Assembly (NCBI GenBank): GCA_965277925.1 | Contig: OZ255850.1 | Location: 2,855,030-2,919,029, forward strand | Direction of reading: 5' to 3' | Origin: Granulicella sp. | GTDB lineage: Bacteria > Acidobacteriota > Terriglobia > Terriglobales > Acidobacteriaceae | Length of the DNA: 64,000 nucleotides | Part shown: positions 1-64,000 of the stretch, piece by piece | Layout of the letters: each line of letters begins with the position of its first letter | How positions within the stretch are numbered: position 1 is the first letter of the stretch | Position numbers and translations under genes: made by a program | Notes under the pieces: generated by a model | Seen by the model: the letters and a program-made list of their open reading frames with translations, nothing else | The model's database searches: none | Told to the model about the DNA's origin: nothing

Positions 1-63
1 CACCCATCCCATCGCATCGAAATGCGCCCCCCGCAACTCCCTGGAAACATCACAAGGCCCGCG

Positions 64-106
64 CCAGGTCCCGCACGCGAGCAGTTTCGCTCGCCGCAGG
101 ACCCGG
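64..106. repeat. Long GC-rich hairpin downstream of the tail-fibre-like gene
   Basis: CCAGGTCCCGC-AC-GCGAGC-AGTTTC-GCTCGC-C-GCAGGACCCGG folds as an extended stem-loop about 30 nt past the stop of 137..3466; no U-tract seen. Confidence 0.5.
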
Positions 107-136
107 CTCCGCGGGCCTCCATCCACCATCCGTCAG

Positions 137-3100
137 CTATATCTTCGTCACCCACGTCCCTGCATCGCAGAACGTCGCATGTCCATCCTGCGAGAACACC
201 CACGCCCCACTTACCGCGCAGGCCCCGCTTGGCGCCGTCACCGGTCCCATCTGATACGGTATCGTCGTCCCGCCATCACTCCCCACCTGGAACTGGTTGC
301 TCGCACCGACATTGAACATCGCGGCCGGACTCTCGCCCCCGATACTCACATCGCCCGCTCCGTTCACCACCACGAAGTCGCCCACAAACGCCTGCCCGAT
401 CTTCAGATTCCCTGTCCCGCCCGCATCGAAGATCTGCCAGTAGTGCCCACTCCCCGGACTCCCGCAACCCGTCTGCAACGAGTTGCACATCCGGAAACCT
501 ACCCCGCCCGTCCCGCTATTCACCAGCGCGAAGCCAAACGGATTCGGCGTCGCATTCACGGTATTGATATTCATCAGGTCGCCCGCCGTCGTCCCCGCTG
601 AATTCACCGCCAGCCCGGCAAAGCTCCCCGTTGTCCCCGAGATCGCCGCCGGCGTCGTCGCTCCGATGATCGCCCCATCCAGCGACGCCGCATGCACCGC
701 CGTCACATTCAGCGTCCCTGCATCGATCGTCCCCGCCGAAAATGCCGCCGGAGAAAACGAGTAAGGCACGCCACTCAAATACCAGGTCGCCGTGCTGCTC
801 TGCGGCTGATAGTTCAGCACATCCCTGCTCGTCGGCGTATCCATCATGAACAGGTTGTACCCCGAGTCCCACCGGTTGCACCCATGCAGATTGCAGTGCG
901 CATAAATCACCGACTGCAATCCCGCATCCACCTCGAAGTCCGTCTGCCACGGCCCCGAAACCACATATCCATCGTCGGGAGCCGTATGCGTTCCACCCGC
1001 GCCCAGATAACTGCTCACCGGCACCGCATTGGTCACCTGCCATCCCCGCAACCCCGGCCCGACATTGCCCAGGTACTGCTTGCCCGCCTGCGCATACTCG
1101 ATCGGCCTAGGCACATACTGCGTGTCCAGCTCCGTGTCCACCGTCACATACTGCTGATAAAAATGCGGCTCCTCGATCGCATCCCCTGCAGCCCACGCAA
1201 CCGTATTGGCTGCCAGCAGAAACGTCCCATCGATCTGCCGGTTCGCCGGATTCGCCACGCTCAGCACCTCCGCCATCGGATACATCGCATAGCTTCCCGT
1301 CACATCCGCTACCGTCCCGCCCGAGCTCGTGCTGTTGGCTCCGGTGTTCGCATACGTCAGCGTTTTCGCGCCCGTCGTCGTCACCGTGTAGCTTCCGTTG
1401 TAGCTCGAATCCGCCACCCCACTCACCGTCAGCGTCACTCCGTTCAGGTCCTCCGGCAGCGCATTCGCCGTCGTCACCGTCACCACATTCGCGCTGCGCG
1501 AGATCGCCGCAACACCCAGCGACACATTCAGATACGCACTCGTGCTGCCATTGCCCTGCCGCCCCACCACCGTCGTTCCGCCGCCGTCCGCGTAGTACAC
1601 ATCCGTCGCGTCGAACGAGCCAATGATCGGAAACACCTGCCGTATCCCGTTCATCGTATCGACCTTCTGCTCCAGCCCATACCCGCACAGCCCGCCCACC
1701 GCGACCACCGTTCCGCTCGCATGTACTTTATTCAGCGTCAACTTCACATGCGTCGCATCCACCACGCTGTAGCTCGCCGTCTCAAACGTCCCGCCCCCCG
1801 GATCGGCCACGCACGCCACGCCATTCGCCGCCAACCCCGCCGTGTTCGTCGCAAACCCCGCGGGCGCACCGCCGGTTTCAATCGCCAGCGTCACCGCTCC
1901 CGGCGCCAGGTTCCCTGGCTGCGAGGTCGCCGCCTGCGCCGTCGCCAGCAGCACGCTCACCGGAAAGTTCGTCCCCGCAAAACTCGCGTACGCCTCGATC
2001 GTCTTCGCTCCCCCCGATATGTACCCGCCCGAGATCGTCTTCGCCGGATTCAGGTCGATCAGAAACCGCCCATCCCCCTGCGTCCCCGCGTTCGTGCTCA
2101 CCGTCAAGTTCAGGTCCGTCGATCCCGCCGTACATCCGCCCGCGCACACTCCCTCAAACACCCGCGAGTCTTCGCTCACCTGCAGGTCATACGGATGCGT
2201 CCCCTCATCCGAGTTGTCCCGATATCCCCCCGACGATGTAATGAACTGTCCGCCCGCCAGGCAATCGCCCACGCTGTAGCAGTTCACAACATTGTTCAAC
2301 TGCACATGCTGCCCCTGCGTGTTGTAATTGCCGGTCAGCGACAGCACTCCATACGTGCTCTTGCCATACGGCAGCTTCTCCAGATTCTGCGGAAACTGGT
2401 TGCTTCCTCCCGCCGCCGCCTCGGTCGAAAGCACCAGCGCCTCCGCTCCGATCCCATACGACCCCGGCCGCAACTGCTGTATCTGTGGGCTCGACAGCGT
2501 CTCCACCTGCGCCAGGCTCGCCCCCGCGCTCAAACTCGTCCCAGTCCCCAGCGGATTGACCACCGTCACCGCCTCCGACCCGCCGCGCGCGTCCACCACC
2601 GCCCCGCCCGACACCACGCTCGAAGCGTTCACCTGGTCCGTCCCGCCATAGCTCGGCTCCACCTTCAGCCTGCATCCACTCGTGCAATCCGGGCTGGCCA
2701 GCGCATTGGCGATCCCGTTGTTCCCCGTCCCATTCGCATACTGGCTCGCATACAGCTCGCCGTTCAAATGGTTCACCTCAAGCTGCGTCCCCGCCGGCTG
2801 TCCCACCACCTGCGTCGCCGCCGGCAGCGTGCTCACCTTGCCGCCCAGCCCGCTCGCAATCGATGCGACATTGCTGTCCACATAGTTCTTGTCCGCCGCC
2901 TGGTTCGGACTCACCGGATCTCCCGGCAACACCAGCGCTCCGGTCATCGTCCCACCCGTGGTCGGCACATACGTCGACCCGCCCGCCGGAAACCCGCTCT
3001 GCGCCTGCGCAATCGCGTTGTCCACATAGCTCTTCGACACCGTCTGCATCGCCACGCTCAGCGGCAGCACCGAATTTTCGATCGCCGCCAGCTTCACCGG

Positions 3101-3466
3101 CGCGCCGCCCGTCGCCACCGCCGGAATCACCCAGTACTGCCGGCTCGTCGTCCCATCGCTCAGGTGAAACACCGCCGTATAGTAGCTCCCTGTTGGCGTC
3201 ACGTTCGCATTCGGCGCCAGCGCAATCGTCAGCGCTCCACCCGCGCCCAGCACCGCCGACGTACTCCCCGCCGCGATCACCTGCCCGCCCGCCGTCGTAA
3301 ATCCGCTCCAGCTCACCAGCACCGTTCCCGCCGCCGTCGATCCATCCGCCAGATACACCGTGTCCTGCACCGTCGTCGTCGCCTGCCCTAACGCGCCCAT
3401 CGTCCACGCCGCCATCACTGCCAGCAGCACCGAAACCAGCGCCAGACCTCGCCTCACTCCACTCAT
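137..3466 (-). CDS. Large secreted phage tail-fibre-like protein (about 1109 aa)
   Basis: ATG at 3466 with GGAGG 5 nt upstream. Sec-type signal peptide (MSGVRRGLALVSVLLAVMAAWTMGALGQ), N-terminal beta-sandwich-like segment, tail-fibre-type motifs YVPTTGGTMTGAL and DPVSPNQAADKNYVD, long Gly/Thr/Ser/Asn-rich beta body. Confidence 0.7.
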   Translation of the reverse strand: MSGVRRGLALVSVLLAVMAAWTMGALGQATTTVQDTVYLADGSTAAGTVLVSWSGFTTAGGQVIAAGSTSAVLGAGGALTIALAPNANVTPTGSYYTAVFHLSDGTTSRQYWVIPAVATGGAPVKLAAIENSVLPLSVAMQTVSKSYVDNAIAQAQSGFPAGGSTYVPTTGGTMTGALVLPGDPVSPNQAADKNYVDSNVASIASGLGGKVSTLPAATQVVGQPAGTQLEVNHLNGELYASQYANGTGNNGIANALASPDCTSGCRLKVEPSYGGTDQVNASSVVSGGAVVDARGGSEAVTVVNPLGTGTSLSAGASLAQVETLSSPQIQQLRPGSYGIGAEALVLSTEAAAGGSNQFPQNLEKLPYGKSTYGVLSLTGNYNTQGQHVQLNNVVNCYSVGDCLAGGQFITSSGGYRDNSDEGTHPYDLQVSEDSRVFEGVCAGGCTAGSTDLNLTVSTNAGTQGDGRFLIDLNPAKTISGGYISGGAKTIEAYASFAGTNFPVSVLLATAQAATSQPGNLAPGAVTLAIETGGAPAGFATNTAGLAANGVACVADPGGGTFETASYSVVDATHVKLTLNKVHASGTVVAVGGLCGYGLEQKVDTMNGIRQVFPIIGSFDATDVYYADGGGTTVVGRQGNGSTSAYLNVSLGVAAISRSANVVTVTTANALPEDLNGVTLTVSGVADSSYNGSYTVTTTGAKTLTYANTGANSTSSGGTVADVTGSYAMYPMAEVLSVANPANRQIDGTFLLAANTVAWAAGDAIEEPHFYQQYVTVDTELDTQYVPRPIEYAQAGKQYLGNVGPGLRGWQVTNAVPVSSYLGAGGTHTAPDDGYVVSGPWQTDFEVDAGLQSVIYAHCNLHGCNRWDSGYNLFMMDTPTSRDVLNYQPQSSTATWYLSGVPYSFSPAAFSAGTIDAGTLNVTAVHAASLDGAIIGATTPAAISGTTGSFAGLAVNSAGTTAGDLMNINTVNATPNPFGFALVNSGTGGVGFRMCNSLQTGCGSPGSGHYWQIFDAGGTGNLKIGQAFVGDFVVVNGAGDVSIGGESPAAMFNVGASNQFQVGSDGGTTIPYQMGPVTAPSGACAVSGAWVFSQDGHATFCDAGTWVTKI

Positions 3467-3664
3467 TGCTCCTCCAACTTCCATCTCTTCGGGCTCAATC
3501 CCAAGCCACAATCCGCATTGAACGGCATCAACTCAGTCATTCGCAAGCCGCTTCAAAAACCATCCAATCCAGCCGTCTCACAAGCCCTTTTGAAAGGGAG
3601 GGGCATCGAAGGTGGCAACTAAGTCCCGTCCCGTTTGCCTCCCGCGCCACCTTCGCCCATCTTA

Positions 3665-3880
3665 TTAGCTGACCGGAGTCGGCCCCGCCACCGGAGCCGC
3701 ACTCGCGACAGCCACGGTCGCCGCCGGCGCAAATGCACTCAGCAGCAGCTCATTGACCGTCTCCGCAAGCTGAATAAAATCCGTCGAACCGAAATGGCCC
3801 AGCGAGACGCCGCTATCGTGCGCAATCGCCAAGCCAATGTTCAAATAGCCAAGAATCGCCTGCAATTTAGACTTATTCAT
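3665..3880 (-). CDS. Small hypothetical protein (71 aa) upstream of and co-oriented with the tail-fibre-like gene
   Basis: ATG at 3880 preceded by GGAGGAG; MNKSKLQAILGYLNIGLAIAHDSG...; Ala/Pro-rich tail. Confidence 0.6.
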   Translation of the reverse strand: MNKSKLQAILGYLNIGLAIAHDSGVSLGHFGSTDFIQLAETVNELLLSAFAPAATVAVASAAPVAGPTPVS

Positions 3881-3943
3881 TTTTCTCTCCTCCGCTATTC
3901 GCGGCCTTTCTGGTAGTTCAAAATCAAACTCGCATCCCCGGGC

Positions 3944-3982
3944 GGGTGGCCCATTCATGACAGCTCCACCGTCATGAGTGGG
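3944..3982. repeat. REP-like palindrome, family A
   Basis: GGGTGGCCCATTCATGACAGCTCCACCGTCATGAGTGGG; related copies at 4636-4674, 7762-7800 and 47461-47499. Confidence 0.85.
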
Positions 3983-4071
3983 GAGCTCCACATCCCGCGC
4001 GTGCCCCCACATTGCGCCCCGCCTCATCCACCCGCTACCATCGCCTCTAGCACCTGCACCGAAAGGCACTC

Positions 4072-4305
4072 ATGGACTCCAGCAACAACTCCGCCCGCCG
4101 CTCCGAAGACATCGCCCTCGACCTGCTCAAATTCGTCGCGTCCCACGCCAACGTCGGCAGCAAATCCGCCTCCTCCACACCCGGCTTCGGCCTTCCCTCA
4201 GCAGCCAAACCCGAAGACCAGATCACCCAGATCCTCGACCTCTACGCCCGCTGCCGCGAAGCCGTCGAATCTCCCCTTCCACCCGCCGCTCCATCGAAAA
4301 AGTAG
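4072..4305 (+). CDS. Small hypothetical protein (77 aa)
   Basis: Host-like codon usage, AAAGG upstream, two amphipathic helices (EDIALDLLKFVA, QITQILDLYARCREAV); probably co-transcribed with the downstream oxidoreductase. Confidence 0.65.
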   Translation: MDSSNNSARRSEDIALDLLKFVASHANVGSKSASSTPGFGLPSAAKPEDQITQILDLYARCREAVESPLPPAAPSKK

Positions 4306-4312
4306 CCGAGCC

Positions 4313-5590
4313 GTGCGCGAAGCCGTAACTCCCCAGCCCGACGCCATCCCTGCTCCGCACGATCCCTCCACTCCCCTGCGCGTCGCCGTCATCGGCGCCG
4401 GCGCCTTCGGGCGCAACCATCTCCGCGTCTACCGCGAACTCGAAACCGCGCATCCCGACCTCGTCCAGCTCGCCGCGCTCGTCGAACCCGACCCGACCCG
4501 ACGCGCCGATCTCGCCGCCCTCTACAACATCCCCGCCTTCGCCACCGTCGCCGATCTCCTCGCCGCCCCACCCCCACAGAATTGTCATCCTGAGCGCAGC
4601 GAAGGACCTGTTTTTGTCCTTCAGCCACAATCCCCGGGTGCCCCATTCACGATGGCTTCATCATCGTGGGTGGGGTCGCACAACTCCCACGAGCAAGCAA
4701 TCCACCCCATCCACGCCGCCTCCATCTGCGTCCCCACCGTCCACCACGCCGCCGTCGCCGAGCAGCTCCTCCTCGCCGGCCTCGACATCCTCATCGAAAA
4801 ACCCTTCGCCGCCACCCTCGCCGAAGCCGACCACCTCTGCGCCCTCGCAGCCCAACACGCCCGCATCCTTGCGGTCGGCCATTTAGAGCGCTTCAACCCC
4901 GCCGTCACCGCGACCCTCGCCGCCCTCACCCACCCCATGTTCTTCGAGGCCCACCGCCTGAGCATCTTCACCCCGCGCTCCCTCGACGTCGACGTCGTCC
5001 TCGACCTCATGATTCACGATCTCGACATCGTCCTCGCCCTCACCCAATCCGCGGTGAAAGAAGTCCGCGCCGTCGGCCTGCCCATCCTCTCCGCCAAGAC
5101 CGATATCGCCAACGTCCGCCTCGAATTCGCCTCCGGCTGCGTCGCCAACTTCACCGCCTCCCGCGTCTCCACCGAGCAGGTCCGCAAGCTCCGCCTCTTC
5201 CAGCCCCACCAATATCTCTCCCTCGACTTCGCCCGCCAGGAGCTCCTGACCATCTCCGTCGACCCCGCCATCACCGCGCAGCCGGCTGCCCCACCTCTCG
5301 CGTCCGAGGCCAACCCACCGGCTGCCCCGCCTTCTGAGATGTGGGCGGGCAGCGCCACCGCGCCACCCGCCGCACAGCACCCCTCCGCCGGCCTCTCCCT
5401 CACCCGATCCGGCTTCCCCAAAGCCGAACCCCTCCGCCTGGAGCTCGAAGACTTCCTCCACGCGGTCCGCACCCGCACGCAACCCCGCGTCTCCGCCGAA
5501 GCCGGACGCGCCGCCCTCTCCCTCGGCCTCGAAATCAACGCCCAGATCGCCGCCCACGCCCGCCGCACCGGCCTTAAAAACAGTGATTAG
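4313..5590 (+). CDS. Gfo/Idh/MocA family oxidoreductase
   Basis: Rossmann VAVIGAGAFGRNH, EKP motif (ILIEKPFA), VGHLERFNPA, DLMIHDLDI. GTG start at 4313 is estimated. Carries an in-frame REP-derived insertion at about 4570-4700. Confidence 0.9.
   Translation: MREAVTPQPDAIPAPHDPSTPLRVAVIGAGAFGRNHLRVYRELETAHPDLVQLAALVEPDPTRRADLAALYNIPAFATVADLLAAPPPQNCHPERSEGPVFVLQPQSPGAPFTMASSSWVGSHNSHEQAIHPIHAASICVPTVHHAAVAEQLLLAGLDILIEKPFAATLAEADHLCALAAQHARILAVGHLERFNPAVTATLAALTHPMFFEAHRLSIFTPRSLDVDVVLDLMIHDLDIVLALTQSAVKEVRAVGLPILSAKTDIANVRLEFASGCVANFTASRVSTEQVRKLRLFQPHQYLSLDFARQELLTISVDPAITAQPAAPPLASEANPPAAPPSEMWAGSATAPPAAQHPSAGLSLTRSGFPKAEPLRLELEDFLHAVRTRTQPRVSAEAGRAALSLGLEINAQIAAHARRTGLKNSD
4583..4610. repeat. 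REP-like palindrome, family B, inside the oxidoreductase CDS
   Basis: TGTCATCCTGAGCGCAGCGAAGGACCTG; close copy TGTCATCCCGAGCGCAACGAAGGACT at intergenic 10081-10107. Confidence 0.85.
4636..4674. repeat. REP-like palindrome, family A variant, inside the oxidoreductase CDS
   Basis: GGGTGCCCCATTCACGATGGCTTCATCATCGTGGGTGGG. Confidence 0.8.
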
Positions 5591-5640
5591 TGATTAGAAA
5601 AAGAACTCCGGGTCCCACATCCCACTCGCGGGGGCCCCCA

Positions 5641-5760
5641 ATCCTCTACTCCTTACCCACTACCCACTACCCACTACCCACTACCCACTGTCTCTCACCA
5701 ATCCTCTACTCCTTACCCACTAACCACTAACCACTACCCACTAACCACTGTCTCTCCCTA
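5641..5760. repeat. Nested tandem repeat: two 60-bp units, each with about five TACCCAC/TAACCAC heptamers
   Basis: 5641-5700 and 5701-5760 both begin ATCCTCTACTCCTTACCCACTA and end near CCACTGTCTCTC; located between convergent genes. Confidence 0.9.
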
Positions 5761-6651
5761 CTCCACCTTCTGCACCGCCGCTTCCGGCGGAATCTTTAAC
5801 TCGAACTGGTCGCTCTCAAACGGCGCATTCAGCGTCAGCTTCGTCACCACGATCTTCAGCGAATACTCATCCAGCGGCCGTTGAATCGTGATCACCGTCG
5901 GAAACTTCTGCCCATTGAACTCCTGGTACTTGTTATAGGTCGCCAGCGTCACGATCTTCCCGTTCTCATACGTGTCCTGCTCATACGGCAGCATCGTAAT
6001 GCGGCTGATATGCACCACCCGCTCCCGCATCATGATGTTGCCGGTCTGCGGTTTCAGCACCGTAATATCGTAATCCGGCTCCTCCACCGCATCTTTATGC
6101 TTCGACTCCGGCGCGATCACTCGCGTCGATTCCGTCAGCGTCACAAACTCATCCTTCGCCAACCCCGGCACCAGCAGCGAATCCAGAAATACCGCCGGCC
6201 GCAGATTCTCCAGCGCGTTCTTCGACGGCTTCGTCACCGTATTGCTGCCTGTCATCCACACATCGCCATGCCCGGCCGTAGCGTGCACCAGCGTAAACAT
6301 CTTCCCGTCGCTCACCATATCCAGCGCCCGCGATCCCACCAGCGGCAACTGCAGAATCACCCGCAGCATCGCCGGCTTCTGCACAAAAATATACCCTCGG
6401 AACGACGTGTAAACCGTCACCGTCCCTTCCTTCGCCCCACCCGTGCTGGCCGTAATCAGCACGCTCGCATTCAGCGTCTTCAGCGCCGCATCCCGCGCCG
6501 ACAGCTCCTGCTCCAGCGTCCCCACGCTGGCCGTCCGGTACATATCCGGCGCCAGCACCTTCTGCACGACGTGCGTCGTCCGAAAGCAGCCGGTCAGCCC
6601 TGCCATCATCACCACAGCCAGCGCCGATAGCGGTCGAAAATCTCTCATCAA
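5758..6651 (-). CDS. Lipoprotein, LolA/LolB-like (DUF4292-like)
   Basis: Lipobox GLTG-C; motifs FRGYIFVQKP and LDMVSDGKMFTL; C-terminal DEYSLKIVVTKLTLNAPFESDQFELKIP is typical of LolA/B-fold proteins. Confidence 0.65.
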   Translation of the reverse strand: MMRDFRPLSALAVVMMAGLTGCFRTTHVVQKVLAPDMYRTASVGTLEQELSARDAALKTLNASVLITASTGGAKEGTVTVYTSFRGYIFVQKPAMLRVILQLPLVGSRALDMVSDGKMFTLVHATAGHGDVWMTGSNTVTKPSKNALENLRPAVFLDSLLVPGLAKDEFVTLTESTRVIAPESKHKDAVEEPDYDITVLKPQTGNIMMRERVVHISRITMLPYEQDTYENGKIVTLATYNKYQEFNGQKFPTVITIQRPLDEYSLKIVVTKLTLNAPFESDQFELKIPPEAAVQKVE

Positions 6652-6743
6652 TGCAGTTACTCAGTATATCGACTCGCCAACCCCTCCTCACGACTCACAA
6701 ACAATAAGGTGCCAACGACAGACTCACGCCGAGTCTTGCTTTT

Positions 6744-6835
6744 TGGTTGTCATTCCCGAAGGGAATCTGCTTCTCGCCCTTGCCGTTGCCCTTGTTTTTC
6801 TGGTTGTCATTTCGTAGGAATCTGCTTCTCGCCCT
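6744..6835. repeat. Two tandem family-B REP-like units
   Basis: TTGTCATTCCCGAAGGGAATCTGCTTCTCGCCCT and TTGTCATTTCGTAGGAATCTGCTTCTCGCCCT. Confidence 0.8.
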
Positions 6836-6849
6836 TCCAACACAACCCC

Positions 6850-7152
6850 TTACTCTTCCCCCAACTCCTCCAGCAACCGCGCCACCTGCCCCTTGGTCCG
6901 CGAAGCCCTCGGCCGCTCCGGCTTCAGCAGCTCCGTCGCCAGCTTCACATGCGGACAGCTCCCCTTCTTCGCCGCCGTCACAAACCCCTTCACAATGTCC
7001 TCAAACTCCGTCGCCAGCGTCCGCCGCATATGCGACCGGCACTGGGAGGGAGTCATCGTTTCCTTCTCAGCCGCCTTCCGCCCCTCCGCCGTCCCGCCTC
7101 GCTCCTTCACAAACTTGCCAGTCGCTCCCCTGGCGCCACCCTGTCTCCCCAT
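6850..7152 (-). CDS. Hypothetical protein, terminase small subunit-like (100 aa)
   Basis: GGAG before the ATG; N-terminal RGATGKFVK and central IVKGFVTAAKKGSCPHVKLATELL resemble TerS-like patterns. Recognised by eye only. Confidence 0.45.
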   Translation of the reverse strand: MGRQGGARGATGKFVKERGGTAEGRKAAEKETMTPSQCRSHMRRTLATEFEDIVKGFVTAAKKGSCPHVKLATELLKPERPRASRTKGQVARLLEELGEE

Positions 7153-7167
7153 TCACTCCCCCCCACG

Positions 7168-7200
7168 AAAAAGCGGGAGACCCCAGTGAGGTCCCCCGCT
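7168..7200 (-). terminator. Intrinsic terminator between the sigma-r4-like gene and the TerS-like gene
   Basis: Minus strand AGCGGGGGACC-TCACTGG-GGTCTCCCGCT followed by a T run. Confidence 0.75.
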
Positions 7201-7263
7201 CCATGTCTACTTCTCTAGAATAGCAGTTACAGGGTATTGGCTACGCCAACTTTCTCGTACCCA

Positions 7264-7953
7264 CTATCCCCTTTGCAATGAACCTCCTGCAGCCGCCGCA
7301 CGCGGCCTCGACTCTTGACAGTCCTTCAGCGGCTCCAGCATCCGGGCCGCCAGCAGCAGTTCCGTCAGCCGGTCCAGCGCCTCCGCATACCGCCGCACAC
7401 AGCTCCGCAGGCTCAACCCCAGCATCGCCGCCGCTTCCCCTTGCGTGTACTGCTGCAGCGCGATCCGCTTGATCAACTGCTGATCCAGCCGCTCCAGCTT
7501 CGACATGCACTTCTCCATATCGAAGCAGAAGATCACCACGTCCTCGAAGCTATGCATCCGGTAGCTCGACACATGGCCGCGAAACATCTCCCGGCCCATC
7601 AACGAGGGCACCCGCCCCGTCTGCATCGAGAGCCGCAGATACCGCCGCAGCATCCCCTCCGTGTACTTGCGATAGAACGCCACCTCCACCTTCGGCGCTT
7701 CCACCGCCCCAACTCTGGGCGACAGGGTGGGCTTGGGTGGCTCCTCCACCGCCCCAACTCTGGGTGGCCCATTCATGCCGGTTTTATCGTCATGAGTGGG
7801 GAACTCCTCCACCGCCCACACCTGTGGCAGCACCGCTACCACCCGTCCCGTGCTTCCCTCCCGGATCACCTGCCCCGGCTCAACCCTCTGCACCCGCTTC
7901 GGCACCAACACCAACCTTGCTGCCATTTGCTCATTTCCCATTTCCTTCTTCAT
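7264..7953 (-). CDS. Sigma-70 region-4-like HTH protein (phage late-regulator-like, 229 aa)
   Basis: ATG overlaps the upstream stop (ATGA at 7950-7953). C-terminal LERLDQQLIKRIALQQYTQGEAAAMLGLSLRSCVRRYAEALDRL fits a sigma r4/RinA-ArpU-type HTH. Contains a REP-derived insertion at 7699-7810. Confidence 0.65.
   Translation of the reverse strand: MKKEMGNEQMAARLVLVPKRVQRVEPGQVIREGSTGRVVAVLPQVWAVEEFPTHDDKTGMNGPPRVGAVEEPPKPTLSPRVGAVEAPKVEVAFYRKYTEGMLRRYLRLSMQTGRVPSLMGREMFRGHVSSYRMHSFEDVVIFCFDMEKCMSKLERLDQQLIKRIALQQYTQGEAAAMLGLSLRSCVRRYAEALDRLTELLLAARMLEPLKDCQESRPRAAAAGGSLQRG
7762..7800. repeat. Family-A REP inside the sigma-r4-like CDS
   Basis: GGGTGGCCCATTCATGCCGGTTTTATCGTCATGAGTGGG, flanked by direct repeats CCACCGCCCCAACTCTGGG. 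Confidence 0.85.
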
Positions 7954-8144
7954 CGAGCACCTCCCACGCACACAGCCGTTCGCACAGCCTTGCGTTTCGG
8001 CCCTCGCCGTCTGCCCGTCCGTGGTGCCGGAAACTCCGCCAGCCACGCCGCGCATCCGCCGCAGTAAACTCCAGCGCTCAGGGGACGCAACCACAACGTT
8101 CCGCACCCTTCACATACCTTCAATTCCACGCGAAAGTCCTTCAT
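7950..8144 (-). CDS. Small zinc-ribbon protein (64 aa)
   Basis: CEGC...YCGGC double CxxC plus a basic tail; purine-rich leader GGAGAAGAAAGAA; stop coupled to the next start. Confidence 0.7.
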   Translation of the reverse strand: MKDFRVELKVCEGCGTLWLRPLSAGVYCGGCAAWLAEFPAPRTGRRRGPKRKAVRTAVCVGGAR

Positions 8145-8415
8145 TTCTTTCTTCTCCAGGCACAGCTATCCCCTGGCGAGCCTCGGTCATTTTTCAGCGG
8201 TCGGATTGGGCTCGCTCAGTTGCTTGGGGCCGCTCGCTCGTGGTTCGCGCTCTGTGTCGCAAATCCCCGGCTGCTGCGCACCCGTTCTCATTCCTTGGCA
8301 AAGTCCGGTCCTGAGAGATCACCTGGCCCGCCACCTGTTCCCGCCGAAGCCGGCCTTCACCATCACCCAGAATCGCTGCCTGGGGCCGGCTTGCCTGCTT
8401 CGTTGAAGTTCTGCG

Positions 8416-8444
8416 GTTATAGCCGCACCCGCTCCTACTGTCAA
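8416..8444 (-). promoter_or_regulatory. Near-consensus sigma70 promoter with an overlapping palindromic operator
   Basis: Minus strand TTGACA (8444-8439), 17 nt, TATAAC (8421-8416). TGCGGTTATAGCCGCA (8412-8427) is a near-perfect inverted repeat over the -10 box. Confidence 0.75.
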
Positions 8445-8711
8445 CAAGAATTTTTCCACCCCCGCAACACTCATATAAGCCTAGTGTTTACAATTACTTA
8501 GGACTATATTAGGTGGAGTTTACATTCAATGTTTCGCCATATCTTCGCTTGTACAAGATGATCCCTCCCCCTCGGCCCTTTCCCGCCCCTGCCCTACCCC
8601 ACTAATAGCGCCCCGCCGTCCCCTACCCCAACGCCGTCCTAGCCGAACCCAATTGGCCTAATTCGATGTCACTGCCCCTGACGTCGCCCTCGCCCTTGCT
8701 TTTGCCTCTCG

Positions 8712-8790
8712 TCTCTTGCTCTTGCCTTTGCTCTTGCCTTTGCTCTTGCCTTTGCTCTTACCTTTGCTCTTGCCTTTGTCTTTGCCTTTC
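8712..8790. repeat. 12-bp tandem repeat (TTTGCTCTTGCC)n abutting a family-B REP (8794-8827)
   Basis: About five to six imperfect copies read directly; followed by TTGTCATTCCGCAGCGCAGCGGAGGAATCTGCTG. Confidence 0.85.
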
Positions 8791-8868
8791 TTGTTGTCAT
8801 TCCGCAGCGCAGCGGAGGAATCTGCTGTTACCTGACACAACACCATCAGGAGAACCACCCCAGCAACC

Positions 8869-10005
8869 CTACCTCTTGCTGCCCGCCGCGCGTCCCCCTT
8901 CGCGGCCGCTGTTCGGCCCAACCTTCATCAGATAAACAAACAGCCCATAAAACCGCGCCGTATCGAGTTCTTCCTGCACATGCACCGGCTGCATCTCGCG
9001 CTGCGGCTTGTCCGTCGCCGTCCAGCTCAGCGTGTCTCCATAACTCGGCCCTCGCGCCAGATCGACATCCACATACAGCACCCGCTCCTTCGTAATGATC
9101 TTCGGATCGAGCCACGCCGCCGCCGCCAGCTCATCCCACATGTAATAAAACTCATTGCTATACTTCGCGATATACATCGCAGCGGGCGAGTGGGACTGCT
9201 CAATCTCCGCCTTCAACTCCTTGCTGAACATCGTCTTGATCGAGATATCGACATCCGTCAGCTCGATCCGCGGCCACGCCGCCCGCAGCGTGATGTGGAC
9301 CGCCTCCGGGTCGAACCAGAAATTGAATTCCGTGCGCGGATGCGTGGCGAACTCCGGATCGTCCGTGCGCGGCGCAATACTGCCGCCCATAATCACGATC
9401 CCTTGGGTCAGCGCGGCGAACTCCGGATCGATCGACACCGCCAGCGCGATATTGGTCAGCGGCCCGGCCGCATAAATCGTCACTTGGTGCGGATGCGCAT
9501 GCACCTGCCGGATCAGAAAATGCGCCGCATCCTCGTCCAGCGGCCTGGTCGTCGGCGCCCCTTCCTCCCTCGGCGGAACCACGAACGGCCCATGATACGG
9601 CTCACCGCCCGTATGCCGGGCCAGATCCCCCCATGCGCCATACCAGGTCAAGCTCCCCACCAGCGGTCGCTCCTGCATCGTCTCCGTCTGCGACCGCACC
9701 AGCGGAAACACCGCGCCCGGCACGACCGGCACATCCGTGCGATGGAGCAGCTCCAGCATCCGCAGCGTGTGCTGCACCTCTTCCGGCTCCCACGCATTTC
9801 CCGTCACCATCGTGATGCCCAGCACCTGCACCTGCGGCGACTGCAGCAGCACCATCATGGCCATCTGGTTCGACCCACCCGGCCCCGACCCATCCTGGTC
9901 GATCACCACCAGCCGTGGCGTCTGCGCGCCCGCAGCATACAGGCCGCCCAAGGCCCAGCAGCCGAGCAGTCCGACCGCCAGCCCGTATCTGCCGGTGCGT
10001 CTCAT
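8869..10005 (-). CDS. Secreted nucleoside hydrolase (IU-NH family), non-canonical active-site motif
   Basis: Signal peptide; LVVIDQDG, GITMVTGN, IYAAGPLTNIALA, IVIMGG, TEFNFWFDPEA, MWDELAAA. ATG at 10005 preferred. Confidence 0.85.
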   Translation of the reverse strand: MRRTGRYGLAVGLLGCWALGGLYAAGAQTPRLVVIDQDGSGPGGSNQMAMMVLLQSPQVQVLGITMVTGNAWEPEEVQHTLRMLELLHRTDVPVVPGAVFPLVRSQTETMQERPLVGSLTWYGAWGDLARHTGGEPYHGPFVVPPREEGAPTTRPLDEDAAHFLIRQVHAHPHQVTIYAAGPLTNIALAVSIDPEFAALTQGIVIMGGSIAPRTDDPEFATHPRTEFNFWFDPEAVHITLRAAWPRIELTDVDISIKTMFSKELKAEIEQSHSPAAMYIAKYSNEFYYMWDELAAAAWLDPKIITKERVLYVDVDLARGPSYGDTLSWTATDKPQREMQPVHVQEELDTARFYGLFVYLMKVGPNSGREGGRAAGSKR

Positions 10006-10080
10006 CGTAGGGCGTCGAAACCTCAAACTCAACTTCCTTTCCCGCTAGTGTGGAGTCTCTTAGGTTCGCAACGATGAAAT

Positions 10081-10107
10081 TGTCATCCCGAGCGCAACGA
10101 AGGACTT
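10081..10107. repeat. Family-B REP, intergenic
   Basis: TGTCATCCCGAGCGCAACGAAGGACTT. Confidence 0.8.
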
Positions 10108-10189
10108 GGTAGTAGCACAACCCACTACCGCCTGAATTATGCAACGAACTTCGGTGACACGACTTTTAAAGGGCCTGGACTTCCGCGTT

Positions 10190-10220
10190 TGAAGGGGCGG
10201 GACTTCAGTCCCGCCGTAAC
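10190..10220. repeat. REP-like palindrome, family C
   Basis: TGAAGGGGCGGGACTTCAGTCCCGCCGTAAC has a perfect stem GGCGGGAC/GTCCCGCC; second palindrome GCGGCTCTAGCCGC near 10236. Confidence 0.75.
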
Positions 10221-10460
10221 AGCAATTCATCCAAGCGGCTCTAGCCGCTCAAGCAGTGTCGAACCCCTGATATGAGCTTCCGTGGAAGCATTTTAGTCGA
10301 GCCGGCAATCGCGCCCCAAGCCTATTTCGCAATTCATGCTGGCAATCCAGATACCCGCCCACCTACCGCGTTTGCGCCGCACGCCGGATTCCAGCATCCT
10401 AGCTATAACACCCCGAAGAAACACCCGGCGGAACTTCTCTCTGATCCTGAGGCCCCAACT

Positions 10461-12455
10461 GTGACCACGCTCCGCTCGACCTGCCTTCGCGCCTCACCGG
10501 CGCTGCTCCTGCTTGCGCTCCTCTTGCCTCTGGGCGGGTGCAAAGGTGGGATCAAGGGCCTGATCGCGCGCTTCCACCATCGCAAAGCGACGTCTCCCGA
10601 AAACAGCACCGACGACGCCAACCAGATTCAGGATGTCGTGACGTCGCCGCAGTTGGCCCTGCTGCGCTGGCCCAACTACACCCAGCTCCAGCCCGCCATC
10701 CAGACCTTCTACGACGACCGCAACGACGAACTCGCCTGGACCCGCGACCTCAAACCCACCGCCACCACCACCACCCTCATCCAGCTCTTCGCCGACGCCG
10801 CCAGGAAAGGTTTGAATCCCGAAGACTACGACGCATCGCGCTGGCCCGGCCGCCTCCAGCGTCTCGACACCATTCGCCGCACCAACGACGGCTCCGGCCA
10901 AGCGCAAACCGATGTAGCGCAATTCGATGTCGCCATGACCATCGCCGCCATGCGCTATCTCACCGATCTCCACCTCGGCCGCGTCAATCCGCAGTCGCTC
11001 AACTTCGACATCGACGTGCCAAAAAAACGTGCCGCCTTCGACGTCGCAACGCTGCTGAACGACCATGTCGTGGACTCCGGCGATGTCGCTGAAATCGCCG
11101 CCTCCATCGAGCCCCAGAGCCCCCTCTATCAAGCAACTGAGCAGGCCCTCGCCCACTATCTCGACCTGGCCGCTCGACAGAGTGCAACTCCCCAACCACC
11201 GTTGCCGGCCATCGGCGCAAGCGGCGTCAAGCCCATCGCAATCGGCGGCTCCTATCCGGCTCTGGCGGAGTTACAGCAGCGGCTCCAGCTTGAAGGTGAC
11301 TCGTCAGCCACACCTTCAGTCAGCCCATCCACCTCCGATCAATCGCCAGCGCAGAACCCCATCACCTCCCGGGTGCCCCATGTCTCGCTTCTGAGACATG
11401 GGCTTCACCTCAGCTCGGAGCCCGCGAAACAACCTGCGCAGGAACCCGTCCAGGAGAGCCCCGCACCGGCCCCAGCCCCGAGGAACTACAACGCGGAGCT
11501 CGCAGCCGCCGTCAAGACCTATCAAACACGCCACGGCCTCACCGCCGACGGCAAACTCTCCCAGGCCACCATCGATTCGCTCAACGTCCCCATGACCACG
11601 CGCGTTCAGCAGCTCGACGACGCGCTCGAGCGCTGGCGCTGGCTGCCGGACAACTACGTCCAGCCGCGCGTCATCGCGAACCTGCCCGAGTTCACCGTCC
11701 GCGCCTACGCCCCGGACCACACCCTGGTCTTCAAGATGAAGGCCGTCGATGGCGAAGCCGACGGCACACATGACACTCCGATGTTTGTGCGCCTGATGCG
11801 CTACGTGGTCTTCAGGCCTTACTGGAACCTGCCCCCCGACATCGTCAAGAAAGACCTCCTGCGCCACGTCGAAAAGGATGGCGCCGGTTATCTCGCGCGC
11901 AACGCATACGAAGTGACCGACAGCGCTAACAAGCCCGTAACGGGATGGAAGGCCGCCGACCTCGAACACGGCCGCTACCGCGTGCGCCAGAAGCCCGGCC
12001 CGAAGAATTCGCTCGGCCTGGTGAAATTTCTCTTTCCCAACGGGTACGACATCTACATGCACTCGACGCCGGAGTTGAACCTGTTCAACCTGACGCTCCG
12101 CGATCGCTCCCACGGCTGCGTGCGCCTGCAGGACGCCGCCCAAATGGCGCTATGGGTACTCTCCAATGACCAGCCCGATCCCGCCACCCAGACCAAATGG
12201 GACGCGCAAGCCATCGACGCCGCCATGAACACCGACGACCCCGACCACAACAACAAGACGGTCAACCTGAAAACAACGCTTCCCGTAGTCATCGCCTACT
12301 TCACCGCCAACGCCGACGAGGACGGCACCATCCACTTCTTCAACGACCTCTACGGCTACGACCAGCAACTCCACTCGGCCCTGTCCAAAGGCCGCCCCTA
12401 CGAGCAAATACCCGTGAAGATCAATCCGAAGCTGACGCCGGGCGAGACGGAGTAG
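10461..12455 (+). CDS. L,D-transpeptidase, YcbB/LdtD type (lipoprotein)
   Basis: Lipobox PLGG-C; peptidoglycan-binding AVKTYQTRHGLTADGKL; ERWRWLP, ANLPEF, PYWNLP; catalytic IYMHSTP...RSHGCVRL. GTG start is estimated. Confidence 0.92.
   Translation: MTTLRSTCLRASPALLLLALLLPLGGCKGGIKGLIARFHHRKATSPENSTDDANQIQDVVTSPQLALLRWPNYTQLQPAIQTFYDDRNDELAWTRDLKPTATTTTLIQLFADAARKGLNPEDYDASRWPGRLQRLDTIRRTNDGSGQAQTDVAQFDVAMTIAAMRYLTDLHLGRVNPQSLNFDIDVPKKRAAFDVATLLNDHVVDSGDVAEIAASIEPQSPLYQATEQALAHYLDLAARQSATPQPPLPAIGASGVKPIAIGGSYPALAELQQRLQLEGDSSATPSVSPSTSDQSPAQNPITSRVPHVSLLRHGLHLSSEPAKQPAQEPVQESPAPAPAPRNYNAELAAAVKTYQTRHGLTADGKLSQATIDSLNVPMTTRVQQLDDALERWRWLPDNYVQPRVIANLPEFTVRAYAPDHTLVFKMKAVDGEADGTHDTPMFVRLMRYVVFRPYWNLPPDIVKKDLLRHVEKDGAGYLARNAYEVTDSANKPVTGWKAADLEHGRYRVRQKPGPKNSLGLVKFLFPNGYDIYMHSTPELNLFNLTLRDRSHGCVRLQDAAQMALWVLSNDQPDPATQTKWDAQAIDAAMNTDDPDHNNKTVNLKTTLPVVIAYFTANADEDGTIHFFNDLYGYDQQLHSALSKGRPYEQIPVKINPKLTPGETE
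11371..11402. repeat. Palindromic REP inside the L,D-transpeptidase CDS
   Basis: GGGTGCCCCATGTCTCGCTTCTGAGACATGGG; degenerate intergenic copy at 42862-42890. Confidence 0.85.
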
Positions 12456-12485
12456 AATTAGCTCGACTTTAAAAGGAGCTCCGGT

Positions 12486-13088
12486 ATGTCGCTCGATCTT
12501 AGTTCCAAAGCCGACATACTGGATGCTGCGAATCAGCTCATCTCGCACCTTTCTTCGACGCGAAAGGAATCGAGAGGACGGGAATGGACTGAACACAACT
12601 TTACTCGGTTGCGGGGATTCTTCAGCAGTCATCCTGATGTGACGTGCTATCACCGGCCGCGTAGTGGCATTAACGACGAGCCTAATGAGTTCATGTGGGA
12701 CTTTCTTGCAATCCAATCCAATGGCAGCATACTACTAGCGGCTGAGAGCGAACAGAACCATAAAGATCGCACGGGGTTGAAGCATGACTTCGAAAAGCTC
12801 CTTTACGTGTTTGCTCCAATCCGCCTATATGTTTCTAAGGCCGAAACCGTAGAGGAGGCAAAGATGCTTGCATCCTCCCTCGGAGGATACGCAAAGGGCT
12901 GCTGCCTCCATTTCAATCCAGGCAGCGTCTTCATCCTGCACTTTGACTTGTGGCACGATGCCGGAAGCGTCTCCTATCGGTGGCAGAGCGAAGGCGAACC
13001 ACCAGCGCTCAAGTCCGAAGAGATAGACTTCGGCAAACCTATCGGAAGCGATGATCTCAATCCGCGTGTGGCGGAAGGATTCCTGTAG
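12486..13088 (+). CDS. Lower-GC orphan protein, possible PD-(D/E)XK nuclease fold
   Basis: AGGAG RBS; codon usage departs from neighbours; EFMWDFLA...LLAAESE...DFEKLL pattern. Confidence 0.55.
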   Translation: MSLDLSSKADILDAANQLISHLSSTRKESRGREWTEHNFTRLRGFFSSHPDVTCYHRPRSGINDEPNEFMWDFLAIQSNGSILLAAESEQNHKDRTGLKHDFEKLLYVFAPIRLYVSKAETVEEAKMLASSLGGYAKGCCLHFNPGSVFILHFDLWHDAGSVSYRWQSEGEPPALKSEEIDFGKPIGSDDLNPRVAEGFL

Positions 13089-13272
13089 CCGCGAAGACGC
13101 TATAGCGATGCGCCTCCTCTTCATCGATCTCTTGCTGCATTCGCCGAACGTCTGCGCAAGTCACTGGGGCGGAATCGCGCACCCGTAGCAATGGCACGCT
13201 GTTGCGAGTCCTCGCGTGAAGTGAATTCGCTTGAGAAGCTATGTTTTCCGAATCGCTCATTCGCTTGCTCAT
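13057..13272 (-). CDS. Small protein with a VapB/CopG antitoxin-like C-terminal motif (71 aa)
   Basis: GAGGAG RBS before ATG 13272; RNSVPLLRVRDSAPVTCADVRRMQQE resembles the RNGxPLLPxR...PVTxExVxRL antitoxin tail. No toxin is adjacent. Confidence 0.35.
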   Translation of the reverse strand: MSKRMSDSENIASQANSLHARTRNSVPLLRVRDSAPVTCADVRRMQQEIDEEEAHRYSVFAATGILPPHAD

Positions 13273-13327
13273 TATCTCCTCGCTCACGTAAATCGTATGC
13301 CAATTAATAATCGCTCGTAAATCTGAC

Positions 13328-14719
13328 CTAATAGGCATCCCCGCCCCCGTGCGTCGTATCGAGATTCTCAAACCTCGTGAAGTCCGAAAGATACGCCAGA
13401 TGCACTGACCCGGTCGGCCCGTTGCGCTGCTTGGCGATAATAATTTCGGCCTTGCCCTTGAGGTCTTCGTCTTCGCGGTTGTAGTACTCCTCGCGGTGGA
13501 TGAACGCGACCACGTCCGCATCCTGCTCGATCGAACCCGACTCGCGCAGGTCCGAAAGCAGCGGCTTCTTATCGCCGGTGCGCTGCTCGCTCCCGCGTGA
13601 GAGCTGCGACAGCGCCACTACCGGGACCTTGAGCTCCTTCGCCAGCGCCTTCAGCCCGCGCGAAATCGAGCTCACCTCCTGCGTGCGGTTCTCGAACTTC
13701 GTCTTGGAATTTCCCGACGAGCCGGTCATGAGCTGGAGATAGTCGATCACAATCAAATCAAGCTGGCCGTTCTCCTGCTGGCGCAATCGGCGCGCTTTCG
13801 CGCGCATCTCGGCGAGCGTAATCCCCGGCGTATCGTCGATGAACATCTTCGAGGTCATCAGCCGGTCGAGCGCGGCAATGAGCTTGCCCTTGTCCTCGCG
13901 CGGAATAAAGCCGGTCTGTAGCTTGCGCGAACCCACCATCGCCTCCGACGCCAACATGCGGCGCAGCAGCGACGCCTTGCTCATTTCAAGCGAGAACACC
14001 GCAACCACCTTGCCGTCCTTCACCGCGCAGTTCTGCGCAATGTTGATGGCCCACGCCGTCTTGCCCATGCTCGGCCGCGCCGCGATGATAATCAGCTCCG
14101 AGTTCTGCAACCCGCTCGTCATCTTGTCGAACTCGATGTAATGCGTCGCGAGGCCGGTGACCTCGCGCCCTTGTTCATACAGAGCATCGATCGAACCAAA
14201 GGAGTTGGCAACGATCTCCGGAATGTTCGAAAACCCGCGCTGTATCGCCGAATCCGCAACCTCCGCCAGCCGCGCCTCGACATCGTTGAGGACCTTGGTC
14301 GCCTCCTCGCTCTGGTCCGAGGCCTGCACCATCCCATCGTTGAAGATGCCCAGCAACTGCCGCAGCAGGCTCTTATCCTTGATGATCCGGACATAGCTCT
14401 CAATGTTTGGGTTGCGCGGAATGCCTTCCGTGAGAAACGCAAGATACGCCGCCCCGCCGATCGCATCAAGCTCGCGCCGCTTCGACAGTGCATCCATCAC
14501 GGTGATGAGATCGACCGCATGCCCCAGCGCAAGCAGGTCTACCATCACGCGATAGACGCGCTGGTGCGAATCGAGCGAGAAGTCATCAGCGCGCAGCTTG
14601 GCCGTAGCGTCCGTGATCGCCACCGCGTCAAGTAGCATCGCTCCGAGTACGGTGACTTCAGTTTGAACGGAAGAGGGAAGCCCGTTATTCATCGGATCGG
14701 GCATTGCAAGCAGGGCCAT
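13328..14719 (-). CDS. dnaB: Replicative DNA helicase DnaB
   Basis: IIIAARPSMGKTAW, FSLEMS, IVIDYLQLM, ALSQLSR, LSDLRESGSIEQDAD, IIAKQRNGPTG. Start uncertain between 14692 and 14719. Confidence 0.97.
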   Translation of the reverse strand: MALLAMPDPMNNGLPSSVQTEVTVLGAMLLDAVAITDATAKLRADDFSLDSHQRVYRVMVDLLALGHAVDLITVMDALSKRRELDAIGGAAYLAFLTEGIPRNPNIESYVRIIKDKSLLRQLLGIFNDGMVQASDQSEEATKVLNDVEARLAEVADSAIQRGFSNIPEIVANSFGSIDALYEQGREVTGLATHYIEFDKMTSGLQNSELIIIAARPSMGKTAWAINIAQNCAVKDGKVVAVFSLEMSKASLLRRMLASEAMVGSRKLQTGFIPREDKGKLIAALDRLMTSKMFIDDTPGITLAEMRAKARRLRQQENGQLDLIVIDYLQLMTGSSGNSKTKFENRTQEVSSISRGLKALAKELKVPVVALSQLSRGSEQRTGDKKPLLSDLRESGSIEQDADVVAFIHREEYYNREDEDLKGKAEIIIAKQRNGPTGSVHLAYLSDFTRFENLDTTHGGGDAY

Positions 14720-14919
14720 TGAGCTTAATTTTATGGCGCAACCGGGCGGTGGAGAACTCGCCATCTATGTGGAGCCTGCGCTACCGATATCACACCGCGA
14801 CCGGTGTCGCTTGAACATCAGCGTTCATAGTGGATCCTAAAAATTCTCGCCTTCAGCGGGTACGCCCTCACAGCCAGACCAACGCCTCAATTTGGCTTAG
14901 TGGACACCTTCGGTTTCTG

Positions 14920-14948
14920 TTGTCATTCCCGAAGGGAATCCGCGTTTG
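14920..14948. repeat. Family-B REP, intergenic
   Basis: TTGTCATTCCCGAAGGGAATCCGCGTTTG. Confidence 0.8.
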
Positions 14949-15097
14949 CAGCTTCCACACCATCAGGCAAATTGATATCGTCCAAAGAGCCGTTGTTGCT
15001 TGATGGCCCATGTGCAATGCGACTCCAGCCGCCGAGATAAACCTTTGGGGTCGCGGCGAGCTTCTTCAGAGATCAAGAGGCCCGCCCCCTGCACGAA

Positions 15098-16366
15098 CTA
15101 CTTGGCTGCGGCGCGGAGCAGCGAACAGTGTCTCTCTTCTCGCCCGCACAAACACTTATTCGCGGCGGCGGCAGTTGGGCTTCGCTCCGCATACACCTTC
15201 TGCGCGGCGATCAACCCATCGCCGAACTTCGCCCCAAGCTGCGGAACCGACTTCATCACCACCTGCTCCAGCGCACCAATCAGCGCAATCGTATCCATGT
15301 AATCGAAGAACCCCAGATGCGCAATCCGGAAGATCTGGCCCTTCATCTCGCCCTGGCCATTGGTGATGATGGCCGCGAACCGCGACTTCAGTTCCTTGAC
15401 GAACAGACTCGAGTCCACACCCTCGGGCGCGAGCACTGCGGTCGCAGCAGTCCCGAACGCGTCCGGCGCAAACAACTTCAGCCCCAGCGCCTGCACTGCC
15501 GCACGCGTCATCGCGGCAATCGCCTCGGCATTCTCCACCAGCCGCTTGCGGCCTTCGACCAGCGATCCCGCGGGATTCTCCGGCGTAGCCGCCTGCGCGG
15601 CGATCCAGTCCAACGCGGCGCCCAGCGCAGCAATCAGCGCCACGGCAGGCGTGTACGCGCTCTCGCCATTCTTCGCGTTCTTGCGCTCCTTGCGCAGGTC
15701 AAAGTAGTAGCGCGGATTGTACGTTGCTTCCATCCTGTCCCACGCGCGCGGCCCGATCGCAAGATAGCTCAGCCCCGGCGGAATCATTACCGCCTTCTGC
15801 GAGCCGCCGACCAGCACATCCACTCCCCACGCGTCCATATCGAGGTGCGTGGTGCCGAGGCCAGTGATTGCGTCCACTACCAGCAACGCCTCCGAGCCGG
15901 TATCCTTGAGCAACTTCGCTGCCCCAGGCACGCAATGCCGCACACCGGTTGAAGTTTCAGTGGCCTGCATGAACACCGCACGCGTCTCCAGCTTGAGCGC
16001 GGCTTTGACCTCGTCGAGCGAGAAGGTCTGGCCGTACGGCGCGCTGACCACATCGACATGGCACCCGAAGGCCTTTGCAATTCCCGACCAGCGCTCGCCG
16101 AACTTGCCCGCTGTGAGCACCAGCACGCGATCTCCGGGCGAAGTAAGGTTCGAGACCGAAGCCTCCATCGCACCCGTCCCGGAGCTGGAGAGAATGATCA
16201 CATCGCTGCTGGTGCCGACGAACTCCTTGAGCTGCCCGAGCACGCGCGTGTAAAGGGCGCGGAACTCGGCGGTGCGGTGGTGAATGTCGGCTGCGGCCAT
16301 GGCAAATTGGGCAGCGGGAAGCAGAGGCGTAGGGCCAGGCGTAAAGAGGCGCGTCTTTCGAATCAT
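15098..16366 (-). CDS. Class V PLP aminotransferase (alanine-glyoxylate/serine-pyruvate type)
   Basis: LFTPGPT, SSSGTGAMEA, TETSTGV, VVDAITGLG, GGSQKAVMIPPGLS, FRIAHLG. Confidence 0.92.
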   Translation of the reverse strand: MIRKTRLFTPGPTPLLPAAQFAMAAADIHHRTAEFRALYTRVLGQLKEFVGTSSDVIILSSSGTGAMEASVSNLTSPGDRVLVLTAGKFGERWSGIAKAFGCHVDVVSAPYGQTFSLDEVKAALKLETRAVFMQATETSTGVRHCVPGAAKLLKDTGSEALLVVDAITGLGTTHLDMDAWGVDVLVGGSQKAVMIPPGLSYLAIGPRAWDRMEATYNPRYYFDLRKERKNAKNGESAYTPAVALIAALGAALDWIAAQAATPENPAGSLVEGRKRLVENAEAIAAMTRAAVQALGLKLFAPDAFGTAATAVLAPEGVDSSLFVKELKSRFAAIITNGQGEMKGQIFRIAHLGFFDYMDTIALIGALEQVVMKSVPQLGAKFGDGLIAAQKVYAERSPTAAAANKCLCGREERHCSLLRAAAK

Positions 16367-16474
16367 GCCTCTATTTTACTCAGCCGAAGACCACCCGACA
16401 GACCAGGCTATGCGTTTACCGGCTCAAATAACCGTCCTGAGCGAGTAAGCTGGAGCTGGGTTTGGGAGGATAGA

Positions 16475-16954
16475 ATGGCAACGATTGGCGAGCGCCTCGG
16501 CGCGGATATCATCACCGCGATGAAAGCCCATGAGGCGGACAAGCTGACCACGCTGCGAATGGTTAAGTCGGCGCTGAAGAGCAAGGAGATCGACAAACGC
16601 GAGCCGCTCACCGAAGCCGAAGAGCAGGCCGTACTGACTACCATGCTGAAGCAGCGGCGCGAGTCGGTCGAGCAGTTCACGAAGGGCAATCGGCCCGAGC
16701 TGGCGGCCAAGGAGCAAGTAGAGATCAGTCTGATCGAATCCTACATGCCGCAGGCCGCGAGCGAAGACGAGATTCGCTCGATCGTGCATGACGCCATCGA
16801 GACCCTCGCCAAAAACGCCGGCGGCCAGCGGCCCGGGCCCAAAGACATGGGGCCCACCATGCGCGTCGTGCAGCAGCGAATTCTCGCCAGCGGCATCCGC
16901 GCGGACGGCAAGCTCGTCAGCGAGATGGTGAAAGCCGAACTTGCGAAGGGCTAG
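16475..16954 (+). CDS. GatB/YqeY domain protein
   Basis: GGAGG RBS; ITAMKAHEAD...LRMVKSALK, KQRRESVEQF, ELAAKE, KDMGPTM, RADGKLVS. Confidence 0.92.
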   Translation: MATIGERLGADIITAMKAHEADKLTTLRMVKSALKSKEIDKREPLTEAEEQAVLTTMLKQRRESVEQFTKGNRPELAAKEQVEISLIESYMPQAASEDEIRSIVHDAIETLAKNAGGQRPGPKDMGPTMRVVQQRILASGIRADGKLVSEMVKAELAKG

Positions 16955-17031
16955 AGCGACGCAACGGGTATAGCGTCGCCTCCGCTTCTTGGTTGTCATT
17001 CCCTGAGCGAAGCCGACGGGAGAATCTGCGT

Positions 17032-17777
17032 GGGGATTAGGAAGCAAAAGGGCTCAGAGAGGGTCCTTTCTGAGGAAGTTAAGCAGGGCTTTGTAGAGGT
17101 TGTCGTTGCGGTAATTGAAGCGAAATTCTGTCTCTTTAAGGTGGAGGTAGAAAGTGCGTTTGGGCACGCCGCAGAACCTAGCGAGGCGCCGTTTGGCTAG
17201 GCTCCAGAAGCTCTCGATGCCGTTGATGTGATTGAGCTGCTGAGCGAAGACATTCTCTCGGTGCTCGACCCTGAGGTGCTTGTTGTAGCCCAGATCGACC
17301 AGGCCGTGATAGCCTGCCCAGCCGTCAGTATGGATCACCGAGCTAAGGCTGGCTCGGCCACCAATCACAGCCTGCAGCGCGGCTTTGGAAGCATCAGGGA
17401 CGATCGCGGTGTAGACCTTGTCGGCGCGCTTGAGCAGGCCGAAGACGATGGTCTTGCCGCCGGCGCCGCGGCCGCACCTTCCGCGCACGCGCTGTGGGCC
17501 GAAGTAGGATTCATCCGCTTCGAGCACGCCCTCGAACGGCGACTGCCGCTCGCACTCGGCGGCGATCCTGGTGCGCAGGCGCAGGAAGATCGCGTTCACC
17601 GAACGAACCGAAACGCCAGTCAGGTGGGCGGTCTGCGTGGCCGTTAAATTCAGTGCAAAACACCTCACCAGATGACGAAACTTTGCCTCACTTAATTTGG
17701 AAAATCGAAAATAGCAGTTTGACTGCGCCATCACTGCACTTTAGCGCCGCTCCAACCTCGTTTGCTTCCTAAGCCCC
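17032..17777 (-). mobile_element. IS1595-family (IS1016-like) insertion sequence, 746 bp
   Basis: 17-bp TIRs GGGG(A/C)TTAGGAAGCAAA at 17032-17048 and 17761-17777; 7-bp target duplication TCTGCGT at 17025-17031 and 17778-17784. Confidence 0.92.
17054..17734 (-). CDS. IS1595-family DDE transposase
   Basis: EADESYFG, VIHTDGWAGY, HINGIESFWSLAKRRL, LHLKETEFRFN. Confidence 0.93.
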   Translation of the reverse strand: MMAQSNCYFRFSKLSEAKFRHLVRCFALNLTATQTAHLTGVSVRSVNAIFLRLRTRIAAECERQSPFEGVLEADESYFGPQRVRGRCGRGAGGKTIVFGLLKRADKVYTAIVPDASKAALQAVIGGRASLSSVIHTDGWAGYHGLVDLGYNKHLRVEHRENVFAQQLNHINGIESFWSLAKRRLARFCGVPKRTFYLHLKETEFRFNYRNDNLYKALLNFLRKDPL

Positions 17778-17982
17778 TCTGCGTTTGCAATCCCTACACC
17801 ACTGCGTAAGTCGCGCGCCGACCAGGGTACCGTCGTCTGCCTGGAGGGCAAGACGTTGTTGCGTTTGCAGCGGTTGCCCGAGGCTGAAGATCGTGGTTTT
17901 GGGTAAACTCCGGCGCGGATCGCGGACGAAGCGTGAAGAACGGACGAGAGATTCTGCACACTGGCGCAGAATCTCGACGGAC

Positions 17983-18168
17983 CTAGAGGTTGTTGGTAAG
18001 GCTGTTGCCGATACCGTTGAAGGCATTGCCGATTGTATTGGCGAGGGCTTTCATGGAAGCGACCGCGCCGAGACCGATAAGGGCCGCGACAAGGGCGTAC
18101 TCGATGAGGTCTTGACCGGATTCATCGCATACGAGATTCGAAAAGATGTGCTTCAGCTTATTCATCAT
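17983..18168 (-). CDS. Flp/Fap type IVb pilin
   Basis: DESGQDLIEYALVAALIG, the Flp prepilin cleavage motif with the conserved EY; AGAAAGGA RBS; 61 aa. Confidence 0.92.
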   Translation of the reverse strand: MMNKLKHIFSNLVCDESGQDLIEYALVAALIGLGAVASMKALANTIGNAFNGIGNSLTNNL

Positions 18169-18201
18169 TTTCCTTTCTGTTCCGTGGTGATGCGACGTCT
18201 T

Positions 18202-18275
18202 CGGTCGGCGCTGCAACGCTCCGTGTTCCCCATGAGCTTGTGACTATGGGAACTTCATCCAGGAGCGCCGTCCGG
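18202..18275 (-). ncRNA. Structured 5' leader of flp (candidate cis-regulatory RNA)
   Basis: Nested stems GGCGCTCC/GGAGCGTT and GTTCCCAT/ATGGGGAAC with a GGATGAA internal loop, and an alternative pairing CGGACGGCGC/GCGCCGACCG. Confidence 0.35.
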
Positions 18276-18296
18276 TAAGGCATCGTGATATTCCCC

Positions 18297-18323
18297 CTTT
18301 CGGCAGATTTCGCAGAACCTTTA
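18297..18323 (-). promoter_or_regulatory. Sigma28 (FliA)-type promoter toward flp
   Basis: Minus strand TAAA-N15-GCCGAAAG. Confidence 0.6.
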
Positions 18324-18376
18324 ATAGTTGGTATCCCCCTCCGTTCGTTCCGCGATAAGAAAATTCGTGGGTGCGC

Positions 18377-18403
18377 TAAAGAAAGAAAAATTTGGGCCGA
18401 TAA
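18377..18403 (+). promoter_or_regulatory. Sigma28 (FliA)-type promoter, full consensus
   Basis: TAAA (18377-18380), N15, GCCGATAA (18396-18403). Confidence 0.75.
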
Positions 18404-18543
18404 CAAATTTGCGTCCAGGAAAGCAGATTGGCCGGTGCGCGACTTTCCCGTCGTATTGGCTTCATGTAGTTTGGCCTTTCTGCTGCCGATCTTCCACGTC
18501 CTGGTTCTGTCTCGATCTCGCTCTCACCAACGAGGACATCACC

Positions 18544-18711
18544 ATGCTGGAGTTCGTCACCATTTTCCTGCCACTCCTAGCAGTCCCGCTTACAGCGCCT
18601 ATCGCCCTCGTTTCCATTCGGTGTATCCGTCATTCAGCCGATCGTGCCGGCGCGGGACGCAACACGCCGGTGATGGACGTGACCGGCGAAAGCGTTGCTG
18701 AATCTTCGTGA
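18544..18711 (+). CDS. Small membrane peptide (55 aa)
   Basis: GAGGA RBS; hydrophobic N-terminus MLEFVTIFLPLLAVPLTAPIALVSI. Confidence 0.4.
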   Translation: MLEFVTIFLPLLAVPLTAPIALVSIRCIRHSADRAGAGRNTPVMDVTGESVAESS

Positions 18712-18809
18712 CGCAGGAGAACATGCCGGTTGCCGGCAACCGGTCGGCTTGCAGTTTTGCAGGTTTCAACTTTGCAGGTCCTCAACTTGAAGGAGAGGAG
18801 GTCGATCCC

Positions 18810-18899
18810 ATGGACGTTTCTATCATTCGCATCGTCGCGGCTGTCATGGCCGTAATCGTAGTCGCTGTCATCGTGTATCGCCGCAAAGCGAAGGCATAG
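18810..18899 (+). CDS. Small single-TM peptide (29 aa)
   Basis: Strong RBS GGAGAGGAGG; MDVSIIRIVAAVMAVIVVAVIVYRRKAKA, one TM helix plus a basic tail. Confidence 0.6.
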   Translation: MDVSIIRIVAAVMAVIVVAVIVYRRKAKA

Positions 18900-18930
18900 A
18901 CCTGAAATCTGTTCCGGAAGGCTTAAGCCA

Positions 18931-19322
18931 ATGAAGACCCTCACGATTCTCAACCAATCGACCGGCGCGCAGGCCGGCGACCGCGTCACCTGCGCAGAAA
19001 CGGCGCTGTCCCGATTGGGGGGCCTTCTTGGAAAGGACGGCCTTCCGGCCGGAGGAAGTGTTTGGATAAAACCTTCCTCCGGTATCCACGCATTCGGCAT
19101 GCGCTCGCGATCGATGTAATCGGTCTCGACGCGGAGATGCGTGTTGTGAAGCGCTGGCAGAACGTGCGGCCGCAGCAAGTCGCGCACATTGCGATGAGCG
19201 TCCGCAGCGTCATCAAGTTGGCTGCCGGCGAAATTGATGCGAGTTCAATCCATGTCGGCAATATCCTGAAGGCCGTTTCGCCAATTGGAACAGAAGCAAT
19301 CTCTCTCCTTCACGCCGATTGA
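18931..19322 (+). pseudogene. DUF192-family protein, frameshifted
   Basis: The N-half (AETALSRLGGLLG...IKPSSGIHAFGMR) and C-half (IDVIGLD...VRSVIKLAAG) are in different frames; one added T near 19105 restores GMRFAIDVIGLD. Confidence 0.75.
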
Positions 19323-19382
19323 GAACCGTGCTCGCCGTTAGTCTGGGATTCCCAGCTCCGTCGTCTTGACCCGACGCATCCG

Positions 19383-19703
19383 CTACGAAGGCTGGTAGCG
19401 CGTCACGCACAGAAAGCCCTCTTCCGGCGAAAGGGTCACCCTGCAGGGCTCGAAGACATCGATCCGGACGGTGGAGTTTTCGTGCAGATCGATCTGCGCG
19501 AGGCGGCGGGCTGCATCCTCGCGCGAAGCGATGGTGCAGCGCCAGAAATCGCCTGCGTCCTGCCAGTTAACGCTGAACTCCCGGTCGTCATGCTGCCGCT
19601 GCTCGACCTGATCGTTGCGCCGCAGATTGCAGACGAGGCGCCCGAGAACGGCGGGATCATTCATCCGTTGATCGACGATTTCATTCAGTTCCAGCGATGT
19701 CAT
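19383..19703 (-). CDS. Hypothetical protein (106 aa)
   Basis: GAAGGAG RBS before ATG 19703; plausible globular composition; downstream of nuoN. Confidence 0.55.
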   Translation of the reverse strand: MTSLELNEIVDQRMNDPAVLGRLVCNLRRNDQVEQRQHDDREFSVNWQDAGDFWRCTIASREDAARRLAQIDLHENSTVRIDVFEPCRVTLSPEEGFLCVTRYQPS

Positions 19704-19802
19704 GGACGCTCCTTCAAGAACGGCGAGTGATGTCGGTTTCGAGTGACGGCGAGTCAGTCTACCAGACGGGTTCAACGATAGTGAATGCCTGCAGCGCGAG
19801 CG

Positions 19803-21311
19803 TCACAGCCCGGCAGCACGAATCGCACCCTGTAGCCCGTGCAGCAGAAGTTGCGGAGCGCAGCCCAGCAGCACGACCGCGGCGGCCAGCAGTACGGCGA
19901 CGATCTGCGTGAGGACCGGTATGCGGATGTTTGGGGCGTCGGCTGGGGGGTTCGCAACGTAAACGCGCTTGAGCACCTGCAGGTAATAGAAGAGCGAAAC
20001 GGCGCTCATCGCGATGGCGAGAACGATAAGCCAAAGCAAGCCGTGAGAGCTCGGTGTCGCGTCCAAGGCGGAGACAAACAGATAAAACTTTCCGAAGAAG
20101 CCGGCCAGCGGCGGAATGCCCGCCAGCGAGAGCAGGAAGATGAACAGGCAAGCGGAGAGGACGGGCGCACGGCGGCTGAGGCCGTCGAAGCTGGCGAACT
20201 CGTCGCTGCCACTCTGCTTTTCTACCGTGCCGATAACGGCGAAGGCGCCCAGCGTTGCGAGCGAGTAAGTGATGACGTAGTAGAGCATCGCCGCCAGACT
20301 TTGCTGCGTGTGGGCCACAATCGCGATCAGCATATAACCCGCATGCGCGATGGCCGAATAGGCGAGCAGCCTCCGCACCCTGCTCTGAATGATCGCGACG
20401 AGATTTCCCAGCACCATCGAGAGCGCGGCGATGATGGCGATCACAGCGGTCCAGCCGGTGGCGAAGTGCATCCATGCCGCGCTGCCTTCCGAGCCCGCAA
20501 AGCCCAGCGCCATGACCTGGAAGAAGAGGAAGAAGCTCGCGACCTTCGAGCTGGACGCGATGAAGGCAGCGGCCGGGATGGGCGCGGCCTGGTAGACGTC
20601 GGGCGCCCAGAAGTGGAAGGGGGCGGCTGCGACCTTGAAGCCGAAGCCAATCGCCGTGGTCACGACGGCGATGACCAGCAGCGGGTTCAGGAACGACCCG
20701 TGAGCCGCGCGGATGGCGGCCGCGATCTGCGTAAGGTTCGTTGAGTTCGAGAGGCCATACAGCAGGCTGAAGCCGAAGAGCAGAAAGGCCGCCGACATGC
20801 CCCCGAAGAGGAAATACTTGAGAGCTGCCTCTGCGGACTGCGGGCTGCGTTTGTCGAAGGCAGTGAGGACGTAGAGCGAGAGGCTCAGCAGCTCCAGCGA
20901 CATGAAGATGACCAGGATGTCCTGCGCGGCCACCAGAAAAAGCATGCCGGTGGTGGCAAGCAGGATCAGCAGAACGAACTCGCCGATGTGCTCGGTGAAG
21001 GTGGTGTCTACCGAGAGCAGGAGCGTAAGGACCGTGAGGGCGAGTAAAGCGATCTGCACGAATTGCGTGAGCGGGTTCGCGACAAACATTCCCGCGAGGT
21101 TGGCTGCGGCAGGAGCAAGTAGCAAGCGGAGGATCGAGCCCGCGCAGCCGAATGAGGCGAGAGTCGCGGCCACACCGAAGCGAAGTCGCGTTCCGCGATT
21201 GCGCAAAAGCAGGAGATCCGTCGCCAGCACCACCAGCGCCGTGACGACGAGGATGACCTCCGGCAGGAGAAGCTGCAGCAGATGCGTATAGGGCGTCGGA
21301 TTCATCGCCAA
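19803..21311 (-). CDS. nuoN: NADH-quinone oxidoreductase subunit N
   Basis: FMSLELLSL, EAALKYFLFG, GFKVAAAPFHFWAPDVYQ, RLLAYSAIAHAGY, GFFGKF. Confidence 0.95.
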   Translation of the reverse strand: MAMNPTPYTHLLQLLLPEVILVVTALVVLATDLLLLRNRGTRLRFGVAATLASFGCAGSILRLLLAPAAANLAGMFVANPLTQFVQIALLALTVLTLLLSVDTTFTEHIGEFVLLILLATTGMLFLVAAQDILVIFMSLELLSLSLYVLTAFDKRSPQSAEAALKYFLFGGMSAAFLLFGFSLLYGLSNSTNLTQIAAAIRAAHGSFLNPLLVIAVVTTAIGFGFKVAAAPFHFWAPDVYQAAPIPAAAFIASSSKVASFFLFFQVMALGFAGSEGSAAWMHFATGWTAVIAIIAALSMVLGNLVAIIQSRVRRLLAYSAIAHAGYMLIAIVAHTQQSLAAMLYYVITYSLATLGAFAVIGTVEKQSGSDEFASFDGLSRRAPVLSACLFIFLLSLAGIPPLAGFFGKFYLFVSALDATPSSHGLLWLIVLAIAMSAVSLFYYLQVLKRVYVANPPADAPNIRIPVLTQIVAVLLAAAVVLLGCAPQLLLHGLQGAIRAAGL

Positions 21312-22813
21312 CCGCCTTGGCGCAGACCCGCGAATAGCGGAGAGTTCAACGCCGGTGTAATCACTTGCAGGAGCATCTGCGGATAGAGACCGATGGCGAC
21401 GCTGGTGGCGATCAGAATGATTGCGCCGAGGCGCTCGGGAAGGGTTATGGCCGGCAGCGGAGCATGAGACTGCGCAGATACGGTGTTCGGCTCCGCGAAG
21501 AAGGCCTTTTGCATCGCGCGCCAGATATAAACGACGCCCATCAGAATGCCGAACCCGAGGCCCACCGCAAACGCGGGGAACGCGCGCCAGGCACCCACCA
21601 GAATCATCAACTCCGCAACGAAGCCACTGAAACCGGGCAGCCCCATGCTTGCCATTCCGGCGAGCACGAACATGACCGCCGCGAAAGGTATGGCCTTGCT
21701 CAGGTTCATCGGCCCGAGAGCCGCGAGTTCGCGTGTATGGGCACGGTTATAAACCATGCGGCCGACCACGGCGAAGAGCAGGCCGGCGAGAATGCCGTGC
21801 GAGAACATCTGCACGACGGCGCCAGTCAGGCCAATCTGATTCAGCGTCATCAGCCCCAGCAGGATGAAGCCCATGTGGCTGATGCTGGAGTAGCCGATGA
21901 CGAACTTGAAGTCCTTCTGCACTAACGCTACTAAAGCTCCATAGATCACGCCGATCACGGCTAGCAGCGAGAACACATCGCGCCAGGAGCCGAGACCTAT
22001 GACGTGAAAGCCCCACGGCCCGAGGCCGAGTGGGAAGAGAGTCATGGCCACGCGCAGGCAGCCATACGCGCCGAGCTTCATAACCACCCCTGCGAGCAGC
22101 ATCGAAGCGGCCGTGGGCGCGGCTACATGGCCGGTCGGAGCCCAGGTGTGGAACGGCCACAGGCCCGCGAGAATCGCGAAGCCGAAAAAGACCAGCGGGA
22201 ACGCCCACATCTGGAAGTGCAACGGGAAAGGATATCCAGCCAGCGCATCCAGCGACATCGACTTCGCACCTGCGACGACGTAGGCGGCGACAAGACCGAT
22301 GAGCACCATCGCGGAGCCGATGAAGGAGTACAGCGCTAGTTTCATCGCGCCGTACTCGCGCCGCGTGGAGCCCCAGATCGCGATCAGGAAATATTTGGGA
22401 ATAATGACGATCTCGTAGAACACGAACAGGAGAAAGAGATCGTAGCTGAGGAACACGCCGTAAACCGCGCCGATGAGCAGCAGATAAAACGCAAAGAATT
22501 CATTGGTACGCTGCTCGATGTTCCAGGAAAAAAGGATGCCGGTGATGGCGACAATTCCGGTGAGCAGAACCAGACAGAGGCTGATGCCGTCGGCGGCAAG
22601 GTGATAGTCGATTCCGAACGACGGAATCCATGCCACGTGCGTGATGGTCTGGAGCGCGCCCGTCCTGTGTTCCACGAAGGTCGTGAGCGCGATCGCGAAT
22701 CCGGCGATGGCTGCCAGCAGCGCCAAGATGCGCGCGGCTGCGAGGCGGCCTTTCGGCAGCAGCAGGAGAGCGGCGGCTCCTAGAAACGAGATGTAGATCG
22801 TCCACGCGAGCAT
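21302..22813 (-). CDS. nuoM: Complex I subunit M, second (distal) copy
   Basis: DGIS, FYEIVIIPKYFLIAIWG, PFHTWAP, MKLGAYG, YSSISHMG, QMFSHG, GLPGFSGFVAE. Confidence 0.93.
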   Translation of the reverse strand: MLAWTIYISFLGAAALLLLPKGRLAAARILALLAAIAGFAIALTTFVEHRTGALQTITHVAWIPSFGIDYHLAADGISLCLVLLTGIVAITGILFSWNIEQRTNEFFAFYLLLIGAVYGVFLSYDLFLLFVFYEIVIIPKYFLIAIWGSTRREYGAMKLALYSFIGSAMVLIGLVAAYVVAGAKSMSLDALAGYPFPLHFQMWAFPLVFFGFAILAGLWPFHTWAPTGHVAAPTAASMLLAGVVMKLGAYGCLRVAMTLFPLGLGPWGFHVIGLGSWRDVFSLLAVIGVIYGALVALVQKDFKFVIGYSSISHMGFILLGLMTLNQIGLTGAVVQMFSHGILAGLLFAVVGRMVYNRAHTRELAALGPMNLSKAIPFAAVMFVLAGMASMGLPGFSGFVAELMILVGAWRAFPAFAVGLGFGILMGVVYIWRAMQKAFFAEPNTVSAQSHAPLPAITLPERLGAIILIATSVAIGLYPQMLLQVITPALNSPLFAGLRQGGWR

Positions 22814-22840
22814 ACTTAGAACACTACGTTCATTCTTCGA

Positions 22841-24397
22841 TCAAAACTTCAGTTGTTGCACCATCTGCATCACGGTGCCGTTGACGACGCCCAGCACAAG
22901 TTGCGGGTAAATGCCTAAAGCAAACATGAGCGCGATGACGGGGGCGAGAGCCAGCCGCTCGCCGTTTGTGAGATCGGGGAGGGCGGTCCACCGCTCGTTC
23001 AAAGGTCCGGAAAAGACACGCTGAATAACTCCGAGAATGACGATCGCTGTCACCAGCAAGCCGATGACCGAGAGCGCCGTCGCCCATGTCACGAGCGGAA
23101 ACGAGCCCTTGAAGATAAGGAACTCACCGACAAAACCATTGAGACCGGGAAGGCCGAGCGAAGAGAAGAGCGCGATACCCATCAGACCGGCGAAGACCGG
23201 AGCAACCCGGCGCAGGCCGCCAAAGTCGTTCAGCCCGCGCAGGCCGCCGCTGCGGGCTTCGAGCATGGCGATGAACCAGAAGATGGCCGCGGCAGTGAGG
23301 CCGTGATTGAACACCTGCAGCAGGACGCCGTTCATCGCGGCGAATTTTTGTGTCAGCAGCGACGCGTCACCACCAGTAAACTTGGCGACCGCGAAGATCG
23401 CCAGCAGGCAATAGCCGAGATGGTTGATGGACGAGTACGCGAAGATACGCTTCAGGTCTTTTTGCGCCAGCGCGGAGTAGGCCGAGAGCACGATGGTCGC
23501 CACGGCCAGCCAAAGCAGCGGCGTCAGCACGGCTTGCATCTGCGGATAAAAAATTGGCAGCAGGATGCGAAGGAAGCCATAGAGGCCCATCTTCGACATC
23601 GCTCCGGTGAGCAGAATCGTTGTGCCGGTTGGGGCTTCCGAGTAGGCCGCAGGCAGCCACGTGTGAAACGGAATCAGCGGCACCTTGACAGCAAAACCCA
23701 GGAACGCTCCCGCGAAGACCAGCAGTGCGACATGTTGCGGCACGAAGCGATGCCAGCCGAGATTGGCGACGACCGCAGGCATCAGATGCCCACTTTGCGC
23801 CAGTTGCGCGAGCTCGATGAAGTCGAACTTCCCCGTCGCAAGATAGATGGCGAGAAACGCCAGCAGCATCGCGACGCCGCCAGCCATCGTGTACACCAGA
23901 AACTGCGTGGCGGCGGGCGTACGTCGCGGGCCGCCCCACAGCTTGATGAGAAAGAATGCCGGGATCAGACTGAGTTCCCAGAATGTGAACCAGTGCACGA
24001 AGTTCAACGCCGTGAAGGTCCCGAACAAGCAGGTCTGCAATAGCAGCATCAGCGCGAAGTACAGCGGCACGCGCTCTTCGATCTTCCACGACGCGGCCAT
24101 GCCGATCGGAACGACGATGGCGGAGAGCAGCAGCATCAGCAGCCCAAGCCCGTCAATGCCGACGCGATACTCGATGTTGAGCGCAGGAATCCAGACGTGG
24201 CGTTCTTGAAACTGCAGCACGCCGGAGGCGGGATCGAAGCGGTGCCAGAGCACCAGCACCAGCAGCAGCGCGGCGGCGCTGAAGGCGATCGCCAGCCAGC
24301 GGGTTACGTTCGTGCGCCGGCTGCCGACGGCGAGCAGCACGAGCGCTCCCGCGACCGGCAATGCCGTAAGGACCGTCAGCCACGGAAACGTACTCAT
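22841..24397 (-). CDS. nuoM: Complex I subunit M, first copy
   Basis: ATG overlaps the nuoL stop; GIDGL, FWELSLIP, FAVKVPLIPFHTWLP, SKMGLYG, AYSSINHLG, GLPGLNGFVGE. Confidence 0.95.
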   Translation of the reverse strand: MSTFPWLTVLTALPVAGALVLLAVGSRRTNVTRWLAIAFSAAALLLVLVLWHRFDPASGVLQFQERHVWIPALNIEYRVGIDGLGLLMLLLSAIVVPIGMAASWKIEERVPLYFALMLLLQTCLFGTFTALNFVHWFTFWELSLIPAFFLIKLWGGPRRTPAATQFLVYTMAGGVAMLLAFLAIYLATGKFDFIELAQLAQSGHLMPAVVANLGWHRFVPQHVALLVFAGAFLGFAVKVPLIPFHTWLPAAYSEAPTGTTILLTGAMSKMGLYGFLRILLPIFYPQMQAVLTPLLWLAVATIVLSAYSALAQKDLKRIFAYSSINHLGYCLLAIFAVAKFTGGDASLLTQKFAAMNGVLLQVFNHGLTAAAIFWFIAMLEARSGGLRGLNDFGGLRRVAPVFAGLMGIALFSSLGLPGLNGFVGEFLIFKGSFPLVTWATALSVIGLLVTAIVILGVIQRVFSGPLNERWTALPDLTNGERLALAPVIALMFALGIYPQLVLGVVNGTVMQMVQQLKF

Positions 24398-26550
24398 GCT
24401 TTGGCCCTCCACAGCATGAGAATCGCGAGCACGATGAGGCCAAGGGCGATCATCTGCAGATAACCCTGGACGCGGCCGCCTTGCAGCAGCGAGAGGACCT
24501 TGCCGCCACGCGATACGGTCTCGCAGCCCTCGTCGAAACCGGCGTTCACCACATGGGTGTCGAAGAAGTTGTCGAGCCCCGCCAGGCCCAGCACGAGATA
24601 CGAGAAGGTCTGCACGACGCCATTCCATACCCAACGGTCGAGCCACGCGCAGAGGCGCGCCAATAACGCATTCAACCGAAGGATAGTAGCGCCATACAAG
24701 CGATCGATGAAGAACGCGTGCTCAAGAACCCGGAAGGAATGTGGCTGTATCTGTTCCAGCGCGTCGGGAGCTTCGGCGCTCTCGATCGGCTTGCGGCCAT
24801 AGAGCCACCAGCCCAGCCCGAGTCCCACAAAGACGAGGCACGACGAGGCGATCATCAGCGCATAGACGCCGGAGAACGCCGCGAGGTTGAAGGTCGCATG
24901 CTCGCCGCCGAGGAAAGATTGCAGCCACGGCCAGGAGGGCGCGCCGAGCAGCCCGAGGAACAAGGTAAACGCCGCGAGGATCATCAGCGGTATGGTCATG
25001 ACCGCAGGGCTCTCATGCGGCATGCAATGTGGGTCGGGGGCGTGTGCAGTGTGAGCGGAGGTTTCGCTCCGAACCGCGGCACGCGACTGTCCGGCGAACA
25101 TATAGCAGACCTGCCGGGTCATGTAGAACGCGGTGAGCAGCGCACCGATCGCGCCGAAATAAAACGGCGTGCGCGAGACACTCCACGCAAACGCCGCATG
25201 CAGAATCTCGTCCTTGCTCCAGAAGCCGGAGAAGAACAGTGGAAAGCCGCAGAGTGCAAGCATCCCGGCTGCATACGTGGCGAAGGTGATCGGCATAAAG
25301 CGGCGCAGGCCGCCCATGCGGCGGATGTCCTGCTCGCCCGAGCAGCCATGAATGACCGAGCCCGCGCCTAGGAACAGCAGTGACTTGAAGAACGCGTGGG
25401 TGATGAGATGAAACATGCCCACGGCCACGCCGCCCACGCCGAGGCCCATCATCATGTAACCGAGTTGCGAGACAGTAGAGTACGCGAGGATGCGCTTGAT
25501 GTCATACTGCGCGACCGCAATGAGTGCACCGAAGAGCGCGGTGATCGCGCCGATCCAGGTGACAACTTGCAGCGCAACGGTGGGTGTAAGCGCGTGGACC
25601 GATGCAGCGCGAAGCGTGGCCATGGGCGCACTCAGAAGAGGCGCATGAGCACTCATGATCGGCGCGTGCGCGCTCATGATCGGAAAAATTCGCGCAATGA
25701 GAAATACGCCCGCGGCGACCATCGTCGCCGCATGGATCAGCGCGCTCACCGGAGTCGGGCCTTCCATTGCGTCGGGCAGCCAGACGTGCAGCGGAACCTG
25801 TCCAGACTTGCCCGCCGCTCCGCAGAAGATCAACAGCCCGATTCCGGTGGAGACCGTCAGGCCGAAGATGGTCGTATGGGTGACGAAAGCGGTCAGCGCG
25901 GTGTGCTCGAGACAGCCCACGCCGTTGTCGTAGAACAGCAGCGTATTGGTCTGCGCGTAGAGCCACGCCATACCGAGAAAGAAGCCAAGATCGCCGATGC
26001 GCGTGACGATAAAAGCCTTTTTGGCCGCCGCCGCTGCGCTAGGTTTGGCATACCAGAAGCCGATGAGCAGATAGGACGTGAGACCCACCACCTCCCAGCA
26101 CATGAACAGCAGCAGCAGGCTGTTGGAGACGACGACGCCCAGCATCGCGCCGGCGAAGAGCGCGAGGAAGCAAAAGAAGCGCGTGAAGTTTTCGTCCTCC
26201 GCCATGTAGCCGACGCTGTAGATGAAGATCAGCAGGCTGACGAAGGTGACCATCAACAGCATCACGGCGGTGAGCGGGTCGAGGATCCAGCCGAGCCGGA
26301 GCCATTGAGTGCCGAACTGCAGCCAGTTGAAGTTGAAGACCTGCCCGACATCCGCGCCGTGGCCAAGCAGAAGCACGTGCGCAAAGGCGCAAACCGATAG
26401 AACGAAAGAAACCGCCATGGAGCCGATAGCGAGCGAAGCGGCCAGTGCGCGGCGCCGCTGCTTCGCCACCGCGATGATTCCTCCGGCGAGGATTGGCAGC
26501 GCGGGCACAAGCCAAAGATTTCGAACGATCCAATCCATCGGGGCGGCCAT
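24394..26550 (-). CDS. nuoL: Complex I subunit L with an extended lateral helix (718 aa)
   Basis: WEVVGLTSYLLIGFW, GKSGQVPLHVWLPDAMEGPTPVSALIHAATMV, HAFFKSLLFLGAG, WSKDEIL. Confidence 0.97.
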   Translation of the reverse strand: MAAPMDWIVRNLWLVPALPILAGGIIAVAKQRRRALAASLAIGSMAVSFVLSVCAFAHVLLLGHGADVGQVFNFNWLQFGTQWLRLGWILDPLTAVMLLMVTFVSLLIFIYSVGYMAEDENFTRFFCFLALFAGAMLGVVVSNSLLLLFMCWEVVGLTSYLLIGFWYAKPSAAAAAKKAFIVTRIGDLGFFLGMAWLYAQTNTLLFYDNGVGCLEHTALTAFVTHTTIFGLTVSTGIGLLIFCGAAGKSGQVPLHVWLPDAMEGPTPVSALIHAATMVAAGVFLIARIFPIMSAHAPIMSAHAPLLSAPMATLRAASVHALTPTVALQVVTWIGAITALFGALIAVAQYDIKRILAYSTVSQLGYMMMGLGVGGVAVGMFHLITHAFFKSLLFLGAGSVIHGCSGEQDIRRMGGLRRFMPITFATYAAGMLALCGFPLFFSGFWSKDEILHAAFAWSVSRTPFYFGAIGALLTAFYMTRQVCYMFAGQSRAAVRSETSAHTAHAPDPHCMPHESPAVMTIPLMILAAFTLFLGLLGAPSWPWLQSFLGGEHATFNLAAFSGVYALMIASSCLVFVGLGLGWWLYGRKPIESAEAPDALEQIQPHSFRVLEHAFFIDRLYGATILRLNALLARLCAWLDRWVWNGVVQTFSYLVLGLAGLDNFFDTHVVNAGFDEGCETVSRGGKVLSLLQGGRVQGYLQMIALGLIVLAILMLWRAKA

Positions 26551-26565
26551 CGGGTCCTTAATCGT

Positions 26566-26886
26566 TCAGCCTTTCATCGAGTTCATCTGGTCCAGGTCCG
26601 TTGTCTTGGAATGGCGGTAAACGGCGAGGATAATGCCCAGACCGACGGCGGCCTCCGCAGCGGCAACGCTGATGGAAAAAATCGTGAACATGATCCCAGT
26701 CAATGCAGCGGGATCGGGCCCATAACGCCAAAACGCGATCAGGTTGAGATTGGCGGCATTGAGCATCAGTTCAATGCCGATCAACACGAGAATGGCATTG
26801 CGCCGCACCAGCGCGCCAGCGAGGCCGATGCAGAAGAGAAACGCGGAAACGAGCAGATAGCCGTTCAATGCGTTCGCAGCGCTCAT
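26566..26886 (-). CDS. nuoK: Complex I subunit K
   Basis: LIGIELMLNAANLN, AAAEAAVGLGI. Confidence 0.96.
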   Translation of the reverse strand: MSAANALNGYLLVSAFLFCIGLAGALVRRNAILVLIGIELMLNAANLNLIAFWRYGPDPAALTGIMFTIFSISVAAAEAAVGLGIILAVYRHSKTTDLDQMNSMKG

Positions 26887-27407
26887 GGCGTCTCCCTTTT
26901 TTTGGGCATCACGTCGGGCATGGCAAGGATGACCGCGCCAATCAGCGCAGCGGTAAGGAGCAGACCCATGATCTCGAGCGGCAGAACGAACTGGTGCATC
27001 AGCGCGTTGCCGATCTGAGCCACCGAGACCTCGGGCCGCAGAGGAGAAACCTGTGTCGTCGCGCCCCTAGAACAGATCGCATACGCGAGAACCCCAAACA
27101 GCGCAGCAGCGACGAAGCAGCCCATGACCCATGAGGCGGAGAGGACTGGCTGCGCGCGCCCGCTCGGATGCGGTTCCGCGCTGCGTGTCATCATGATGGC
27201 GAAGACCGCGAGGATCGCTACGGCACCGACGTAGACCAGAATCTGCGTGAAGCCGACAAACTGCGCGCTCAGTTCAAGAAAAAGAGAGGCCAGCCCGACC
27301 AGCCCAAGCGTCAGCGCAAGGATGCAGTGAATCGGATTGCGCAGCGCCATCGCGGCCGCTGTTCCGGCAATCGTGAGCGCGGCCAGAATGAGGAAGAGAA
27401 CGGTCAT
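26883..27407 (-). CDS. nuoJ: Complex I subunit J
   Basis: QILVYVGAVAILAVFAIMM, FVLPLEIMGLLLTAALIGAVILA. Confidence 0.95.
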   Translation of the reverse strand: MTVLFLILAALTIAGTAAAMALRNPIHCILALTLGLVGLASLFLELSAQFVGFTQILVYVGAVAILAVFAIMMTRSAEPHPSGRAQPVLSASWVMGCFVAAALFGVLAYAICSRGATTQVSPLRPEVSVAQIGNALMHQFVLPLEIMGLLLTAALIGAVILAMPDVMPKKRETP

Positions 27408-27439
27408 CGCGAACTTCTATAGCCCTTCCCGGAAGATAG

Positions 27440-28630
27440 TTATTCGGCGAAACGATACGTCCGGACCTGAAGCTTCTTGCCCTGCTTCAGGCCGCGGCTG
27501 AGCAGGACGCACGGTGCGACGAGCACCGCGGAGCAAATGACCCAGCGCACGATACCCGCCGGCAGAAAATGCCACAGACCGGCGGTAAAGATGTTCAGCA
27601 GCGTCATCGGCAGCATGAACTTCCATGCCAGACCCATCAGCTGGTCCATGCGCAGACGCGGAAACGTTCCACGCACCCAGATGAAGCAGCCGATAATAAC
27701 CAGCAGTTTAATGAAGAACCATATATACGAAGGTATCCACGTCAGGAAAGAAAACGGCGCGGCCCAGCCGCCGAGAAACAGCGTGATCGCAAGCCCGCTG
27801 GTCGCGAACATGCCCAGATATTCGCCCAGGAAGAAGAGCGCAAACTTGAAGCCGGAGTATTCAATGTAGTAGCCGGCGATAATCTCCGACTCCCCTTCCG
27901 GCAAATCGAACGGCGAGCGATTGGATTCCGCCGTAGCGGCGATCATGAAGAGCACAAACCCGGTGAATCCCCACGGCGTAAACACGAACCAGTGCGGCCA
28001 GATCCACGTATAGCCGGCCTGCGCATTCACGATTTCGACCATCGAGAGCGAGCCCGCCGCCATAATCACGACGATCGACGCGAGTACCAGCGGAACTTCG
28101 TAGCTGATCATCTGCGCGACCGCTCGCATGGCGCCCAGCAGCGAGTACTTGCTGCGGCTCGACCAGCCCGCCATGAATACAGCGAGCTCGACCACCGAGC
28201 CGACAGCGAAGAAGAACAGCACGCCTGCGTTCAGGTTCGCGATCACCATGTTTCGGCCGATGGGCAGCACCGCATACGCCATAAAGGCCGCCAGCACCAG
28301 CAGCAGCGGCGCCATGTAATGCACAGCCTGGTCGGCGCTGCGCGGGACCACATCTTCCTTGGTGAGCGACTTGATGCCGTCTGCGATCGGCTGCCCGAAG
28401 CCATAGGGGCCGACCCGATTCGGCCCGTAGCGGTTTTGAATGCGACCGAGACCCTTGCGCTCCAGCACCGTCGTGATCGCGAACAGCAACGGGAACACAA
28501 TCAGCACGGGAACTACGGACAGAATCGCCGAGACGATCGGCTGAGCCGCGCCCGGCACATAGCCAAGCAGCCAGTGCTTCGTGATCACGAATATCTGATC
28601 GATCGTCTGGGATGTCGTGGCGGGCGTCAT
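27440..28630 (-). CDS. nuoH: Complex I subunit H
   Basis: ERKGLGRIQNRYGPNR, ADGIKSLTKE, AESNRSPFDLPEGESE, PRLRMDQLM. Confidence 0.97.
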   Translation of the reverse strand: MTPATTSQTIDQIFVITKHWLLGYVPGAAQPIVSAILSVVPVLIVFPLLFAITTVLERKGLGRIQNRYGPNRVGPYGFGQPIADGIKSLTKEDVVPRSADQAVHYMAPLLLVLAAFMAYAVLPIGRNMVIANLNAGVLFFFAVGSVVELAVFMAGWSSRSKYSLLGAMRAVAQMISYEVPLVLASIVVIMAAGSLSMVEIVNAQAGYTWIWPHWFVFTPWGFTGFVLFMIAATAESNRSPFDLPEGESEIIAGYYIEYSGFKFALFFLGEYLGMFATSGLAITLFLGGWAAPFSFLTWIPSYIWFFIKLLVIIGCFIWVRGTFPRLRMDQLMGLAWKFMLPMTLLNIFTAGLWHFLPAGIVRWVICSAVLVAPCVLLSRGLKQGKKLQVRTYRFAE

Positions 28631-29238
28631 CTTTCGGGCACGAGCTCCCTTGCTTCTTTTGCGGGAGTCGAAGGCGCGGCGGCGGATGCGGCGGGTGCAG
28701 CCTTGGGTGCCCCCGCCTTAGCTCGAGCCGCCGCCAATTCCGCATCTACGGCAGCGGCCTCCGTCGGGTGGATCTCGTGGTAGTACTCGTTGGACTTCGC
28801 CAGCCTATGCTTGTTCCACAGCAGCTCGTTGAACCGGCTGGTGCTGCTCTGCTCGAAGTCCACGTCCATTTTGATCGCGTCGAACGGGCACACCTCGACG
28901 CAAATCTGACAGCTCATGCAAACGGATACATCGATGTTGAATCTGGCAGGGTAAAACTGCGGTTTGCCGACAGCGTCAGGCTTCTTGTCTGTGCTCTTCT
29001 CGATGAAGATGCACTTGGGCGGGCACTCTTTTTCGCAAATCAGGCAGGAGACGCAGCGTAGGCCCTCCTGCGGGTTTATCCCGTCATACACCAGGAACGG
29101 AAAGTTGCGCGAGGCCTCGATGCGCGGCGCTCGCTCTTCCGGGAACTGCACCGTGGTCAGCCGGTCCTTGCTGACATAGCTGCCCACAAAATTTCGAGCC
29201 GTCTCCGCCAAGCCCTTCAGAATCCCAGCACCAAACAT
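28627..29238 (-). CDS. nuoI: Complex I subunit I (2x[4Fe-4S])
   Basis: CVSCLICEKECP and CMSCQICVEVCP; lies upstream of nuoH. Confidence 0.93.
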   Translation of the reverse strand: MFGAGILKGLAETARNFVGSYVSKDRLTTVQFPEERAPRIEASRNFPFLVYDGINPQEGLRCVSCLICEKECPPKCIFIEKSTDKKPDAVGKPQFYPARFNIDVSVCMSCQICVEVCPFDAIKMDVDFEQSSTSRFNELLWNKHRLAKSNEYYHEIHPTEAAAVDAELAAARAKAGAPKAAPAASAAAPSTPAKEARELVPER

Positions 29239-29310
29239 CGATCTCTCTTCCCCACGGTGAAAAATCGCTTCCACACAGTCAATTTCACTGTAACGCATTT
29301 TGCGCTTGGC

Positions 29311-30510
29311 CTACCGGTCGACCTCGCCCATGACGATGTCGATACTCCCCAGAATGATCACAACGTCGGCCACGTTCTGGCCCAGGCACATGTCCTCAAG
29401 AACGGTCAGGTTAATCAAACTGGGCGGCCGCACCCGATAGCGATACGGGTTCGGCGATCCATCGCTGATGAGGTAAAAGCCGAGCTCGCCCTTGGGCGCC
29501 TCGATGCGTCCGTAAGCCTCGCCCGGCTTGGGCCGAAAGTTGCGCACCTTGGTCTTGGGGTCGGTGAACGGCCCCTCGGGAAGGTCGCGCATCGCCTGCT
29601 GCAAAATCTTCACCGACTCGCGCATCTCCAGCAGCCGGATCATGTAGCGGTCGTAGACGTCGCCGTGGTCGCCGAGCGGAATACGGAAACTGAAGCGATC
29701 ATAGATGCCGTACTTGTCCACCTTGCGCAGGTCGTAATCCACACCACAGGCCCGCAGCATCGGCCCGGTAATGCCCGCGTTGATCGCCAGCTCTTTCGAC
29801 AGCACGCCCACGCCCTGCGTCCGCGCCATCAGGATTTCGTTGCTGGTCAGCAGGCTTTCAAACTCATCCAGAAAGCGCGGGAATGCATCGACAACCTGCT
29901 GGGCCTGCGCGAGCCAGCCCGCGGGCAGGTCGACGCGGCAGCCGCCGAAGCGCATGTAATTGCACATCATCCGCGCGCCGGTGAGCGACTCGAACAGATC
30001 GAGAATTTTTTCGCGCTCGCGGAAGGCGTACATCAGCGGCGTACCGCTGGCGCCCATGTCCTGCATCAGAAAACCAACGAGGCTGGCGTGGTTCTGCAGC
30101 CGCGTCAACTCGCCCGTGATGACGCGCAGATACTCGGCGCGCTCCGGAACCTGAATGCCCGCCAGCTTCTCGACCGCCAGCGCATACGCCCAGTTATTGG
30201 TGATCGAGCAGAAATAATCCAGCCGGTCCGTGTAAGGCATTGACCCCAGATAGGTTTCATCTTCGGCGATCTTTTCGTGATTGCGGTGCAGATAGCCGAA
30301 GATCGGCTTGAGCTTCACCACGCGCTCGCCATCCAGCGCCACATCCATCCGAAACACGCCGTGCGTCGACGGATGCTGCGGGCCCATGGAGACTTCGAGC
30401 AACTGCGTTGTGCTATCCACCTTTGGAATGCGTGAGATGCGTCCGGATGGTGACGTCGCGGGCGCGGTGGTTTCCAGCTCAAAATCCGGCGATTCTTCTG
30501 TGGTCATCAT
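29311..30510 (-). CDS. nuoD: Complex I subunit D
   Basis: [46 protein letters not shown]. Confidence 0.97.
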
Positions 30511-31148
30511 GTGGTTTTATCGTGGTGCTGTATGGTTTTTGCGAGCACCTCGTCGTGCGCGGTCGGCTCATATTCATAGTCGTCCGGCTCGACGTAATCC
30601 CGGCGCATTGGGTAGTCCACGAACCCCTCCCACATCAGCAGGCGGCGCAGGTCGGGGTGACCATCGAAGACGATGCCGTAGAGGTCGAAGATCTCGCGCT
30701 CCTGAAAATCGGCGCTGCGCCACAGCGGCGTCAGCGACGGCAGATGAACGCGCGCAGCGCGGTCCTCGGTGCGCATGCGCAGAATGACGGGCCCATGTTT
30801 CTTGCTCATGGAGTAGAGATGGTAAACGGTTTCAAGATAGCCGCCCGTCACAGACTTGCGAACTTCGTCCACTTCCTTCTCGACCGGCACACCATCGGGC
30901 CCGTCGATCAACTTCTTGACCTTTACCTTTTCGGAGACGTCCTTCAGCGGCCAGTCGATGCCCGTCACGTTCGAGCAGTAGTCGAAGCGGAGATGCGGAG
31001 CGGCGCGCAGAAACTGCGCCACCGCGAATCCGTGTTCCGGGTCCATCAGCAGCGAGTGCTGGCCTGAAGGGCTGGGATTGGCGACCATCTCCAGGCGGCA
31101 GCCGGGGACGTTCGCTTCGATCTCGGCCTTAAGCGGCTCCAGTGTCAT
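30507..31148 (-). CDS. nuoC: Complex I subunit C
   Basis: [47 protein letters not shown]. Confidence 0.95.
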
Positions 31149-31791
31149 CCGTGCCTGCCAGCGTGATATTGACTAACGGATCGTCGCCCAACGGGGGGTG
31201 CCATATTGCGGGGTTCTGCGGCGGCTCCAGATCGTGCGCGCCAAACTTCGGCACCAGGAACTCGCTTGGCTCGGCGGCGTTCAAGTGGCGCGGCCGTTCG
31301 CTTCCGGTGAGCTGCTGCTCGTCGATCTTCTTCTGCAGCGCCATGAAGCCGTCGATCAGCGCCTCGGGCCGCGGAGGACAGCCGGGAATATAGATGTCCA
31401 CAGGAATGTAGCGGTCGATACCCTTGAGCACGTTATAGCCCTGCTTGAATGGGCCGCCGGAGATGGCGCAAGCGCCCATCGAGATCACGTATTTCGGCTC
31501 CGGCATCTGATTATAAAGCCGCACCACCTGCGGCGCCATCTTTTTGGTAATTGTTCCGGCGACGATCATCAGATCGGCCTGCCGTGGCGATGGCCGGAAG
31601 ACCTCCGCGCCGAACCTGGCAAGGTCATAGCGCGCCATGGTCGTGGCAATCATCTCGATCGCACAGCACGCCAGCCCGAAGTTCAGCGGCCACAGCGAAC
31701 TCCTGCGGCCCCAGTTATAGAGCTCTTGCAGGCTCGTAGCGACGATCCCCTGCTTGCTCAGCTCGGCCTTCAGCGCTTCATCCATTCCCAA
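31129..31791 (-). CDS. nuoB: Complex I subunit B
   Basis: [34 protein letters not shown]. Confidence 0.97.
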
Positions 31792-31862
31792 AAAGCCCTT
31801 AGCCTCAGCCTAACACTTCTCTGCAGGCGGCTGACTCGAGTGCCCCGTATCCTGTTGCAGTA

Positions 31863-32234
31863 TCAGGTCCAGGTCAGCACGTTCTTTTGGTACGCCCAAA
31901 CCAGCCCTTCGATCAGCAGCAGCAGAAAAACCAGCATGGCCAAGCATTCGCCTATGCCGAAGCCGCTGAACGACACCGCGAACGGCAGCAGAAATACGGC
32001 CTCCACATCGAAGACCAGAAAGATGATGGCATACAGGTAGTAACCCGGCTTGAACTGGATCCAGGCGTCGCCCGTTGTCTCCAGGCCGCACTCATAGACC
32101 GCATTCTTGTCGCGGCCGGGCTTCGCGGGCGAGTACTTCTTCGCCCACAGCCACGCCAGCGCCAGCGGCGCAACGGCGAACCCAGCCGCGCCCAGCAGCA
32201 GAACGAGAATCGGCAGATACGGACTGTTTCCCAT
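31863..32234 (-). CDS. nuoA: Complex I subunit A
   Basis: YECG, YYLYAIIFLVFDVEAVFLLP; ATG at 32234 preferred. Confidence 0.96.
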   Translation of the reverse strand: MGNSPYLPILVLLLGAAGFAVAPLALAWLWAKKYSPAKPGRDKNAVYECGLETTGDAWIQFKPGYYLYAIIFLVFDVEAVFLLPFAVSFSGFGIGECLAMLVFLLLLIEGLVWAYQKNVLTWT

Positions 32235-32353
32235 GGCCCTAGATTCCACCGTATCAGATTCCGCCCCACCGACGCGCCCGTTGCCACCCTTCTTCGCCGA
32301 ATGCTATCCTTCGCCCCTGAACGGAATACCTTCCCGTGGAGCCCCAAACCCCT

Positions 32354-33754
32354 ATGCAGACGAGCTACAACGGAATCCCTGTCCCCGCCAATGGCCAGCC
32401 CATCGAGTACAAGGACGGCAAGTACACAGTGCCCGACCACCCGATCATCCCCTTCATCGAGGGCGATGGCACAGGTCGCGACATCTGGCGCGCCTCGCAG
32501 CGGGTCTTCGACGCGGCGGTCGAAAAGGCCTACGACGGCAAGCGCTCTGTCGCATGGTATGAGGTCCTCGCCGGCGAAAAGTCCTACCGCAAATCGCAGG
32601 AGTGGCTGCCCGAGGACACCGTCAAGGCGACGGTCGACTTCCGCGTCTCCATCAAAGGCCCGCTGACCACGCCCGTAGGCGGCGGCATCCGCTCGCTCAA
32701 CGTCGCGCTGCGCCAGTTGATGGACCTCTACCAGTGCATCCGGCCGGTGAAGTATTACGCCGGCGTGCCCAGCCCGGTCAAGCACCCCGAACTCGTCGAC
32801 ATCGTCATCTTCCGGGAGAACACCGAGGACATCTACGCGGGCATCGAGTTCCGCGAAGGCACACCCGAGGCCGCGAAGTTCATCGCTTTCGTCAACGACG
32901 AGATGCTCAAGGGCACCAAGAAAAAGGTCCGCCTCGACTCCGGCGTCGGCGTCAAACCGATCTCGATCACCGGCTCCAAGCGGCTGGTGCGCGCGGCCAT
33001 CGCCTTCGCGCTGAAGGAAGGCCGCAAGACCGTAACGCTGGTGCATAAGGGCAACATCCAGAAGTTCACCGAGGGCGCCTTTCGCGAGTGGGGCTACGAG
33101 GTCGCTACCCAGGAATTCCGCGCCGACACCGTCACCGAGCGCGAGAGCTGGATCCTCGGCAACGTGGAGGCGAACCCTGGAATCACGCCTGAAGAAAACG
33201 CCGCGCTGATCGAGCCAGGCATCGAGTTTGCCGCCAAGGAGTTCGGCGAGAGCGTCGTACAGGAAGTGAAGGACGTCATCGCCAGCATCGGCCAGTCGCA
33301 CGGTGCGGGCAAATGGAAGCAGAAGATCCTCATCAACGACCGCATCGCCGATTCCATCTTCCAACAGATCATCATTCGCCCGTCGGACTACAGCGTGCTG
33401 GCGACAACCAACCTCAACGGCGACTACATATCGGACGCCGCAGCGGCGCAGGTCGGCGGCCTCGGCATCGCTCCGGGCGGCAATATCGGAGACGGCTTCG
33501 CGGTCTTCGAAGCCACGCACGGGACTGCTCCCAAATATGCGGACAAGGACGTCATCAATCCCGGCTCCGTCATGCTCTCCGGCGTGATGCTGTTCGACTT
33601 CATCGGCTGGAGCGAAGCCGCTCGGCTGATCGAGTCGTCGATGGAAAAGACCATCCAGCAGAAGTTCGTCACCTACGACTTCGAGCGTCAGATGCAGGGC
33701 GCGACCAAAGCGAAGACCAGCGAATTCGCCACTCGCATGATCGAAAATATGTGA
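32354..33754 (+). CDS. icd: Isocitrate dehydrogenase (NADP, homodimeric type)
   Basis: [65 protein letters not shown]. Confidence 0.97.
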
Positions 33755-33794
33755 CGGCGCGCTCGCGATAGATCGATAGGTTGGCCGCGTTCGG

Positions 33795-35699
33795 TCAGTG
33801 CGTAGTGTGCCTCTTGGCAGCCGTATGGGTCTGCGTACTCCCGGCATGCGTTCGCTGAAGGACGCCGCGATCGCCTTTCTTGCTGGGTGCCGACGAGCTC
33901 TTGGCAACGCCGCGTGCCGCTGTGCGCGATGTTTCATGCGAAGCACTGCGCGATCGGGGCCGCGACGCAGCGCTGCCGCGACGGGCACGCGATGAGCTCC
34001 GCGGAGCCAACCTCACCGGCTCCGCCACGTAGAGAGATCGCCCCGGCGCAACGCGATTCGACGAAAGCCGGTTCCACGCGCGCAACTGCTCGATACTGAT
34101 GCCGAAGCGGTCGGCCACGGTGATCAGCGTGTCGCCGCGGCGCACCTTATAGCGCTGTTGAGCCGATCGTTCCGCGGCGGCGATCGGAACCACGAGTTCA
34201 TCGGCCGCCTCGACAGGCTGTGCCGCGGCGATGTCGTTATACGTCGCGATCGCGCTGGCCTTGGCGTGCATCGAGGCCGCAATCGTATCCAGCGTCTCCC
34301 CGTCCTTCACCACATGGAAGCGCCAGCTCCTGCGGTCCTCCTCCGGAATCTCTTTCAGGCGATCGAGGTAGGTCTGGCGCGTGCCGGCCGGGATGTGCAT
34401 GTCGTAAGGAATATCGCTGGGCGTGGAAAGCCGCAGCAGCGCGGGATTGAGCGCGACGATCTCAGGCACCGTGGCGTCGGTCAGGTCGGCGACCAGTTGC
34501 AGGTCGATCGCGTACGACGTCGTGACGGTGTCGGAGAGCACTGGCGGATCGGGCACGATGTCCGTGAGGCCGTACTGCTTCGGATTTTTCGCCATGATGA
34601 TCGCCGCAAGAATACCCGGCACATAGTTCTTGGTCTCCGCAGGCAGCGCGTTACGCCGATAAAGCTCCCAGAAATCCGCGTATCCGGTGCGGCTTACCGC
34701 GCGCTGCACATACAACGGACCCCAGTCGTACGCGGCCATCGCGAGATACCAGTCGCCGAACTGGTTATAGAGCGACTTGATGTACTTCGCGTAGGCTACC
34801 GTCGACTTCTCGGGATCGAAGCGTTCATCGAAGTAGCCGTTGCGCTCCAGCCCATAGGCTCCGGCGAAGGGCATGAACTGCCACATGCCGCCCGCGCCGG
34901 AGCCGCGGTTGAGCGCCTGCGGCTCAAAACCCGACTCCGCCACAGCCTGATAGATGAGGTCCTGCGGGACGCCGTTATCGCGCAGGATCTTTTGGATCAT
35001 GGCCTTGTATTTGCCGGCGCGCTCCAGCGACGCCTTCAGGTGCGCATGACCCGTCGGCGAGTTGGTGAAGTAGTTGATGAAGCCCGCGACGTAATCGTTC
35101 ACCACCAGAGGAAAGTCTGATTGCGTGGTCTTCAACTCCGCGCTCACACGGCCAACCAACGCGGGGTTGGGCGGAAAAGTAACCGCCTCGGCATCGGCCA
35201 GCGGCGCGTCTTCGATCTTCGGCGAGAAGCCGTTGCCCTGCTTGAGCGCGACCAACTCCAACGAGTTAATCGCCGAAAGCAAACGATCGAATTCGTCCGA
35301 CAGTTGCGGATCGTTCTTCACGTCCATGCCGCTCGAAAGCATGGTATCCACCGCAAAATCGAAGTCTGTGCGTGCGGCGTCGAGGCGATTGGCGTCGTAG
35401 TTGTCCACGCCCGACTTATAACTTGCCTCGGCGCTGTCGATAAGCTTCTGCGCCTTCTGCGCGTGCTGCTCGTCGAGGATAAGCTGCGCCGCCTGCGGCT
35501 GTTGCTGCGCGGCGCTCTGCGTTGCCTGCTGTTGTTGCTGGAGCGTGGGAGCGGTGGCGTTCGCCGCTGCGTGACCGGGTGCGCCGGCCGCTGCCGACGT
35601 ATCGGCCGGACAGCCGGTGAGCGCCAGCAGCAGCGGCGCGCAAGCGAGGGCGAAGACTGTTCGTCGCAGCAGAGCCGTGTTTCGTTCGCGCGATATCAA
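33795..35699 (-). CDS. Lytic transglycosylase lipoprotein with LysM domains (MltD-like)
   Basis: Lipobox ALTG-C; AVAESGF, AGGMWQFMP, LAMAAYDWG, ETKNYVP; LysM repeats HVVKDGETL and YKVRRGDTL. Confidence 0.92.
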   Translation of the reverse strand: MISRERNTALLRRTVFALACAPLLLALTGCPADTSAAAGAPGHAAANATAPTLQQQQQATQSAAQQQPQAAQLILDEQHAQKAQKLIDSAEASYKSGVDNYDANRLDAARTDFDFAVDTMLSSGMDVKNDPQLSDEFDRLLSAINSLELVALKQGNGFSPKIEDAPLADAEAVTFPPNPALVGRVSAELKTTQSDFPLVVNDYVAGFINYFTNSPTGHAHLKASLERAGKYKAMIQKILRDNGVPQDLIYQAVAESGFEPQALNRGSGAGGMWQFMPFAGAYGLERNGYFDERFDPEKSTVAYAKYIKSLYNQFGDWYLAMAAYDWGPLYVQRAVSRTGYADFWELYRRNALPAETKNYVPGILAAIIMAKNPKQYGLTDIVPDPPVLSDTVTTSYAIDLQLVADLTDATVPEIVALNPALLRLSTPSDIPYDMHIPAGTRQTYLDRLKEIPEEDRRSWRFHVVKDGETLDTIAASMHAKASAIATYNDIAAAQPVEAADELVVPIAAAERSAQQRYKVRRGDTLITVADRFGISIEQLRAWNRLSSNRVAPGRSLYVAEPVRLAPRSSSRARRGSAASRPRSRSASHETSRTAARGVAKSSSAPSKKGDRGVLQRTHAGSTQTHTAAKRHTTH

Positions 35700-35793
35700 C
35701 CTCTTTATTGTACGGGTTGGAGCGGACGAGAGACCTGGGGCCTATGGAGGAGGATAAGAGGCCGGTGGGAGCAAATGGCGTGCTTGCGGTGTC

Positions 35794-35907
35794 TAGAGCA
35801 GAAACAGAGTTGCTGTAATGAGCCTCCACGTCAAACAGGCTTTTTCCCAAAGAAAAAGCCTACTCCTCTTCTGTTAGCCGCATGCTACTTACTCTGTTTC
35901 TGCTCTA
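35794..35907. mobile_element. 114-bp MITE-like element
   Basis: Perfect 17-bp inverted repeats TAGAGCAGAAACAGAGT (35794-35810) and ACTCTGTTTCTGCTCTA (35891-35907) with TA at both ends; internal hairpin AGGCTTTTTC-CCAAA-GAAAAAGCCT. Confidence 0.7.
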
Positions 35908-36057
35908 ATAGAGCGAGCCTATTTGGGAAAAGGAATCTTTGAAGTGCCGCCAACGAAGCCAAGCGCGCTTCGTCCAGGATTTCGCTGCTTTCCCTTGGCG
36001 GCTTCAACCCGGGCCTGCGCCGATCTACTCTCGCCGATCTACTTTTAAGGAGTCCGT

Positions 36058-37542
36058 ATGAACCGCTGTGCCATAGTAGTAGCCTCCATGCTGGTGCTGG
36101 TTGGCGCAGTTCCTCTGGCGGCGCAGCAGCCTGCGCCGCCGGCACAACTGACAATCTACAATGAAGACTTCGCGGTGGCGCGCACCAGCGTTCCGCTTGA
36201 CCTGCACACCGGCACGAATGAGGTGCTGACAACCCGCGTGACCAGCCAGTTGGAGCCGGACTCGGTGGTCCTGCGCGACCCGGCAGGGCATCGCGTGCTG
36301 CACGTTCTGGAGCAGGACTACGACGCCGGCGTGGTGACCCAGGCCTGGATGCTGAACAAGTATGAAGGCCAGACCATCGACTTCCAGATCCAAGGGCCGT
36401 ATTTGATCAATACCGACACGGGCGAGAAGATGCTGCCCGCGCAGACAGTCAAGGGCCGCATCGTGCGCGCGGGCGACCAGCCGCTGATCGAGATCGACGG
36501 GCATCTGCAGTTCCAGCTTCCAGGGCTGCCGCTGTTTCCGGCCGCGACCAACGGTCTACTGCTGAAACCAACGCTGCGCTGGCAGATCGAAGCGGACAGG
36601 CCCGCGAAGTTCGATGCGGAGCTGGATTACATCACGCATGGGATGAGCTGGCAGGCAACGTACAACGTGGTTGTGCCGGAAGCGGAGAACGTCGCGGGCG
36701 CGGAGCTTGCCGAGGTGCTGGGGTGGGTGACGATCCAGAACAACTCTGGCACCGATTTTCCGCAGGCAGCCATTCAATTGATGGCCGGCGACGTCGCGAA
36801 GCTCCCGCAGCCACGTCAGTTCCAAAGGCAGTACGGCAGCGTGAGCCAGACGGTGTCTGTGGAAGCTGGGTCGGGAGTAACCCAGAGAGCCTTTGACGAC
36901 TTTCATCTTTACGACCTGCATCGCACGGTTTCGCTCAGCAACAACGAGAGCAAGCAGGTGCAGTTTCTCGATGTCGCCGGCGTGACCGTGCAGCGCACCT
37001 ATGAGTACGACGGGAACGCGGCTGAATATCAGAACTTCTATCCGGGGTATCACAATGACCAGCGCGACTTCGGCCGCTCCGGCAATACGACCGTTGCAAT
37101 CCGTGAGGGGATCGATAACTCCGAAGCCAACCACCTGGGAATGCCGCTACCCGCGGGAAGGCTGCGCTTGTACCGCCGCGAGAGGACCGGGCAGATGCAG
37201 TTCGTCGGCGAGAGCATGGTGAAGCATACGGCCGCCGGCCAGACGCTGCAGGTTATCAGCGGCCACGCATTCGACCTGACCGGAGCCCGGCGGCAGACGG
37301 AGTTTTCCGTGAATCAGGCTGCCCACACCATCGATGAGAGTTTTGAGATCAAGCTGTCGAACGCAAAGACAATGCCGGTGACGATCCATGCGGTAGAGCA
37401 CATGAACCGTGGCGAAAACTGGGCGATCACCGCCAAGTCGAACGACTTTACGAAGAGCGACAGCAGCACTGTTGACTTTCCCGTGACTGTGCCCCCCAAG
37501 GGCGAAACGACGCTGACCTATTCCGTGCATTACACGTGGTAG
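36058..37542 (+). CDS. Secreted DUF4139-family protein
   Basis: Signal peptide; LTIYNEDFAVAR, LDYITHGMSWQATY, FDDFHLYDL, LGMPLPAGRLRLY, VFTVPPKGETTLTY-like C-terminus (FPVTVPPKGETTLTY). Confidence 0.85.
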   Translation: MNRCAIVVASMLVLVGAVPLAAQQPAPPAQLTIYNEDFAVARTSVPLDLHTGTNEVLTTRVTSQLEPDSVVLRDPAGHRVLHVLEQDYDAGVVTQAWMLNKYEGQTIDFQIQGPYLINTDTGEKMLPAQTVKGRIVRAGDQPLIEIDGHLQFQLPGLPLFPAATNGLLLKPTLRWQIEADRPAKFDAELDYITHGMSWQATYNVVVPEAENVAGAELAEVLGWVTIQNNSGTDFPQAAIQLMAGDVAKLPQPRQFQRQYGSVSQTVSVEAGSGVTQRAFDDFHLYDLHRTVSLSNNESKQVQFLDVAGVTVQRTYEYDGNAAEYQNFYPGYHNDQRDFGRSGNTTVAIREGIDNSEANHLGMPLPAGRLRLYRRERTGQMQFVGESMVKHTAAGQTLQVISGHAFDLTGARRQTEFSVNQAAHTIDESFEIKLSNAKTMPVTIHAVEHMNRGENWAITAKSNDFTKSDSSTVDFPVTVPPKGETTLTYSVHYTW

Positions 37543-37651
37543 TTGTGGGCAGACCCATGGCTGCAGCGGGGATACTGAACGGCGGAATCGCTGCCGATGG
37601 TAGCCTAGAAGCTCGAAGCTACGCGCCTCTCACCCTCGCATCCGGAATGGC

Positions 37652-39454
37652 ATGGACCCAAGATTCATCCGCAACTTCGCGATCATCGCGCACATCGACC
37701 ACGGCAAATCGACTCTCTCGGATCGCCTGCTCGAGCTTACGGGCTCGCTGACCTCGCGCGAGATGCAGGCGCAGGTGCTCGATGCGATGGACCTCGAACG
37801 CGAGCGCGGCATCACCATCAAGGCCCACACCGTGCGCATGATGTACACGGCGTCCGACGGCAACACGTACCAACTCAACCTCATCGACACGCCCGGTCAC
37901 GTCGACTTCAGCTACGAGGTCTCGCGCTCGCTGGCCTCCTGCGAAGGCGCGCTGCTGGTGGTCGATGCTTCGCAGGGCGTGGAAGCGCAGACGCTGGCGA
38001 ACGCGTATCTCGCGATCTCGAACGGCCTCGAAATTATTCCGGTCATCAACAAGATCGACCTGCCCAGCGCGGACATCGAGCGCACCAAGGCGATGATCGA
38101 AAAGTCGGTGGGCCTGCCTGCCGATGATGCGGTCGCGGTGAGCGCCAAGACCGGGCAGAACGTCGCCGACATCCTCGAAGCGGTGGTGCATCTGCTTCCG
38201 CCGCCGGCGGGGGACGCGGACGCTCCGTTGCAGGCGCTCATCTTCGACTCGTGGTTCGACGCATATCGCGGCGTGATCGTTCTGGCCCGCATCATCAACG
38301 GCCGTTTGCGCAAGGGCGACCGCATCAAGATCATGTCCAATGGGCGGCAGTTCGATGTCGATTCGATGGGCGTGATGACGCCCAAGCCGGTCGAGCTGAC
38401 GGAGCTGAGCGCGGGCGAGGTCGGCTTCTTCGTGGCGACCATCAAGAACGTTGCCGACACGAAGGTCGGCGACACAATCACCCACGTGGACAGGCCGTGC
38501 GCGGAGGCGCTGCCCGGCTTTGAAGACATCAAGAGCATGGTCTTCGCCGGGCTCTATACGGTCGATTCGCACGAACATGCGCTGCTCCGCGACGCCCTCG
38601 AAAAACTTCGCCTCAACGACGCCAGCTTCAACTTCGAGCCCGAGTCCTCTGTCGCGCTCGGCTTCGGCTTCCGCTGTGGCTTCCTCGGGCTGCTGCATCT
38701 GGAGATCATCCAGGAGCGTCTGGAACGCGAGTACAACCTCGACCTCATCACCACCGCGCCCGGGGTGCGCTACAAGATCACCATGACCGACGGCTCCATG
38801 CTCGAAGTCGACAATCCCTCGCGCTGGCCCGACAGCACCGAGATCGAGCAGATTGAAGAGCCCGTCATTACCGCGAAGATCCTCACCAACGAGGAGTATG
38901 TCGGCGGAATTCTGAAGCTGGTCGAAGACAAACGCGGGCGTCAGCAGAACTTCGAGTACGTCTCCGAGACGCGCGTGATGCTGACCTACGAGCTGCCGCT
39001 GAACGAGATCGTGCTCGACTTCTACGACCGGCTGAAGTCGGTCTCGCGCGGCTACGCATCTCTTGACTACCACCTCGCCGGCTCGTGGGTTTCGCCCATG
39101 GTGAAGATGGATATCCTCATCGGCGGCGACCCGGTCGATGCGCTGTCGATCATCGTGCATCGCGATGCGGCTTACGAGCGCGGCAAGGCGCTGGTCTCGA
39201 AGATGCGCGAGTTGATTCCGCGCCAGATGTTCGAAGTGGCGATCCAGGCCGCGATCAGCTCCAAGGTCATCGCGCGCGAGACCGTGACGGCGATTCGCAA
39301 GAACGTCATCGCCAAGTGCTACGGCGGCGATATCAGCCGCAAGCGAAAATTGTTGGAGAAACAGAAGGAAGGCAAGAAGCGCATGAAGCGCATCGGCAAG
39401 GTCGACATCCCGCAGGAGGCGTTCCTCGCGGTATTGAAAGTCGGCGAAGAGTAA
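37652..39454 (+). CDS. lepA: Translation elongation factor 4
   Basis: [61 protein letters not shown]. Confidence 0.98.
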
Positions 39455-39558
39455 GACATGGACGTCGGCGAAGAATAGAACCCGCGCACGCGGGGTAGTC
39501 GGTCCCTTGTGCCCGCAGCGGGCGCGCCCCGGTCGGCATCCCCTATACTGAAATTTCC

Positions 39559-41067
39559 ATGGACGACATTTCGCCGGAAGCACCGCCGGGCGCACTCGAA
39601 GCGCAGCTTGCTCAGCAGCAGGGCGATCTTCGCATCGCCGCGCTGCGAAACTACAAGCTGGACCACGCGTACGATGAGATGTTTGCCGACGAAGGCGAGC
39701 TCCACGATCACTACGCGCCGCTGCTGGAGCACTTCGCCGCGCTTCCCCAGGATGAGGTGCAGCGCCGCAAGCAAGCCGCCGACCTCAGCTTTCTCAATCA
39801 GGGCATTACCTTCACGGTCTATGGCCGTGAAGAGGGCACCGAAAAAATCTTCCCCTACGACCTGCTCCCGCGCATCATCACGGCGGCCGAGTGGGCCAAG
39901 GTGGAAGCCGGCCTGACGCAGCGCATCACGGCCCTGAACCTCTTCCTCAAGGATATTTACAACGAAGGCCGCATCCTCAACGATGGCGTTGTCCCACGCG
40001 AGATCGTCTACTCGTGCCAGCACTTTCGCCGCCAGATGAGCGGTCTGCAGGTGCCGCGCAACGTGTACATCGCGGTCTGCGGGACCGATCTCATCCGCCT
40101 CGAAAATGGTGACTTCGCGGTGCTGGAAGACAACCTTCGCGTGCCTTCCGGCGTGAGCTACATGCTTACCAACCGGCGCGTAATGAAGCGCATCTTCCCG
40201 CAGCTCTTCCGCAACTACAACGTGCGCCCAATCGAGCAATACACGCAGTTGCTGCTGGGCACGCTGCGCTCCCTCGCGCCCGAAGGTCGCCCCGAACCGA
40301 ACATCGTCCTGCTCTCGCCCGGCGTCTTCAACTCGGCCTACTTCGAGCACGCGTATCTGGCTCGCCAGATGGGGATCGAGCTTGTCGAGGGCCGCGATCT
40401 TGTGGTCCACGACAACGTCTGCTACATGCGCACCACCAGCGGTCTGCGCAGGGTTGACGTGATCTATCGCCGCGTTGACGACGACTTCATCGATCCACTT
40501 TCGTTCCGTTCGGACTCGATCCTGGGCGTGGCCGGGCTGTTCAACGCCTATCGCGCAGGCAATGTTACGCTGGCCAACGCCTTCGGCACGGGCGTGGCCG
40601 ATGACAAGGCGCTCTACGCCTACGTGCCCGACATTATCCGGTATTACCTAAGCGAAGAGCCGGTGCTGAACAACATCGAGACCTTCCTGTGCACGCGCGA
40701 AAAAGAGCGCAAGTATGTGCTGGCGAACCTCGACAAGCTGGTGGTGAAGGCGGTGGGCGAATCCGGTGGCTATGGCATGTTGATCGGCCCTCACTCGACC
40801 GCCAAAGAGCGTGCCGAGTTTGCCGATCGCATCGAAGCCAATCCGCGCAACTACATCGCTCAACCGACGATCAGCTTCTCGCGCGCGCCGTGCCTCATCG
40901 GAGACGAGCTCGAGCCGCGGCATGTCGACCTGCGGCCTTACGTCCTCTATGGCGACAAGGTGACGATTGTGCCCGGCGGCCTGACTCGCGTGGCGCTGCG
41001 GCGCGGTTCGCTGGTGGTCAATAGCTCGCAGGGCGGAGGCTCGAAGGACACCTGGGTGCTGAGCTAA
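39559..41067 (+). CDS. Circularly permuted type-2 ATP-grasp protein
   Basis: [75 protein letters not shown]. Confidence 0.95.
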
Positions 41068-41069
41068 CC

Positions 41070-42272
41070 CTACCCCAGCAGCCCTGCCATCGAGACCCAG
41101 CACAGCGCCGTCTGCGTGACGATCACACCCGCCGTCAGCAGCAGAAACAGATTACGCTGTCGGGTCTCCAGCGCATCCGCGAAGACGCCGCCGACAAACG
41201 TGAACAGAAACGGCAGCGCCCACAACCACGGCGCGCTGATGACTTGCGTTGTGTACACAAACACCAGCACCAGCACCATCAGCAGCGGCGCCGTGTTGCC
41301 GAAGTAGCGGCTGCGGCGCGTGGTCGCGTAGAGTACCAGCGCGACCAGCGTGGCCACCATCATTCCAGCGTTGGCCGGTGTGAAGACGAAACGGCGCAGC
41401 GCAGCGGTGGTCAACCAGAAGCGCCCGCTCCCGCCCGAAAAGACGTAGAGGAACGCCGTCAGTTTGAAGCTGAACGAGGCAAAGACAATCGCCATCGCCC
41501 CCAGCGCCGCATAGATCATGATCTGCGCGACGTGGGCTCGCCGCCGCTCGGCGAGATAGAAGAAGAACAGGCCGCCCGCAACCCAGCCGATCATGGCGGC
41601 CAGCACATGCGCCGCCGCGGTCAACCCCAGAGCCACCGTGAGCAGCAGAATGCGCGGCTTCCACTTGCTGCGCGGCCCCTGCAACGCGTGCGCCACACCC
41701 ATGGCCGTATACACCAGCCCGTAGAGCCCCCACATGGCAAGCACCTCGTTGTTCGGGCGACTCGCATAGCGCACGATAGCCGGGCAGAACACGTAGAGCG
41801 CCAGGGCCAGCGCGCCGCCTTCCGGGCCGAACAGCCGCTTCGAGACCCACCACAACCCGCCGCCCAGCCAGATTGCAAACAGCACGAAGGGCAGCCGCAT
41901 GAGGTACTTCACGAAGCCGAGTTCGTGGCGCGCCTCCCACGTGGTCCCGTTCAGCGAGCTGCCCGCGTAGAGACGATCCTCCGGTTTACGAAAGCGGTCG
42001 GCGGTGAGCATCATCAGCCGTTGGGCCGTGAGTGGAAAGCCAGCCAGCCGATAGGCAAACGTGCCGTCGCCATTGAGGTTGCCGCAGGTGGTGAAGTAGC
42101 CCTGCAGCACCGAGGGGCTCTCCCACATCTCGCGTCCGCAGTGTGCGTAGCGATAGTCGTTGGCATCCAGCGGCTGGTGCGCGATGGTCCAGAGACACTC
42201 GCCCAGCAGCGCCAGCAGCAGCAGCGCGGCAACCCGCTGCGCGCGCCCAATGGTAAAGCCTCGCAATCTCAT
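41070..42272 (-). CDS. GT-C (ArnT/PMT-like) membrane glycosyltransferase
   Basis: Multi-TM; MRLPFVLF...SKRLFGPEGGALALALYVFCP...NNE; LLLTVALGL...AH. Confidence 0.7.
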   Translation of the reverse strand: MRLRGFTIGRAQRVAALLLLALLGECLWTIAHQPLDANDYRYAHCGREMWESPSVLQGYFTTCGNLNGDGTFAYRLAGFPLTAQRLMMLTADRFRKPEDRLYAGSSLNGTTWEARHELGFVKYLMRLPFVLFAIWLGGGLWWVSKRLFGPEGGALALALYVFCPAIVRYASRPNNEVLAMWGLYGLVYTAMGVAHALQGPRSKWKPRILLLTVALGLTAAAHVLAAMIGWVAGGLFFFYLAERRRAHVAQIMIYAALGAMAIVFASFSFKLTAFLYVFSGGSGRFWLTTAALRRFVFTPANAGMMVATLVALVLYATTRRSRYFGNTAPLLMVLVLVFVYTTQVISAPWLWALPFLFTFVGGVFADALETRQRNLFLLLTAGVIVTQTALCWVSMAGLLG

Positions 42273-42390
42273 CGTCAGGGGAAAGTGTACAAGGGATCGC
42301 GGAACGCGGCCCTATGCGCTGGAGCGCTCGGCGATGATCGCCGAGTCCGGCGCTGAGCATCTCCGGCTGCAACCCTGTATTTTTGAAAGT

Positions 42391-42852
42391 ATGGATTCGC
42401 TCACGTTCACTCCCGGCCGCGCCTTTCTCTCGTCCAACTCTCCGGCGGTCCCGTGGACGGCTGTATTCGAGGACGAAGGGCCAGCGGGCTATCTTTACGC
42501 CTGCGACCGGTCGCGGGAGACCCACGAGGAGTCCATCCTCGACGCCATGCTGATCTATAGCAGTGGCGCGAGCAGTGGTGCGAGCGGCGGGAAACTGGGC
42601 GACAGCGGCGACGAACCTGGGGACACGGCCCGCGAGCGGCTGGCCAGCATCCAGTGGTCGCGCGACGGCCAGCAGTGCGTGCTCTATCTCGATGGCAGCG
42701 CCCAGGCCTTCATCGACTTCGCCGCCCACACCAGCTTCTGCCGCTCGAACTTTCCCAACTTCCTGAACGAGCACAATGACACCTGGCGCAAAAGCTCCCA
42801 CGCCTGGGACGACGCCGCGCTACAGAGCTTCGAGGCGGCCATCTACGCCTGA
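42391..42852 (+). CDS. DUF2251-family protein
   Basis: AVFEDEGPAGYLYA, ILDAMLIY, IQWSRDG, CRSNFP, HAWDD. Confidence 0.8.
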   Translation: MDSLTFTPGRAFLSSNSPAVPWTAVFEDEGPAGYLYACDRSRETHEESILDAMLIYSSGASSGASGGKLGDSGDEPGDTARERLASIQWSRDGQQCVLYLDGSAQAFIDFAAHTSFCRSNFPNFLNEHNDTWRKSSHAWDDAALQSFEAAIYA

Positions 42853-43307
42853 ACCAATCCGGGGGTTCCATGTCTCGCTTCTGAGGACCTGTCGAAAGAA
42901 CTTCTCTCCGACCAGGCGGTGGGAGACAGGGCCACCCCCACCCCCCTCCCCCCATTGATTAATTGCTTTTATGCAAAACAATTCATACAAAGGACTTAGA
43001 AGGGGGATTGACTGCCCTGTTGCTGTCCCGCCGCCAGAATGAATGCCGGGACTTTTCCGTTCTTCGTGCTGTTTCCATGATACGGCGCGGCGCAGGGGAA
43101 ACGCGCCAAATGTTTTTGGCGAAATGTTCTTTCCTTTTCAAGGAGATGAGTGCGGTCGGTTGCCTGCAGGGCTTGACAGGTTTTCGGGCGGGCGGGAGAA
43201 CGTGTTGCGAAAAACGCTCCTTCGAGTCGGCTGCTGCTGGCGTGGCCTGTACCTGCATGTTTGTGCGGGGCTCGACCCGCTTGCCCCACCCAGTAAACTG
43301 AACATCT

Positions 43308-43910
43308 ATGATCCTCAGGCTTCCCACCGGCCCGTTCGCCGCTTACCTCTTCGACTGCGACGGCACCATCGTCGACTCCATGCCACTGCACTACGTTGCG
43401 TGGAACCGCGCACTCACCGAGTACGGCTGCGCCAACTTCAGCGAAGAGCTCTTCTATCGCATGGGCGGGATGCCGGTCGCCGACGTAGTCGCGGACCTGA
43501 ACAGGCGCGATGGCTTGGCCATGCCGGTTGGCGAGTTCGCGCTGCGCAAGGAGAGTCTCTACTACGACCTCATCCACGACCTGCAGCCCGTTCCCGAGGT
43601 GCTCGAGCACATTCATGCCAGCCACGGAAAGATTCCGTTCGCCGTGGTCTCGGGCAGCACGCGCGCGTCGGTCGAAAAGTCACTGTCCGCGCTGGGCATC
43701 CTCGACCTGTTCGACACTCTGGTCTGCGCGGGCGACTATACCCGCGGCAAACCGGACCCCGAGCCCTTCTTGCTGGCGGCCGAGCGTCTGGGGGTTGCGC
43801 CGAAAGACTGCCTGGTCTTTGAGGATGCCGAGGTAGGCATTCGCGCGGCCACAGGGGCGGGCATGCCCTCGGTGCGGATCGCGCAGCCCTGGGAGCGTGT
43901 CCCGGTTTAG
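43308..43910 (+). CDS. HAD-IA phosphatase (beta-phosphoglucomutase-like)
   Basis: FDCDGTIVDS, VVSGS, GKPDPEPF, LVFEDAEVGI. Confidence 0.93.
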   Translation: MILRLPTGPFAAYLFDCDGTIVDSMPLHYVAWNRALTEYGCANFSEELFYRMGGMPVADVVADLNRRDGLAMPVGEFALRKESLYYDLIHDLQPVPEVLEHIHASHGKIPFAVVSGSTRASVEKSLSALGILDLFDTLVCAGDYTRGKPDPEPFLLAAERLGVAPKDCLVFEDAEVGIRAATGAGMPSVRIAQPWERVPV

Positions 43911-44535
43911 AGCAGCCGCTGTCCCAGATCGGGAGGCCGAAGAAAAAGAGTTGTGCGAGCTGCGCTGCGGCGGCCGGCGCGGTCCTATAGTAAGGAAATA
44001 CCTGAAGGAGTCTTACACTGCTTCTCAGCAAGTCGAAGAAGCACTACGTCGGCCTCACTTGGGCCAATGGCGAACTCAAAGGCGGCTTCGCCATGCAATG
44101 CGATAAGAGCAATTACCGGGGCATCCTCACTGCGATCGAGGGTATCTCGGGCAAGAAGGCAGTCGATTCCGATTCCATGCCCGGTCAAGCATTAGGCTGT
44201 CGAAAAAATTAATATCTCCAGGCCGTATCGCGCAGCACCGCGCCTGGCGTAGTATCTCGCAGCAGCAAAACCCGGGCCCCCGCGATTCCCTGTACTGCAC
44301 GATTAGATACCAAGAAAACCATAGCAGCGCAGGCCCGGCCGTAGCCGGGCCTTTCCCTTTAACCCAGCGCTGTGCAAAGAAACCGGACAACCCAGGGCAT
44401 CTTTCTACAGAGTGATTTGCACAAGCGCGGGAATTCGTCCGACCCGGGCCGAGAGGGTCGACACGGCAGGTGGCCTGCCACGTCATTCACCTCTTTGCAG
44501 GTTGGTTGCGATACCGCTCAACGCTCTGCCCGGAA

Positions 44536-44700
44536 TCATTCATCGTCCCGCTCCGATCCTTCGATCTCTTTGGCTTGCGACAAAATGGAATAGAGGAGAG
44601 AGGCTGAATACAGGCCGCACTTGCCGTCATCGAACGTAATGATAACGGCATTGTCGAGTCTCTCTGCGGAGAGGAGGCGGGGACCAGCGGGGATTTCCAT
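44536..44700 (-). CDS. Small hypothetical protein (54 aa)
   Basis: LLSAERLDNAVIITFDDGKCGLYSASLLY beta-hairpin/helix pattern; ATG at 44700. Confidence 0.45.
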   Translation of the reverse strand: MEIPAGPRLLSAERLDNAVIITFDDGKCGLYSASLLYSILSQAKEIEGSERDDE

Positions 44701-44845
44701 AGCGCGAGTATCGCGCCGCGATGAATCCTTTTCTGCCTCCCATGCGACAGAGGCGCGATTCCAGGGCAGGATACCCTCCGGTTCTGGAGACATCCTGCTA
44801 TACTGAGAAACGTTGTCCAAATAGCCGTCATCCAGCAGGATCACC

Positions 44846-45043
44846 ATGCCAAAGTTAAAAACCCACTCGGGTGCAGCCAAGCGCTTCAAGAAGACCGGCA
44901 CCGGCAAGTTCAAGCGCGGTCAGACGAAGATGCGCCACATCCTGACGTCGAAGACGAACCAGACCAAGAGCAAGTTGGGCCGGATCGTCCTCGTCTCCGT
45001 GGCTGATACGCCGAAGGTCGCACGCATGTTGCCTTACGCGTAG
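44846..45043 (+). CDS. rpmI: 50S ribosomal protein L35
   Basis: MPKLKTHSGAAKRFKKTGTGK...HILTSK. Confidence 0.97.
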   Translation: MPKLKTHSGAAKRFKKTGTGKFKRGQTKMRHILTSKTNQTKSKLGRIVLVSVADTPKVARMLPYA

Positions 45044-45250
45044 GAATTCTTTTCGCAGATTTCGCGAAGTCGTAAGCAGCAGCTAGAGTTTTTCGAATCG
45101 AGCCGTATTTCATACAAAACAAAGGGCCGCCAAAGCGTTGAGGCCCCTGGGGTTGCGCAGCAAAACCCACTGAGATTCGAAGCAGCAAGCGAGTGAAGAG
45201 GCCCACCTTACCTCCAACCGCTAACCGATACACGCAAAAGGAGATAGACC

Positions 45251-45634
45251 ATGCCCCGTGTCAAACGGAGTACCAAACGCAACGACCGCCGCAAGAAGAT
45301 TCTGAAGCGCGCCAGCGGATATTTCCTCACAAAATCAAAGCTTTACCAGGCCGCTCAGGAAGCCGTTGAGCGCGGGCTGAAGTTTGCCTATATTGGTCGC
45401 AAGCAGAAGAAGCGGCAGTTTCGCTCGCTCTGGATCGTGCGCATCAACGCGGCCTGTAAGCTCAATGGAATGAGCTACTCCACGTTCATCAACGGCCTCA
45501 AGAAAGCTGGCGTAGGGCTGGATCGCAAGATTCTGGCGGATATCGCGGCCAATGACGGCGCCGGTTTTGCGGCGCTTGCGGTTACGGCCAAGGGCGCGCT
45601 CGAAGCGGCCAAGACGGCGCGGGCGGCGGCGTAA
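45251..45634 (+). CDS. rplT: 50S ribosomal protein L20
   Basis: MPRVKR...[19 protein letters not shown]...[10 protein letters not shown]. Confidence 0.98.
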
Positions 45635-45659
45635 ACACAAGAACCCGAACGAGATAGAC

Positions 45660-45696
45660 AGGCGCGGCTTCCATGCAGATGGGGTCGCGCCTTTTG
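45660..45696 (+). terminator. Intrinsic terminator after rplT
   Basis: AGGCGCGGCTTCCAT-GCAG-ATGGGGTCGCGCC-TTTT. Confidence 0.8.
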
Positions 45697-45839
45697 CCTA
45701 TTTAAGTGCGGTGGAAGTGCATTTTGTGTGGTTTCTGTGTGGTGGAAGCGTGGTGGGGGCGGCTCCGCTGTTTGCGTTCGCGTAGGTTGATTAGCTAAGC
45801 TAGGTTAGCAGGAAGAGTTGAACGCGCAGGAGGGCGGCC

Positions 45840-46094
45840 ATGGTGACAGCGACAATCTTTGAAGCCAAGACCAGGTTGTCGGAGCTGATCAAGAAGGCGC
45901 AGAGCGGCGAGACGGTGATCATCACGTCGGGCCGGGAGAAGACCCCGGTGGCGAGGCTGGAGCCGATCGAGCCGAAGAAGTTCAAGCGGCTGGGCGCGCT
46001 GGAGACCCCGGGCTTCGAGCTCGGCGATGCCTTCTGGGAGCCGCTGCCTCCTGGCTGGGATGGGGTGACCGGTTCCGAGGATGACCCATTGTGA
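45840..46094 (+). CDS. Phd/YefM-family antitoxin
   Basis: TIFEAKTRLSELIKKAQSGETVIITS...PVARLEP; GGAGG RBS. Confidence 0.92.
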   Translation: MVTATIFEAKTRLSELIKKAQSGETVIITSGREKTPVARLEPIEPKKFKRLGALETPGFELGDAFWEPLPPGWDGVTGSEDDPL

Positions 46095-46480
46095 GTGCGC
46101 TGCTCGATACCCACGCGCTGTTATGGGCGGTCTTGGATCCGGCACGGCTTGGGCGCGAGGCTGCCTCGTTCCTTCGGGACGAGAGTAATCGAATTTACGT
46201 CTCGGCGGCGTCTGCGTGGGAGATCGCGACGAAGGTGCGTCTGGGCAAGCTGCCGGAGGCGGTCACCTTCGAGGAAGACTTTGAGCGCCTCGTCACTGAA
46301 GTTGCGGGGTACAAGCTGCTGCCCATCGACACTCAACTGGCGCTTCGTGCCGGACGACTGGTTGGCGATCATGGCGACCCTTTCGACCGCATGATTGCGG
46401 CGCAGGCGCTGGCGATGGATGTTCCGGTGCTCAGCCTCGACGCGAAGCTCGACGCGTTCGGCGTGCGGCGCATCTCGTAG
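46091..46480 (+). CDS. PIN-domain (VapC) toxin
   Basis: LLDTHALLW, VSAASAWEI, HGDPFDRMIAAQA; overlaps the antitoxin stop (GTGA). Confidence 0.93.
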   Translation: MSALLDTHALLWAVLDPARLGREAASFLRDESNRIYVSAASAWEIATKVRLGKLPEAVTFEEDFERLVTEVAGYKLLPIDTQLALRAGRLVGDHGDPFDRMIAAQALAMDVPVLSLDAKLDAFGVRRIS

Positions 46481-46486
46481 GTGGCG

Positions 46487-47458
46487 ATGAATCGATGGGT
46501 CGCAGTCCGGCTCGGAGTTGCGCTGGGAGTGGCGCTGGGTTGTAGTCTCGCGGCTCATGCGCAGATGGCGCAGGCGCAGGCTGCTCCGCCCAAAGACGCG
46601 CCGCTGCAGGTGGCGTTTACGTTCGACGATCTGCCGGCGCATGGGCCGCTGCCGCCGGGGGAGTATCGGCCGGAGCCGATGCGGTCGATCATCACGACGC
46701 TGAAGGCCGAGCGGATGCCGCCGGTGTATGGGTTTGTGAACGGGTTTCGCGTGGCCGAGTATCCGTACCAGATGGAGCTGCTGCGCGAGTGGCTTGCCTC
46801 GGGAAATCCGCTGGGCAGCCATACGTGGTCGCATCCGGCGCTGGACCAGACCTCGGCGAAGCAGTACATCGCGAACATCGCCGAGGATGAGCCGCTGCTG
46901 AAGAAGCTTGACCCGCGCGGCGACTGGCACTGGTTCCGCTATCCGTTTCTGGAAGAGGGCAACCCGCTGGCCAAGCGCGAGGCGGTGCGGGGTTGGCTGC
47001 TGGCGCACGATTACAGGATTGCCGAGGTGACGATCGACTTCGGCGACTACATGTGGAACGACGCGTATGCGCGCTGCGCGGTGAAGCACGATGACGCCGC
47101 CATCGGCTCGCTGCACGACAGCTATCTGGCCACGGCGGCGGAGTACATCACGTACTCGCGCACACTCTCGCAGCGGCTCTACGGGCGGGATATTCCGTAT
47201 GTGCTGCTGCTGCATGTGGGGGCGTTCGATGCGAAGATGCTGCCGGACCTGATTGCGCTGTATCGCTCGCGGGGATTTGAGTTTGTGACGCTGCCGCAGG
47301 CGGAGTCGGACCCGGTGTATGGCGCCGACCCGAAGATCGATCCGAAGATTGCGTATCCCGGGGGCGGCCTGCTGCTGGAGCTTCAGGCGGCGGCGCGCAA
47401 GGTGGATACTCCGGACGCGAGCGAGCCGGAGAAGCAGCTCGATGCGATGTGCCGGTGA
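46487..47458 (+). CDS. Secreted polysaccharide deacetylase (CE4/NodB)
   Basis: Signal peptide; AFTFDDLP, LGSHTWSH, WFRYPFL, VLLLH. Confidence 0.92.
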   Translation: MNRWVAVRLGVALGVALGCSLAAHAQMAQAQAAPPKDAPLQVAFTFDDLPAHGPLPPGEYRPEPMRSIITTLKAERMPPVYGFVNGFRVAEYPYQMELLREWLASGNPLGSHTWSHPALDQTSAKQYIANIAEDEPLLKKLDPRGDWHWFRYPFLEEGNPLAKREAVRGWLLAHDYRIAEVTIDFGDYMWNDAYARCAVKHDDAAIGSLHDSYLATAAEYITYSRTLSQRLYGRDIPYVLLLHVGAFDAKMLPDLIALYRSRGFEFVTLPQAESDPVYGADPKIDPKIAYPGGGLLLELQAAARKVDTPDASEPEKQLDAMCR

Positions 47459-47460
47459 CC

Positions 47461-47499
47461 CCCACTCATGACGATACAGCCGTCATGAATGGGCCACCC
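47461..47499. repeat. Family-A REP, intergenic, opposite orientation
   Basis: CCCACTCATGACGATACAGCCGTCATGAATGGGCCACCC. Confidence 0.85.
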
Positions 47500-47553
47500 G
47501 CTGCAAGGCCCGAGATGCGATGAGATGACAAGCACGTGGACCCATGCGACTGG

Positions 47554-49353
47554 CTATGGGGAGGGATTTGTGGGCAGGTTGTTGGCTTCGCGCAGGAGTT
47601 GGAACAAGTTGTCGGGGCGGACGACGACGTAGTCGCTATCGAGCGAGTTGGCGACGTTGGCGAAGTCGATGGGCCGTATGTTCATCCAGGGCTGGGCCTG
47701 GATGAGGATGAAGCGCGGTGAGTTGCCGTCCCATCCTTTGGCGGCGTGGGCGATGGCGCTCTGCATGTCCGAGGGGTGGGCGCAGTAGTTGCAGTCGAAG
47801 GCGTGGGCCGGGAGGGTGTTGCCGTAGATGGTGGTGCCGCCGCCGGTGTTCTGCGCGGTGAGGCCGAGCAGCGAGGGAGCGTTGGCAGCGTAGGCGTCGC
47901 CGACGTTCTGGTTGATGCCGCCAGTGATGGTGTTCCAGACAGTGATGATGCGGAGGCCGGCGCGGTGGGCGTAGTCGGCTGAGGTGGAGATGAACTGATT
48001 GAGGTCGTTCGCGTCGGGCCAGTCGTTGGGGTAAGCGTAGCCGTAGCCGGAGGGGCCGGAGAGCAGTTCATCGTTATCGGTGGCGGTGGACCAGTAGTAG
48101 TTGAGTGCGCCCGGCATGGCGTCAACCATGGAGGGGGAGACGGTCCAGCCGATGGGAACCGTGCCGCGGGCGCCGCCTCCCCAGAGCTTGCGCATGAGGT
48201 GCTCAACGTACTGGAGATTGTCGCCGTCACTGTACTCAAATCCGACATAGATCTTGTTTTGGAGCGGGGGCGGGGGCGGCGTGGGTTTAGGCGTTATGGT
48301 GCGCGGCAGGCCGCTGTGAAAGGTGAGATTGGTGGAGTAGTCGCTGGCAACGGTGGCGATGCCCAGCTGCGAGGCATCGGTGACGCCGGCGACTTCGTTG
48401 GGCCACCATCCCATGACGATTTTGCCGGGGCCCATGGAGGTGAGGAACTGGTTGAGCAGAGGGCCCTCGGCGGGGTCCTTGGGGTTGAGCCAGACGGAGG
48501 CGCCGCCCACCGCGGTGGCGTATTCGCGGACCGAGCCGCTGATACTGGTGGGGTTGACCTCGAAGAGAATGCGATGCTGGAGCGAGGGCCAGAAGTCGTT
48601 GTACATGGCCTGATAGACCTGGAGCTTGGTCGTGTACTGGCCACGGAGGTCGATGAGGATGGGCAGGTTGTACGGCGGGGCGGTGAGGCGGGCGACTTGC
48701 GAGGGCGCGGCGACGAGTGCGTTGCGGGGTCCGGCGAGTGTGGTGGCGAGGTTGAGGGTGTCGATCAGGTTGGAGTCGTAGATGATGATGCCCTGCAATT
48801 CGCTGCGATACTTGGCGATGAGCGACCAGTTGTCCGAGACCTGGTTGTAGCCATAGCCGAGGGAGTCGAGCCAGGTGTACGGGCCTTCGGCATTGGCATC
48901 GCCCTCATAGGAGAAGATGCGCGGCTCGGTGAGGTTGACGACGCCCTTCAGGGAGGAGAAGAGGGCTTTATCTTCAGCAGGGGAAATGTTGGGATCCTGG
49001 GGCTGAGAGGGGAAAAGGATGAGGTCCTGGGTCTGCGCAGGCGCGGGGAAGGAGGGCAGGAGTTGAGCGGCGGGCCAGATGAAGGTCCGGCACACTGTGC
49101 CTTTCGGAACGTTCCGGGCGACCATCGAAAGGTCCTGGATATTGACGACGCCGTCAGCGTTGAGATCGGCAGCGGAATTGTAGCCGGATTGACCTTGTGA
49201 TTTCCCGAACGAGGCATGCACGAGGTTGAAATCGGCACAGTCCACGACGCCGTCTCGATTGACATCGCCCACGCTCTGGGTTGTGGCGGACAACGTTGAG
49301 CCTATCAAGAGAGAAAGGCAAATGACTGGTCTCTGCAACCGATTACATTTCAA
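47554..49353 (-). CDS. Secreted GxGYxYP-domain putative glycoside hydrolase with an N-terminal dockerin-like module
   Basis: Signal peptide; GDVNRDGVVDCAD...ADLNADGVVNIQD; MGWWPNE, YSDGDNLQY, SGPSGYGYAYP. TTG start is uncertain. Confidence 0.85.
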   Translation of the reverse strand: MKCNRLQRPVICLSLLIGSTLSATTQSVGDVNRDGVVDCADFNLVHASFGKSQGQSGYNSAADLNADGVVNIQDLSMVARNVPKGTVCRTFIWPAAQLLPSFPAPAQTQDLILFPSQPQDPNISPAEDKALFSSLKGVVNLTEPRIFSYEGDANAEGPYTWLDSLGYGYNQVSDNWSLIAKYRSELQGIIIYDSNLIDTLNLATTLAGPRNALVAAPSQVARLTAPPYNLPILIDLRGQYTTKLQVYQAMYNDFWPSLQHRILFEVNPTSISGSVREYATAVGGASVWLNPKDPAEGPLLNQFLTSMGPGKIVMGWWPNEVAGVTDASQLGIATVASDYSTNLTFHSGLPRTITPKPTPPPPPLQNKIYVGFEYSDGDNLQYVEHLMRKLWGGGARGTVPIGWTVSPSMVDAMPGALNYYWSTATDNDELLSGPSGYGYAYPNDWPDANDLNQFISTSADYAHRAGLRIITVWNTITGGINQNVGDAYAANAPSLLGLTAQNTGGGTTIYGNTLPAHAFDCNYCAHPSDMQSAIAHAAKGWDGNSPRFILIQAQPWMNIRPIDFANVANSLDSDYVVVRPDNLFQLLREANNLPTNPSP

Positions 49354-49441
49354 GGTATTCGACCCCGGCCCGAGCAGTATTTAAAGACGGATCGAAGGTA
49401 AGGCAATGCCTTGAGGTTTGTCAAGAAGAAAGGGAGCCAAT

Positions 49442-49494
49442 TGTCCTGCCACAATAGAAATGTCTCCGGTTTCAGCTCGATTGAAATGTCCCCC
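49442..49494 (+). mobile_element. Orphan IS end, IS1202-like
   Basis: Begins TGTC; two direct repeats ATAGAAATGTC (49454-49464) and ATTGAAATGTC (49480-49490); no transposase nearby. Confidence 0.45.
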
Positions 49495-49523
49495 TGGCTG
49501 TAGTTGGCAAGCGCGAAGGGGCG

Positions 49524-49655
49524 CATCGGCTATCCTGTAGATATGGCGTTCGCAGCGGAAGATCGTGGCTCTTCATCGCAGGGTGGTGGCGGGTCGCGGG
49601 TGGCGGGGGACCGTGAGGCTGGCGGGGACGGCCGGCGTTGGAGTCGTGGGGGAGG
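49524..49655 (+). repeat. Degenerate copy of the promoter and 5' end of the FAD-oxidoreductase gene
   Basis: CATCGGCTATCCTGT..ATGGCGTTCGCA.CGGAAGAT...GAGTCGTGGGGGAGG matches 52697-52832; the frame is lost before the SWGR motif. Confidence 0.88.
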
Positions 49656-49707
49656 GAGCCACCCGCCGGTGAAGGCTTGGCACTGCGGAGAGCACACTGT
49701 AGCCGAA

Positions 49708-51591
49708 TCAATTGGCTTTGCCCTCCATCTTGTCGACAATGGCGATCAACTGCGGATCCTGTTGCGAGTCCTGCCACATCGGATCGCTCAGGACCGAGAA
49801 AAGAAGTGATGAATGAACGTTTGCCGCCTTTTGCAGCCAAGTGATAGTTGCGGTGTGATTGTGGAGTCCGTGATAGATCAGCGCGATCAGGTAAGGATCG
49901 ACATAGGCGGACTTCGCCTGATACCGAAGCGATTCCATGCGCCGCATAGCGTCCTTCCGGTCTCCTGAAAGCGCAGATGTATATCCCGACTCCGCCAGAA
50001 GGATAGGAGGGGCAAAGCCGTTGCGCGTCGAGAACGCGTCCAGCACATGGACAGCCTCTTTATACTTTCCGAGCTCGGTCAAGGACCTTCCGAGACCGAG
50101 ATAGGGCAGCGGCGAACTCGGATCGAGCTGCATTGCCGAGCGGTAGGAGCGGACCGCATCCTCGTAGTGACGCTCGTAATAGGCTGCGCATCCGAGCTCC
50201 GAGATTAGCATTTCGGACTGGGGATCGTAGGACAGAAGTCGCCGCACCTCTTCTTCCGCACGCCGGGGATGTCCGGATTGCTCACGGAGATGGGCGGTGC
50301 AGGCGAGCATACTCATCGCTGAGCGGGTGGCGCCTTCTTTTTCGAGCTCCGCGGCAGCGCTGGCATAGTCCCAGTCGTAGAGCAGGTCGACGATGCCTAG
50401 TGAGCCGTGGGCCTCGGGCAGCGAAGGATTGAGTTGCAAGGCCATTAGCGCCGCCGTGCGCGCGATCGGCATGTGGTCGAGTGGCGATTCGTAATAAATC
50501 CCTAAGAAGAGATGGGCCTGAGCGAGATCCGACCAGGCGCGATCGAAGTTCGGATCCAACGCGGTGGCCTTCTGGAAGTGCTGGACGGCCTCGCGGAAGG
50601 CTTGTGGCGAATCGGTTCGGGTCAGCGCCTCCCCGCGAAGGTTCTCCTCGTACGCCGCCGGACTGTTCGTGTGCTGGCCAAGCGGAGACTGCCCGGTAAG
50701 CTTACCGGTATCGAAAGAAAGCGCCTGCAGGGTGTCGTGCAAAATGTCTGCCTGAACGTTGCGTAGATCCGGGGTATCAGAGAGATACTGATGGCTTAAC
50801 AGGATGCTGTTATTGTTTGTCTGAACGAGCTCGACGTTGAGGACCAATTTGTCCTGGTTGCGCTGCAGCCGGCCCTGAAGCACCGAATCGGTCCCGAGGT
50901 TGTGTCCTATGCTCTGCGCGTCCTGTGGCGTATTGCGAAACCGGAACACAGTCGTGCTGCCGATAACGCGCAGGCCGAGGACGCCGGCAAGGTCCTGGAT
51001 CATGCTTTGGGTCGTGCCATCGGAGACATAATCCAGCGACGGGTCCCCGGTCTGGTTGACGATAGGGAGCACAGCGATCGAGAGGGGTGCTCGATGCACA
51101 ATGGCAATCGTCTTATGACGGCGCCAGAGCAGAATGGAAGAAGTCGCGATGACCACAAGGCATACGCCGCGTATGACGGCCGTTGGCAGCCAGGAGCGGG
51201 CTGGAAGCCGTTCCGCTCCGACGCCTGCGAAAGGTTGCGGGGAGTTCTCCCCCAAAACGGCGACGAGTGGTGACATCTGCGGCAGCGCTTCCACCGGCGC
51301 GATGAAACGGTAGCCGCGGGTGGGAATCGTCTGGATGAACCTGGGGTCGCGGGAGCTGTCGCCGAGCTCATGGCGCAGGACGGCGATGGCGCGCGCCAAG
51401 GTATTTTCTTCGACAAAGGTATCGGTCCAGACAGTCTCGAGAAGAGTGTTCTTTTGGACCAGGTGGCCTGCATGGCTGACGAGCTGTAGCAGAACACGGA
51501 GGTTCTTAGGCTCCAGCGCTACCCGTGAGCCCTGGCGCAACAGGCAGAAATCCTCTTCGCGAAGCTCGAAGTCTCCGAAGCGATAGATCAT
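49708..51591 (-). CDS. Winged-helix (OmpR/CadC-type) regulator with TM, TolB-like and TPR regions
   Basis: YRFGDFEL...LEPKNLRVL...VEENTLARAIAVLR..LGD...FIQTIPTRGYRF; SIAVLPIVN; TPR repeats. Confidence 0.9.
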   Translation of the reverse strand: MIYRFGDFELREEDFCLLRQGSRVALEPKNLRVLLQLVSHAGHLVQKNTLLETVWTDTFVEENTLARAIAVLRHELGDSSRDPRFIQTIPTRGYRFIAPVEALPQMSPLVAVLGENSPQPFAGVGAERLPARSWLPTAVIRGVCLVVIATSSILLWRRHKTIAIVHRAPLSIAVLPIVNQTGDPSLDYVSDGTTQSMIQDLAGVLGLRVIGSTTVFRFRNTPQDAQSIGHNLGTDSVLQGRLQRNQDKLVLNVELVQTNNNSILLSHQYLSDTPDLRNVQADILHDTLQALSFDTGKLTGQSPLGQHTNSPAAYEENLRGEALTRTDSPQAFREAVQHFQKATALDPNFDRAWSDLAQAHLFLGIYYESPLDHMPIARTAALMALQLNPSLPEAHGSLGIVDLLYDWDYASAAAELEKEGATRSAMSMLACTAHLREQSGHPRRAEEEVRRLLSYDPQSEMLISELGCAAYYERHYEDAVRSYRSAMQLDPSSPLPYLGLGRSLTELGKYKEAVHVLDAFSTRNGFAPPILLAESGYTSALSGDRKDAMRRMESLRYQAKSAYVDPYLIALIYHGLHNHTATITWLQKAANVHSSLLFSVLSDPMWQDSQQDPQLIAIVDKMEGKAN

Positions 51592-51894
51592 CAGCGCACC
51601 TTCTGCGTGCTACGAGAACCGCCGCCAAGGATTCAGCGCGGCTCCGTTCCGGCTGCGGCCTGCTCCTGGAGGGAGGCGCCGCTGCCCATTCTATCTGCAG
51701 ACCTCAGAATCCGACAGCCAGTCATGGTGTTGGACACCGTTGCAGGGGAGGGCCACCACTTTATCTGGGCCGCCCTCATAAAAACATCAGGAAAACTCCA
51801 TAAAAGAGACCATGCAGATCTCCATAGCTGGGTGCTAGTCTGCGCCTCATCAAGTCTGTGCGGCCACTCAGAAGAGGGCCCTGAAGGGATAAAC

Positions 51895-52626
51895 ATGAAA
51901 AATACTATGCTTAACATCAGCCGCCGGTCCGCTCCCAGGTGCTTCCAATCCTGGGCCAGCTTATCCGGTATTGTCCGGTCGCATGCCAAGGTCTTTTTGA
52001 CAGTGATCGCGTTCGTGGCGACGCTCGCGATGTCGCGGGCCGCTAGAGCAGATTCCTATACCTTTTCGGTGAATGGAAGCGGCATCCAGGCGTCGGGAGT
52101 CATCCAGGTTTCGAACACTGGACCACTCGGGGCCGATACGGTGACGGGGATCACCGGTTCATTCTCTGATTCCAATAACGGCATTTCAGGCGCGATTACC
52201 GGGCTGGAGTTTGCTCCCCCTCCGACGTTCAATACTTCGCCTCCTGCAGCACCCAATACCTTTGGCGCTCCCGCGGTCACAGACGCCGGGTTTTCCTTCG
52301 ACAACCTCTTCTGGCCCGATGCGGACTCACCGGCAGTATGCACGGACGCGCTGGCGTTTTACGGCGGTTATTTTGACGTGTATGGGATGGCGTTCGACGT
52401 AGCCGGCGGGTACAAGGCCGACCTCTGGAGCGATGGCGCTTTGGGCGGATACCAGCTCAACGACTCTCTTAAGGGGGTTCCTTTCACACCCAACAATATG
52501 GCCGGCCTGGCCTACGCTGTGAATGTCAGCGCGTCGCCCACGCCTGAGCCGGGATCGATGTTGCTGGTTGGAACGGGGCTCTCTGGCATGGCTGTTCTCT
52601 GTCGCCGGAGAAAGACAGCTATATAA
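51895..52626 (+). CDS. PEP-CTERM sorting-domain protein
   Basis: C-terminal TPEPGSMLLVGTGLSGMAVLCRRRK; signal region ending ARA; GAAGGG RBS before ATG 51895. Confidence 0.9.
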   Translation: MKNTMLNISRRSAPRCFQSWASLSGIVRSHAKVFLTVIAFVATLAMSRAARADSYTFSVNGSGIQASGVIQVSNTGPLGADTVTGITGSFSDSNNGISGAITGLEFAPPPTFNTSPPAAPNTFGAPAVTDAGFSFDNLFWPDADSPAVCTDALAFYGGYFDVYGMAFDVAGGYKADLWSDGALGGYQLNDSLKGVPFTPNNMAGLAYAVNVSASPTPEPGSMLLVGTGLSGMAVLCRRRKTAI

Positions 52627-52715
52627 CGCGGACACTGCGGGGCCACGAACGGGAGTGGGTGCCGATGTATCTGCTCCCAGTCGGGCTAGCAAAATTCATC
52701 GGCTATCCTGTTGGT

Positions 52716-54188
52716 ATGGCGTTCGCAACGGAAGATAAGGTGGCTTCATCGCGGGCCGGTGGCGGCGGGTCGCGGGCGGCGGGTGAGGATGAGGCCGGCG
52801 GGGGAAGGCCGGCGTTTGAGTCGTGGGGGAGGTATCCGACCTATCAGGCGGAGATGAAGGCGCTGCACTGGCAGGGGGATTTTCCCAGGGCCATCGACGG
52901 CGTGCACCATGGGGCGCTGGCGGTGGGGATGGGGCGCAGCTATGGCGATGTCTGCCTGCTGAAGGATGGCACGCTGCTGCGGACCACGGGGATGAATCGG
53001 CTGCTGGGGTTCGACGCGGCGAGCGGGCTGCTGACGGCCGAGGCCGGGATTACGCTGGCGCAGATTCTGGATTTTGCGGTGCCGCGTGGTTTCTTTCTGC
53101 CGGTGTCGCCGGGGACGAAGTATGTGACGCTGGGTGGGGCGATCGCCAACGATATCCACGGCAAGAACCACCATGTGGCGGGGACGTTTGGGCGGCATGT
53201 GACGCAGTTTGAGCTGGTGCGCTCGGATGGCACGCGGCTGCACTGCACGCCGACCGAGAACCCGGATTTCTATGAGGCCACTATCGGCGGGATGGGGCTG
53301 ACCGGCGTGATGACATGGGCGCAGTTGCGGCTAAAGCCCATTGTGAGCCGGCTGATCGACTATGAGGGGATCCAGTTTCATGGGATCGATGAGTTTCTGG
53401 AGCTGACGCAGCAGGCCGGGCAGATCGAGTACACGGTGAGCTGGGTGGATGCGACGTCGACGGGGAAGAACTTCTGCCGCGGGATTTTCATGCAGGGCAA
53501 CCACTCGCAGGTGCCGGGGCCGCTGGTGCGGTCGGCGAAACCGAAGCTGGCGTTTCCGCTGGAGCTGCCGGGGTTTGCGCTGAATGGAGCAACGGTTGGC
53601 GCGTTCAACACGATGTTCTTCAATAAGCAGATGAAGCAGCGGGTGAGCGCGCTGCAAGACTATGAGCCGTTCTTCTATCCGCTGGACGCCGTGCTGAAGT
53701 GGAACAAGATGTATGGCAAGCGCGGGCTGCTGCAGTTTCAGTATGTGATTCCGTGGGAGCATGCGCGGGAGGGCACGGTGGCGATTCTGCAAGCGGTGGC
53801 GAAGTCGGGGCTGGCGAGTTTTCTGGCGGTGCTGAAGGCGTTTGGCGACGTGCCGTCGCCGGGGCTGATGAGCTTTCCGAAGCCGGGGATTACGCTGGCG
53901 CTGGACTTTCCGATCAAGCCGGAGAAGAGCTTTGCGCTGTTCGACCGGCTGGCGGCGATGACCCAGGAGTTCGGCGGGCGGCTGTATCCGGCCAAGGACG
54001 CGCGCATGACCGCGGCGCAGTTTCAGGCGTTCTATCCGCAATGGGAGCGGTTCGCGCGCTACAAGGACCCGGCGCTGACGTCGAGCTTCTGGGAGCGGGT
54101 GGTGGGCAATCCGATGAGCGAACGGGCAGGCGACATGTTCGCGGTGCGTGGAGCCGCGGCTGGAGCCGCAGATGGAGTCGCGCGATGA
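52716..54188 (+). CDS. FAD-binding oxidoreductase, DprE1-like
   Basis: SWGRY, GMGRSYGD, PVSPGTKYVTLGGAIANDIHGKNHH, YGKRGLLQFQ, TLALDFP, GGRLYPAKD. Confidence 0.9.
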   Translation: MAFATEDKVASSRAGGGGSRAAGEDEAGGGRPAFESWGRYPTYQAEMKALHWQGDFPRAIDGVHHGALAVGMGRSYGDVCLLKDGTLLRTTGMNRLLGFDAASGLLTAEAGITLAQILDFAVPRGFFLPVSPGTKYVTLGGAIANDIHGKNHHVAGTFGRHVTQFELVRSDGTRLHCTPTENPDFYEATIGGMGLTGVMTWAQLRLKPIVSRLIDYEGIQFHGIDEFLELTQQAGQIEYTVSWVDATSTGKNFCRGIFMQGNHSQVPGPLVRSAKPKLAFPLELPGFALNGATVGAFNTMFFNKQMKQRVSALQDYEPFFYPLDAVLKWNKMYGKRGLLQFQYVIPWEHAREGTVAILQAVAKSGLASFLAVLKAFGDVPSPGLMSFPKPGITLALDFPIKPEKSFALFDRLAAMTQEFGGRLYPAKDARMTAAQFQAFYPQWERFARYKDPALTSSFWERVVGNPMSERAGDMFAVRGAAAGAADGVAR

Positions 54189-54979
54189 GGGCGGGGGAAT
54201 CGGCGGCGTACTCGCCGAGGCGCATTCTGGTGCTGGGCGCGACTTCGGGGATCGCCGAGGCCTGCTGCCGGCTGTGGGCCGAGCGCGGCGACAGTCTGTT
54301 TCTAGTCGCGCGGAACCCGGAGCGGCTGGCCGCGGTGGCTGCGGACATGCGCACTCGCGGCGCGGGGTACGTTGGGACGACGGTGGCCGACCTGGAAGAC
54401 ACGGCCGCGCATCCGGAGCTGCTGGCGCATGCGATCAACTCGCTGGGCGGGCTGGATATTGCGCTGTTTGCGCATGGCGTGCTGGGCGACCAGGCGGAGG
54501 CCGAGCGCAGCTTCGCGGCGGCGGGCGCGATCCTGCACAACAATCTGTACTCAACGGTAAGCCTGCTGACGTGGCTGGCCAACTACTGTGCGCAGCGGCA
54601 TGCGGGGACGCTGGCGGTGCTGTCGTCGGTGGCGGGCGAGCGCGGGCGCAAGTCGAACTACGTGTATGGTGCGTCGAAGGCCGGGCTGACGGCGTTCGTC
54701 GATGGGCTGCGCAACCGCATCGACCGCGAGGGCGTGCGGGTGATGACCATCAAGCCCGGGCCGGTGAAGACCGCGATGACCCAGGCCATGAAGGGCAGTG
54801 GCCGGTTCGCCGACGTGGAGGCGGTGGCGGCGACGCTGGTGAAGGCGATCGACGGAACGACCGGCAAGACCGGAAAAACGAGCGGCCCCGATGTGGTGTA
54901 TGTGCCGGGGAAGTGGCGGGTCATCATGGCGGTGATCCGGGCCATTCCGGAACGGGTGTTTAAGAAGCTCGATCTATAG
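54185..54979 (+). CDS. Short-chain dehydrogenase, DprE2-like
   Basis: LVLGATSGIA, SSVAGERGRKSNYVYGASKAG, IKPGPVKT; ATGA overlap with the upstream gene. Confidence 0.9.
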   Translation: MRAGESAAYSPRRILVLGATSGIAEACCRLWAERGDSLFLVARNPERLAAVAADMRTRGAGYVGTTVADLEDTAAHPELLAHAINSLGGLDIALFAHGVLGDQAEAERSFAAAGAILHNNLYSTVSLLTWLANYCAQRHAGTLAVLSSVAGERGRKSNYVYGASKAGLTAFVDGLRNRIDREGVRVMTIKPGPVKTAMTQAMKGSGRFADVEAVAATLVKAIDGTTGKTGKTSGPDVVYVPGKWRVIMAVIRAIPERVFKKLDL

Positions 54980-55221
54980 CACGCGGAGCCGTTTCCTGGT
55001 GGACATAGGATAAGCATCGGCTTGCGACACTATGACTTTACGGAAATTAGGAGTAGCGCGGGTATGGCTTTTTATTGACTGTCGTTCCCGGACCGAAGCC
55101 TCCGGGGCACCGAGAGGGCCAAAACTCCTTTGGGATGCTCCCTCGAAAGAAATCGGTCGGCTGGACGGCTTTGGCAGCCGGATTGCACGCTCGGGTGGTG
55201 TCTCCCCGAGGAACAACAACC

Positions 55222-58200
55222 ATGAAGAAGCTTTCCCTGCTGTTGATGCTGGCGGCAATACTGCTTGCCACGCCGTTCACCCTGCTAGCTCAGACCAGCC
55301 AAGGCATTCTTGCCGGGGTAGCCCGCGATACGACAGGTGCGGTGATCCCCAACGCCAAGGTGACCATTACTAATGAGGCCACAGGCGAAGTCCGCGTAGG
55401 CACGACGAGAGGCGACGGCGCTTACCGTCTTGATGGAATTCCACCCGGCCGTTATACGGTGACGGTGGAGGAGTCCGGCTTCGAGATCAAAAAGGCGACT
55501 GGCGTCGTAATCAATCCTTCAGTTGTCAGTTCCTATGACGCCGTCTTGGTAGTAGGCAAGACAAGCGACACTGTTCAGGTTGCCGCGGTTTCGAACGCGA
55601 TCAATACGGAGAACGGTCAGCTTGCAGGGATCATCAGCGCCAACGACATCAAGGAACTTCCCATATTCTCGCTGAACCCGATCGAGTTGGCCACGACGAT
55701 TCCCGGGGTTCAGGTCATTACGCAGCCCGGTGCCGGTCAGGGGGCACAGGGTCAATTCTTCTCAGCTAATGGGGCGCGTCCGCGGGCCAACAACTTCTTG
55801 ATCGATGGCCAAGAAATCAATGACGTGGCGATCGCCGGTCAGGGTTTCCAGCCGGATATTCCGGGCATGTACGAGAGTGTCGCTGTCTTGACCAACTCGG
55901 CTTCGGCTGAATACGGGCGGGCGGGCGGCGCCATTACCAACCTTGTGACCGCGCGCGGAACCAACGTATTTCACGGCTCGGCTTTTGAGCGCTACACCGG
56001 TTCGGGCCTGAACGCTCTTACGGCCAATCAGCGCCACCAGAAGACCCCCATCTACAGTCCTCCGAAGACACGTTTTGACCGCCATACTTATGGCTTCACG
56101 GCCGGCGGACCCATTTTCAAAGACAAGCTCTTTGCTTTTGGAGCCGGCCAGTGGCAACGGTTCTTCGGCAGTTCACTGGAAACTCTGCTCGACCTCCCGG
56201 ATCCGTCCGGGGTTGCACAGTTGCAAGCAATTCAAGCTCAAACAGGGACGGTTCAGGCGCAACAGGCCGCCCTGTTCGCCACCTATCTATCGAACTATGC
56301 TTATCTGAAGACTTTCCAAAACACGTCACCAACCACGTCAAAAACCGGATATAACGAAAAGCTGCTAGTGGTCGCACCGGGGTGTCCGGCAGGCGGCTGC
56401 CCTGTAACGACAGGTTTGTTCCAGCGCCCCGCCACCCCCCAGCAAAATACGGACACTCAATTTTCGACGCGCGTGGATTACACGCCCAGCCTCGTAGATA
56501 CGATTGCTGTCCGCTACATTCACGACCGCAACTTTTTCACACCGGACTTCGGCAACAACGTTTCTTTGCCAGGGTTCGATTCGCAGCAGGCCGGCTTCTC
56601 AGAGCTTGCGCAAGTGGCTGAGACGCACGTTTTCGGGCCGCGCTTCCTGAATGAATTTCGCGTTTCTGAGACGCGGCTGTTCTTTCAGTTTACTTTCCTT
56701 CCTTCAACATTGGCTAACCCGCTGATCGTCCAACCCACGCTGTCTTTCAGCGGCAATGGTCTTCCCAACCTTGGGCCCAACCAAAACCTGCCCCAGGGCC
56801 GCGGAGAAGATCTGTACCAGTTTCAGGATACGGTTGGGATGCACCTGGGAAAACAAAGTATTCGTGCCGGCGCAGATATTGGGCGGCAGATTGAGCAGGA
56901 ATACGTCTCCCAGAATGCGCTTGGGCAATTGACCTACGGAGCAGGCGGGACGTTCGGCGGCGACTCACTGGGCGAGTTCATCAACAACTATATTGGCGGC
57001 TCGGGTTCAGTCACCAAGACGTTTGGCGCAACGCGTGTCGATCCACACAACTGGCGCACCGGACTTTTCATTGAAGACGACGTCAAGCTTACCCCCGATT
57101 TGACGCTGAACTTTGGAGCTCGCTACGACTATTTCAGCAGCCCGGAGAACAATATCGCTTACCCCGCGATCAATCCCGCGACCGCTCTCACGGCCCCGAT
57201 CACCGCCGTTTACAAGATTCCCACGGACAAGCACAACATCTCGCCCCGCTTTGGCTTTGCTTTCGTGCCCCATGGCGCCTTCTTCGCTGACGGCAAGACG
57301 GTCTTCCATGCGGGGATGGGCATTTACTACGACAGCGATTTCAGCAATATCGTCGTCAATGAAGTGCAGAGCTCACCGAACGCGATTGCATACAACTTGA
57401 CCACACCGAGCGGTGATGGCGCGGGGAACTCAAACACGTTGCTCGCTGCCGCTGTGCCTGTGCTGAGCCCCATGTCATCCGTCACCACAGTTGCCAACAA
57501 TCTACAAAATCCTTACACCTATCAATACAACCTAGGATTCGAGCGTGAACTCCCGTTCGACCTTAAGCTCACGATGAATTACGTTGGCAGCCGCAGTGTG
57601 AAGTTGTTTGCGAACAGGCAATATAACTACTTCGTTCCAACCAACGGAACGGCTGCGACACCGCGTTTGGACCCGGCCCGCGGTGTCATCAACGCGCGCG
57701 GTAATTTTGCCACCTCGGAGTACAACTCCTTGCAGGCTGAGCTATCGCGCGCCTTCACCCACGGCTTTACTTTCAGGGCGGCGTACACCCTCAGCAAAGA
57801 CCTGGACAACGCCTCCGAAATCTTCAACACATTCAACTCGCCCACCTCCTACGAGGCTGATCTCTCAGCAACCGGGTTGACGCAGGAGTGGGGCAACTCC
57901 GCCTGGGACCACCGCAACTACATCGTGGTTTCTTACGTCTGGGCACCGAAGGGATTTACGGCTTCAAATGCGGTCGCCAACGGCGCACTTGGAGTTCTCA
58001 CCCGCCATTGGACAGTCTCCGGCGTCGAGCGCTTTCAGTCGGGACCCTATAGCACCTTCAACTTCTCCGGTCTCGACAGCAATGGAGACGGAAGCACGGC
58101 GAATGACCGACCGGTGGTCTCCAATGCGTCCGCCCCCCTGACCTCTGCTGCGATCGATGCTTCGTATCTGGGTGGTCCGCAAGGGATATACTACGATGTC

Positions 58201-58554
58201 TACACCTACCGCACGGCTGGAACGAAGGTTCCAGTTGACCCCTCCACGAAACACTTTACAGTGCAACGCGGTCAAAGTTTCCTAGCGCAAGAGGTGGGCC
58301 GTGACAGCTTCCTCAATCCCGGATACCAGCAGCATGACATCGCGGTGGAGAAGGGAATTGGCTTGTCCTACTTGAGGTTCAGCCAAGGCACGCTGAACCT
58401 GCGTGTCGAGGCGAATAACGTTGGCAACCATAACAACGTGAACCCTCTGAACATCAACGTCTCGGATATTGGTCAGTCGAATCAGTTCAACACGCTGATT
58501 TCGCGCACCGGCGCAGGCCGATCGCTTGTCCTGTGGGCGCGGCTGGTGTTCTAG
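55222..58554 (+). CDS. TonB-dependent receptor with an N-terminal carboxypeptidase-regulatory-like domain (Oar type)
   Basis: Signal peptide; DTTGAVIPNAKVTI, NGARPRANNFLIDG, SASAEYGRAGG, LTLNFGARYD, ISPRFGFAF, C-terminal GRSLVLWARLVF. Confidence 0.93.
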   Translation: MKKLSLLLMLAAILLATPFTLLAQTSQGILAGVARDTTGAVIPNAKVTITNEATGEVRVGTTRGDGAYRLDGIPPGRYTVTVEESGFEIKKATGVVINPSVVSSYDAVLVVGKTSDTVQVAAVSNAINTENGQLAGIISANDIKELPIFSLNPIELATTIPGVQVITQPGAGQGAQGQFFSANGARPRANNFLIDGQEINDVAIAGQGFQPDIPGMYESVAVLTNSASAEYGRAGGAITNLVTARGTNVFHGSAFERYTGSGLNALTANQRHQKTPIYSPPKTRFDRHTYGFTAGGPIFKDKLFAFGAGQWQRFFGSSLETLLDLPDPSGVAQLQAIQAQTGTVQAQQAALFATYLSNYAYLKTFQNTSPTTSKTGYNEKLLVVAPGCPAGGCPVTTGLFQRPATPQQNTDTQFSTRVDYTPSLVDTIAVRYIHDRNFFTPDFGNNVSLPGFDSQQAGFSELAQVAETHVFGPRFLNEFRVSETRLFFQFTFLPSTLANPLIVQPTLSFSGNGLPNLGPNQNLPQGRGEDLYQFQDTVGMHLGKQSIRAGADIGRQIEQEYVSQNALGQLTYGAGGTFGGDSLGEFINNYIGGSGSVTKTFGATRVDPHNWRTGLFIEDDVKLTPDLTLNFGARYDYFSSPENNIAYPAINPATALTAPITAVYKIPTDKHNISPRFGFAFVPHGAFFADGKTVFHAGMGIYYDSDFSNIVVNEVQSSPNAIAYNLTTPSGDGAGNSNTLLAAAVPVLSPMSSVTTVANNLQNPYTYQYNLGFERELPFDLKLTMNYVGSRSVKLFANRQYNYFVPTNGTAATPRLDPARGVINARGNFATSEYNSLQAELSRAFTHGFTFRAAYTLSKDLDNASEIFNTFNSPTSYEADLSATGLTQEWGNSAWDHRNYIVVSYVWAPKGFTASNAVANGALGVLTRHWTVSGVERFQSGPYSTFNFSGLDSNGDGSTANDRPVVSNASAPLTSAAIDASYLGGPQGIYYDVYTYRTAGTKVPVDPSTKHFTVQRGQSFLAQEVGRDSFLNPGYQQHDIAVEKGIGLSYLRFSQGTLNLRVEANNVGNHNNVNPLNINVSDIGQSNQFNTLISRTGAGRSLVLWARLVF

Positions 58555-58644
58555 ACCAGTTCCAGCTCCGAACTCGAAGGCCGGGACTCTCAAGTTCCGG
58601 CCTTTGCTCTTGAGCTAGCGATTCCAGCGGATGAGCGAATTCAG

Positions 58645-59643
58645 TTACTGCTGCTGGGCCTGTTGCTGCTGGCGGGTCATGGGTGGGGGCTGTTCGGGGA
58701 GGGCCTGCGCTCGTTCGACCAGGATCGACCAGTCCTCGGGCACGGGAAGCTCGCGGTCCAGCGATGGCGTTCCTTCGCTTGGCTCGACGCGTACGGCCAC
58801 AGAAAGCTCGCTCTTGGTGCGGCCGCGGAAGATGCCGTGGGTGGGCGGCACGTCGGCGTAGTCGCAGCCGATGGCCGTGCGGATGTGGCGTTCGCCGGCG
58901 ACTAGGTTGTTGGTTGGGTCGAAGCCGACCCAGCCCAGCTCCGGCAGGAACGCTTCGATCCAGGCATGCGTGGCCGAGCTTTCGGAGCGGTCCTGATGCA
59001 TGTCCCCGTGGTGCGCGTCTCCGTGGTATAGATAGCCGCTGACGTAGCGGCACGGCACCTGCAGCCGGGAACGCACCAGCGCGATCATGATGTGCGAGAA
59101 GTCCTGGCAGACGCCGGCGCGGCTCTTGAGCGCGAGCTCGATGGGCGAGTCAGCCTTGGTCGATTTGGGCTTGTAGTCGAAGTAGTCGTAGAGCTGGCCG
59201 TTCAGTTGATGGAGCACGCTGAGCGGATCGTCGCGGCGGCGCAGGTCGAGGAACTCGCCGAAGTTCTCGAGCTCGGGCGTGAAGGTGGCGAACTCGCTGG
59301 GCAGCAGCATCTCCCAGAAGTCGCCCTCGTGGACCAGCCGGTCGAGCTCGGCCCAGGAGTTCTCGGGCAGCGACTCGGGGGTGGGCGCGTGCGGCTGCAT
59401 CTCGACCAGGGACTCGGCCACGATGACCAACTGGCCGTGCAGGCCGGGAATGTCGAAGTGATGGACGTGGTTGGCGAGGTGGTCGCGATAGCTGAAGACG
59501 CGGCAGCGCGGGCTCACCGACAAGTGGAACGTAAGGCAACGCTGCTTCGAGTCCGAGCAGGGGTGCATGCGCGTCTCCATGATGCTCTCGCTCACCGGAG
59601 ACTTGTAGAGGAACTTGGTCAGATGGCGGATCGAGTAGTACAT
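58645..59643 (-). CDS. Transglutaminase-like protein
   Basis: YSIRHLTKFLY; catalytic GVCQDFSH, THAWIE, GFDPTN; GCDYADVPP. Confidence 0.95.
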   Translation of the reverse strand: MYYSIRHLTKFLYKSPVSESIMETRMHPCSDSKQRCLTFHLSVSPRCRVFSYRDHLANHVHHFDIPGLHGQLVIVAESLVEMQPHAPTPESLPENSWAELDRLVHEGDFWEMLLPSEFATFTPELENFGEFLDLRRRDDPLSVLHQLNGQLYDYFDYKPKSTKADSPIELALKSRAGVCQDFSHIMIALVRSRLQVPCRYVSGYLYHGDAHHGDMHQDRSESSATHAWIEAFLPELGWVGFDPTNNLVAGERHIRTAIGCDYADVPPTHGIFRGRTKSELSVAVRVEPSEGTPSLDRELPVPEDWSILVERAQALPEQPPPMTRQQQQAQQQ

Positions 59644-59674
59644 GGAGGCTCCTTGGTAGTTTCAGGGCTTGGCT

Positions 59675-59776
59675 GTTAGTTCTTAGTTCTTAGTTCAAGC
59701 TAGGAGCTAAGAGCCAGGGCGGTTTCCCCGTTTGATGTATAGCAACTCAAAAAAGCAGATTTCTGCGGAATGACAA
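59675..59776. repeat. Heptamer repeats (GTTCTTA) plus a reverse-strand family-B REP
   Basis: GTTAGTTCTTAGTTCTTAGTTC near 59675-59696 and GCAGATTTCTGCGGAATGACAA at 59755-59776. Confidence 0.65.
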
Positions 59777-59862
59777 CCAGAAAGGCAAGTGCAACGGCAA
59801 AGTTCGATAGCAGTGGACTCCGCGCCAATGGGTTTCGCTCTAGTAGCTGCTAGTAGCTGCTT

Positions 59863-60849
59863 TTATCCAGCCAGCGCGGCCTGAATCGAGTAGTCGACGT
59901 AAAGATGATAGATAGTTTCATGGATAGATTGGCACTGGCGCTGAATGGCGCGCAGGTAGGCTACAACATCGCCGGCAAGGATTTCGTCCACGCTGGCAAA
60001 GGCCAGCGATGCGCTCAACCTTCCGGCGATGCGATGCAGCTCCTCAGCGCGATTCTTGCCGGACTCCTGCTGGATGTCCATCAGCGCGCACTTGAGGCTG
60101 TCGATCGAAAACCGCAGGGAGTGCGGGAATTTTGCGTCCAGGAGTAGGAACTCGAGGATGCGCTCCGGCGTGAGGTCGGCGGTGTAGACCTTGCAATAAG
60201 CCTCGAACGCCGTGGCGCTGCGCAGCAGGCCCATCCACTCCAGATATTCGTTGCCTTCCAGGGCGCGGTCGGGCTGGGCCCACAAGTCGGCGTGGTAGGC
60301 CTCGAGCAGCAGAGCGGTCGCCGAGGCGCGCTCCAGAAACCGGCCGACCTGGATGAACTGCCAGCCTTCGCCGTGCGACATCGTCGAGTCGGTGACACCC
60401 TGAAACTGATGCACGGCCTCCATCACCTGCTGCAGGAAGGCGGTGGGGCTCTCGCTCGATGCATCCACGGCTTGCAGCATCATGGCGCGCTTGAACTCCG
60501 GCCTGGTCACCTCGATATAGAGCGAGTTCAGCCGGTGCCACTGCTCCGTGGAGATTTGCTCGCGAACGTGGCGCGCATTTTCTCGCGCCGCGATGATGCA
60601 GGACACCGCGGACGCCTTCAGCCCGGTGTCGAAGGTCAGGGAGCGCGCCAGCTCATACGGATTGCCCTCCCACTTCAACCGCTTGGGCTTGCCAAGGGCC
60701 TGCAGCATGCGCAGCCAGCGCCGGTCGGAACTGGTCGAGCTCTCGTCCAGCATCAGGTTCAGATTTACGTCGAGCAGACGCGTGGTGTGCTCGGCGCGCT
60801 CCAGATAGCGGGCCATCCAGTAGAGCGAATCTGCAACGCGAGAGAGCAT
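59863..60849 (-). CDS. Alpha-E domain protein (DUF403)
   Basis: MLSRVADSLYWMARYLERAE, ARENAR, GRFLERA, FPHSLRFS. Confidence 0.95.
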   Translation of the reverse strand: MLSRVADSLYWMARYLERAEHTTRLLDVNLNLMLDESSTSSDRRWLRMLQALGKPKRLKWEGNPYELARSLTFDTGLKASAVSCIIAARENARHVREQISTEQWHRLNSLYIEVTRPEFKRAMMLQAVDASSESPTAFLQQVMEAVHQFQGVTDSTMSHGEGWQFIQVGRFLERASATALLLEAYHADLWAQPDRALEGNEYLEWMGLLRSATAFEAYCKVYTADLTPERILEFLLLDAKFPHSLRFSIDSLKCALMDIQQESGKNRAEELHRIAGRLSASLAFASVDEILAGDVVAYLRAIQRQCQSIHETIYHLYVDYSIQAALAG

Positions 60850-60930
60850 TCGTGACGGGGCCTTTCGTGGATGATACCGCAGCTTCGCACTGGCTTCCGC
60901 GAAGATCTGACCTCGGGGTGTATGCGCGAT

Positions 60931-62070
60931 CTATCTTCGCCGCCGGCCGGCCGGCCGGTGTGCTGGACGATGCGCCATGCGCTTGTTCCGCGTAGCCTTG
61001 CTGTCGTGGGCGGCAGCGCCAATCGCAGTGGTCGCATCGGTCGGCTCGTTCCGCGCCCGGTAGCTCGCCACATTCGCGTTGTGTTCGGCTAATGTCGCCG
61101 CAAATCGGGTTGCCCCGTTGGCGTCAGCAACGAAGTACAGATAATCCGTTCTGGCTGGGTGCAGCGCGGCCTGGAGCGCCGCCAGCCCGGGATTGCAGAT
61201 CGGCCCGGGCGGCAGCCCTGCATGCGTGTAGGTGTTGTAGGCCGAATCCGAGTGCAGCTCGCTCTCAAGGATCGCGCCCGTCCAACTCCCGCGAGTCCCC
61301 TGCAGCAGCGACGCGTAGATCACCGCCGGGTCGGTCTGCAACGGCATTCCGGCCGCCAGCCGGTTCTCGAATACGCTCGCCACCACGGGCCGCTCCGGGT
61401 CCAGATGCACCTCCTTTTCGACCAGCGAGGCCATCGTCACCGTTCGCTGCACGTTGCCCTGCATGCGCAGGCCGTCGGCCACCTGGCCGAAGCGGCGCAC
61501 CATCACGCTCAGCATCTGCACCGGCGTGGCGCGGGGGCTGAAGCGGTAGGTGTCGGGAAAGAGGAAGCCCTCCAGCGACTGCGGCTTCGGATTTTTCGCG
61601 TTCGTCCACGCCGCGATCAGCTCGGTGTGTTCGACCTCGGCCTGCAGGAACGCGTCGCGCGTGCTCAGCCCCGCTCCCGCCACCGCGTTGGCGATATCGA
61701 AGATGTTGAAGCCCTCGGGAATGACCACCGTCTGGGTGTAAACATCGCCGCGGCGAATGCGGTCGTACACCTCCGCCAGCGTGGCCGGACGATCAAACCT
61801 GTATCCGCCGGCCTTCAACGAGGCAGCCCGGGTTCCACCGCGAAGGCCCTTCCACACCTTCATGGCCTCGAAGGCAGCCGCGCTGCGAACGACCCCGGCC
61901 TGCTGCAACTCGCGCGCGATCTCCGCGGTGCCGGTGCCGGGCGCGATGTTCACGAACGTCGCCGCCTTCGGCCCGAAGGGCGTACCTACCAAAACGCCGA
62001 CGGCTGCCGCTGCCAAGGCCGCGAGAATCGCCAGGACCAACACCACCTTCAACAGCCGCACACGCACCAC
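60931..62070 (-). CDS. mltG: Endolytic transglycosylase MltG
   Basis: VVIPEGFN, LEGFLFPDTY, MASLVEKE, PLQTDP, YNTYTHAGLPPGPICNPG, YLYFVA. Confidence 0.95.
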   Translation of the reverse strand: MVRVRLLKVVLVLAILAALAAAAVGVLVGTPFGPKAATFVNIAPGTGTAEIARELQQAGVVRSAAAFEAMKVWKGLRGGTRAASLKAGGYRFDRPATLAEVYDRIRRGDVYTQTVVIPEGFNIFDIANAVAGAGLSTRDAFLQAEVEHTELIAAWTNAKNPKPQSLEGFLFPDTYRFSPRATPVQMLSVMVRRFGQVADGLRMQGNVQRTVTMASLVEKEVHLDPERPVVASVFENRLAAGMPLQTDPAVIYASLLQGTRGSWTGAILESELHSDSAYNTYTHAGLPPGPICNPGLAALQAALHPARTDYLYFVADANGATRFAATLAEHNANVASYRARNEPTDATTAIGAAAHDSKATRNKRMAHRPAHRPAGRRRR

Positions 62071-62150
62071 CTCTTGGTTCGAATTCTATCCGTCGGGCTG
62101 GAGGCTGATGTATGCAGCCCGCGCGATGCGCGAGGCCTTACACTGAGCCG

Positions 62151-62702
62151 GTGGAACTCCGTCCCCGCATTCTCGCGCTCGACGTCGGCGATCGCCGCAT
62201 CGGTCTGGCAATCACTGACGCGCTCGGCCTCACTGCGCAGCCGCTCTTCACGATCCACCGCGCCACTCCTAAACCCAACCTCCGCGCTGATCTTAAGTAC
62301 ATCGCTCGCTTCATTCGCCAGCATCACGTAACCACGCTGGTGGTCGGCAATCCGCTGCACGCCGACGGCTCGCCGAGCGCCCAATCCGCGAAAGCGCAGG
62401 CCTTCGCGCTTTCGCTTCAGCAGGCCCACCCTACCCTCACGCATCATCTGTTCGACGAGCGCCTGACCACGCTCGAAGCGCACGCCCTGCTCGATCGGGC
62501 CGGCCGCGCGAGGCGTTCGGTCGGCCGCTCCGAACGCATCGCGCGCAAGGAGCTGATCGACCAGGTCGCCGCGACCCTGCTACTCGAAAGCTTCCTCTCT
62601 CTCAAAGGCCCCGTCCTGCTGCCCGATCCCGACGCGGCTCCCGGCCCGGACGCCCAACCGGCCACCGCTCAGGATGCCGGTTCCGACCGCGACTCCGTAT
62701 AA
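62151..62702 (+). CDS. ruvX: YqgF/RuvX family pre-16S rRNA nuclease
   Basis: ILALDVGDRRIGLAITD, LVVGNP, FDERLTT, IDQVAATLLL. Start is estimated. Confidence 0.92.
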   Translation: MELRPRILALDVGDRRIGLAITDALGLTAQPLFTIHRATPKPNLRADLKYIARFIRQHHVTTLVVGNPLHADGSPSAQSAKAQAFALSLQQAHPTLTHHLFDERLTTLEAHALLDRAGRARRSVGRSERIARKELIDQVAATLLLESFLSLKGPVLLPDPDAAPGPDAQPATAQDAGSDRDSV

Positions 62703-62784
62703 TGGAGCTTTCACTCTCAGCCTGCCGTTCGATCACGAGGCACAGCAAATTCGACCGCAAGGCAAAGCAAAGCAGACCTCACGC

Positions 62785-63261
62785 ATGGAAGACATCAAAA
62801 GAGCGCTCGAAGAGCAAATCAAGGCGCTCGAATACGAGCTCACCACCGAACTCCCCGCGGAGATCAAGAAGGCGGTCGCGCTGGGCGATCTCAGCGAAAA
62901 CGCCGAGTACCACTCCGCCAAGCAGCGCCAGGAGTTCGTCAACGCGCGGCTCGGCCAGCTCAAGAAGCGCATGGGCGAACTCGCCATGGTCAACCTGGAC
63001 AACATCCCGCGCGACCGCGTCGGCTTCGGGTCGACGATTGTCGTCTTCGACAGCACCAAGGACGAGCAGATCACCTACAAACTGGTCACCAGCGAAGAGT
63101 CCGATGTGAGCAAGGGGTTGATCTCGACGACGTCGCCCATCGGCCGCTCGCTGATTGGCAAAGAGGTCGGCGACACGGCGACGGTGGTCACGCCCAACGG
63201 CAAGCGCGAGCTGGAAGTGCTGAAGCTCACCACCATTCACGGCGCTGTTCCGGCCCTGTAA
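62785..63261 (+). CDS. greA: Transcription elongation factor GreA
   Basis: GDLSENAEYHSAK, VGFGSTI, ISTTSPIGRSLIGKEVGD. Confidence 0.95.
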   Translation: MEDIKRALEEQIKALEYELTTELPAEIKKAVALGDLSENAEYHSAKQRQEFVNARLGQLKKRMGELAMVNLDNIPRDRVGFGSTIVVFDSTKDEQITYKLVTSEESDVSKGLISTTSPIGRSLIGKEVGDTATVVTPNGKRELEVLKLTTIHGAVPAL

Positions 63262-63294
63262 GCCCATCCGCGATAGACTTGAAGCCGCGACGAA

Positions 63295-63930
63295 ATGACC
63301 TGGACACGTGCCTTCGGCAAGGGCAGCGGCTGGCTGCTGCAAAAGATCGTCAACGGTCTCGCCCTGTCGCGCATCTCGCCGAATACCCTGACGTTCATCG
63401 GCCTCCTGATCAACGTCATCGCGGCGTTCTTCTTCGGCTTCGCGCGCGCTAACAACTACGTTCGCATGTTCTTCTACGCGGGCCTGGTCATCATCGCCGC
63501 GGGCCTGTTCGATATGGTCGACGGCCGCGTCGCGCGCCAGACCAACCAGGTCTCGGTCTTCGGCGCGTTCTTCGACTCGGTCCTCGACCGCTACTCCGAT
63601 GTCGCGCTGTTCTTCGGCCTGCTGGTCTTCTACGCGCGCGGAAACCGCTACTTCTATGTGTTTCTGGTGGCCTTCGTGATGACCGCCGCGCTGATGGTGA
63701 GCTACACCCGCGCCCGCGCCGAAGCGCTCATCGGTTCCTGCAAGGTCGGCTTCATGGAGCGGCCCGAGCGCGTCGTGCTCATCATCCTTGGCGCGCTCTT
63801 CGCCCGCTGGGGCGCGATGGCCCCTGCGCTCTGGGTGCTGGCCGTGCTCTCCACCATCACCGTCATTCACCGCATTCGCTACACCTACGTCGAGACCAAA
63901 CGCCGCAACCTGAAGCTCGCTCCGCGGTAA
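63295..63930 (+). CDS. CDP-alcohol phosphatidyltransferase
   Basis: SPNTLT; DMVDGRVAR...FGAFFDSVLDRYSD signature. Confidence 0.93.
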   Translation: MTWTRAFGKGSGWLLQKIVNGLALSRISPNTLTFIGLLINVIAAFFFGFARANNYVRMFFYAGLVIIAAGLFDMVDGRVARQTNQVSVFGAFFDSVLDRYSDVALFFGLLVFYARGNRYFYVFLVAFVMTAALMVSYTRARAEALIGSCKVGFMERPERVVLIILGALFARWGAMAPALWVLAVLSTITVIHRIRYTYVETKRRNLKLAPR

Positions 63931-63936
63931 CAACTC

Positions 63937-64000
63937 ATGAAGCCGGACCCTATCCTTCTCATCCACGGCGGCGCCTGGGCCATGCCCGACGATGCGGTCG
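63937..64000 (+). CDS. Isoaspartyl peptidase/L-asparaginase type 2, N-terminus only (truncated by the window)
   Basis: MKPDPILLIHGGAWAMPD. Confidence 0.7.
   Translation, partial: MKPDPILLIHGGAWAMPDDAV

Follow-up and report, generated by a model that had tools for sequence, protein, structure and literature searches.

A phage-derived gene cluster carried by most sampled Acidobacteriaceae chromosomes is a candidate for a host-owned, GTA-like particle

The RcGTA-type gene transfer agents (GTAs) of the Alphaproteobacteria are encoded by chromosomal clusters of head, tail and packaging genes without integrase or replication genes, which pass vertically through a large clade but are often lost secondarily, are held under purifying selection and have a dedicated activator. 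In Rhodobacter capsulatus the activator of RcGTA, GafA, has a sigma-region-4-like domain. PBSX of Bacillus subtilis, which has a contractile tail, an xre repressor and lysis genes, kills rather than transfers. Putative proviruses of Terriglobales have been described as clusters 140/153 (Eichorst et al., 2018; PMC5900883) and as group (ii) in Demina et al. (2025; PMC11924767); they are phage-like regions common to Granulicella, Terriglobus and related genomes and to peat or tundra vOTUs. The cluster analysed here is probably, at least in part, the same element. Both papers treat these regions as (possibly active) prophages, and neither gives a conserved site, family-wide vertical descent, a selection analysis or a GTA reading.

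In all the respects listed for the RcGTA-type GTAs, with a candidate activator, and also in size, the cluster resembles them, and, as predicted from its genes, it resembles PBSX as a host-fixed, non-replicating, phage-derived particle that would package host DNA. Homology to RcGTA is not detectable beyond the superfamily level (portal PF04860, terminase nuclease domain); the cluster genes match no Pfam family that is a signature of RcGTA, and no homology to PBSX was detected. Unlike RcGTA, the cluster belongs to a different phylum, has no tape measure, places a HipA-like kinase and a DUF3037 gene between the large terminase and portal genes, and includes a fibre-like protein with a signal peptide.

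The window analysed, a 64,000-nucleotide stretch of a Granulicella sp. contig (OZ255850.1), contains the right-hand end of this contiguous, phage-derived cluster of ∼22 kb (G000:C1:2841395-2863578). A sequence-only reading had singled out five minus-strand genes as a dispersed phage-derived module and suggested that more genes might lie to the left. All five are real, conserved genes, and the suggestion proved correct: the gene for the terminase large subunit (TerL, 543 aa; 1-7, minus strand; Terminase_6C, E = 1.6e-5; phrog_2, E = 5.8e-26) has its start codon at window base 7, and it and the remaining cluster extend past the window edge down to genome position 2841395. Head and tail genes are present, among them the linked TerL, portal and capsid genes for which that reading had advised a search. 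There is no dispersal: the TerL, portal, capsid, adaptor and tail genes continue without a break from the window's left edge, and the five genes form that end of an uninterrupted head, neck, tail and packaging set at which regulation and the fibre are encoded. In order of transcription, a direct repeat, promoter and structured leader are followed by a zinc-ribbon gene, a sigma-r4-like HTH gene and p100, then by the host genes LolB-like and f23/Gfo, then by p71 and the secreted fibre-like protein and, left of the window, by TerL, the HipA-like kinase, DUF3037, portal, p209, p137, the major capsid protein, the head-tail adaptor, p127, p179, p326, p800 and p74. All genes of the cluster are intact in the source genome.

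Several of the genes left of the window are recognisable, namely the portal (PF04860, E = 6e-48), the head-tail adaptor (phrog_442, E = 7e-18) and the capsid, remote family members of which match the PHROG 'major head protein' (E = 3e-8) while the family profile matches PDB 9vel Gp6.1 (E = 0.002). The two genes between TerL and portal match Pfam HipA_2 and DUF3037, and the pair matches the PADLOC candidate defence system PDC-M66, a HipA_2-like kinase plus DUF3037 (PDC-M66A, E = 4e-7; PDC-M66B, E = 4e-10); unlike a variable moron, it is a fixed and strongly conserved part of the cluster (∼73 of 80 loci, dN/dS 0.20-0.26). Searches of the cluster turned up no lysis genes, tape measure or recognisable tail family, and for p209, p326 and p800 neither PDB nor PHROG gave a match, so that a complete particle is putative. 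The tailocin-like alternative offered by the sequence-only reading is excluded by the head and packaging genes, together with the failure to detect sheath, tube or baseplate families among the cluster genes.

The upstream end of the cluster carries conserved control elements, all on the minus strand. A direct repeat, AGCGAAG-ATAT-GGCGAAA (8533-8549; 7+4+7 bp, 11-bp period), lies upstream of the zinc-ribbon gene in ∼15 of 18 loci, and where it and the -35 box could both be matched it sits 103-105 bp 5' of that box; it occurs once in the window and 45 times genome-wide (∼11 expected), and is a candidate binding site for a host factor of the response-regulator type. A near-consensus sigma-70-type promoter, TTGACA-N17-TATAAC (8416-8444), is predicted from cross-genus conservation across 18 upstream regions, in which it is preceded by a conserved TGTGGAAAA. 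Just 5' of the zinc-ribbon ribosome-binding site, a leader hairpin, GCGAGCC...CCGACCG...GGCTCGC (8176-8215), is predicted by RNAalifold (14 loci) to form eight pairs, of which three show compensatory changes, around a CCGACCG loop that is invariant; it matches no Rfam family.

In each of the three gene orders found, the cluster begins with Zn64 (7950-8144, minus strand), a 64-aa zinc-ribbon protein with a basic tail and a CxxC-N13-CxxC motif whose four cysteines are invariant in 21 homologues. The translational coupling proposed between it and the following gene is borne out and conserved, the stop/start overlap (ATGA, GTGA or TTGA) being kept in 17 of 20 loci. That gene, HTH229 (7264-7953, minus strand), encodes a DNA-binding protein with a C-terminal sigma-70 region-4-like HTH. 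This assignment stands in part: some of the more than 1,290 homologues (typical length 212 aa) carry precomputed PF04545/PF08281 annotations, while the protein's own Sigma70_r4_2 match (E = 1.4e-4) falls below Pfam's cut-off. HTH229 contains an in-frame REP-derived insert near residues 60-90 (REP-A core at 7763) and is a candidate activator of the cluster. Next comes p100 (6850-7152, minus strand), a conserved 100-aa protein with the core LRPxQCRxY...IVxGFVxEAKKGSCxHxKLAxELL. It had been called TerS-like, for which there is no support in the sequence, as no Pfam, PHROG or PADLOC match was found; p100 follows the HTH gene in all gene orders, adjoins TerL or p209, and lies directly 5' of TerL in three loci (L016, L024, L066), a position that makes it a small-terminase candidate.

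Between this block and the fibre end lie three host flank genes: a LolB/LolA-like lipoprotein gene (5758-6651, minus strand; weak DUF4292/LolA_like matches), a Gfo/Idh/MocA oxidoreductase gene with an in-frame REP insert (4382-5590, plus strand; PF01408, E = 1.4e-23) and, upstream of the latter and previously overlooked, a conserved 77-aa gene, f23 (4072-4305, plus strand), which has no Pfam match but is 60-78% identical to a co-located small ORF in at least 14 loci. In other genomes the LolB-like gene is not inside the cluster but in the stretch from mltG to the Zn-HTH block, and the Gfo gene occupies the equivalent flank position. Because these genomes show the un-rearranged order, we read the two genes as flank genes trapped between two blocks by local rearrangement; the interleaving noted earlier is thus present, but it is not a functional one. 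The shared codon bias (GC3 0.62-0.83) and the host REP elements were confirmed as well: REP-B occurs 13 times in 22.6 kb, against 8.3 copies per 100 kb genome-wide, a heavy colonisation of the cluster by host elements that points to long residence.

The remaining two genes of the window lie next to TerL. The 71-aa p71 (3665-3880, minus strand) had been taken for an orphan, but it is conserved directly 5' of the fibre gene in at least seven genomes, with seven homologues at 58-74% identity and a conserved core. The fibre-like protein itself, TF1109 (137-3466, minus strand; 1109 aa), consists of a Sec-type signal peptide, a conserved, Cys-rich body of ∼900 aa with many conserved Cys pairs, and a variable C-terminal tip. 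None of its more than 870 homologues is annotated, it matches no family, and its AF2 model is poor (pLDDT 41). A signal-like N-terminus is seen in 19 of 20 aligned sequences (one row is blank), and the tip comes in at least five types whose distribution does not follow the phylogeny. The last 36 residues share 75% identity with the C-terminal end of gp12 of the Tunturiibacter phages Tunturi_1 and Tunturi_2 (PP887698, PP885685; PMC11924767), a 1190-aa protein of the tail module encoded just 5' of tail-fibre and pectin-lyase genes. The likeness is confined to these residues: the Tunturi phages are lytic, have 63-kb genomes, and their capsid is unrelated to that of the cluster at the BLAST level. 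Of the proposed tail fibre, then, the swappable, phage-shared tip stands, but the conserved Sec-type signal does not suit a virion protein assembled in the cytoplasm; signal and Cys pairs together better suit an exported surface protein.

These properties bear on a reading to which we give a minor though real chance, that Zn-HTH-p100 is a host regulatory cassette with targets of its own and the 1109-aa protein a phage-derived secreted surface adhesin or fibre, both merely linked to the head-tail cluster. Besides the export signal and Cys pairs of TF, it draws on five cases (L096, G001, G004, G008, G017) in which the structural genes are deleted while Zn-HTH(-p100) keeps intact frames. One of these, L096, representing a population that occurs in 143 collection blocks, retains Zn, HTH, p100, LolB, Gfo, f23 and p71, followed by only the last 178 aa of p800 and then by p74, E2 and lipB. 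Retention of the block, HTH229 included, in four relatives without the structural genes suggests that the regulators may serve another role. TF is also missing beside TerL in L016, L024 and L066, where the rest of the cluster is present. Against mere linkage, the fibre gene lies directly 5' of TerL and co-oriented with it in 71 of 80 loci; Zn-HTH-p100 stays at the head of the cluster in each of the three orders despite the rearrangements, with p100 adjoining TerL/p209; and neither family was found in 16 sister-family genomes, matching the capsid (0 of 172 genomes in 12 other families of the class).

Somewhat less probable is that the particles, whether DNA-containing or empty, are bacteriocin-like killers, as PBSX is, rather than gene-transfer vehicles, with the fibre tip selecting the victims. 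The anatomy would be the same, and tip types that are shared with lytic phages and scattered off the phylogeny are the pattern expected of a targeting module under diversifying pressure. However, nothing recognisable as a contractile sheath, a tube, a baseplate or another killing device turned up, and TerL and portal are among the best conserved genes, the former full-length with its motifs kept in all 80 loci (the best 80 of 271 TerL relatives) and the latter full-length in 58 of 68, which argues that DNA packaging itself matters.

To follow the cluster through the family we used the capsid, which is present in 233 of 401 sampled Acidobacteriaceae genomes, 185 of 295 high-quality genomes and 108 of 142 genera, nearly always as one full-length copy at 75-90% identity and without stops across the 108 genera. 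In a class-level sample it was found in 24 of 28 genomes of the family. The best 80 loci of the 271 TerL relatives all share synteny, in three gene orders, and in many species the cluster is bounded by ruvX-mltG on one side and by p74-f16-purE-purK-E2-lipB on the other. As to the comparison with the host that had been advised, cluster distances track those of flank genes (Mantel r = 0.89 and 0.57, a comparison not fully independent because the flank genes are linked to the cluster); the unlinked marker LepA (90-96% identity) varies too little to test descent. Gene order changes once on the TerL-HipA-DUF3037-portal tree (support 100). The dN/dS ratios, also proposed as a check, are all below 1: 0.10 for the capsid, against 0.10 and 0.13 for the host enzymes E2 and PurK, 0.20 for HipA, 0.27 for both TerL and portal, 0.45 for TF, 0.48 for HTH and 0.66 for p100, values that are rough as dS is ∼1 and near saturation. 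The cluster is under purifying selection, and conservation of its capsid matches that of core metabolic enzymes.

Retention is not universal, since several relatives carry deletions or stop codons and the capsid was not found in ∼40% of the sampled family genomes. Several members of the window's genus show in-frame stops, frameshifts and in-situ deletions. Within this genus only 14 of 24 genomes have portal, and in three of these the copy is interrupted by in-frame stops; TF is broken by a split or a stop in three to four genomes, and stops occur in HTH in 3 of 17 cases, compared with 0 of 24 for LepA. On the question of patchiness raised by the sequence-only reading, the vertical signal thus coexists with a moderately patchy distribution. 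Such decay, the absence from many genomes and the want of a recognised lysis or tail family are what a functionless, slowly decaying prophage remnant kept by inertia would show, yet we regard that reading as improbable: it fits poorly with a capsid that evolves like core enzymes and stays stop-free across genera, with TerL intact throughout, and with a promoter, phased repeat, leader hairpin and stop/start overlap conserved across genera. An active temperate phage, or a cf-PICI-type satellite, with a preferred integration site is very improbable. Prediction tools do flag the region as viral, 23 IMG/VR contigs carry the element, and the literature counts similar regions among putative proviruses (PMC5900883, PMC11924767). 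Yet the absence of an integrase noted for the window extends to 400 kb around the cluster for tyrosine integrases, no att repeat was found and no tRNA from -50 to +30 kb, none of the 80 loci, flanked by housekeeping genes, has a replication, repressor (lysogeny) or lysis module, and the element is single-copy, with distances that follow the host flanks and a gene order inherited clade-wise.

The conserved site, the distances that follow the flanks and the head and packaging genes agree with the earlier view of a fixed, phage-derived, GTA-type candidate. The explanation we favour, with somewhat better than even confidence in it as a whole and with function read from gene content, is a domesticated, GTA-like, DNA-packaging particle owned by the host. 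An ancestor of the Acidobacteriaceae would have captured a tailed phage and retained its head, neck, tail and packaging genes as a host-owned machine, which would assemble capsids that TerL and portal fill with DNA. Expression would start at the single conserved promoter, under the control of the leader hairpin and of a host factor that binds the phased direct repeat; the coupled zinc-ribbon and HTH pair would be the cluster's own activator, analogous to GafA, and p100 the small terminase. The role of the HipA-like kinase with DUF3037 may be to halt or tag the cell that makes the particles, or to provide defence against phages, and the exported fibre-like protein may supply or modulate surface recognition through its exchangeable tip.

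Acidobacteriaceae are major soil bacteria, and most sampled members of the family carry the cluster as a fixed part of the chromosome. With its head, neck, tail and packaging set fixed in this way, the cluster is a good candidate for a host-owned, GTA-like particle of this soil-bacterial family.

The five phage-like open reading frames (ORFs) that the sequence-only reading had placed on the minus strand were all borne out by our ORF list: a Zn-ribbon gene (7950-8144), the gene of an HTH protein (7264-7953), ORFs of 100 aa (p100, 6850-7152) and 71 aa (p71, 3665-3880), and a fibre-like ORF of 1109 aa (137-3466). Searched against Pfam and PHROGs, these five returned nothing beyond a Sigma70_r4 match below threshold for the HTH protein. 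They form one end of a phage-derived cluster of about 22 kb (G000:C1:2841395-2863578, G000 being the window's genome), most of which lies left of the window (G000:C1:2855030-2919029). Reading the genome leftward from the window edge, an unbroken series of co-oriented genes encodes the terminase large subunit (TerL, 543 aa, start codon at window base 7; Terminase_6C, E 1.6e-5; phrog_2, E 5.8e-26), a HipA_2-like kinase (288 aa; Pfam HipA_2), a DUF3037 protein (306 aa; Pfam DUF3037), a portal (455 aa; PF04860, E 6e-48), p209 and p137 (209 and 137 aa), p323 (323 aa, genome 2847337-2848308), a head-tail adaptor (207 aa; phrog_442, E 7e-18), p127, p179, p326, p800 (800 aa) and p74 (74 aa, with a C-terminal membrane anchor, ending at genome 2841395). 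Apart from p323, the proteins named here by length are without a family match. The earlier statement that capsid and portal genes are missing from the window is thus true, but only because the window starts where the cluster is cut; both genes adjoin on the left. The module is not 'dispersed' either, since TerL, portal, capsid, adaptor and tail genes form one co-oriented series.

We assign p323 as the major capsid protein by transitive homology, because its distant relatives match the PHROG 'major head protein' (E 3e-8) and its family profile matches Gp6.1 of PDB 9vel (E 0.002). The capsid had no tblastn match among 50,697 phage records, and an AlphaFold2 model built from 15 near-identical sequences was too poor for use (pLDDT 35). 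The head, packaging and tail genes are chromosomal, with TerL, portal, capsid and adaptor identified and the tail genes assigned by position only; we found in the cluster neither a tape measure nor lysis genes nor any recognisable tail family. The small conserved proteins had no Pfam match, profile searches of p209, p326 and p800 against the PDB were likewise negative, and scanning all alignment members of p100, p209, p326 and p800 against PHROG gave nothing significant. A kinship of p71 with the small families f16, f24 and f54 as LL-H-holin-like proteins was dropped because none of their HMMs finds the others.

Three gene orders occur among the 80 best TerL loci. Order C runs mltG, LolB, Gfo (opposite strand), f23, Zn-HTH-p100-TerL-HipA-DUF3037-portal-p209-p137-capsid-adaptor-p127-p179-p326-p800-p74. 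In order A, that of the window's genome, the Zn-HTH-p100 block sits on the other side of LolB-Gfo-f23, which is why these genes look 'interleaved' with the five ORFs: the LolB/LolA-like lipoprotein gene (5758-6651, minus strand), the Gfo/Idh/MocA gene (plus strand, real start near 4382, end 5590) and, upstream of it, the conserved 77-aa gene f23 (4072-4305, plus strand). Here f23 is masked by the 538-aa ORF 3974-5590, because it lies inside that ORF's Pro-rich N-terminal extension, which is spurious. Order B, found in the Edaphobacter/Tunturiibacter clade, is Zn-HTH-p100-p209-f24-p137-capsid-adaptor-p127-p179-p326-fibre-TerL-HipA-DUF3037-portal-p800-p74. On a tree of TerL, HipA, DUF3037 and portal, the position of the head-tail block changed once (support 100).

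To the extent that it has been sampled, the cluster is a family-wide feature. A scan with one genome per species found 271 TerL relatives, and the cluster was present in all 80 of the best TerL loci among them, from isolates and MAGs of Granulicella, Edaphobacter, Tunturiibacter and Bryocella. Of 401 sampled family genomes, 233 yielded the capsid gene (231 of 399 without the two unpublished genomes G042 and G065), as did 185 of 295 high-quality genomes and 108 of 142 genera, nearly always as a single full-length, stop-free copy of 75-90% identity across the family sample. A class-level search recovered it in 24 of 28 Acidobacteriaceae genomes and in none of the 172 genomes from 12 other families. 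The outer flanks in many species are greA, ruvX and mltG on one side and purE, purK, the E2 acyltransferase gene, lipB and lpd on the other. Both are rearranged in the window's genome, where E2/lipB lie 464 kb from the cluster. The mltG gene, which comes immediately before the Zn-ribbon gene in many other genomes, lies 53 kb to the right here (about 61,000-62,000, minus strand), and the intervening DNA carries a nucleoside hydrolase, an L,D-transpeptidase, the complex I operon, flp and others; this DNA has been inserted or rearranged into the ancestral junction.

With the host signal taken from linked flank genes only, pairwise protein distances of the cluster tracked those of Gfo, LolB and MltG (Mantel r 0.89, intercept about 0.03) and, less closely, those of E2, PurK and PurE (r 0.57); LepA, an unlinked marker, is 90-96% identical in the genus and too flat for a co-divergence test. 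Nei-Gojobori estimates of dN/dS, which are rough because dS is near 1 and close to saturation, were 0.10 for the capsid, 0.20 for the HipA-like kinase, 0.26 for DUF3037, 0.27 for both TerL and portal, 0.45 for the fibre protein, 0.48 for the HTH protein and 0.66 for p100, and 0.10 and 0.13 for host E2 and PurK. The range for the structural genes (0.10-0.50) indicates purifying selection. TerL is full-length in all 80 loci and keeps the Walker-A-like motif KARQMGMTT and the nuclease motifs. Taken together, breadth, flank-tracking distances, dN/dS and an intact TerL are what one would expect of a cluster captured once in the distant past and since then passed on vertically under selection, not of repeated prophage integration, and we consider it very probable that the cluster is host-fixed, vertically inherited and selected. 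This agrees with the earlier proposal of a domesticated, GTA-type candidate; that reading was largely right in what it observed and partly right in how it interpreted it. A distant relative of the cluster on a 107-kb viral contig (L119, IMGVR_UViG_3300030503_000212; capsid 48%, TerL 33% and portal 35% identical) lacks the HipA/DUF3037 pair, and may be a cousin element or a free-phage lineage ancestral to the cluster.

All cluster genes are intact in the window's genome, while among 24 genomes of its genus the portal is present in 14 (three with in-frame stops), the fibre gene in 15 (three to four split or stopped, two cut to the first ~130 codons) and the HTH gene in 17 (three with stops); the LepA control is present in all 24, none damaged. 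Four of these genomes carry the HTH gene without the portal. Given these stops, splits and absences, the element has been lost or inactivated repeatedly, which lowers confidence that every copy works. RcGTA-like clusters have also been repeatedly lost or inactivated. A peat MAG (GCA_003138715.1, locus L096) reads mltG-Zn-HTH-p100-f54-f39-LolB-Gfo-f23-p71, followed by the last 178 residues of p800 and then p74-E2-lipB; this arrangement is an in-situ deletion, in which both ancestral flanks are visible at once. In L096 and in four further genomes (G001, G004, G008 and G017) the structural genes are gone, starting with the fibre gene and reaching through most of p800, and the Zn-ribbon, HTH, p100 and p71 genes are intact. 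The L096 form was seen in 143 collection blocks and stands for an abundant peat population.

The host REP elements and host-like codon use reported from the sequence are both real (GC3 0.62-0.83). REP-B cores number 13 in 22.6 kb of the cluster against 8.3 per 100 kb genome-wide, a density of about sevenfold, and fill nearly every spacer with no gene broken. They take the form gcagattcc...ggaatgacaac, often followed by aaggcaa/gagcaa repeats, and occur at window 6700-6850 and 8650-8850 and in most intergenic gaps left of the window. REP-derived in-frame inserts are found in the HTH protein (window 7700-7830, flanked by duplicated PRVGAVE(E/A)P), in TerL and in Gfo, and are seen in the translations of the Gfo/Idh/MocA gene (4570-4700) and of the L,D-transpeptidase gene (11310-11480). 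The TerL insert (genome ~2854230-2854370), with THDxKxxMNGPP-type peptides, lies in the variable ATPase-nuclease linker, and similar inserts occupy the same site in several other genomes (loci L013, L026 and L032), so that the site is either a tolerated hot spot or marks an old shared insertion.

The surrounding 42 kb, genome 2829000-2871000 (window -26 kb to +16 kb), show the strongest GC skew of a genome in which skew is patchy (plus strand -0.2 to -0.39). Third codon positions favour G over C in minus-strand genes (+0.45 to +0.76) and C over G in plus-strand genes (-0.33 to -0.74), and because this bias flips with gene strand the skew is mutational and strand-specific and does not stem from coding. 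Within the cluster the capsid gene departs from the pattern (+0.17), possibly through selection on codon use. Elsewhere in the genome (676,000-700,000), and distinct from the cluster, lies a Mu-like prophage. Its genes include those for terminase, portal and capsid, a MuB-like gene and a transposase-like one of 700 aa, along with an f24 homologue (49% identity) and an ORF that resembles f39 by eye only; f24 and f39 are small accessory genes inside the domesticated cluster in other genomes.

The end of the cluster that lies in the window appears to hold its control region. Upstream of the Zn-ribbon gene is a conserved direct repeat, RGCGAA-N5/6-RGCGAA (8533-8549), with an 11-bp period; in the loci where it and the -35 box were both matched, it precedes that box by 103-105 bp. 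A predicted near-consensus promoter, TTGACA-N17-TATAAC (8416-8444), is conserved, as is a leader of ~270 nt; the conserved leader hairpin (8176-8215) shows three compensatory pairs, and its loop, CCGACCG, is invariant. Rfam had no match to window 1-9000, hairpin included. The four cysteines of the Zn-ribbon are invariant in 21 homologues, and the translational coupling noted earlier is kept in 17 of 20 loci, where the Zn-ribbon stop overlaps the HTH start (ATGA, GTGA or TTGA). The coupled pair comes first in the cluster in every gene order, and over 1,290 proteins belong to the HTH family, almost none of them annotated. In RcGTA the activator is GafA, and by analogy with it we infer that the Zn-ribbon/HTH pair may be the activator of this cluster.

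Downstream of the pair, p100 has a conserved core and no family match. Its earlier 'TerS-like' label found no backing in Pfam or PHROG, and p100 and 16 homologues scanned singly gave no TerS match. It is a candidate small terminase by size and by adjacency to TerL, which it adjoins only in three order C loci (L016, L024 and L066). The conserved p71 always lies directly ahead of the fibre gene.

The HipA_2-like kinase and DUF3037 protein lie between TerL and portal in ~73 of 80 loci, are better conserved than TerL, and match weakly the PADLOC candidate defence pair PDC-M66A/B. The pair belongs to the element as a fixed part and is not a variable moron; whether it arrests or marks producer cells, or defends against phage, is speculation.

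The fibre protein has more than 870 homologues, unannotated, with a conserved body of ~900 aa containing many invariant Cys pairs and a C-terminal tip of at least five types that do not track phylogeny. In the window's fibre protein, the tip matches the C-terminal end of gp12 at 75% identity; gp12 belongs to the tail module of two lytic phages, Tunturi_1 and Tunturi_2. A conserved body with a swappable, phage-shared tip fits a receptor-binding protein. In 19 of 20 aligned sequences (the remaining row, L043, being blank) the N-terminus combines a positively charged segment with a hydrophobic stretch and a cleavage-like A/G-Q site, a pattern that, with its conservation, we read as a Sec-type signal peptide. 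This putative signal peptide and the Cys pairs point to an exported protein. Export would argue against ordinary cytoplasmic virion assembly; the two are unreconciled, and this is the main unexplained feature of the cluster. Profile searches of the fibre protein against the PDB gave no match. The AlphaFold2 model was too poor for use (pLDDT 41); by Foldseek it matched nothing in the PDB and, in BFVD, only a small ~80-aa beta-barrel domain in large uncultured tailed-phage proteins (TM <=0.1).

As read from its genes, the cluster has the anatomy and evolution of a gene transfer agent, a class defined in function by particles that package random host DNA, in fragments too short for the cluster itself, and transfer it to recipient cells. 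It is non-mobile, with no tyrosine integrase within 400 kb (the module had been called integrase-less, correctly), no tRNA within -50 to +30 kb, no att repeat (the only border-shared sequence, a 14-mer, is the core of the genome-wide REP element) and housekeeping flanks across 80 loci. It is inherited vertically at a conserved locus across a clade, its head and packaging genes are host-encoded and under purifying selection, with stops or deletions in several relatives. Its predicted promoter, together with the Zn-HTH pair, the phased direct repeat and the leader hairpin, all conserved, may place it under host control. It is not homologous to RcGTA, with which it has only the portal (PF04860) and Terminase_6C in common; the other RcGTA g3-g15 families (HK97 capsid PF05065, protease PF04586, Phage-tail_3 and others) had no Pfam match in ten cluster proteins. 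That a DNA-packaging GTA-type particle is still made in the window's genome has, in our estimate, close to an even chance, and a PBSX-like killer particle is a less probable rival. An active prophage or satellite is ruled out by the fixed site and by the lack of an att site, of replication genes and, within 400 kb, of a tyrosine integrase; the modules of an intact temperate prophage (integrase/att, repressor, replication, lysis) were not found. A tailocin of R- or F-type, as the 'tailocin-like' label would have it, is excluded by the head genes (capsid, portal and TerL), and no sheath, tube or baseplate family was matched.

Our most specific proposal is tentative as a whole: that Acidobacteriota may have a gene transfer agent, the first for this phylum, whose control end lies in the window. 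It would have been domesticated independently, have become fixed at the base of the Acidobacteriaceae and still make DNA-filled particles in many soil and peat species. A response-regulator site and the leader RNA would switch on the Zn-ribbon/sigma-r4 activator pair, commitment of the producer cell would fall to the HipA-like kinase/DUF3037 module built into the cluster, and the Sec-exported fibre with its exchangeable tips would set which cells receive DNA. Two papers report 'putative proviruses' that are widespread in Terriglobales (Eichorst et al., 2018, PMC5900883; Demina et al., 2025, PMC11924767). These probably include this element, and domestication is absent from both accounts; a full-text literature search found no paper proposing a gene transfer agent in Acidobacteria. 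The cluster occurs on 23 IMG/VR contigs, is routinely called a provirus and appears in published 'provirus' groups. If it is host-owned, lysogeny counts in Acidobacteria are inflated.

Beyond the structural genes, the window contributes the predicted promoter architecture, the Zn-ribbon/HTH pair, a candidate small terminase and a putative secreted fibre with its phage-shared tip, together with the cause of the 'interleaved' host genes and deletion derivatives that retain the regulators. The control-end features are practical starting points for inducing the system in culture; culturable, non-pathogenic soil strains with an intact cluster include Tunturiibacter lichenicola MP8S11, T. gelidiferens X5P2, Bryocella elongata DSM 22489, Granulicella sp. 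S190 and Granulicella sp. 5B5. In acidic soils, peat and tundra, Acidobacteriaceae rank with the most abundant and active bacteria, and almost nothing is known of their gene exchange. If the reading is true, the cluster would be a new independent case for the study of phage domestication, and a host-owned DNA-packaging particle present across most of the family's genera would mean that genes move horizontally through soils by a major route that has so far gone unmeasured.

Follow-up and report, generated by a model that had tools for sequence, protein, structure and literature searches.

The window, a stretch of 64,000 nucleotides from Granulicella sp. (contig OZ255850.1, positions 2,855,030 to 2,919,029 of the forward strand), begins within what looks like a phage-derived head-tail gene cluster. 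Next to the start of a large terminase (TerL) gene lies an open reading frame of 1109 aa on the minus strand (3466..137), which encodes a long fibre-like protein, hereafter the fibre. The features of this end of the window are as follows.

1..7, minus strand: 5' end of the large terminase gene, the remainder of which lies beyond the left edge of the window (genome 2855036..2853405; Terminase_6C and phrog_2)
137..250, minus strand: C-terminal tip of the fibre, aa 1073-1109 plus stop, with Cys1083/Cys1100 (pLDDT 70-84)
251..676, minus strand: variable distal shaft, aa 931-1072 (unconserved in alignment A1; pLDDT <50)
677..2770, minus strand: beta-rich body, aa 233-930, conserved, including five Cys pairs that are invariant in alignment A1
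2771..3070, minus strand: fibre stem with the motifs K-x-YVD and GGTMTG-x-L, aa 133-232
3071..3385, minus strand: N-terminal beta-sandwich domain, aa 28-132, family-wide (pLDDT 80-89; Foldseek)
3386..3466, minus strand: predicted Sec-type signal peptide, aa 1-27 (n-region R5 R6, h-region L8-W21, cleavage between ALG and Q28)
3469..3475, minus strand: Shine-Dalgarno sequence GGAGGAG ahead of the ATG at 3466, read directly from the sequence
7264..8106, minus strand: sigma-70 region-4-like putative regulator, sig280 (Pfam Sigma70_r4_2, E 1.6e-4, below the gathering score)

Three fibre-type motifs quoted in the first-pass annotation of this stretch are all located in the reading frame between aa 144 and 197, namely SKSYVDNAI (aa 144-152; window 3011-3037), YVPTTGGTMTGAL (aa 166-178; window 2933-2971), and DPVSPNQAADKNYVD (aa 183-197; window 2876-2920). 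The approximately 900 aa of small-residue beta structure that it described agree with the AlphaFold2 monomer model, which consists mostly of strands. The mean pLDDT of this model is 63.7, with high values across residues 430-770 and values below 50 in the stem. Homologues of the fibre span 937-1542 aa, and L-x-G-C-like strings occur in a subset of them. Upstream of the fibre, a 71-aa ORF (3880..3665) is preceded by a Shine-Dalgarno sequence; it was dropped as a part of the system since tblastn matched it in 0/16 related loci.

The fibre is predicted to carry a cleavable signal peptide. Its N-terminus, MSGVRRGLALVSVLLAVMAAWTMGALG followed by Q, combines a charged n-region (R5 R6), a hydrophobic h-region (L8-W21), and small residues at -3 and -1 (A25-L26-G27 ahead of Q28), and residues 2-25 form a single helix in the AlphaFold2 model. 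The assignment is based on sequence heuristics, including a 10-residue Kyte-Doolittle mean of >=2.0 for the h-region, together with conservation across homologues. Among 120 fibre homologues, the h-region lies above this cut-off in 116, K or R is found ahead of it in 101, and a small-x-small pattern followed by Q is present in 113. The signal peptide also occurs in 13/14 orthologues from distant genera and in 99 of the 107 assessable representatives of a deep search; overall, ~95% of the homologues retain it. Every sequence in alignment A1 has Q28, and the conserved part of the mature protein starts directly behind the AxA-Q-type site. The cleavable-looking signal peptide proposed at first reading is borne out by these tripartite features and their retention, and the contrary case, homologues that start downstream of the hydrophobic segment, does not hold as the homologues keep the segment. 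Judged by its conservation, the N-terminal signal is not due to chance. The same fibre motif occurs in 25 phage-contig proteins that lack the signal peptide. A Tat signal was rejected, as the fibre reads VRRGLAL and its homologues KRG, SRG, KRV, etc., leaving RR unconserved, and a lipoprotein signal was rejected as there is no Cys close to the cleavage site of the fibre.

The cysteines of the fibre were also considered. The window's protein has 14 Cys in 7 local pairs, 10 Cys in 5 pairs are invariant in alignment A1, and the mature part has an even Cys count in 115/119 homologues. Such parity points to disulfides and to a fibre that is folded outside the cytoplasm. The first-pass annotation had called the protein exported; this stands as a prediction, and we infer export from the retained signal peptide, the Cys pairs, and the even counts. 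To our knowledge, the fibres of all characterised tailed phages are made and assembled in the cytoplasm without a signal peptide. The fibre does not appear to match this norm of cytoplasmic, signal-peptide-less synthesis and would represent a departure from it.

Searches of Pfam, NCBIfam, and PHROGs with the full fibre protein returned nothing useful, with no Pfam family at E<=1, and a PDB sequence search returned only spurious GGGPS matches (E ~0.02). The fibre-like nature claimed earlier is supported by other evidence. The Pfam family BppL_N (PF18338) matches 6/15 orthologous N-terminal modules, with a best E of 9.9e-8 and no match in the window's own protein, and the stem motif region recurs in 26 IMG/VR phage contigs. 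A Foldseek search with the monomer model yielded 28 viral matches at E<1e-3, among them proteins of the tail, the tail fibre, and the baseplate. The best PDB matches are phage neck, collar, and tail-tip beta-sandwiches; those of the beta-sandwich domain comprise the phage XM1 neck, the A-1(L) neck fibre, the Bxb1 and Ur-lambda tail tips, and the DEV collar.

The fibre is modular. The N-terminal beta-sandwich domain is kept in 134/151 family genomes, and across the family conservation is confined to profile positions ~10-207 (in the same 134/151 genomes), within frames of 400-3100 aa. The C-terminal tips are mosaic across genera. By sequence comparison, only the first ~210 residues are conserved across the family and the remainder is exchanged, a combination of conserved N-terminus and exchangeable distal part that is the pattern of a tail fibre or receptor-binding protein.

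The distal part has relatives in the Tunturiibacter phages Tunturi 1 and 2 (PP887698, PP885685; XOB77086.1), to whose gp12 both body and tip of the fibre are homologous. The tip is 75% identical over 36 aa to the gp12 C-terminus, and BLASTP against Tunturi 2 gp12 aligns aa 234-858 at 25% identity (E 7e-11). Tunturi 2 gp12 has a similar length (1190 aa), belongs to the tail module of a tailed phage, contains 20 Cys, and starts with a Sec-type signal-peptide-like N-terminus ending in ASA before Q. However, it lacks the beta-sandwich and BppL_N-like stem that follow the signal peptide in the fibre, it is annotated as hypothetical, and it is encoded by a lytic 63-kb podophage whereas the fibre belongs to a chromosomal cluster. 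The paper describing Tunturi 2 does not mention signal peptides. Six tail-module proteins of this phage with signal-peptide-like N-termini, gp12 among them, are encoded consecutively as a block, so that the first-pass statement that tail fibres lack signal peptides holds generally but not for Tunturi 2. The block is separate from the signal-peptide-less structural proteins gp31, gp32, and gp34 and also holds an exported-looking pectin-lyase-fold protein; it could be a secreted accessory set instead of virion parts. The idea that all acidobacterial phages export their fibres was rejected, since the structural proteins of siphophage Tunturi 4 are without signal peptides.

The fibre is the first gene of a cluster of ~17 kb with genes for terminase, portal, putative capsid, adaptor, and baseplate-hub protein. 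The order is sig280, fibre, TerL, HipA-like, DUF3037, portal, p209, p137, p323, adaptor, p127, p179, p326, and p800, and p74 at the cluster end is matched in two loci. This order is the same in 16/16 loci (>=15 genera), as far as each fetched stretch extends, and in all 16 the fibre lies directly upstream of TerL within the virion structural genes. Fibre and TerL are also neighbours in L003 and L004, which have a GreA-RuvX-YceG flank in common, as well as in five further complete genomes. The gap between the fibre and TerL genes is 130 nt, within which neither a terminator-like site nor a promoter match was found, and in most genera ~1 kb separates the fibre gene from sig280 upstream of it. 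No second fibre-like gene was found in the cluster. Matches in family f4 extend over the signal peptide and beta-sandwich only, with no capsid gene, and were left out of the system counts. The protein p323, a putative capsid by its position and weak Pfam matches, is found in 101/151 family genomes and 84/116 genera, mostly in single copy and with 69-88% identity. PDB profile searches with p800, p326, and p323 gave no match. By fold (21 PDB matches at E<1e-3), p800 is a baseplate hub/central-spike protein, and gp15 of siphophage Tunturi 4 is a homologue of it. A further ~470 residues lie past the hub fold, and p800 could have receptor-binding capacity of its own. In a mirror-tree comparison, distances of the N-terminal fibre module agree most closely with those of the neck and tail proteins (r 0.79-0.86), a weak trend given the 8 taxa.

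The cluster consists of head-tail genes without integration, replication, or lysogeny genes, and no integrase was matched among the ORFs scanned. Its single copy, conserved order, and purifying selection are those of a vertically inherited element. From its gene content and distribution, it looks like a domesticated, integrase-less, GTA-like phage element of Acidobacteriaceae. A tailocin was rejected, as TerL, portal, and the gene in capsid position are present and conserved. The first-pass annotation had offered a repurposed fibre, as an exported adhesin or surface appendage, or a particle assembled outside the cytoplasm, and had overlooked this family-wide head-tail context. Owing to the context, it becomes a serious rather than a remote option that the fibre is a part of the particle and is added to it outside the cytoplasm; the orphan fibres described below support the repurposed option as well.

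The explanation that we prefer, and to which we give an even chance of being right, is that the fibre is a Sec-exported, disulfide-bonded, receptor-binding protein that works, and probably docks to its particle, outside the cytoplasm. On this view, the gene that leads the integrase-less, vertically inherited head-plus-short-tail cluster would encode a phage-type, probably trimeric fibre, which would be exported by Sec, cleaved between ALG and Q28, and folded oxidatively with ~7 disulfides. The beta-sandwich and the BppL_N-like stem would form an N-terminal docking module, and the distal part would be swapped among lineages as well as with lytic phages of acidobacteria. As packaging needs ATP, assembly of heads and tails has to take place in the cytoplasm, and the fibre would thus meet them only after the inner membrane is breached. 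Most likely, the N-terminal module would then dock, in the periplasm or the lysate, on a tail tip of the hub type, and the docked fibre would give the particle its target specificity. We know of no precedent for post-lysis fibre docking among tailed phages. This speaks against the explanation, as do the orphan fibres described below, the possibly accessory Tunturi 2 block, the extra residues of p800, the lack of a Pfam match to the fibre itself, and the low confidence of the stem in the monomer model. A wider proposal is made tentatively and with more doubt: the fibres of terminase/portal-type particles in Acidobacteriaceae and at least one podophage lineage may be Sec-exported and disulfide-bonded, and either joined outside the cytoplasm or displayed by recipients as landing adaptors. 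If true, this would represent a two-compartment assembly route undescribed for tailed phages or GTAs, and a previously unrecognised family-wide GTA-like element in a dominant soil phylum.

Tailed phages are described as assembling in the cytoplasm. A fibre that has to pass through the inner membrane beforehand would introduce a compartmental step, for which the demand for disulfides in acidic soils would be the probable cause. Signal-peptide-bearing ORFs in soil viromes are usually dismissed as host genes; thus, the practice of searching for receptor-binding proteins in soil viromes would change. Moreover, the fibre would be the specificity module of an apparent family-wide domesticated phage in a soil bacterial group that ranks among the most abundant, and therefore a natural handle on GTA-like DNA exchange and on who exchanges with whom.

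Several known systems share parts of this arrangement. BppL of lactococcal phage TP901-1 resembles the fibre in its conserved N-terminal anchor, its variable receptor-binding distal part, and its association with a hub-type tail tip (p800 in the acidobacterial cluster). However, BppL is a cytoplasmic protein of ~160 aa without a signal peptide, whereas in the fibre the stem follows a beta-sandwich and precedes ~900 more residues. The fibres and head spikes of RcGTA (Rhodobacter capsulatus) are likewise appendages for host recognition, associated with a domesticated head-tail cluster that is inherited vertically, lacks integration and replication genes, and has a sigma-region-4-like regulator nearby (GafA in RcGTA, sig280 here). 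Their genes lie outside the main cluster and encode no signal peptide; no sequence relationship with the fibre was found. Similarly, pIII (g3p) of the filamentous Ff phages is a phage receptor-binding protein with a Sec signal peptide, which acquires periplasmic disulfides and joins the particle at the envelope. It is not homologous to the fibre and is membrane-anchored by a C-terminal helix, and Ff phages contain ssDNA and are assembled by extrusion without terminase or portal.

It is possible, although less likely, that the fibre acts on its own, secreted to the periplasm, surface, or medium as an adhesin or as an exopolysaccharide binder or degrader, and co-regulated with the cluster but outside the particle, for example in freeing or dispersing particles or in surface binding. 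Apart from the Sec signal and the disulfide signature, this reading draws on orphan genes. Five genomes in five genera (G116, G022, G013, G042, G087) have long intact fibre genes without TerL..p800, kept as sig280-fibre(-p74) units in which sig280 stays with the fibre. Their dN/dS is 0.14-0.29, a rough range as dS is saturated in all pairs; two of these genomes share one deletion (dN/dS ~0.14). Constraint is likewise seen in short forms of 373-450 aa (dN/dS 0.16, equally rough owing to saturated dS). Purifying selection on orphan fibres implies a function independent of the cell's own particle, and persistence of the gene where particle genes are gone supports the repurposed, autonomous option; the orphans constitute a natural experiment on the role of the fibre without the particle. 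The Tunturi 2 homologue, grouped with a pectin-lyase-fold protein, fits as well. On the other hand, conservation of a ~210-residue module while the rest is swapped is the pattern of docking to a conserved partner, and this module resembles virion-anchoring domains. Furthermore, no enzyme or adhesin family was found in Pfam, NCBIfam, or PHROGs, ~10 cluster-less genomes carry only truncated copies, and the fibre is never parted from TerL where the cluster exists.

An improbable alternative places the fibre on the recipient side, with the variable tip bound to the cell's own surface glycans and the N-terminal module serving as a landing adaptor for kin particles, or as a receptor mask against phages with the same tip. 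It would account for the tip identity with a lytic phage of a related host, for export independent of lysis, for retention of the gene by genomes unable to make particles, and for the conserved N-terminal module of the orphans (35-38% identical to that of the window's fibre). Nevertheless, it is purely inferential, has neither an anchoring motif nor a precedent, and leaves the phage-encoded homologue unexplained.

Far less probable still is an ordinary prophage tail fibre, its N-terminus a mis-called start or non-exported feature and the cluster a decaying prophage. Published surveys describe conserved Terriglobales 'proviruses', which may be the same cluster (PMC11924767; PMC5900883). The strong Shine-Dalgarno sequence at the ATG, the conserved mature sequence right after the cleavage site in >100 homologues, and the Cys parity with its implied disulfides all argue against this reading. 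The cluster is also single-copy and syntenic across genera, with a capsid 69-91% identical and no integrase among the ORFs scanned, and is thus a poor fit to repeated infection or decay.

Finally, a trimeric autotransporter adhesin, the JGI label on a few homologues (source names on P0006, P0021, and P0070), is refuted: the fibre is long, signal-peptide-bearing, Gly/Thr/Ala-rich, and probably trimeric like the fibrous surface proteins of the YadA family, but it lacks their defining C-terminal beta-barrel anchor and head/neck repeats, gave no match at E<=1 to the YadA anchor, Hep_Hag, or HIM, and ends in a 37-aa disulfide-locked tip common to a phage protein.

The fibre gene is a single open frame of 1109 codons on the minus strand (window 3466..137), with an ATG start preceded by GGAGGAG and a GC3 of 0.79, similar to that of same-strand neighbour genes. 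It is single-copy in the host genome, which is one 4.98-Mb contig. The whole protein has no curated family match in Pfam, NCBIfam or PHROGs, and a sequence comparison with the PDB returned nothing meaningful. At least 844 relatives are present in a large protein collection; the best 120 share 50–86% identity over 80–100% of the length, and the named entries among these 120 come from Granulicella and Acidobacteriaceae only.

The first-pass annotation had described a cleavable-looking signal peptide followed by fibre motifs. Both are confirmed, and the claim is strengthened by conservation and by the cysteine pattern. The three motifs lie at residues 144–152, 166–178, and 183–197, and the N-terminus, MSGVRRGLALVSVLLAVMAAWTMGALG followed after the cleavage site by QATTTVQDTVY, has the tripartite layout of a Sec signal peptide. 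Aligned homologues keep it as K/R, a hydrophobic stretch, A-x-A directly before Q, and then a nearly invariant TTTVQDTVY.ADG. By simple heuristic measures, an h-region with a Kyte-Doolittle mean of at least 2.0 occurs in 116 of the best 120 homologues, a basic n-region in 101, and small-x-small before Q in 113. A signal peptide is also present in 13/14 distant-genus orthologues and in all orphan copies (fibre genes kept without the terminase-to-p800 block). An exhaustive profile search yielded 12,863 cluster representatives at E<=1e-3, and of the 107 representatives that could be assessed, 99 carry a signal peptide. Two clean controls show that the heuristic does not simply score everything as positive: none of 25 phage-contig proteins with the fibre motif had a signal-peptide-like N-terminus, nor did the structural proteins gp1–gp21 of siphophage Tunturi 4, whose top scorer (gp16, exactly 2.0) lacks a basic n-region and a cleavage-type motif. 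Tat export is unlikely because the twin arginine is not conserved among homologues.

The homologue alignment contains ten invariant cysteines arranged as five near pairs, and the protein of the window has 14 in seven local pairs. An even number is found in the mature part of 115/119 homologues, where about half would be expected by chance. Independently of the signal peptide, this pattern also suggests that the mature protein exists outside the cytoplasm; judging from its sequence, the protein is almost certainly exported. In six homologues (P0012, P0023, P0025, P0027, P0047, and P0048), the h-region ends in an L-x-G-C string that resembles a lipobox and precedes the A-x-A site by about 8 residues, so that some family members may be lipoproteins instead of SPase I substrates; the protein of the window has no lipobox-type cysteine.

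The proposed check by AlphaFold and Foldseek, run on a monomer, bore out a beta-rich, fibre-like protein. The AlphaFold2 model, built from an alignment of 59 sequences and with a mean pLDDT of 63.7, has the following layout.

Layout of the fibre protein in the AlphaFold2 model
Residues 2–25: signal helix
Residues 31–130: beta-sandwich, confident
Residues 133–232: motif-holding stretch, low confidence
Body: beta-rich, confident, best over 430–770
Residues 931–1072: disordered-looking segment
C-terminus: small tip, confident

Low confidence at 133–232 is to be expected if this stretch is a stem that trimerises, since a single chain was modelled. The top Foldseek matches in the PDB are phage neck, collar, and tail-tip beta-sandwiches (XM1, A-1(L), Bxb1, Ur-lambda, DEV) with modest E-values, and 28 viral models match below 1e-3, tail fibre, tail, and baseplate proteins among them. 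Pfam BppL_N, a domain found at the N-terminus of the receptor-binding protein of TP901-1, matches 6/15 orthologous N-terminal modules, the window's own copy not being among them. Motifs of the stem also turn up in 26 phage contigs of IMG/VR. Within the family, 134/151 genomes have profile matches, which are full-length in only about a dozen; the others are limited to profile positions ~10–207, their frames ranging from 400 to 3100 residues and occasionally forming a tandem pair of genes. The C-terminal tips fall into a few types scattered over genera. Sampling across the phylum found the N-terminal module in Acidobacteriaceae only, except for two sister-family genomes that have the beta-sandwich only and lack p323, the putative capsid protein. 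A conserved proximal anchor with a swapped distal end is, at the level of sequence, classic receptor-binding-fibre anatomy. Tandem signal-peptide fibre genes precede the terminase in G048:C1:5175530-5180926 and G143:C1:4612814-4616310 (809 + 893 aa; 1013 + 1056 aa), resembling phages with two receptor-binding proteins.

The fibre gene stands at the head of a phage-derived cluster on the same strand, in the following order.

Head-and-tail cluster downstream of the fibre gene
Starting 130 nt downstream of the fibre gene, minus strand: large terminase, TerL (Terminase_6C, phrog_2)
Genome 2853284..2851412, left of the window (L002:12389-13255 and L002:11383-12303, both minus): HipA-like kinase and DUF3037 protein
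Next: portal (PF04860)
Next: three small or medium proteins, including p323 in the capsid position (weak SU10_MCP/GP7 matches only)
Next: head-tail adaptor (phrog_442)
Next: three more proteins
Next: p800, 800 aa
Genome 2841619..2841395 (L002:1366-1590), minus strand, cluster end: p74, a 74-aa tail-anchored membrane protein

The p800 model is of low-to-moderate confidence, but every one of its 21 top-ranked fold matches in the PDB is a baseplate hub or a central spike (Mu gp44, AFP/PVC/eCIS spikes, Listeria gp18, 80alpha, VgrG); the protein is 24% identical to gp15 of Tunturi 4. There is no terminator between the fibre gene and TerL and no further fibre gene in the cluster. The flanking genes are cellular, and the ORFs scanned gave no sign of an integrase, a repressor or a replication gene. 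The p74 protein combines a coiled coil at its N-terminus with a transmembrane helix at its C-terminus and may serve as a release factor or holin-like protein. The HipA-like/DUF3037 pair, a PADLOC candidate PDC-M66A/B (E 4e-7 and 4e-10), lies between terminase and portal in 15/16 compared loci; such a pair works as a stand-alone toxin/antitoxin-type phage defence (PMC12548924).

The gene order is the same in 16/16 loci (Granulicella sp. 5B5, an ENA MAG, and 14 further genera), as far as the fetched stretches reach: sig280 (a sigma-70 region-4-like putative regulator), fibre, TerL, HipA-like, DUF3037, portal, p209, p137, p323, adaptor, p127, p179, p326, and p800, with p74 last, matched in two loci. 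The p323 gene occurs in 101/151 genomes (84/116 genera), almost always once and at 69–88% identity. The cluster looks GTA-like and not tailocin-like, because it includes genes for the head and for packaging. The earlier proposal of a fibre repurposed as an exported adhesin or belonging to a particle built outside the cytoplasm is partly supported: the protein is fibre-like and almost certainly exported, but it is no isolated oddity and would be the specificity module of an apparently domesticated phage cluster shared across the family. Terriglobales 'proviruses' are known to be widespread (PMC11924767; PMC5900883; PMC12142844), and the literature surveyed nowhere calls them a GTA.

Lytic podophages of the same host family have a relative. 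The fibre tip is 75% identical to the gp12 tip of Tunturi 1 and 2, and the body (234–858) is 25% identical to Tunturi gp12 (E 7e-11). In Tunturi 2, the gp12 N-terminus, MKKFIQLALLFILPAAASA before Q, is a textbook signal peptide, and gp13 ('tail fiber'), gp14 ('pectin lyase'), gp15, gp16, and gp17 ('virion structural protein') have signal-peptide-like N-termini too, which the phage paper does not mention. The four large proteins (gp12, gp13, gp14, and gp17) contain 10–34 Cys each, and gp15 and gp16 two each, whereas the terminase, portal, capsid, gp11, gp31, and gp32 have no signal-peptide-like N-termini and are not cysteine-rich. Hence, exported fibre-like proteins, as predicted from these N-termini, are not peculiar to the chromosomal element and exist in a plaque-forming phage. 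The six genes form one tail-module run in L075 (PP885685.1, 9802-22744) and also in L005.

About a third of the family genomes lack p323, and in many of these the fibre genes are only truncated. At least five genomes in five genera, though, hold long intact fibre genes (1029–1821 aa) with sig280 and/or p74 and without TerL to p800, namely G116, G013, G022, G087, and G042 (loci L037, L038, L039, L040, and L043, respectively). L037 and L039, from two genera, are collinear over 20 kb and share one ancestral deletion. Their intact fibres are 59% identical with a dN/dS of ~0.14, within the 0.06–0.16 of pairs from cluster-bearing genomes; with dS saturated, these ratios are only approximate, yet clearly below 1. 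Intact, constrained orphans point to a function independent of the cell making its own particles. In L040 and L043, p74 is kept beside the orphan fibre.

An exported receptor-binding fibre of the particle is the best explanation, held with middling confidence, as it fits most features: export and oxidative folding, a docking-like anchor, a swapped end that a lytic phage shares, strict linkage to a cluster without another fibre gene, and no terminator before TerL. The fibre would be exported and oxidatively folded outside the cytoplasm, while heads and tails would be assembled inside because DNA packaging needs cytoplasmic ATP. Docking on the hub-type tail tip, by the conserved anchor module that resembles virion-docking domains, would occur only once the inner membrane is breached. 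For T4, fibres are known to attach in vitro spontaneously and as a final step, which makes the chemistry of such late docking plausible. A rational driver, we infer, would be that fibres in acidic soil have to be stabilised by disulfides. The main rival, which is possible though distinctly less favoured, is an autonomous extracellular fibre for adhesion, EPS binding or EPS degradation, whose only tie to the particle would be shared regulation. The persistence of orphan copies and the 'secreted block' of Tunturi speak for it; conservation of the anchor module, together with the strict linkage to the cluster, speaks against it. A more speculative and improbable variant is that recipients display the fibre as a landing adaptor or receptor mask, which would explain its retention in particle-less lineages. 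A mis-called start or plain prophage decay is effectively excluded, and a trimeric autotransporter even more firmly so. What is new in the particle-fibre reading is a tail-fibre-type receptor-binding protein predicted to be routed through Sec, with a signal-peptide-bearing relative in a lytic phage.

The surroundings of the cluster vary among genera. Two inserted genes separate sig280 from the fibre gene in this genus, in Granulicella sp. 5B5, and in one MAG (window 3974-6651): a plus-strand gene for a Gfo/Idh/MocA oxidoreductase and, on the minus strand at 5758-6651, the gene for the LolA-like lipoprotein p297. In most other genera, sig280 and the fibre gene are about 1 kb apart. The GreA-RuvX-YceG block (window 61042-63927) directly adjoins sig280 in Granulicella sp. 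5B5 and the ENA MAG and lies ~53 kb from it in this genome, so that an inserted or rearranged segment, with the second complex I region in it, separates the two here. Additionally, MGHPG/MGHPE-type peptides begin or sit inside several minus-strand ORF translations (genome 2845973, the p179 start; window 4389-4646; genome 2854142-2854357) and probably derive from the window's REP-like repeats. As tblastn alignments of p179 set in only at residues 7–12, its true start probably lies ~11 codons further downstream.

Follow-up and report, generated by a model that had tools for sequence, protein, structure and literature searches.

A probable accessory complex I of the 2M class, encoded without nuoEFG, in a Granulicella genome

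Results

The window, a 64,000-nucleotide stretch of a Granulicella sp. contig, contains 12 contiguous minus-strand nuo genes, which Pfam and NCBIfam profiles place in the order A-B-C-D-I-H-J-K-L-Ma-Mb-N (Table 1). After start-codon refinement the cluster runs from the ATG of nuoA at 32234 to the stop of nuoN at 19803, exactly the bounds and gene number of the original prediction. Adjacent genes are separated by -20 to +72 nt, with five 4-nt start/stop overlaps, and no internal stop was found in any of the 12 frames. On the coding strand the order is D-I-H, so that nuoI precedes nuoH, again as predicted. The start of nuoI was refined to 29238, giving the 203-aa called product P0001, and the true start of nuoMa lies at 24397 (518 aa) rather than at that of the listed 601-aa ORF.

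The core subunits A, B, C, D, H, I, J, K, L and N are all present and intact, and the membrane arm is complete, with A, H, J and K together with four antiporter-like subunits (L, Ma, Mb and N). As had been claimed, nuoE, nuoF and nuoG are absent from the operon; they are also absent from its flanks, where the upstream and downstream neighbours belong to other kinds of gene; a canonical 14-subunit NADH:quinone oxidoreductase was rejected as the identity of the operon on this basis.

Table 1 Coordinates of the nuo operon, its features and its neighbours within the window
Feature	Position	Strand	Product and evidence
NADP-isocitrate dehydrogenase	32354..33754	+	NF005610 655.7 bits (cut-off 585)
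nuoA	31863..32234	-	123 aa; PF00507 101 bits; ATG at 32234 read directly; 123-aa product in relatives too
nuoB	31129..31791	-	220 aa; PF01058; NF011394 359.7 bits (cut-off 312)
nuoC	30507..31148	-	213 aa; PF00329 119 bits; 20-nt overlap with nuoB, 4-nt overlap with nuoD
nuoD	29311..30510	-	399 aa; PF00346 322 bits; NF004739 447 bits (cut-off 360)
nuoI-type 2x[4Fe-4S] subunit	28627..29238	-	203 aa; Fer4 families; two CxxCxxCxxxCP motifs
nuoH	27440..28630	-	396 aa; PF00146 376 bits; NF004741 333.9 bits (cut-off 305)
nuoJ	26883..27407	-	174 aa; PF00499 108.8 bits
nuoK	26566..26886	-	106 aa; PF00420 95.5 bits; NF004320 110 bits (cut-off 57)
nuoL, lengthened	24394..26550	-	718 aa; NF005141 602.9 bits (cut-off 556)
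NuoL lateral helix HL insertion	24535..24615	-	residues 646-672, ~26-27 residues; alignment
nuoMa (beside nuoL)	22841..24397	-	518 aa; TIGR01972 450.6 bits (cut-off 263.8); ATGA overlap with nuoL
nuoMb (beside nuoN)	21302..22813	-	503 aa; TIGR01972 421.6 bits (cut-off 263.8)
nuoN	19803..21305	-	500 aa; TIGR01770 386.3 bits (cut-off 332.6); ATGA overlap with nuoMb
orf106	19383..19703	-	conserved protein, no assigned function; 99 nt downstream of nuoN

Upstream, the NADP-isocitrate dehydrogenase gene is divergent from nuoA across a 119-bp spacer. This pairing is repeated at three other loci (L098, L101 and L104), and we regard it as context outside the complex. Downstream of nuoN lie a 106-aa ORF (orf106), a 185-aa ORF without a family match and an IS1595-type transposase gene. 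The product of orf106 matched no Pfam or NCBIfam family; its homologues form 60 clusters, all annotated as 'hypothetical', and its AF2 model (pLDDT 93.9) had no fold match in a PDB search. The gene follows nuoN in six separate neighbourhoods, beyond which the genes differ, and it is possibly a 13th operon gene in a Granulicella-like subclade.

Motif inspection indicated that the Q-module (NuoB, C, D and I) is complete, with the ligands for clusters N2, N6a and N6b and the quinone-site residues intact. NuoB carries the motifs CCAIEM...GACA...GCPP, which hold the N2 cluster cysteines, and has a C-terminal extension of ~55 aa, while NuoD keeps the quinone-site His (in PQHPSTHG) and Tyr (in ETY). 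NuoI scored 68 bits against TIGR01971, below the cut-off of 113, and ends in a clade-specific helix and an Ala/Lys/Pro tail, an extension that is conserved across the clade.

The lengthened lateral helix of NuoL has been described as a feature of 2M enzymes (PMC9040806, PMC6606698). The HL insertion was present in all 12 of the NuoL sequences from 2M operons that were aligned and in none of seven single-M sequences, among them NuoL1 of the canonical set in the same genome. As an alpha-helix, the ~26-27 extra residues would span ~39 A, about as far as one further antiporter-like subunit is wide, and an AF2 model of NuoL has helices at residues 615-667 and 673-689 ahead of TM16. The best match to NuoL among solved structures in a PDB search was NdhF1 (6hum_F, E 7e-126).

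The two nuoM genes are adjacent and co-oriented between nuoL and nuoN. Both products pass TIGR01972 and share only ~32% identity, in agreement with the claim of two divergent paralogues, and in trees the Ma and Mb sequences fall into separate orthologous clades whose branching matches. All four charged residues (TM5 Glu, TM7 Lys, TM8 Lys and TM12 Glu) are retained in Ma. In Mb three of them remain (TM5 Glu, TM8 Lys and TM12 Glu), but alignment to the E. coli and Paracoccus proteins shows Leu in place of the TM7 Lys, at the position of the essential Lys234 of E. coli NuoM. A new Lys in TM5 of Mb (IIPKYF) sits three turns from the one that was lost. This pair of substitutions is conserved in Acidobacteriaceae, Verrucomicrobiota and most Anaerolineae-type Mb, and the TM7 change is also found in the sole NuoM of some verrucomicrobial operons that bear nuoEFG. 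Both genes are under purifying selection (dN/dS 0.09-0.13 for Ma and 0.07-0.11 for Mb) at least as strong as that on L and N, the Mb values being the lowest among the antiporter-like subunits.

A search of the host genome (Acidobacteriaceae, 4.98 Mb) for a second canonical nuo set or for nuoEFG recovered nuoA-C-D-E-F-G-H-J-K-L-M-N at C1:1.114-1.132 Mb; its nuoB and nuoI are located elsewhere. The genome search gave one NuoE-family match, one NuoF-family match and a NuoG gene, each within this canonical cluster. Identity between the operon and the canonical proteins is ~31% for NuoI and ~44% for NuoD. Since a canonical set is encoded elsewhere, the 2M enzyme is an accessory one, the second complex I of this genome.

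This gene order, with I before H, recurs in Acidobacteriaceae, Verrucomicrobiota and Chloroflexus, at ~45 loci from three phyla, and because of this common order the operon was placed in the Chloroflexus-type 2M clade of Chadwick et al. 2018. The operon was found in 8 of 25 genomes in the family Acidobacteriaceae and 16 of 301 in Verrucomicrobiota, a patchy distribution. The clade is very common in soil metagenomes, where at least ~8000 NuoI homologues were found at E <= 1e-30, and cultivable aerobic heterotrophs such as Granulicella arctica carry it too. In a NuoM tree built from a quick search and rooted by NuoN only, the Acidobacteriaceae sequences are nested next to Limisphaerales in the Ma as well as the Mb clade. 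Some verrucomicrobial NuoL proteins are closer to the one studied here than other acidobacterial NuoL are, and the genes flanking the operon are not conserved among relatives. Taken together, these sequence comparisons suggest that the operon probably moved by lateral transfer between Verrucomicrobiota and Acidobacteriaceae.

Discussion

With the NuoL insertion present, both M subunits conserved, and the quinone site and Fe-S ligands intact, the data bear out the prediction of a 2M-type enzyme without an NADH module of its own. The 2M class was defined by Chadwick et al. 2018, ISME J 12:2668 (as cited in PMC8004040, PMC6606698, PMC9040806 and PMC7117926). We conclude with high confidence that the operon encodes an accessory second complex-I-type enzyme of this class, in a clade shared by Chloroflexus, Verrucomicrobiota and Acidobacteriaceae with the order A-B-C-D-I-H-J-K-L-Ma-Mb-N. 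It is an ordinary and well-preserved representative of that class and no new type of system.

The closest counterparts are the Chloroflexus/Roseiflexus 2M operons (Cagg_1620-1631 in Chloroflexus aggregans), which likewise have 12 genes, a second nuoM between nuoL and nuoN and no nuoEFG, in a genome that for C. aggregans also holds a canonical 14-gene set (PMC8004040). A Chloroflexus locus (L087) shares the identical gene order, the HL insertion and orthologous Ma and Mb, although per-subunit identity is only 40-66%, Mb is without the TM5 Lys and NuoI ends in a far longer, repetitive tail. Its host is a phototroph, whereas the present host belongs to an aerobic soil heterotroph lineage. Anaerolineae-type clusters (A-H-J-K-L-M-M-N) also have orthologous Ma and Mb, the HL insertion and, in most sequences, the TM7 and TM5 changes in Mb, but their nuoBCDI genes are unlinked (PMC7117926), while here all twelve are in one operon.

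Other systems are less similar. The Nitrospira 2M enzyme (clade 3 of Chadwick et al.) shares the second NuoM and the lengthened NuoL, and a higher H+/e- ratio and a link to ferredoxin have been proposed for it (PMC6606698, PMC9040806). Its cluster is described as being without nuoH, nuoE and nuoF and as having an enlarged nuoG homologue, in contrast to the operon described here, which has nuoH and no nuoG; it is also said to have an independent origin, and its operation in reverse has been proposed. The rhizobial 'green' complex I and Complex_I_3 of Ca. Manganitrophaceae likewise go beyond three antiporter-like subunits (PMC9040806), but in these two MrpD-like subunits replace NuoL. The rhizobial type was rejected for the present operon, which encodes a genuine NuoL (NF005141 pass, Proton_antipo_N domain and C-terminal helix). 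Cyanobacterial and chloroplast NDH-1, a ferredoxin:plastoquinone oxidoreductase, resembles the enzyme in its 11-subunit core without NuoEFG, into which ferredoxin electrons enter at the NdhI face, but differs in having three antiporter-like subunits and in lacking the HL insertion. Ferredoxin binding by NDH-1 needs NdhS, NdhV and NdhO; nothing comparable was found in or beside this operon, where orf106 is the only candidate for an extra subunit gene.

How might such an enzyme be supplied with electrons? A low-potential cytoplasmic donor would dock at the exposed NuoI/NuoCD face, electrons would pass from N6a via N6b and N2 to menaquinone, and the four antiporter-like modules together with the E-channel would move ~5 H+ per 2 e-. 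With reduced ferredoxin as that donor, the enzyme would act as an energy-conserving ferredoxin:menaquinone oxidoreductase beside the ordinary NADH enzyme. Genes for 2-oxoacid:ferredoxin oxidoreductases lie directly upstream of nuoA in four loci of relatives, as gamma-alpha/beta in L019 and L021 and as alpha/beta-gamma in L037 and L063; these two unrelated architectures represent no more than two independent events. In a further locus (L103), nuoI has a small ferredoxin gene nearby. The present genome has korGA-korB, and its korAB genes are ~545 kb from the operon rather than adjoining it. The quinone of the family is MK-8 (PMC4148992), according to the chemotaxonomy of relatives rather than data from this genome. 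Calculations from textbook potentials give ~47.5 kJ per 2 e- for the transfer from NADH to menaquinone, enough for at most ~3.3 H+ at 150 mV, whereas 5 H+ would require a donor at ~-450 mV or lower. Because of the oxidoreductase clusters upstream in relatives, and because the energetics disfavour NADH, we favour transfer from ferredoxin to menaquinone; the most likely donor, which we put at about even confidence, is ferredoxin reduced by 2-oxoacid:ferredoxin oxidoreductases such as KorAB.

The main alternative is that NuoEFG of the canonical cluster is shared with the membrane and Q modules of the 2M enzyme, which would make the latter another NADH:menaquinone oxidoreductase, differing in H+/e- ratio and used at low proton-motive force. 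The confinement of NuoE, NuoF and NuoG to the canonical cluster is consistent with such sharing, as is the presence of a NuoF-family gene in all 25 other operon-bearing genomes checked (8 Acidobacteriaceae and 17 Verrucomicrobiota), although this co-occurrence may reflect only the near-universal presence of NuoF in these phyla; in Nitrospira, a stand-alone nuoF has been proposed to serve the 2M enzyme (PMC6606698). We nevertheless consider borrowing unlikely, given the low identity of the operon's NuoI and NuoD to their canonical counterparts, the NuoI extension occupying the place where the N-module would sit, and, with MK-8, an energy yield from NADH too small to move 5 H+ against a normal proton-motive force.

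The absence from Mb of the TM7 Lys that is essential in E. coli means that this subunit may not pump like a normal module. One NuoM, most likely Mb, might accordingly serve as a structural spacer or have another ion or gating role, leaving the stoichiometry unraised. This appears improbable: the substitution pair is conserved across lineages, the other charged residues are retained, dN/dS is low, and the EFG-bearing verrucomicrobial operons whose only NuoM has the TM7 change must pump. Conservation of the pair, the retained charges and the low dN/dS instead favour a relocated Lys over a dead module. Least probable of all is operation in reverse, with the proton-motive force driving menaquinol electrons up to ferredoxin and the extra module adding the energy needed: it has been proposed for clade-3 enzymes of Nitrospira (PMC6606698, PMC9040806), and the neighbouring oxidoreductases are reversible in principle, but cultured relatives are aerobic chemo-organoheterotrophs (PMC4148992) with no known need for much reduced ferredoxin, and the neighbourhoods examined held no reductive TCA or nitrogenase context.

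Returning to the ferredoxin-linked enzyme, we tentatively propose a joint reading, with less confidence than in the donor itself. A ferredoxin:menaquinone oxidoreductase moving ~5 H+ per 2 e- would allow aerobic soil Acidobacteriaceae and Verrucomicrobiota to draw on the additional energy that ferredoxin carries once oxygen-tolerant 2-oxoacid:ferredoxin oxidoreductases of the TCA cycle or of amino-acid breakdown have reduced it. It may have spread between both phyla as a mobile unit of 12-13 genes, with the C-terminal extension of NuoI (and orf106 in this subclade) as the donor-docking site.

No 2M-type chain was present among the PDB structures searched, and the literature searched held no report of a purified, solved or assayed 2M complex I; the extra proton and the donor are therefore hypotheses for the 2M class as a whole, and for this operon, too, we infer both the higher H+/e- stoichiometry and the donor. 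The operon is a clean new example of a class known from publications since 2018. Growth and purification are far easier with cultivable hosts such as Granulicella arctica than with Nitrospira or uncultured Chloroflexota, and the repeated adjacency to 2-oxoacid:ferredoxin oxidoreductase genes provides a concrete, testable hypothesis for the donor.

Operon organisation and class assignment

ORF listing and profile searches identified twelve co-oriented minus-strand genes encoding NuoA, B, C, D, a two-[4Fe-4S] NuoI-type protein, H, J, K, L, M, M and N. The original prediction had given this order (A-B-C-D-I-H-J-K-L-M-M-N, with nuoI before nuoH) and had found nuoE, nuoF and nuoG missing; both points were confirmed, its limits proved exact once start codons had been refined, and no electron-input genes were found among the neighbours within the window. 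Intergenic distances ranged from -20 to +72 nt, with 4-nt ATGA-type overlaps at five junctions and no internal stops in any frame of the twelve genes. Together, these genes are predicted to form a single translationally coupled operon (the 2M operon). The transposase gene of the downstream flank fits with the differing surroundings of the operon from one relative to another.

Coordinates of features in and around the 2M operon and elsewhere in the genome (window positions, unless prefixed C1 for the genome of the same organism or L103 for a locus of a relative)
Feature	Position	Strand	Remarks
2M operon	19803-32234	-	limits after start-codon refinement
nuoA start	32234	-	ATG; sequence inspected directly
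nuoI-type gene start	29238	-	agrees with 203-aa called product P0001
nuoMa start	24397	-	refined start codon
nuoN start	21305	-	refined start codon
NuoL loop insertion (residues 292-327)	25570-25677	-	genome-specific
NuoL lateral-helix insertion (residues 646-672)	24535-24615	-
NADP-isocitrate dehydrogenase gene			upstream, divergent, 119-bp spacer; NF005610, 655.7 bits
orf106	19383-19703	-	downstream; 106 aa, no known family; 99 nt after nuoN
185-aa ORF			downstream; no family matches
IS1595-family (ISXO2-like) transposase gene	17054-17734	-	~2 kb downstream
Canonical nuo cluster (locus L005)	C1:1113756-1131840
Canonical nuoB	C1:1415328-1415804		alone, unlinked
Canonical nuoI	C1:108858-109256		alone, unlinked; TIGR01971, 123 bits
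Third NuoB/Oxidored_q6-family match	C1:2382302-2382808	-	inside 357-aa frame
Gamma-alpha/beta oxidoreductase	C1:3.432-3.435 Mb
Ferredoxin and Methyltransf_28 genes	L103:12753-14009		just past nuoI

The 718-aa NuoL was aligned with 11 NuoL sequences of other two-M operons and 7 single-M NuoL sequences, including the canonical NuoL of the same genome. An extra 26–27 residues in the amphipathic lateral helix (HL), before the last transmembrane helix, were present in every two-M NuoL aligned and in no single-M NuoL. An AlphaFold2 model (30 sequences, mean pLDDT 80.9) placed helices at residues 597–610, 615–667 and 673–689, followed by a terminal membrane helix at 694–717, and 26 helical residues were calculated to add ~39 Å, about the width of one antiporter-like subunit. 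A lengthened NuoL lateral helix is an adaptation described for the 2M class in PMC9040806 and PMC6606698. The HL insertion itself looks repeat-like in origin.

By sequence inspection the redox core of the 2M operon is intact: NuoB has the N2 cysteines, NuoI carries two CxxCxxCxxxCP motifs, and the PQHPSTHG histidines and ETY tyrosine of the quinone site are present in NuoD. Two nuoM genes in the cluster, the HL insertion and the full core are the defining features by which this operon belongs to the 2M class, in support of the original reading as a 2M complex I. A particular relatedness to photosynthetic NDH-1 is not proposed: the best PDB match of NuoL was NdhF1, but NCBIfam scores for L and D were higher with Nuo than with Ndh models.

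A separate feature of this NuoL is its loop insertion at residues 292–327, which starts with a tandem MSAHAPI-MSAHAPL duplication and makes the loop ~20 residues longer than in any aligned relative; residues 297–320 had an AlphaFold2 pLDDT below 50. No further copy turned up in the genome, so that an origin from a dispersed repeat inserted in frame was rejected and the insertion is a local expansion.

The orf106 product has 60 homologue clusters, all annotated as hypothetical, and matched none of the Pfam or NCBIfam families. Its position after nuoN is kept in six separate Granulicella-like neighbourhoods in which the genes further on differ. The AlphaFold2 model (pLDDT 93.9) comprises one helix and eight strands, a fold that found no match in the PDB (best Foldseek E 0.049, TM 0.36). 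An Fe-S or other known protein was rejected, given four cysteines that are not invariant and the lack of any family or structural neighbour. The ORF may encode a lineage-specific thirteenth subunit or an assembly factor.

Canonical complex I genes elsewhere in the genome

The genome is complete, in a single contig of 4.98 Mb. The original prediction had proposed searching it for a second canonical nuo operon or for nuoEFG elsewhere, and a canonical set with E, F and G was found at C1:1.114-1.132 Mb. The genes run A, C, D, then, past 1.7 kb occupied by small uncharacterised ORFs, E and F, and, after a HicB-like antitoxin gene, G, H, J, K, L, M and N. With nuoB and nuoI each located on their own, the canonical genes are fragmented in this genome. 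A normal NADH enzyme is encoded in this genome, with the 2M enzyme as an additional complex I. The third match to the NuoB family is probably the small subunit of a [NiFe]-hydrogenase.

Two divergent NuoM copies

The two NuoM copies, Ma (next to nuoL) and Mb (next to nuoN), both passed the TIGR01972 cut-off. Their mutual identity of ~32% bears out the clear divergence originally noted between the paralogues, and is about equal to the distance of either from the canonical NuoM of the genome. Against three relatives, dN/dS was 0.09–0.13 for Ma, 0.07–0.11 for Mb, 0.13–0.15 for L and 0.14–0.17 for N, ratios that are only rough since dS was saturated. Both copies are constrained.

In Ma, the Glu of TM5 and TM12 and the Lys of TM7 and TM8 are retained. 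Mb has GFAILAGLWPFHTW in place of E. coli FAVKMPVVPLHGW (Lys234) in TM7 and YEIVIIPKYFLI in place of E. coli WEMMLVPMYFLI in TM5; this pair of changes is kept by every Mb examined from Acidobacteriaceae and Verrucomicrobiota and by the majority of those of Anaerolineae type. The TM5 Lys is missing from Chloroflexus Mb. A NuoM lacking the TM7 lysine (GFGILVSLWPFHSWAP) is also the sole NuoM in five verrucomicrobial nuo operons (L080, L089, L090, L091 and L096), and the fetched stretches of L080, L089 and L091 include nuoF and nuoG as well. The loss is therefore characteristic of a NuoM lineage, in 2M enzymes and beyond them, and does not indicate decay.

Distribution and probable transfer of the operon

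When species-representative genomes were searched with NuoL as query, loci were returned from three groups: Acidobacteriaceae (Granulicella, Edaphobacter and Terracidiphilus; 58–73% identity), Verrucomicrobiota (Limisphaerales, Opitutae and Chthoniobacterales; 47–63%) and Chloroflexota (39–44%). Mapping of the twelve proteins onto these loci showed an identical order, including I before H, in Acidobacteriaceae, most Verrucomicrobiota and Chloroflexus. Chthoniobacterales have A-B-C-D-I divergent from H-J-K-L-M-M-N, and the clusters of Anaerolineae and Thermoflexus do not include B, C, D and I, which are located elsewhere; this latter arrangement agrees with PMC7117926, which reports from Chadwick et al. 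The distribution is patchy: the operon was present in 8 of 25 same-family genomes (NuoI identity of at least 68%), absent from one of the two sampled congeners, not found at that identity in any other family sampled from the phylum, and present in 16/301 Verrucomicrobiota. Two operon-bearing metagenome bins (L026 and L032) fall among soil and freshwater Verrucomicrobiota by sequence; the titles of their records, Akkermansia muciniphila and Klebsiella pneumoniae, are probably wrong.

In a quick maximum-likelihood tree (IQ-TREE) of 76 NuoM sequences rooted on NuoN, Mb formed a single orthologous clade that grouped with single-copy NuoM (SH-aLRT 92); Ma stood apart, as orthologous groups at an unresolved base. 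Ma and Mb share their internal branching, with Chloroflexus first, then Verrucomicrobiota, and Acidobacteriaceae nested beside Limisphaerales. None of the 13 flanking ORFs of the window had a match in 80 loci of relatives, and clustering of flanking ORFs across loci recovered only the 2-oxoacid:ferredoxin oxidoreductase genes and lineage-local genes. This shared branching, together with the unshared flanking genes, suggests that the whole operon moved between Acidobacteriota and Verrucomicrobiota, in either direction.

Candidate electron donors

Gene neighbourhood, an extension of NuoI and energetics all point to ferredoxin as the donor, none of them amounting to proof. Directly upstream of nuoA, four acidobacterial loci carry 2-oxoacid:ferredoxin oxidoreductase genes. 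Their architectures are of two unrelated kinds: L019 and L021 have POR-gamma/alpha plus beta, L037 and L063 have alpha plus beta/gamma, and the cluster of L037 adjoins a class-IV aminotransferase. This linkage reflects at most two independent events. A gamma-alpha/beta oxidoreductase is also encoded in the window's own genome. Isocitrate dehydrogenase, whose reaction yields 2-oxoglutarate, is the divergent neighbour of the operon here and in three relatives. In the verrucomicrobial locus L103, the genes just past nuoI encode a ferredoxin of 77 aa (Fer4_13/15) and a protein of Methyltransf_28, the family that includes NDUFAF7, an assembly factor of mitochondrial complex I.

The C terminus of NuoI in this clade is extended by a conserved segment, LAKSNEYYHxIHPTEAAAVDAxLA, and after it an Ala/Lys/Pro tail. 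The segment is missing from the single-M NuoI in the alignment, and would occupy the position where the N-module would otherwise bind. Alternatively, the 2M enzyme may borrow the NuoEFG module of canonical complex I: a NuoF-family gene was present elsewhere in 25 of 25 operon-bearing genomes checked, not counting the window's own, and the 2M enzyme was thus never the sole complex I in those genomes. Co-occurrence with NuoF therefore does not separate the two donor readings.

As for the energetics of a ferredoxin donor, midpoint potentials are -320 mV for NADH, about -74 mV for MK and about -420 mV or lower for ferredoxin. From such textbook potentials, transfer from NADH to MK was calculated to provide 47.5 kJ per two electrons, or at most ~3.3 H+ at 150 mV; five H+ would take ~72 kJ and hence a donor potential of roughly -450 mV or below. 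The quinone of Granulicella is MK-8 (PMC4148992).

Relation to described complexes

This operon is a fresh example of an already described class, its closest described relative being the 2M cluster of Chloroflexus. For Chloroflexus aggregans, a 12-gene 2-M cluster is described alongside a 14-gene set, and both were found to be transcribed in situ (PMC8004040). The operon differs from the Nitrospira type, described as lacking nuoH and having an enlarged nuoG, and from both the green complex I of rhizobia and the hybrid of Manganitrophaceae, in which MrpD-like subunits replace NuoL. Its working is predicted to be similar to that of the ferredoxin-dependent photosynthetic NDH-1, of which it is not a member. 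No 2M-type L or M chain was found in the PDB copy searched, where the best matches were ordinary NdhF1, NuoL and NuoM. To our knowledge, the 2M enzyme class has never been biochemically characterised, and the main value of this operon lies in providing a tractable aerobic model for it.
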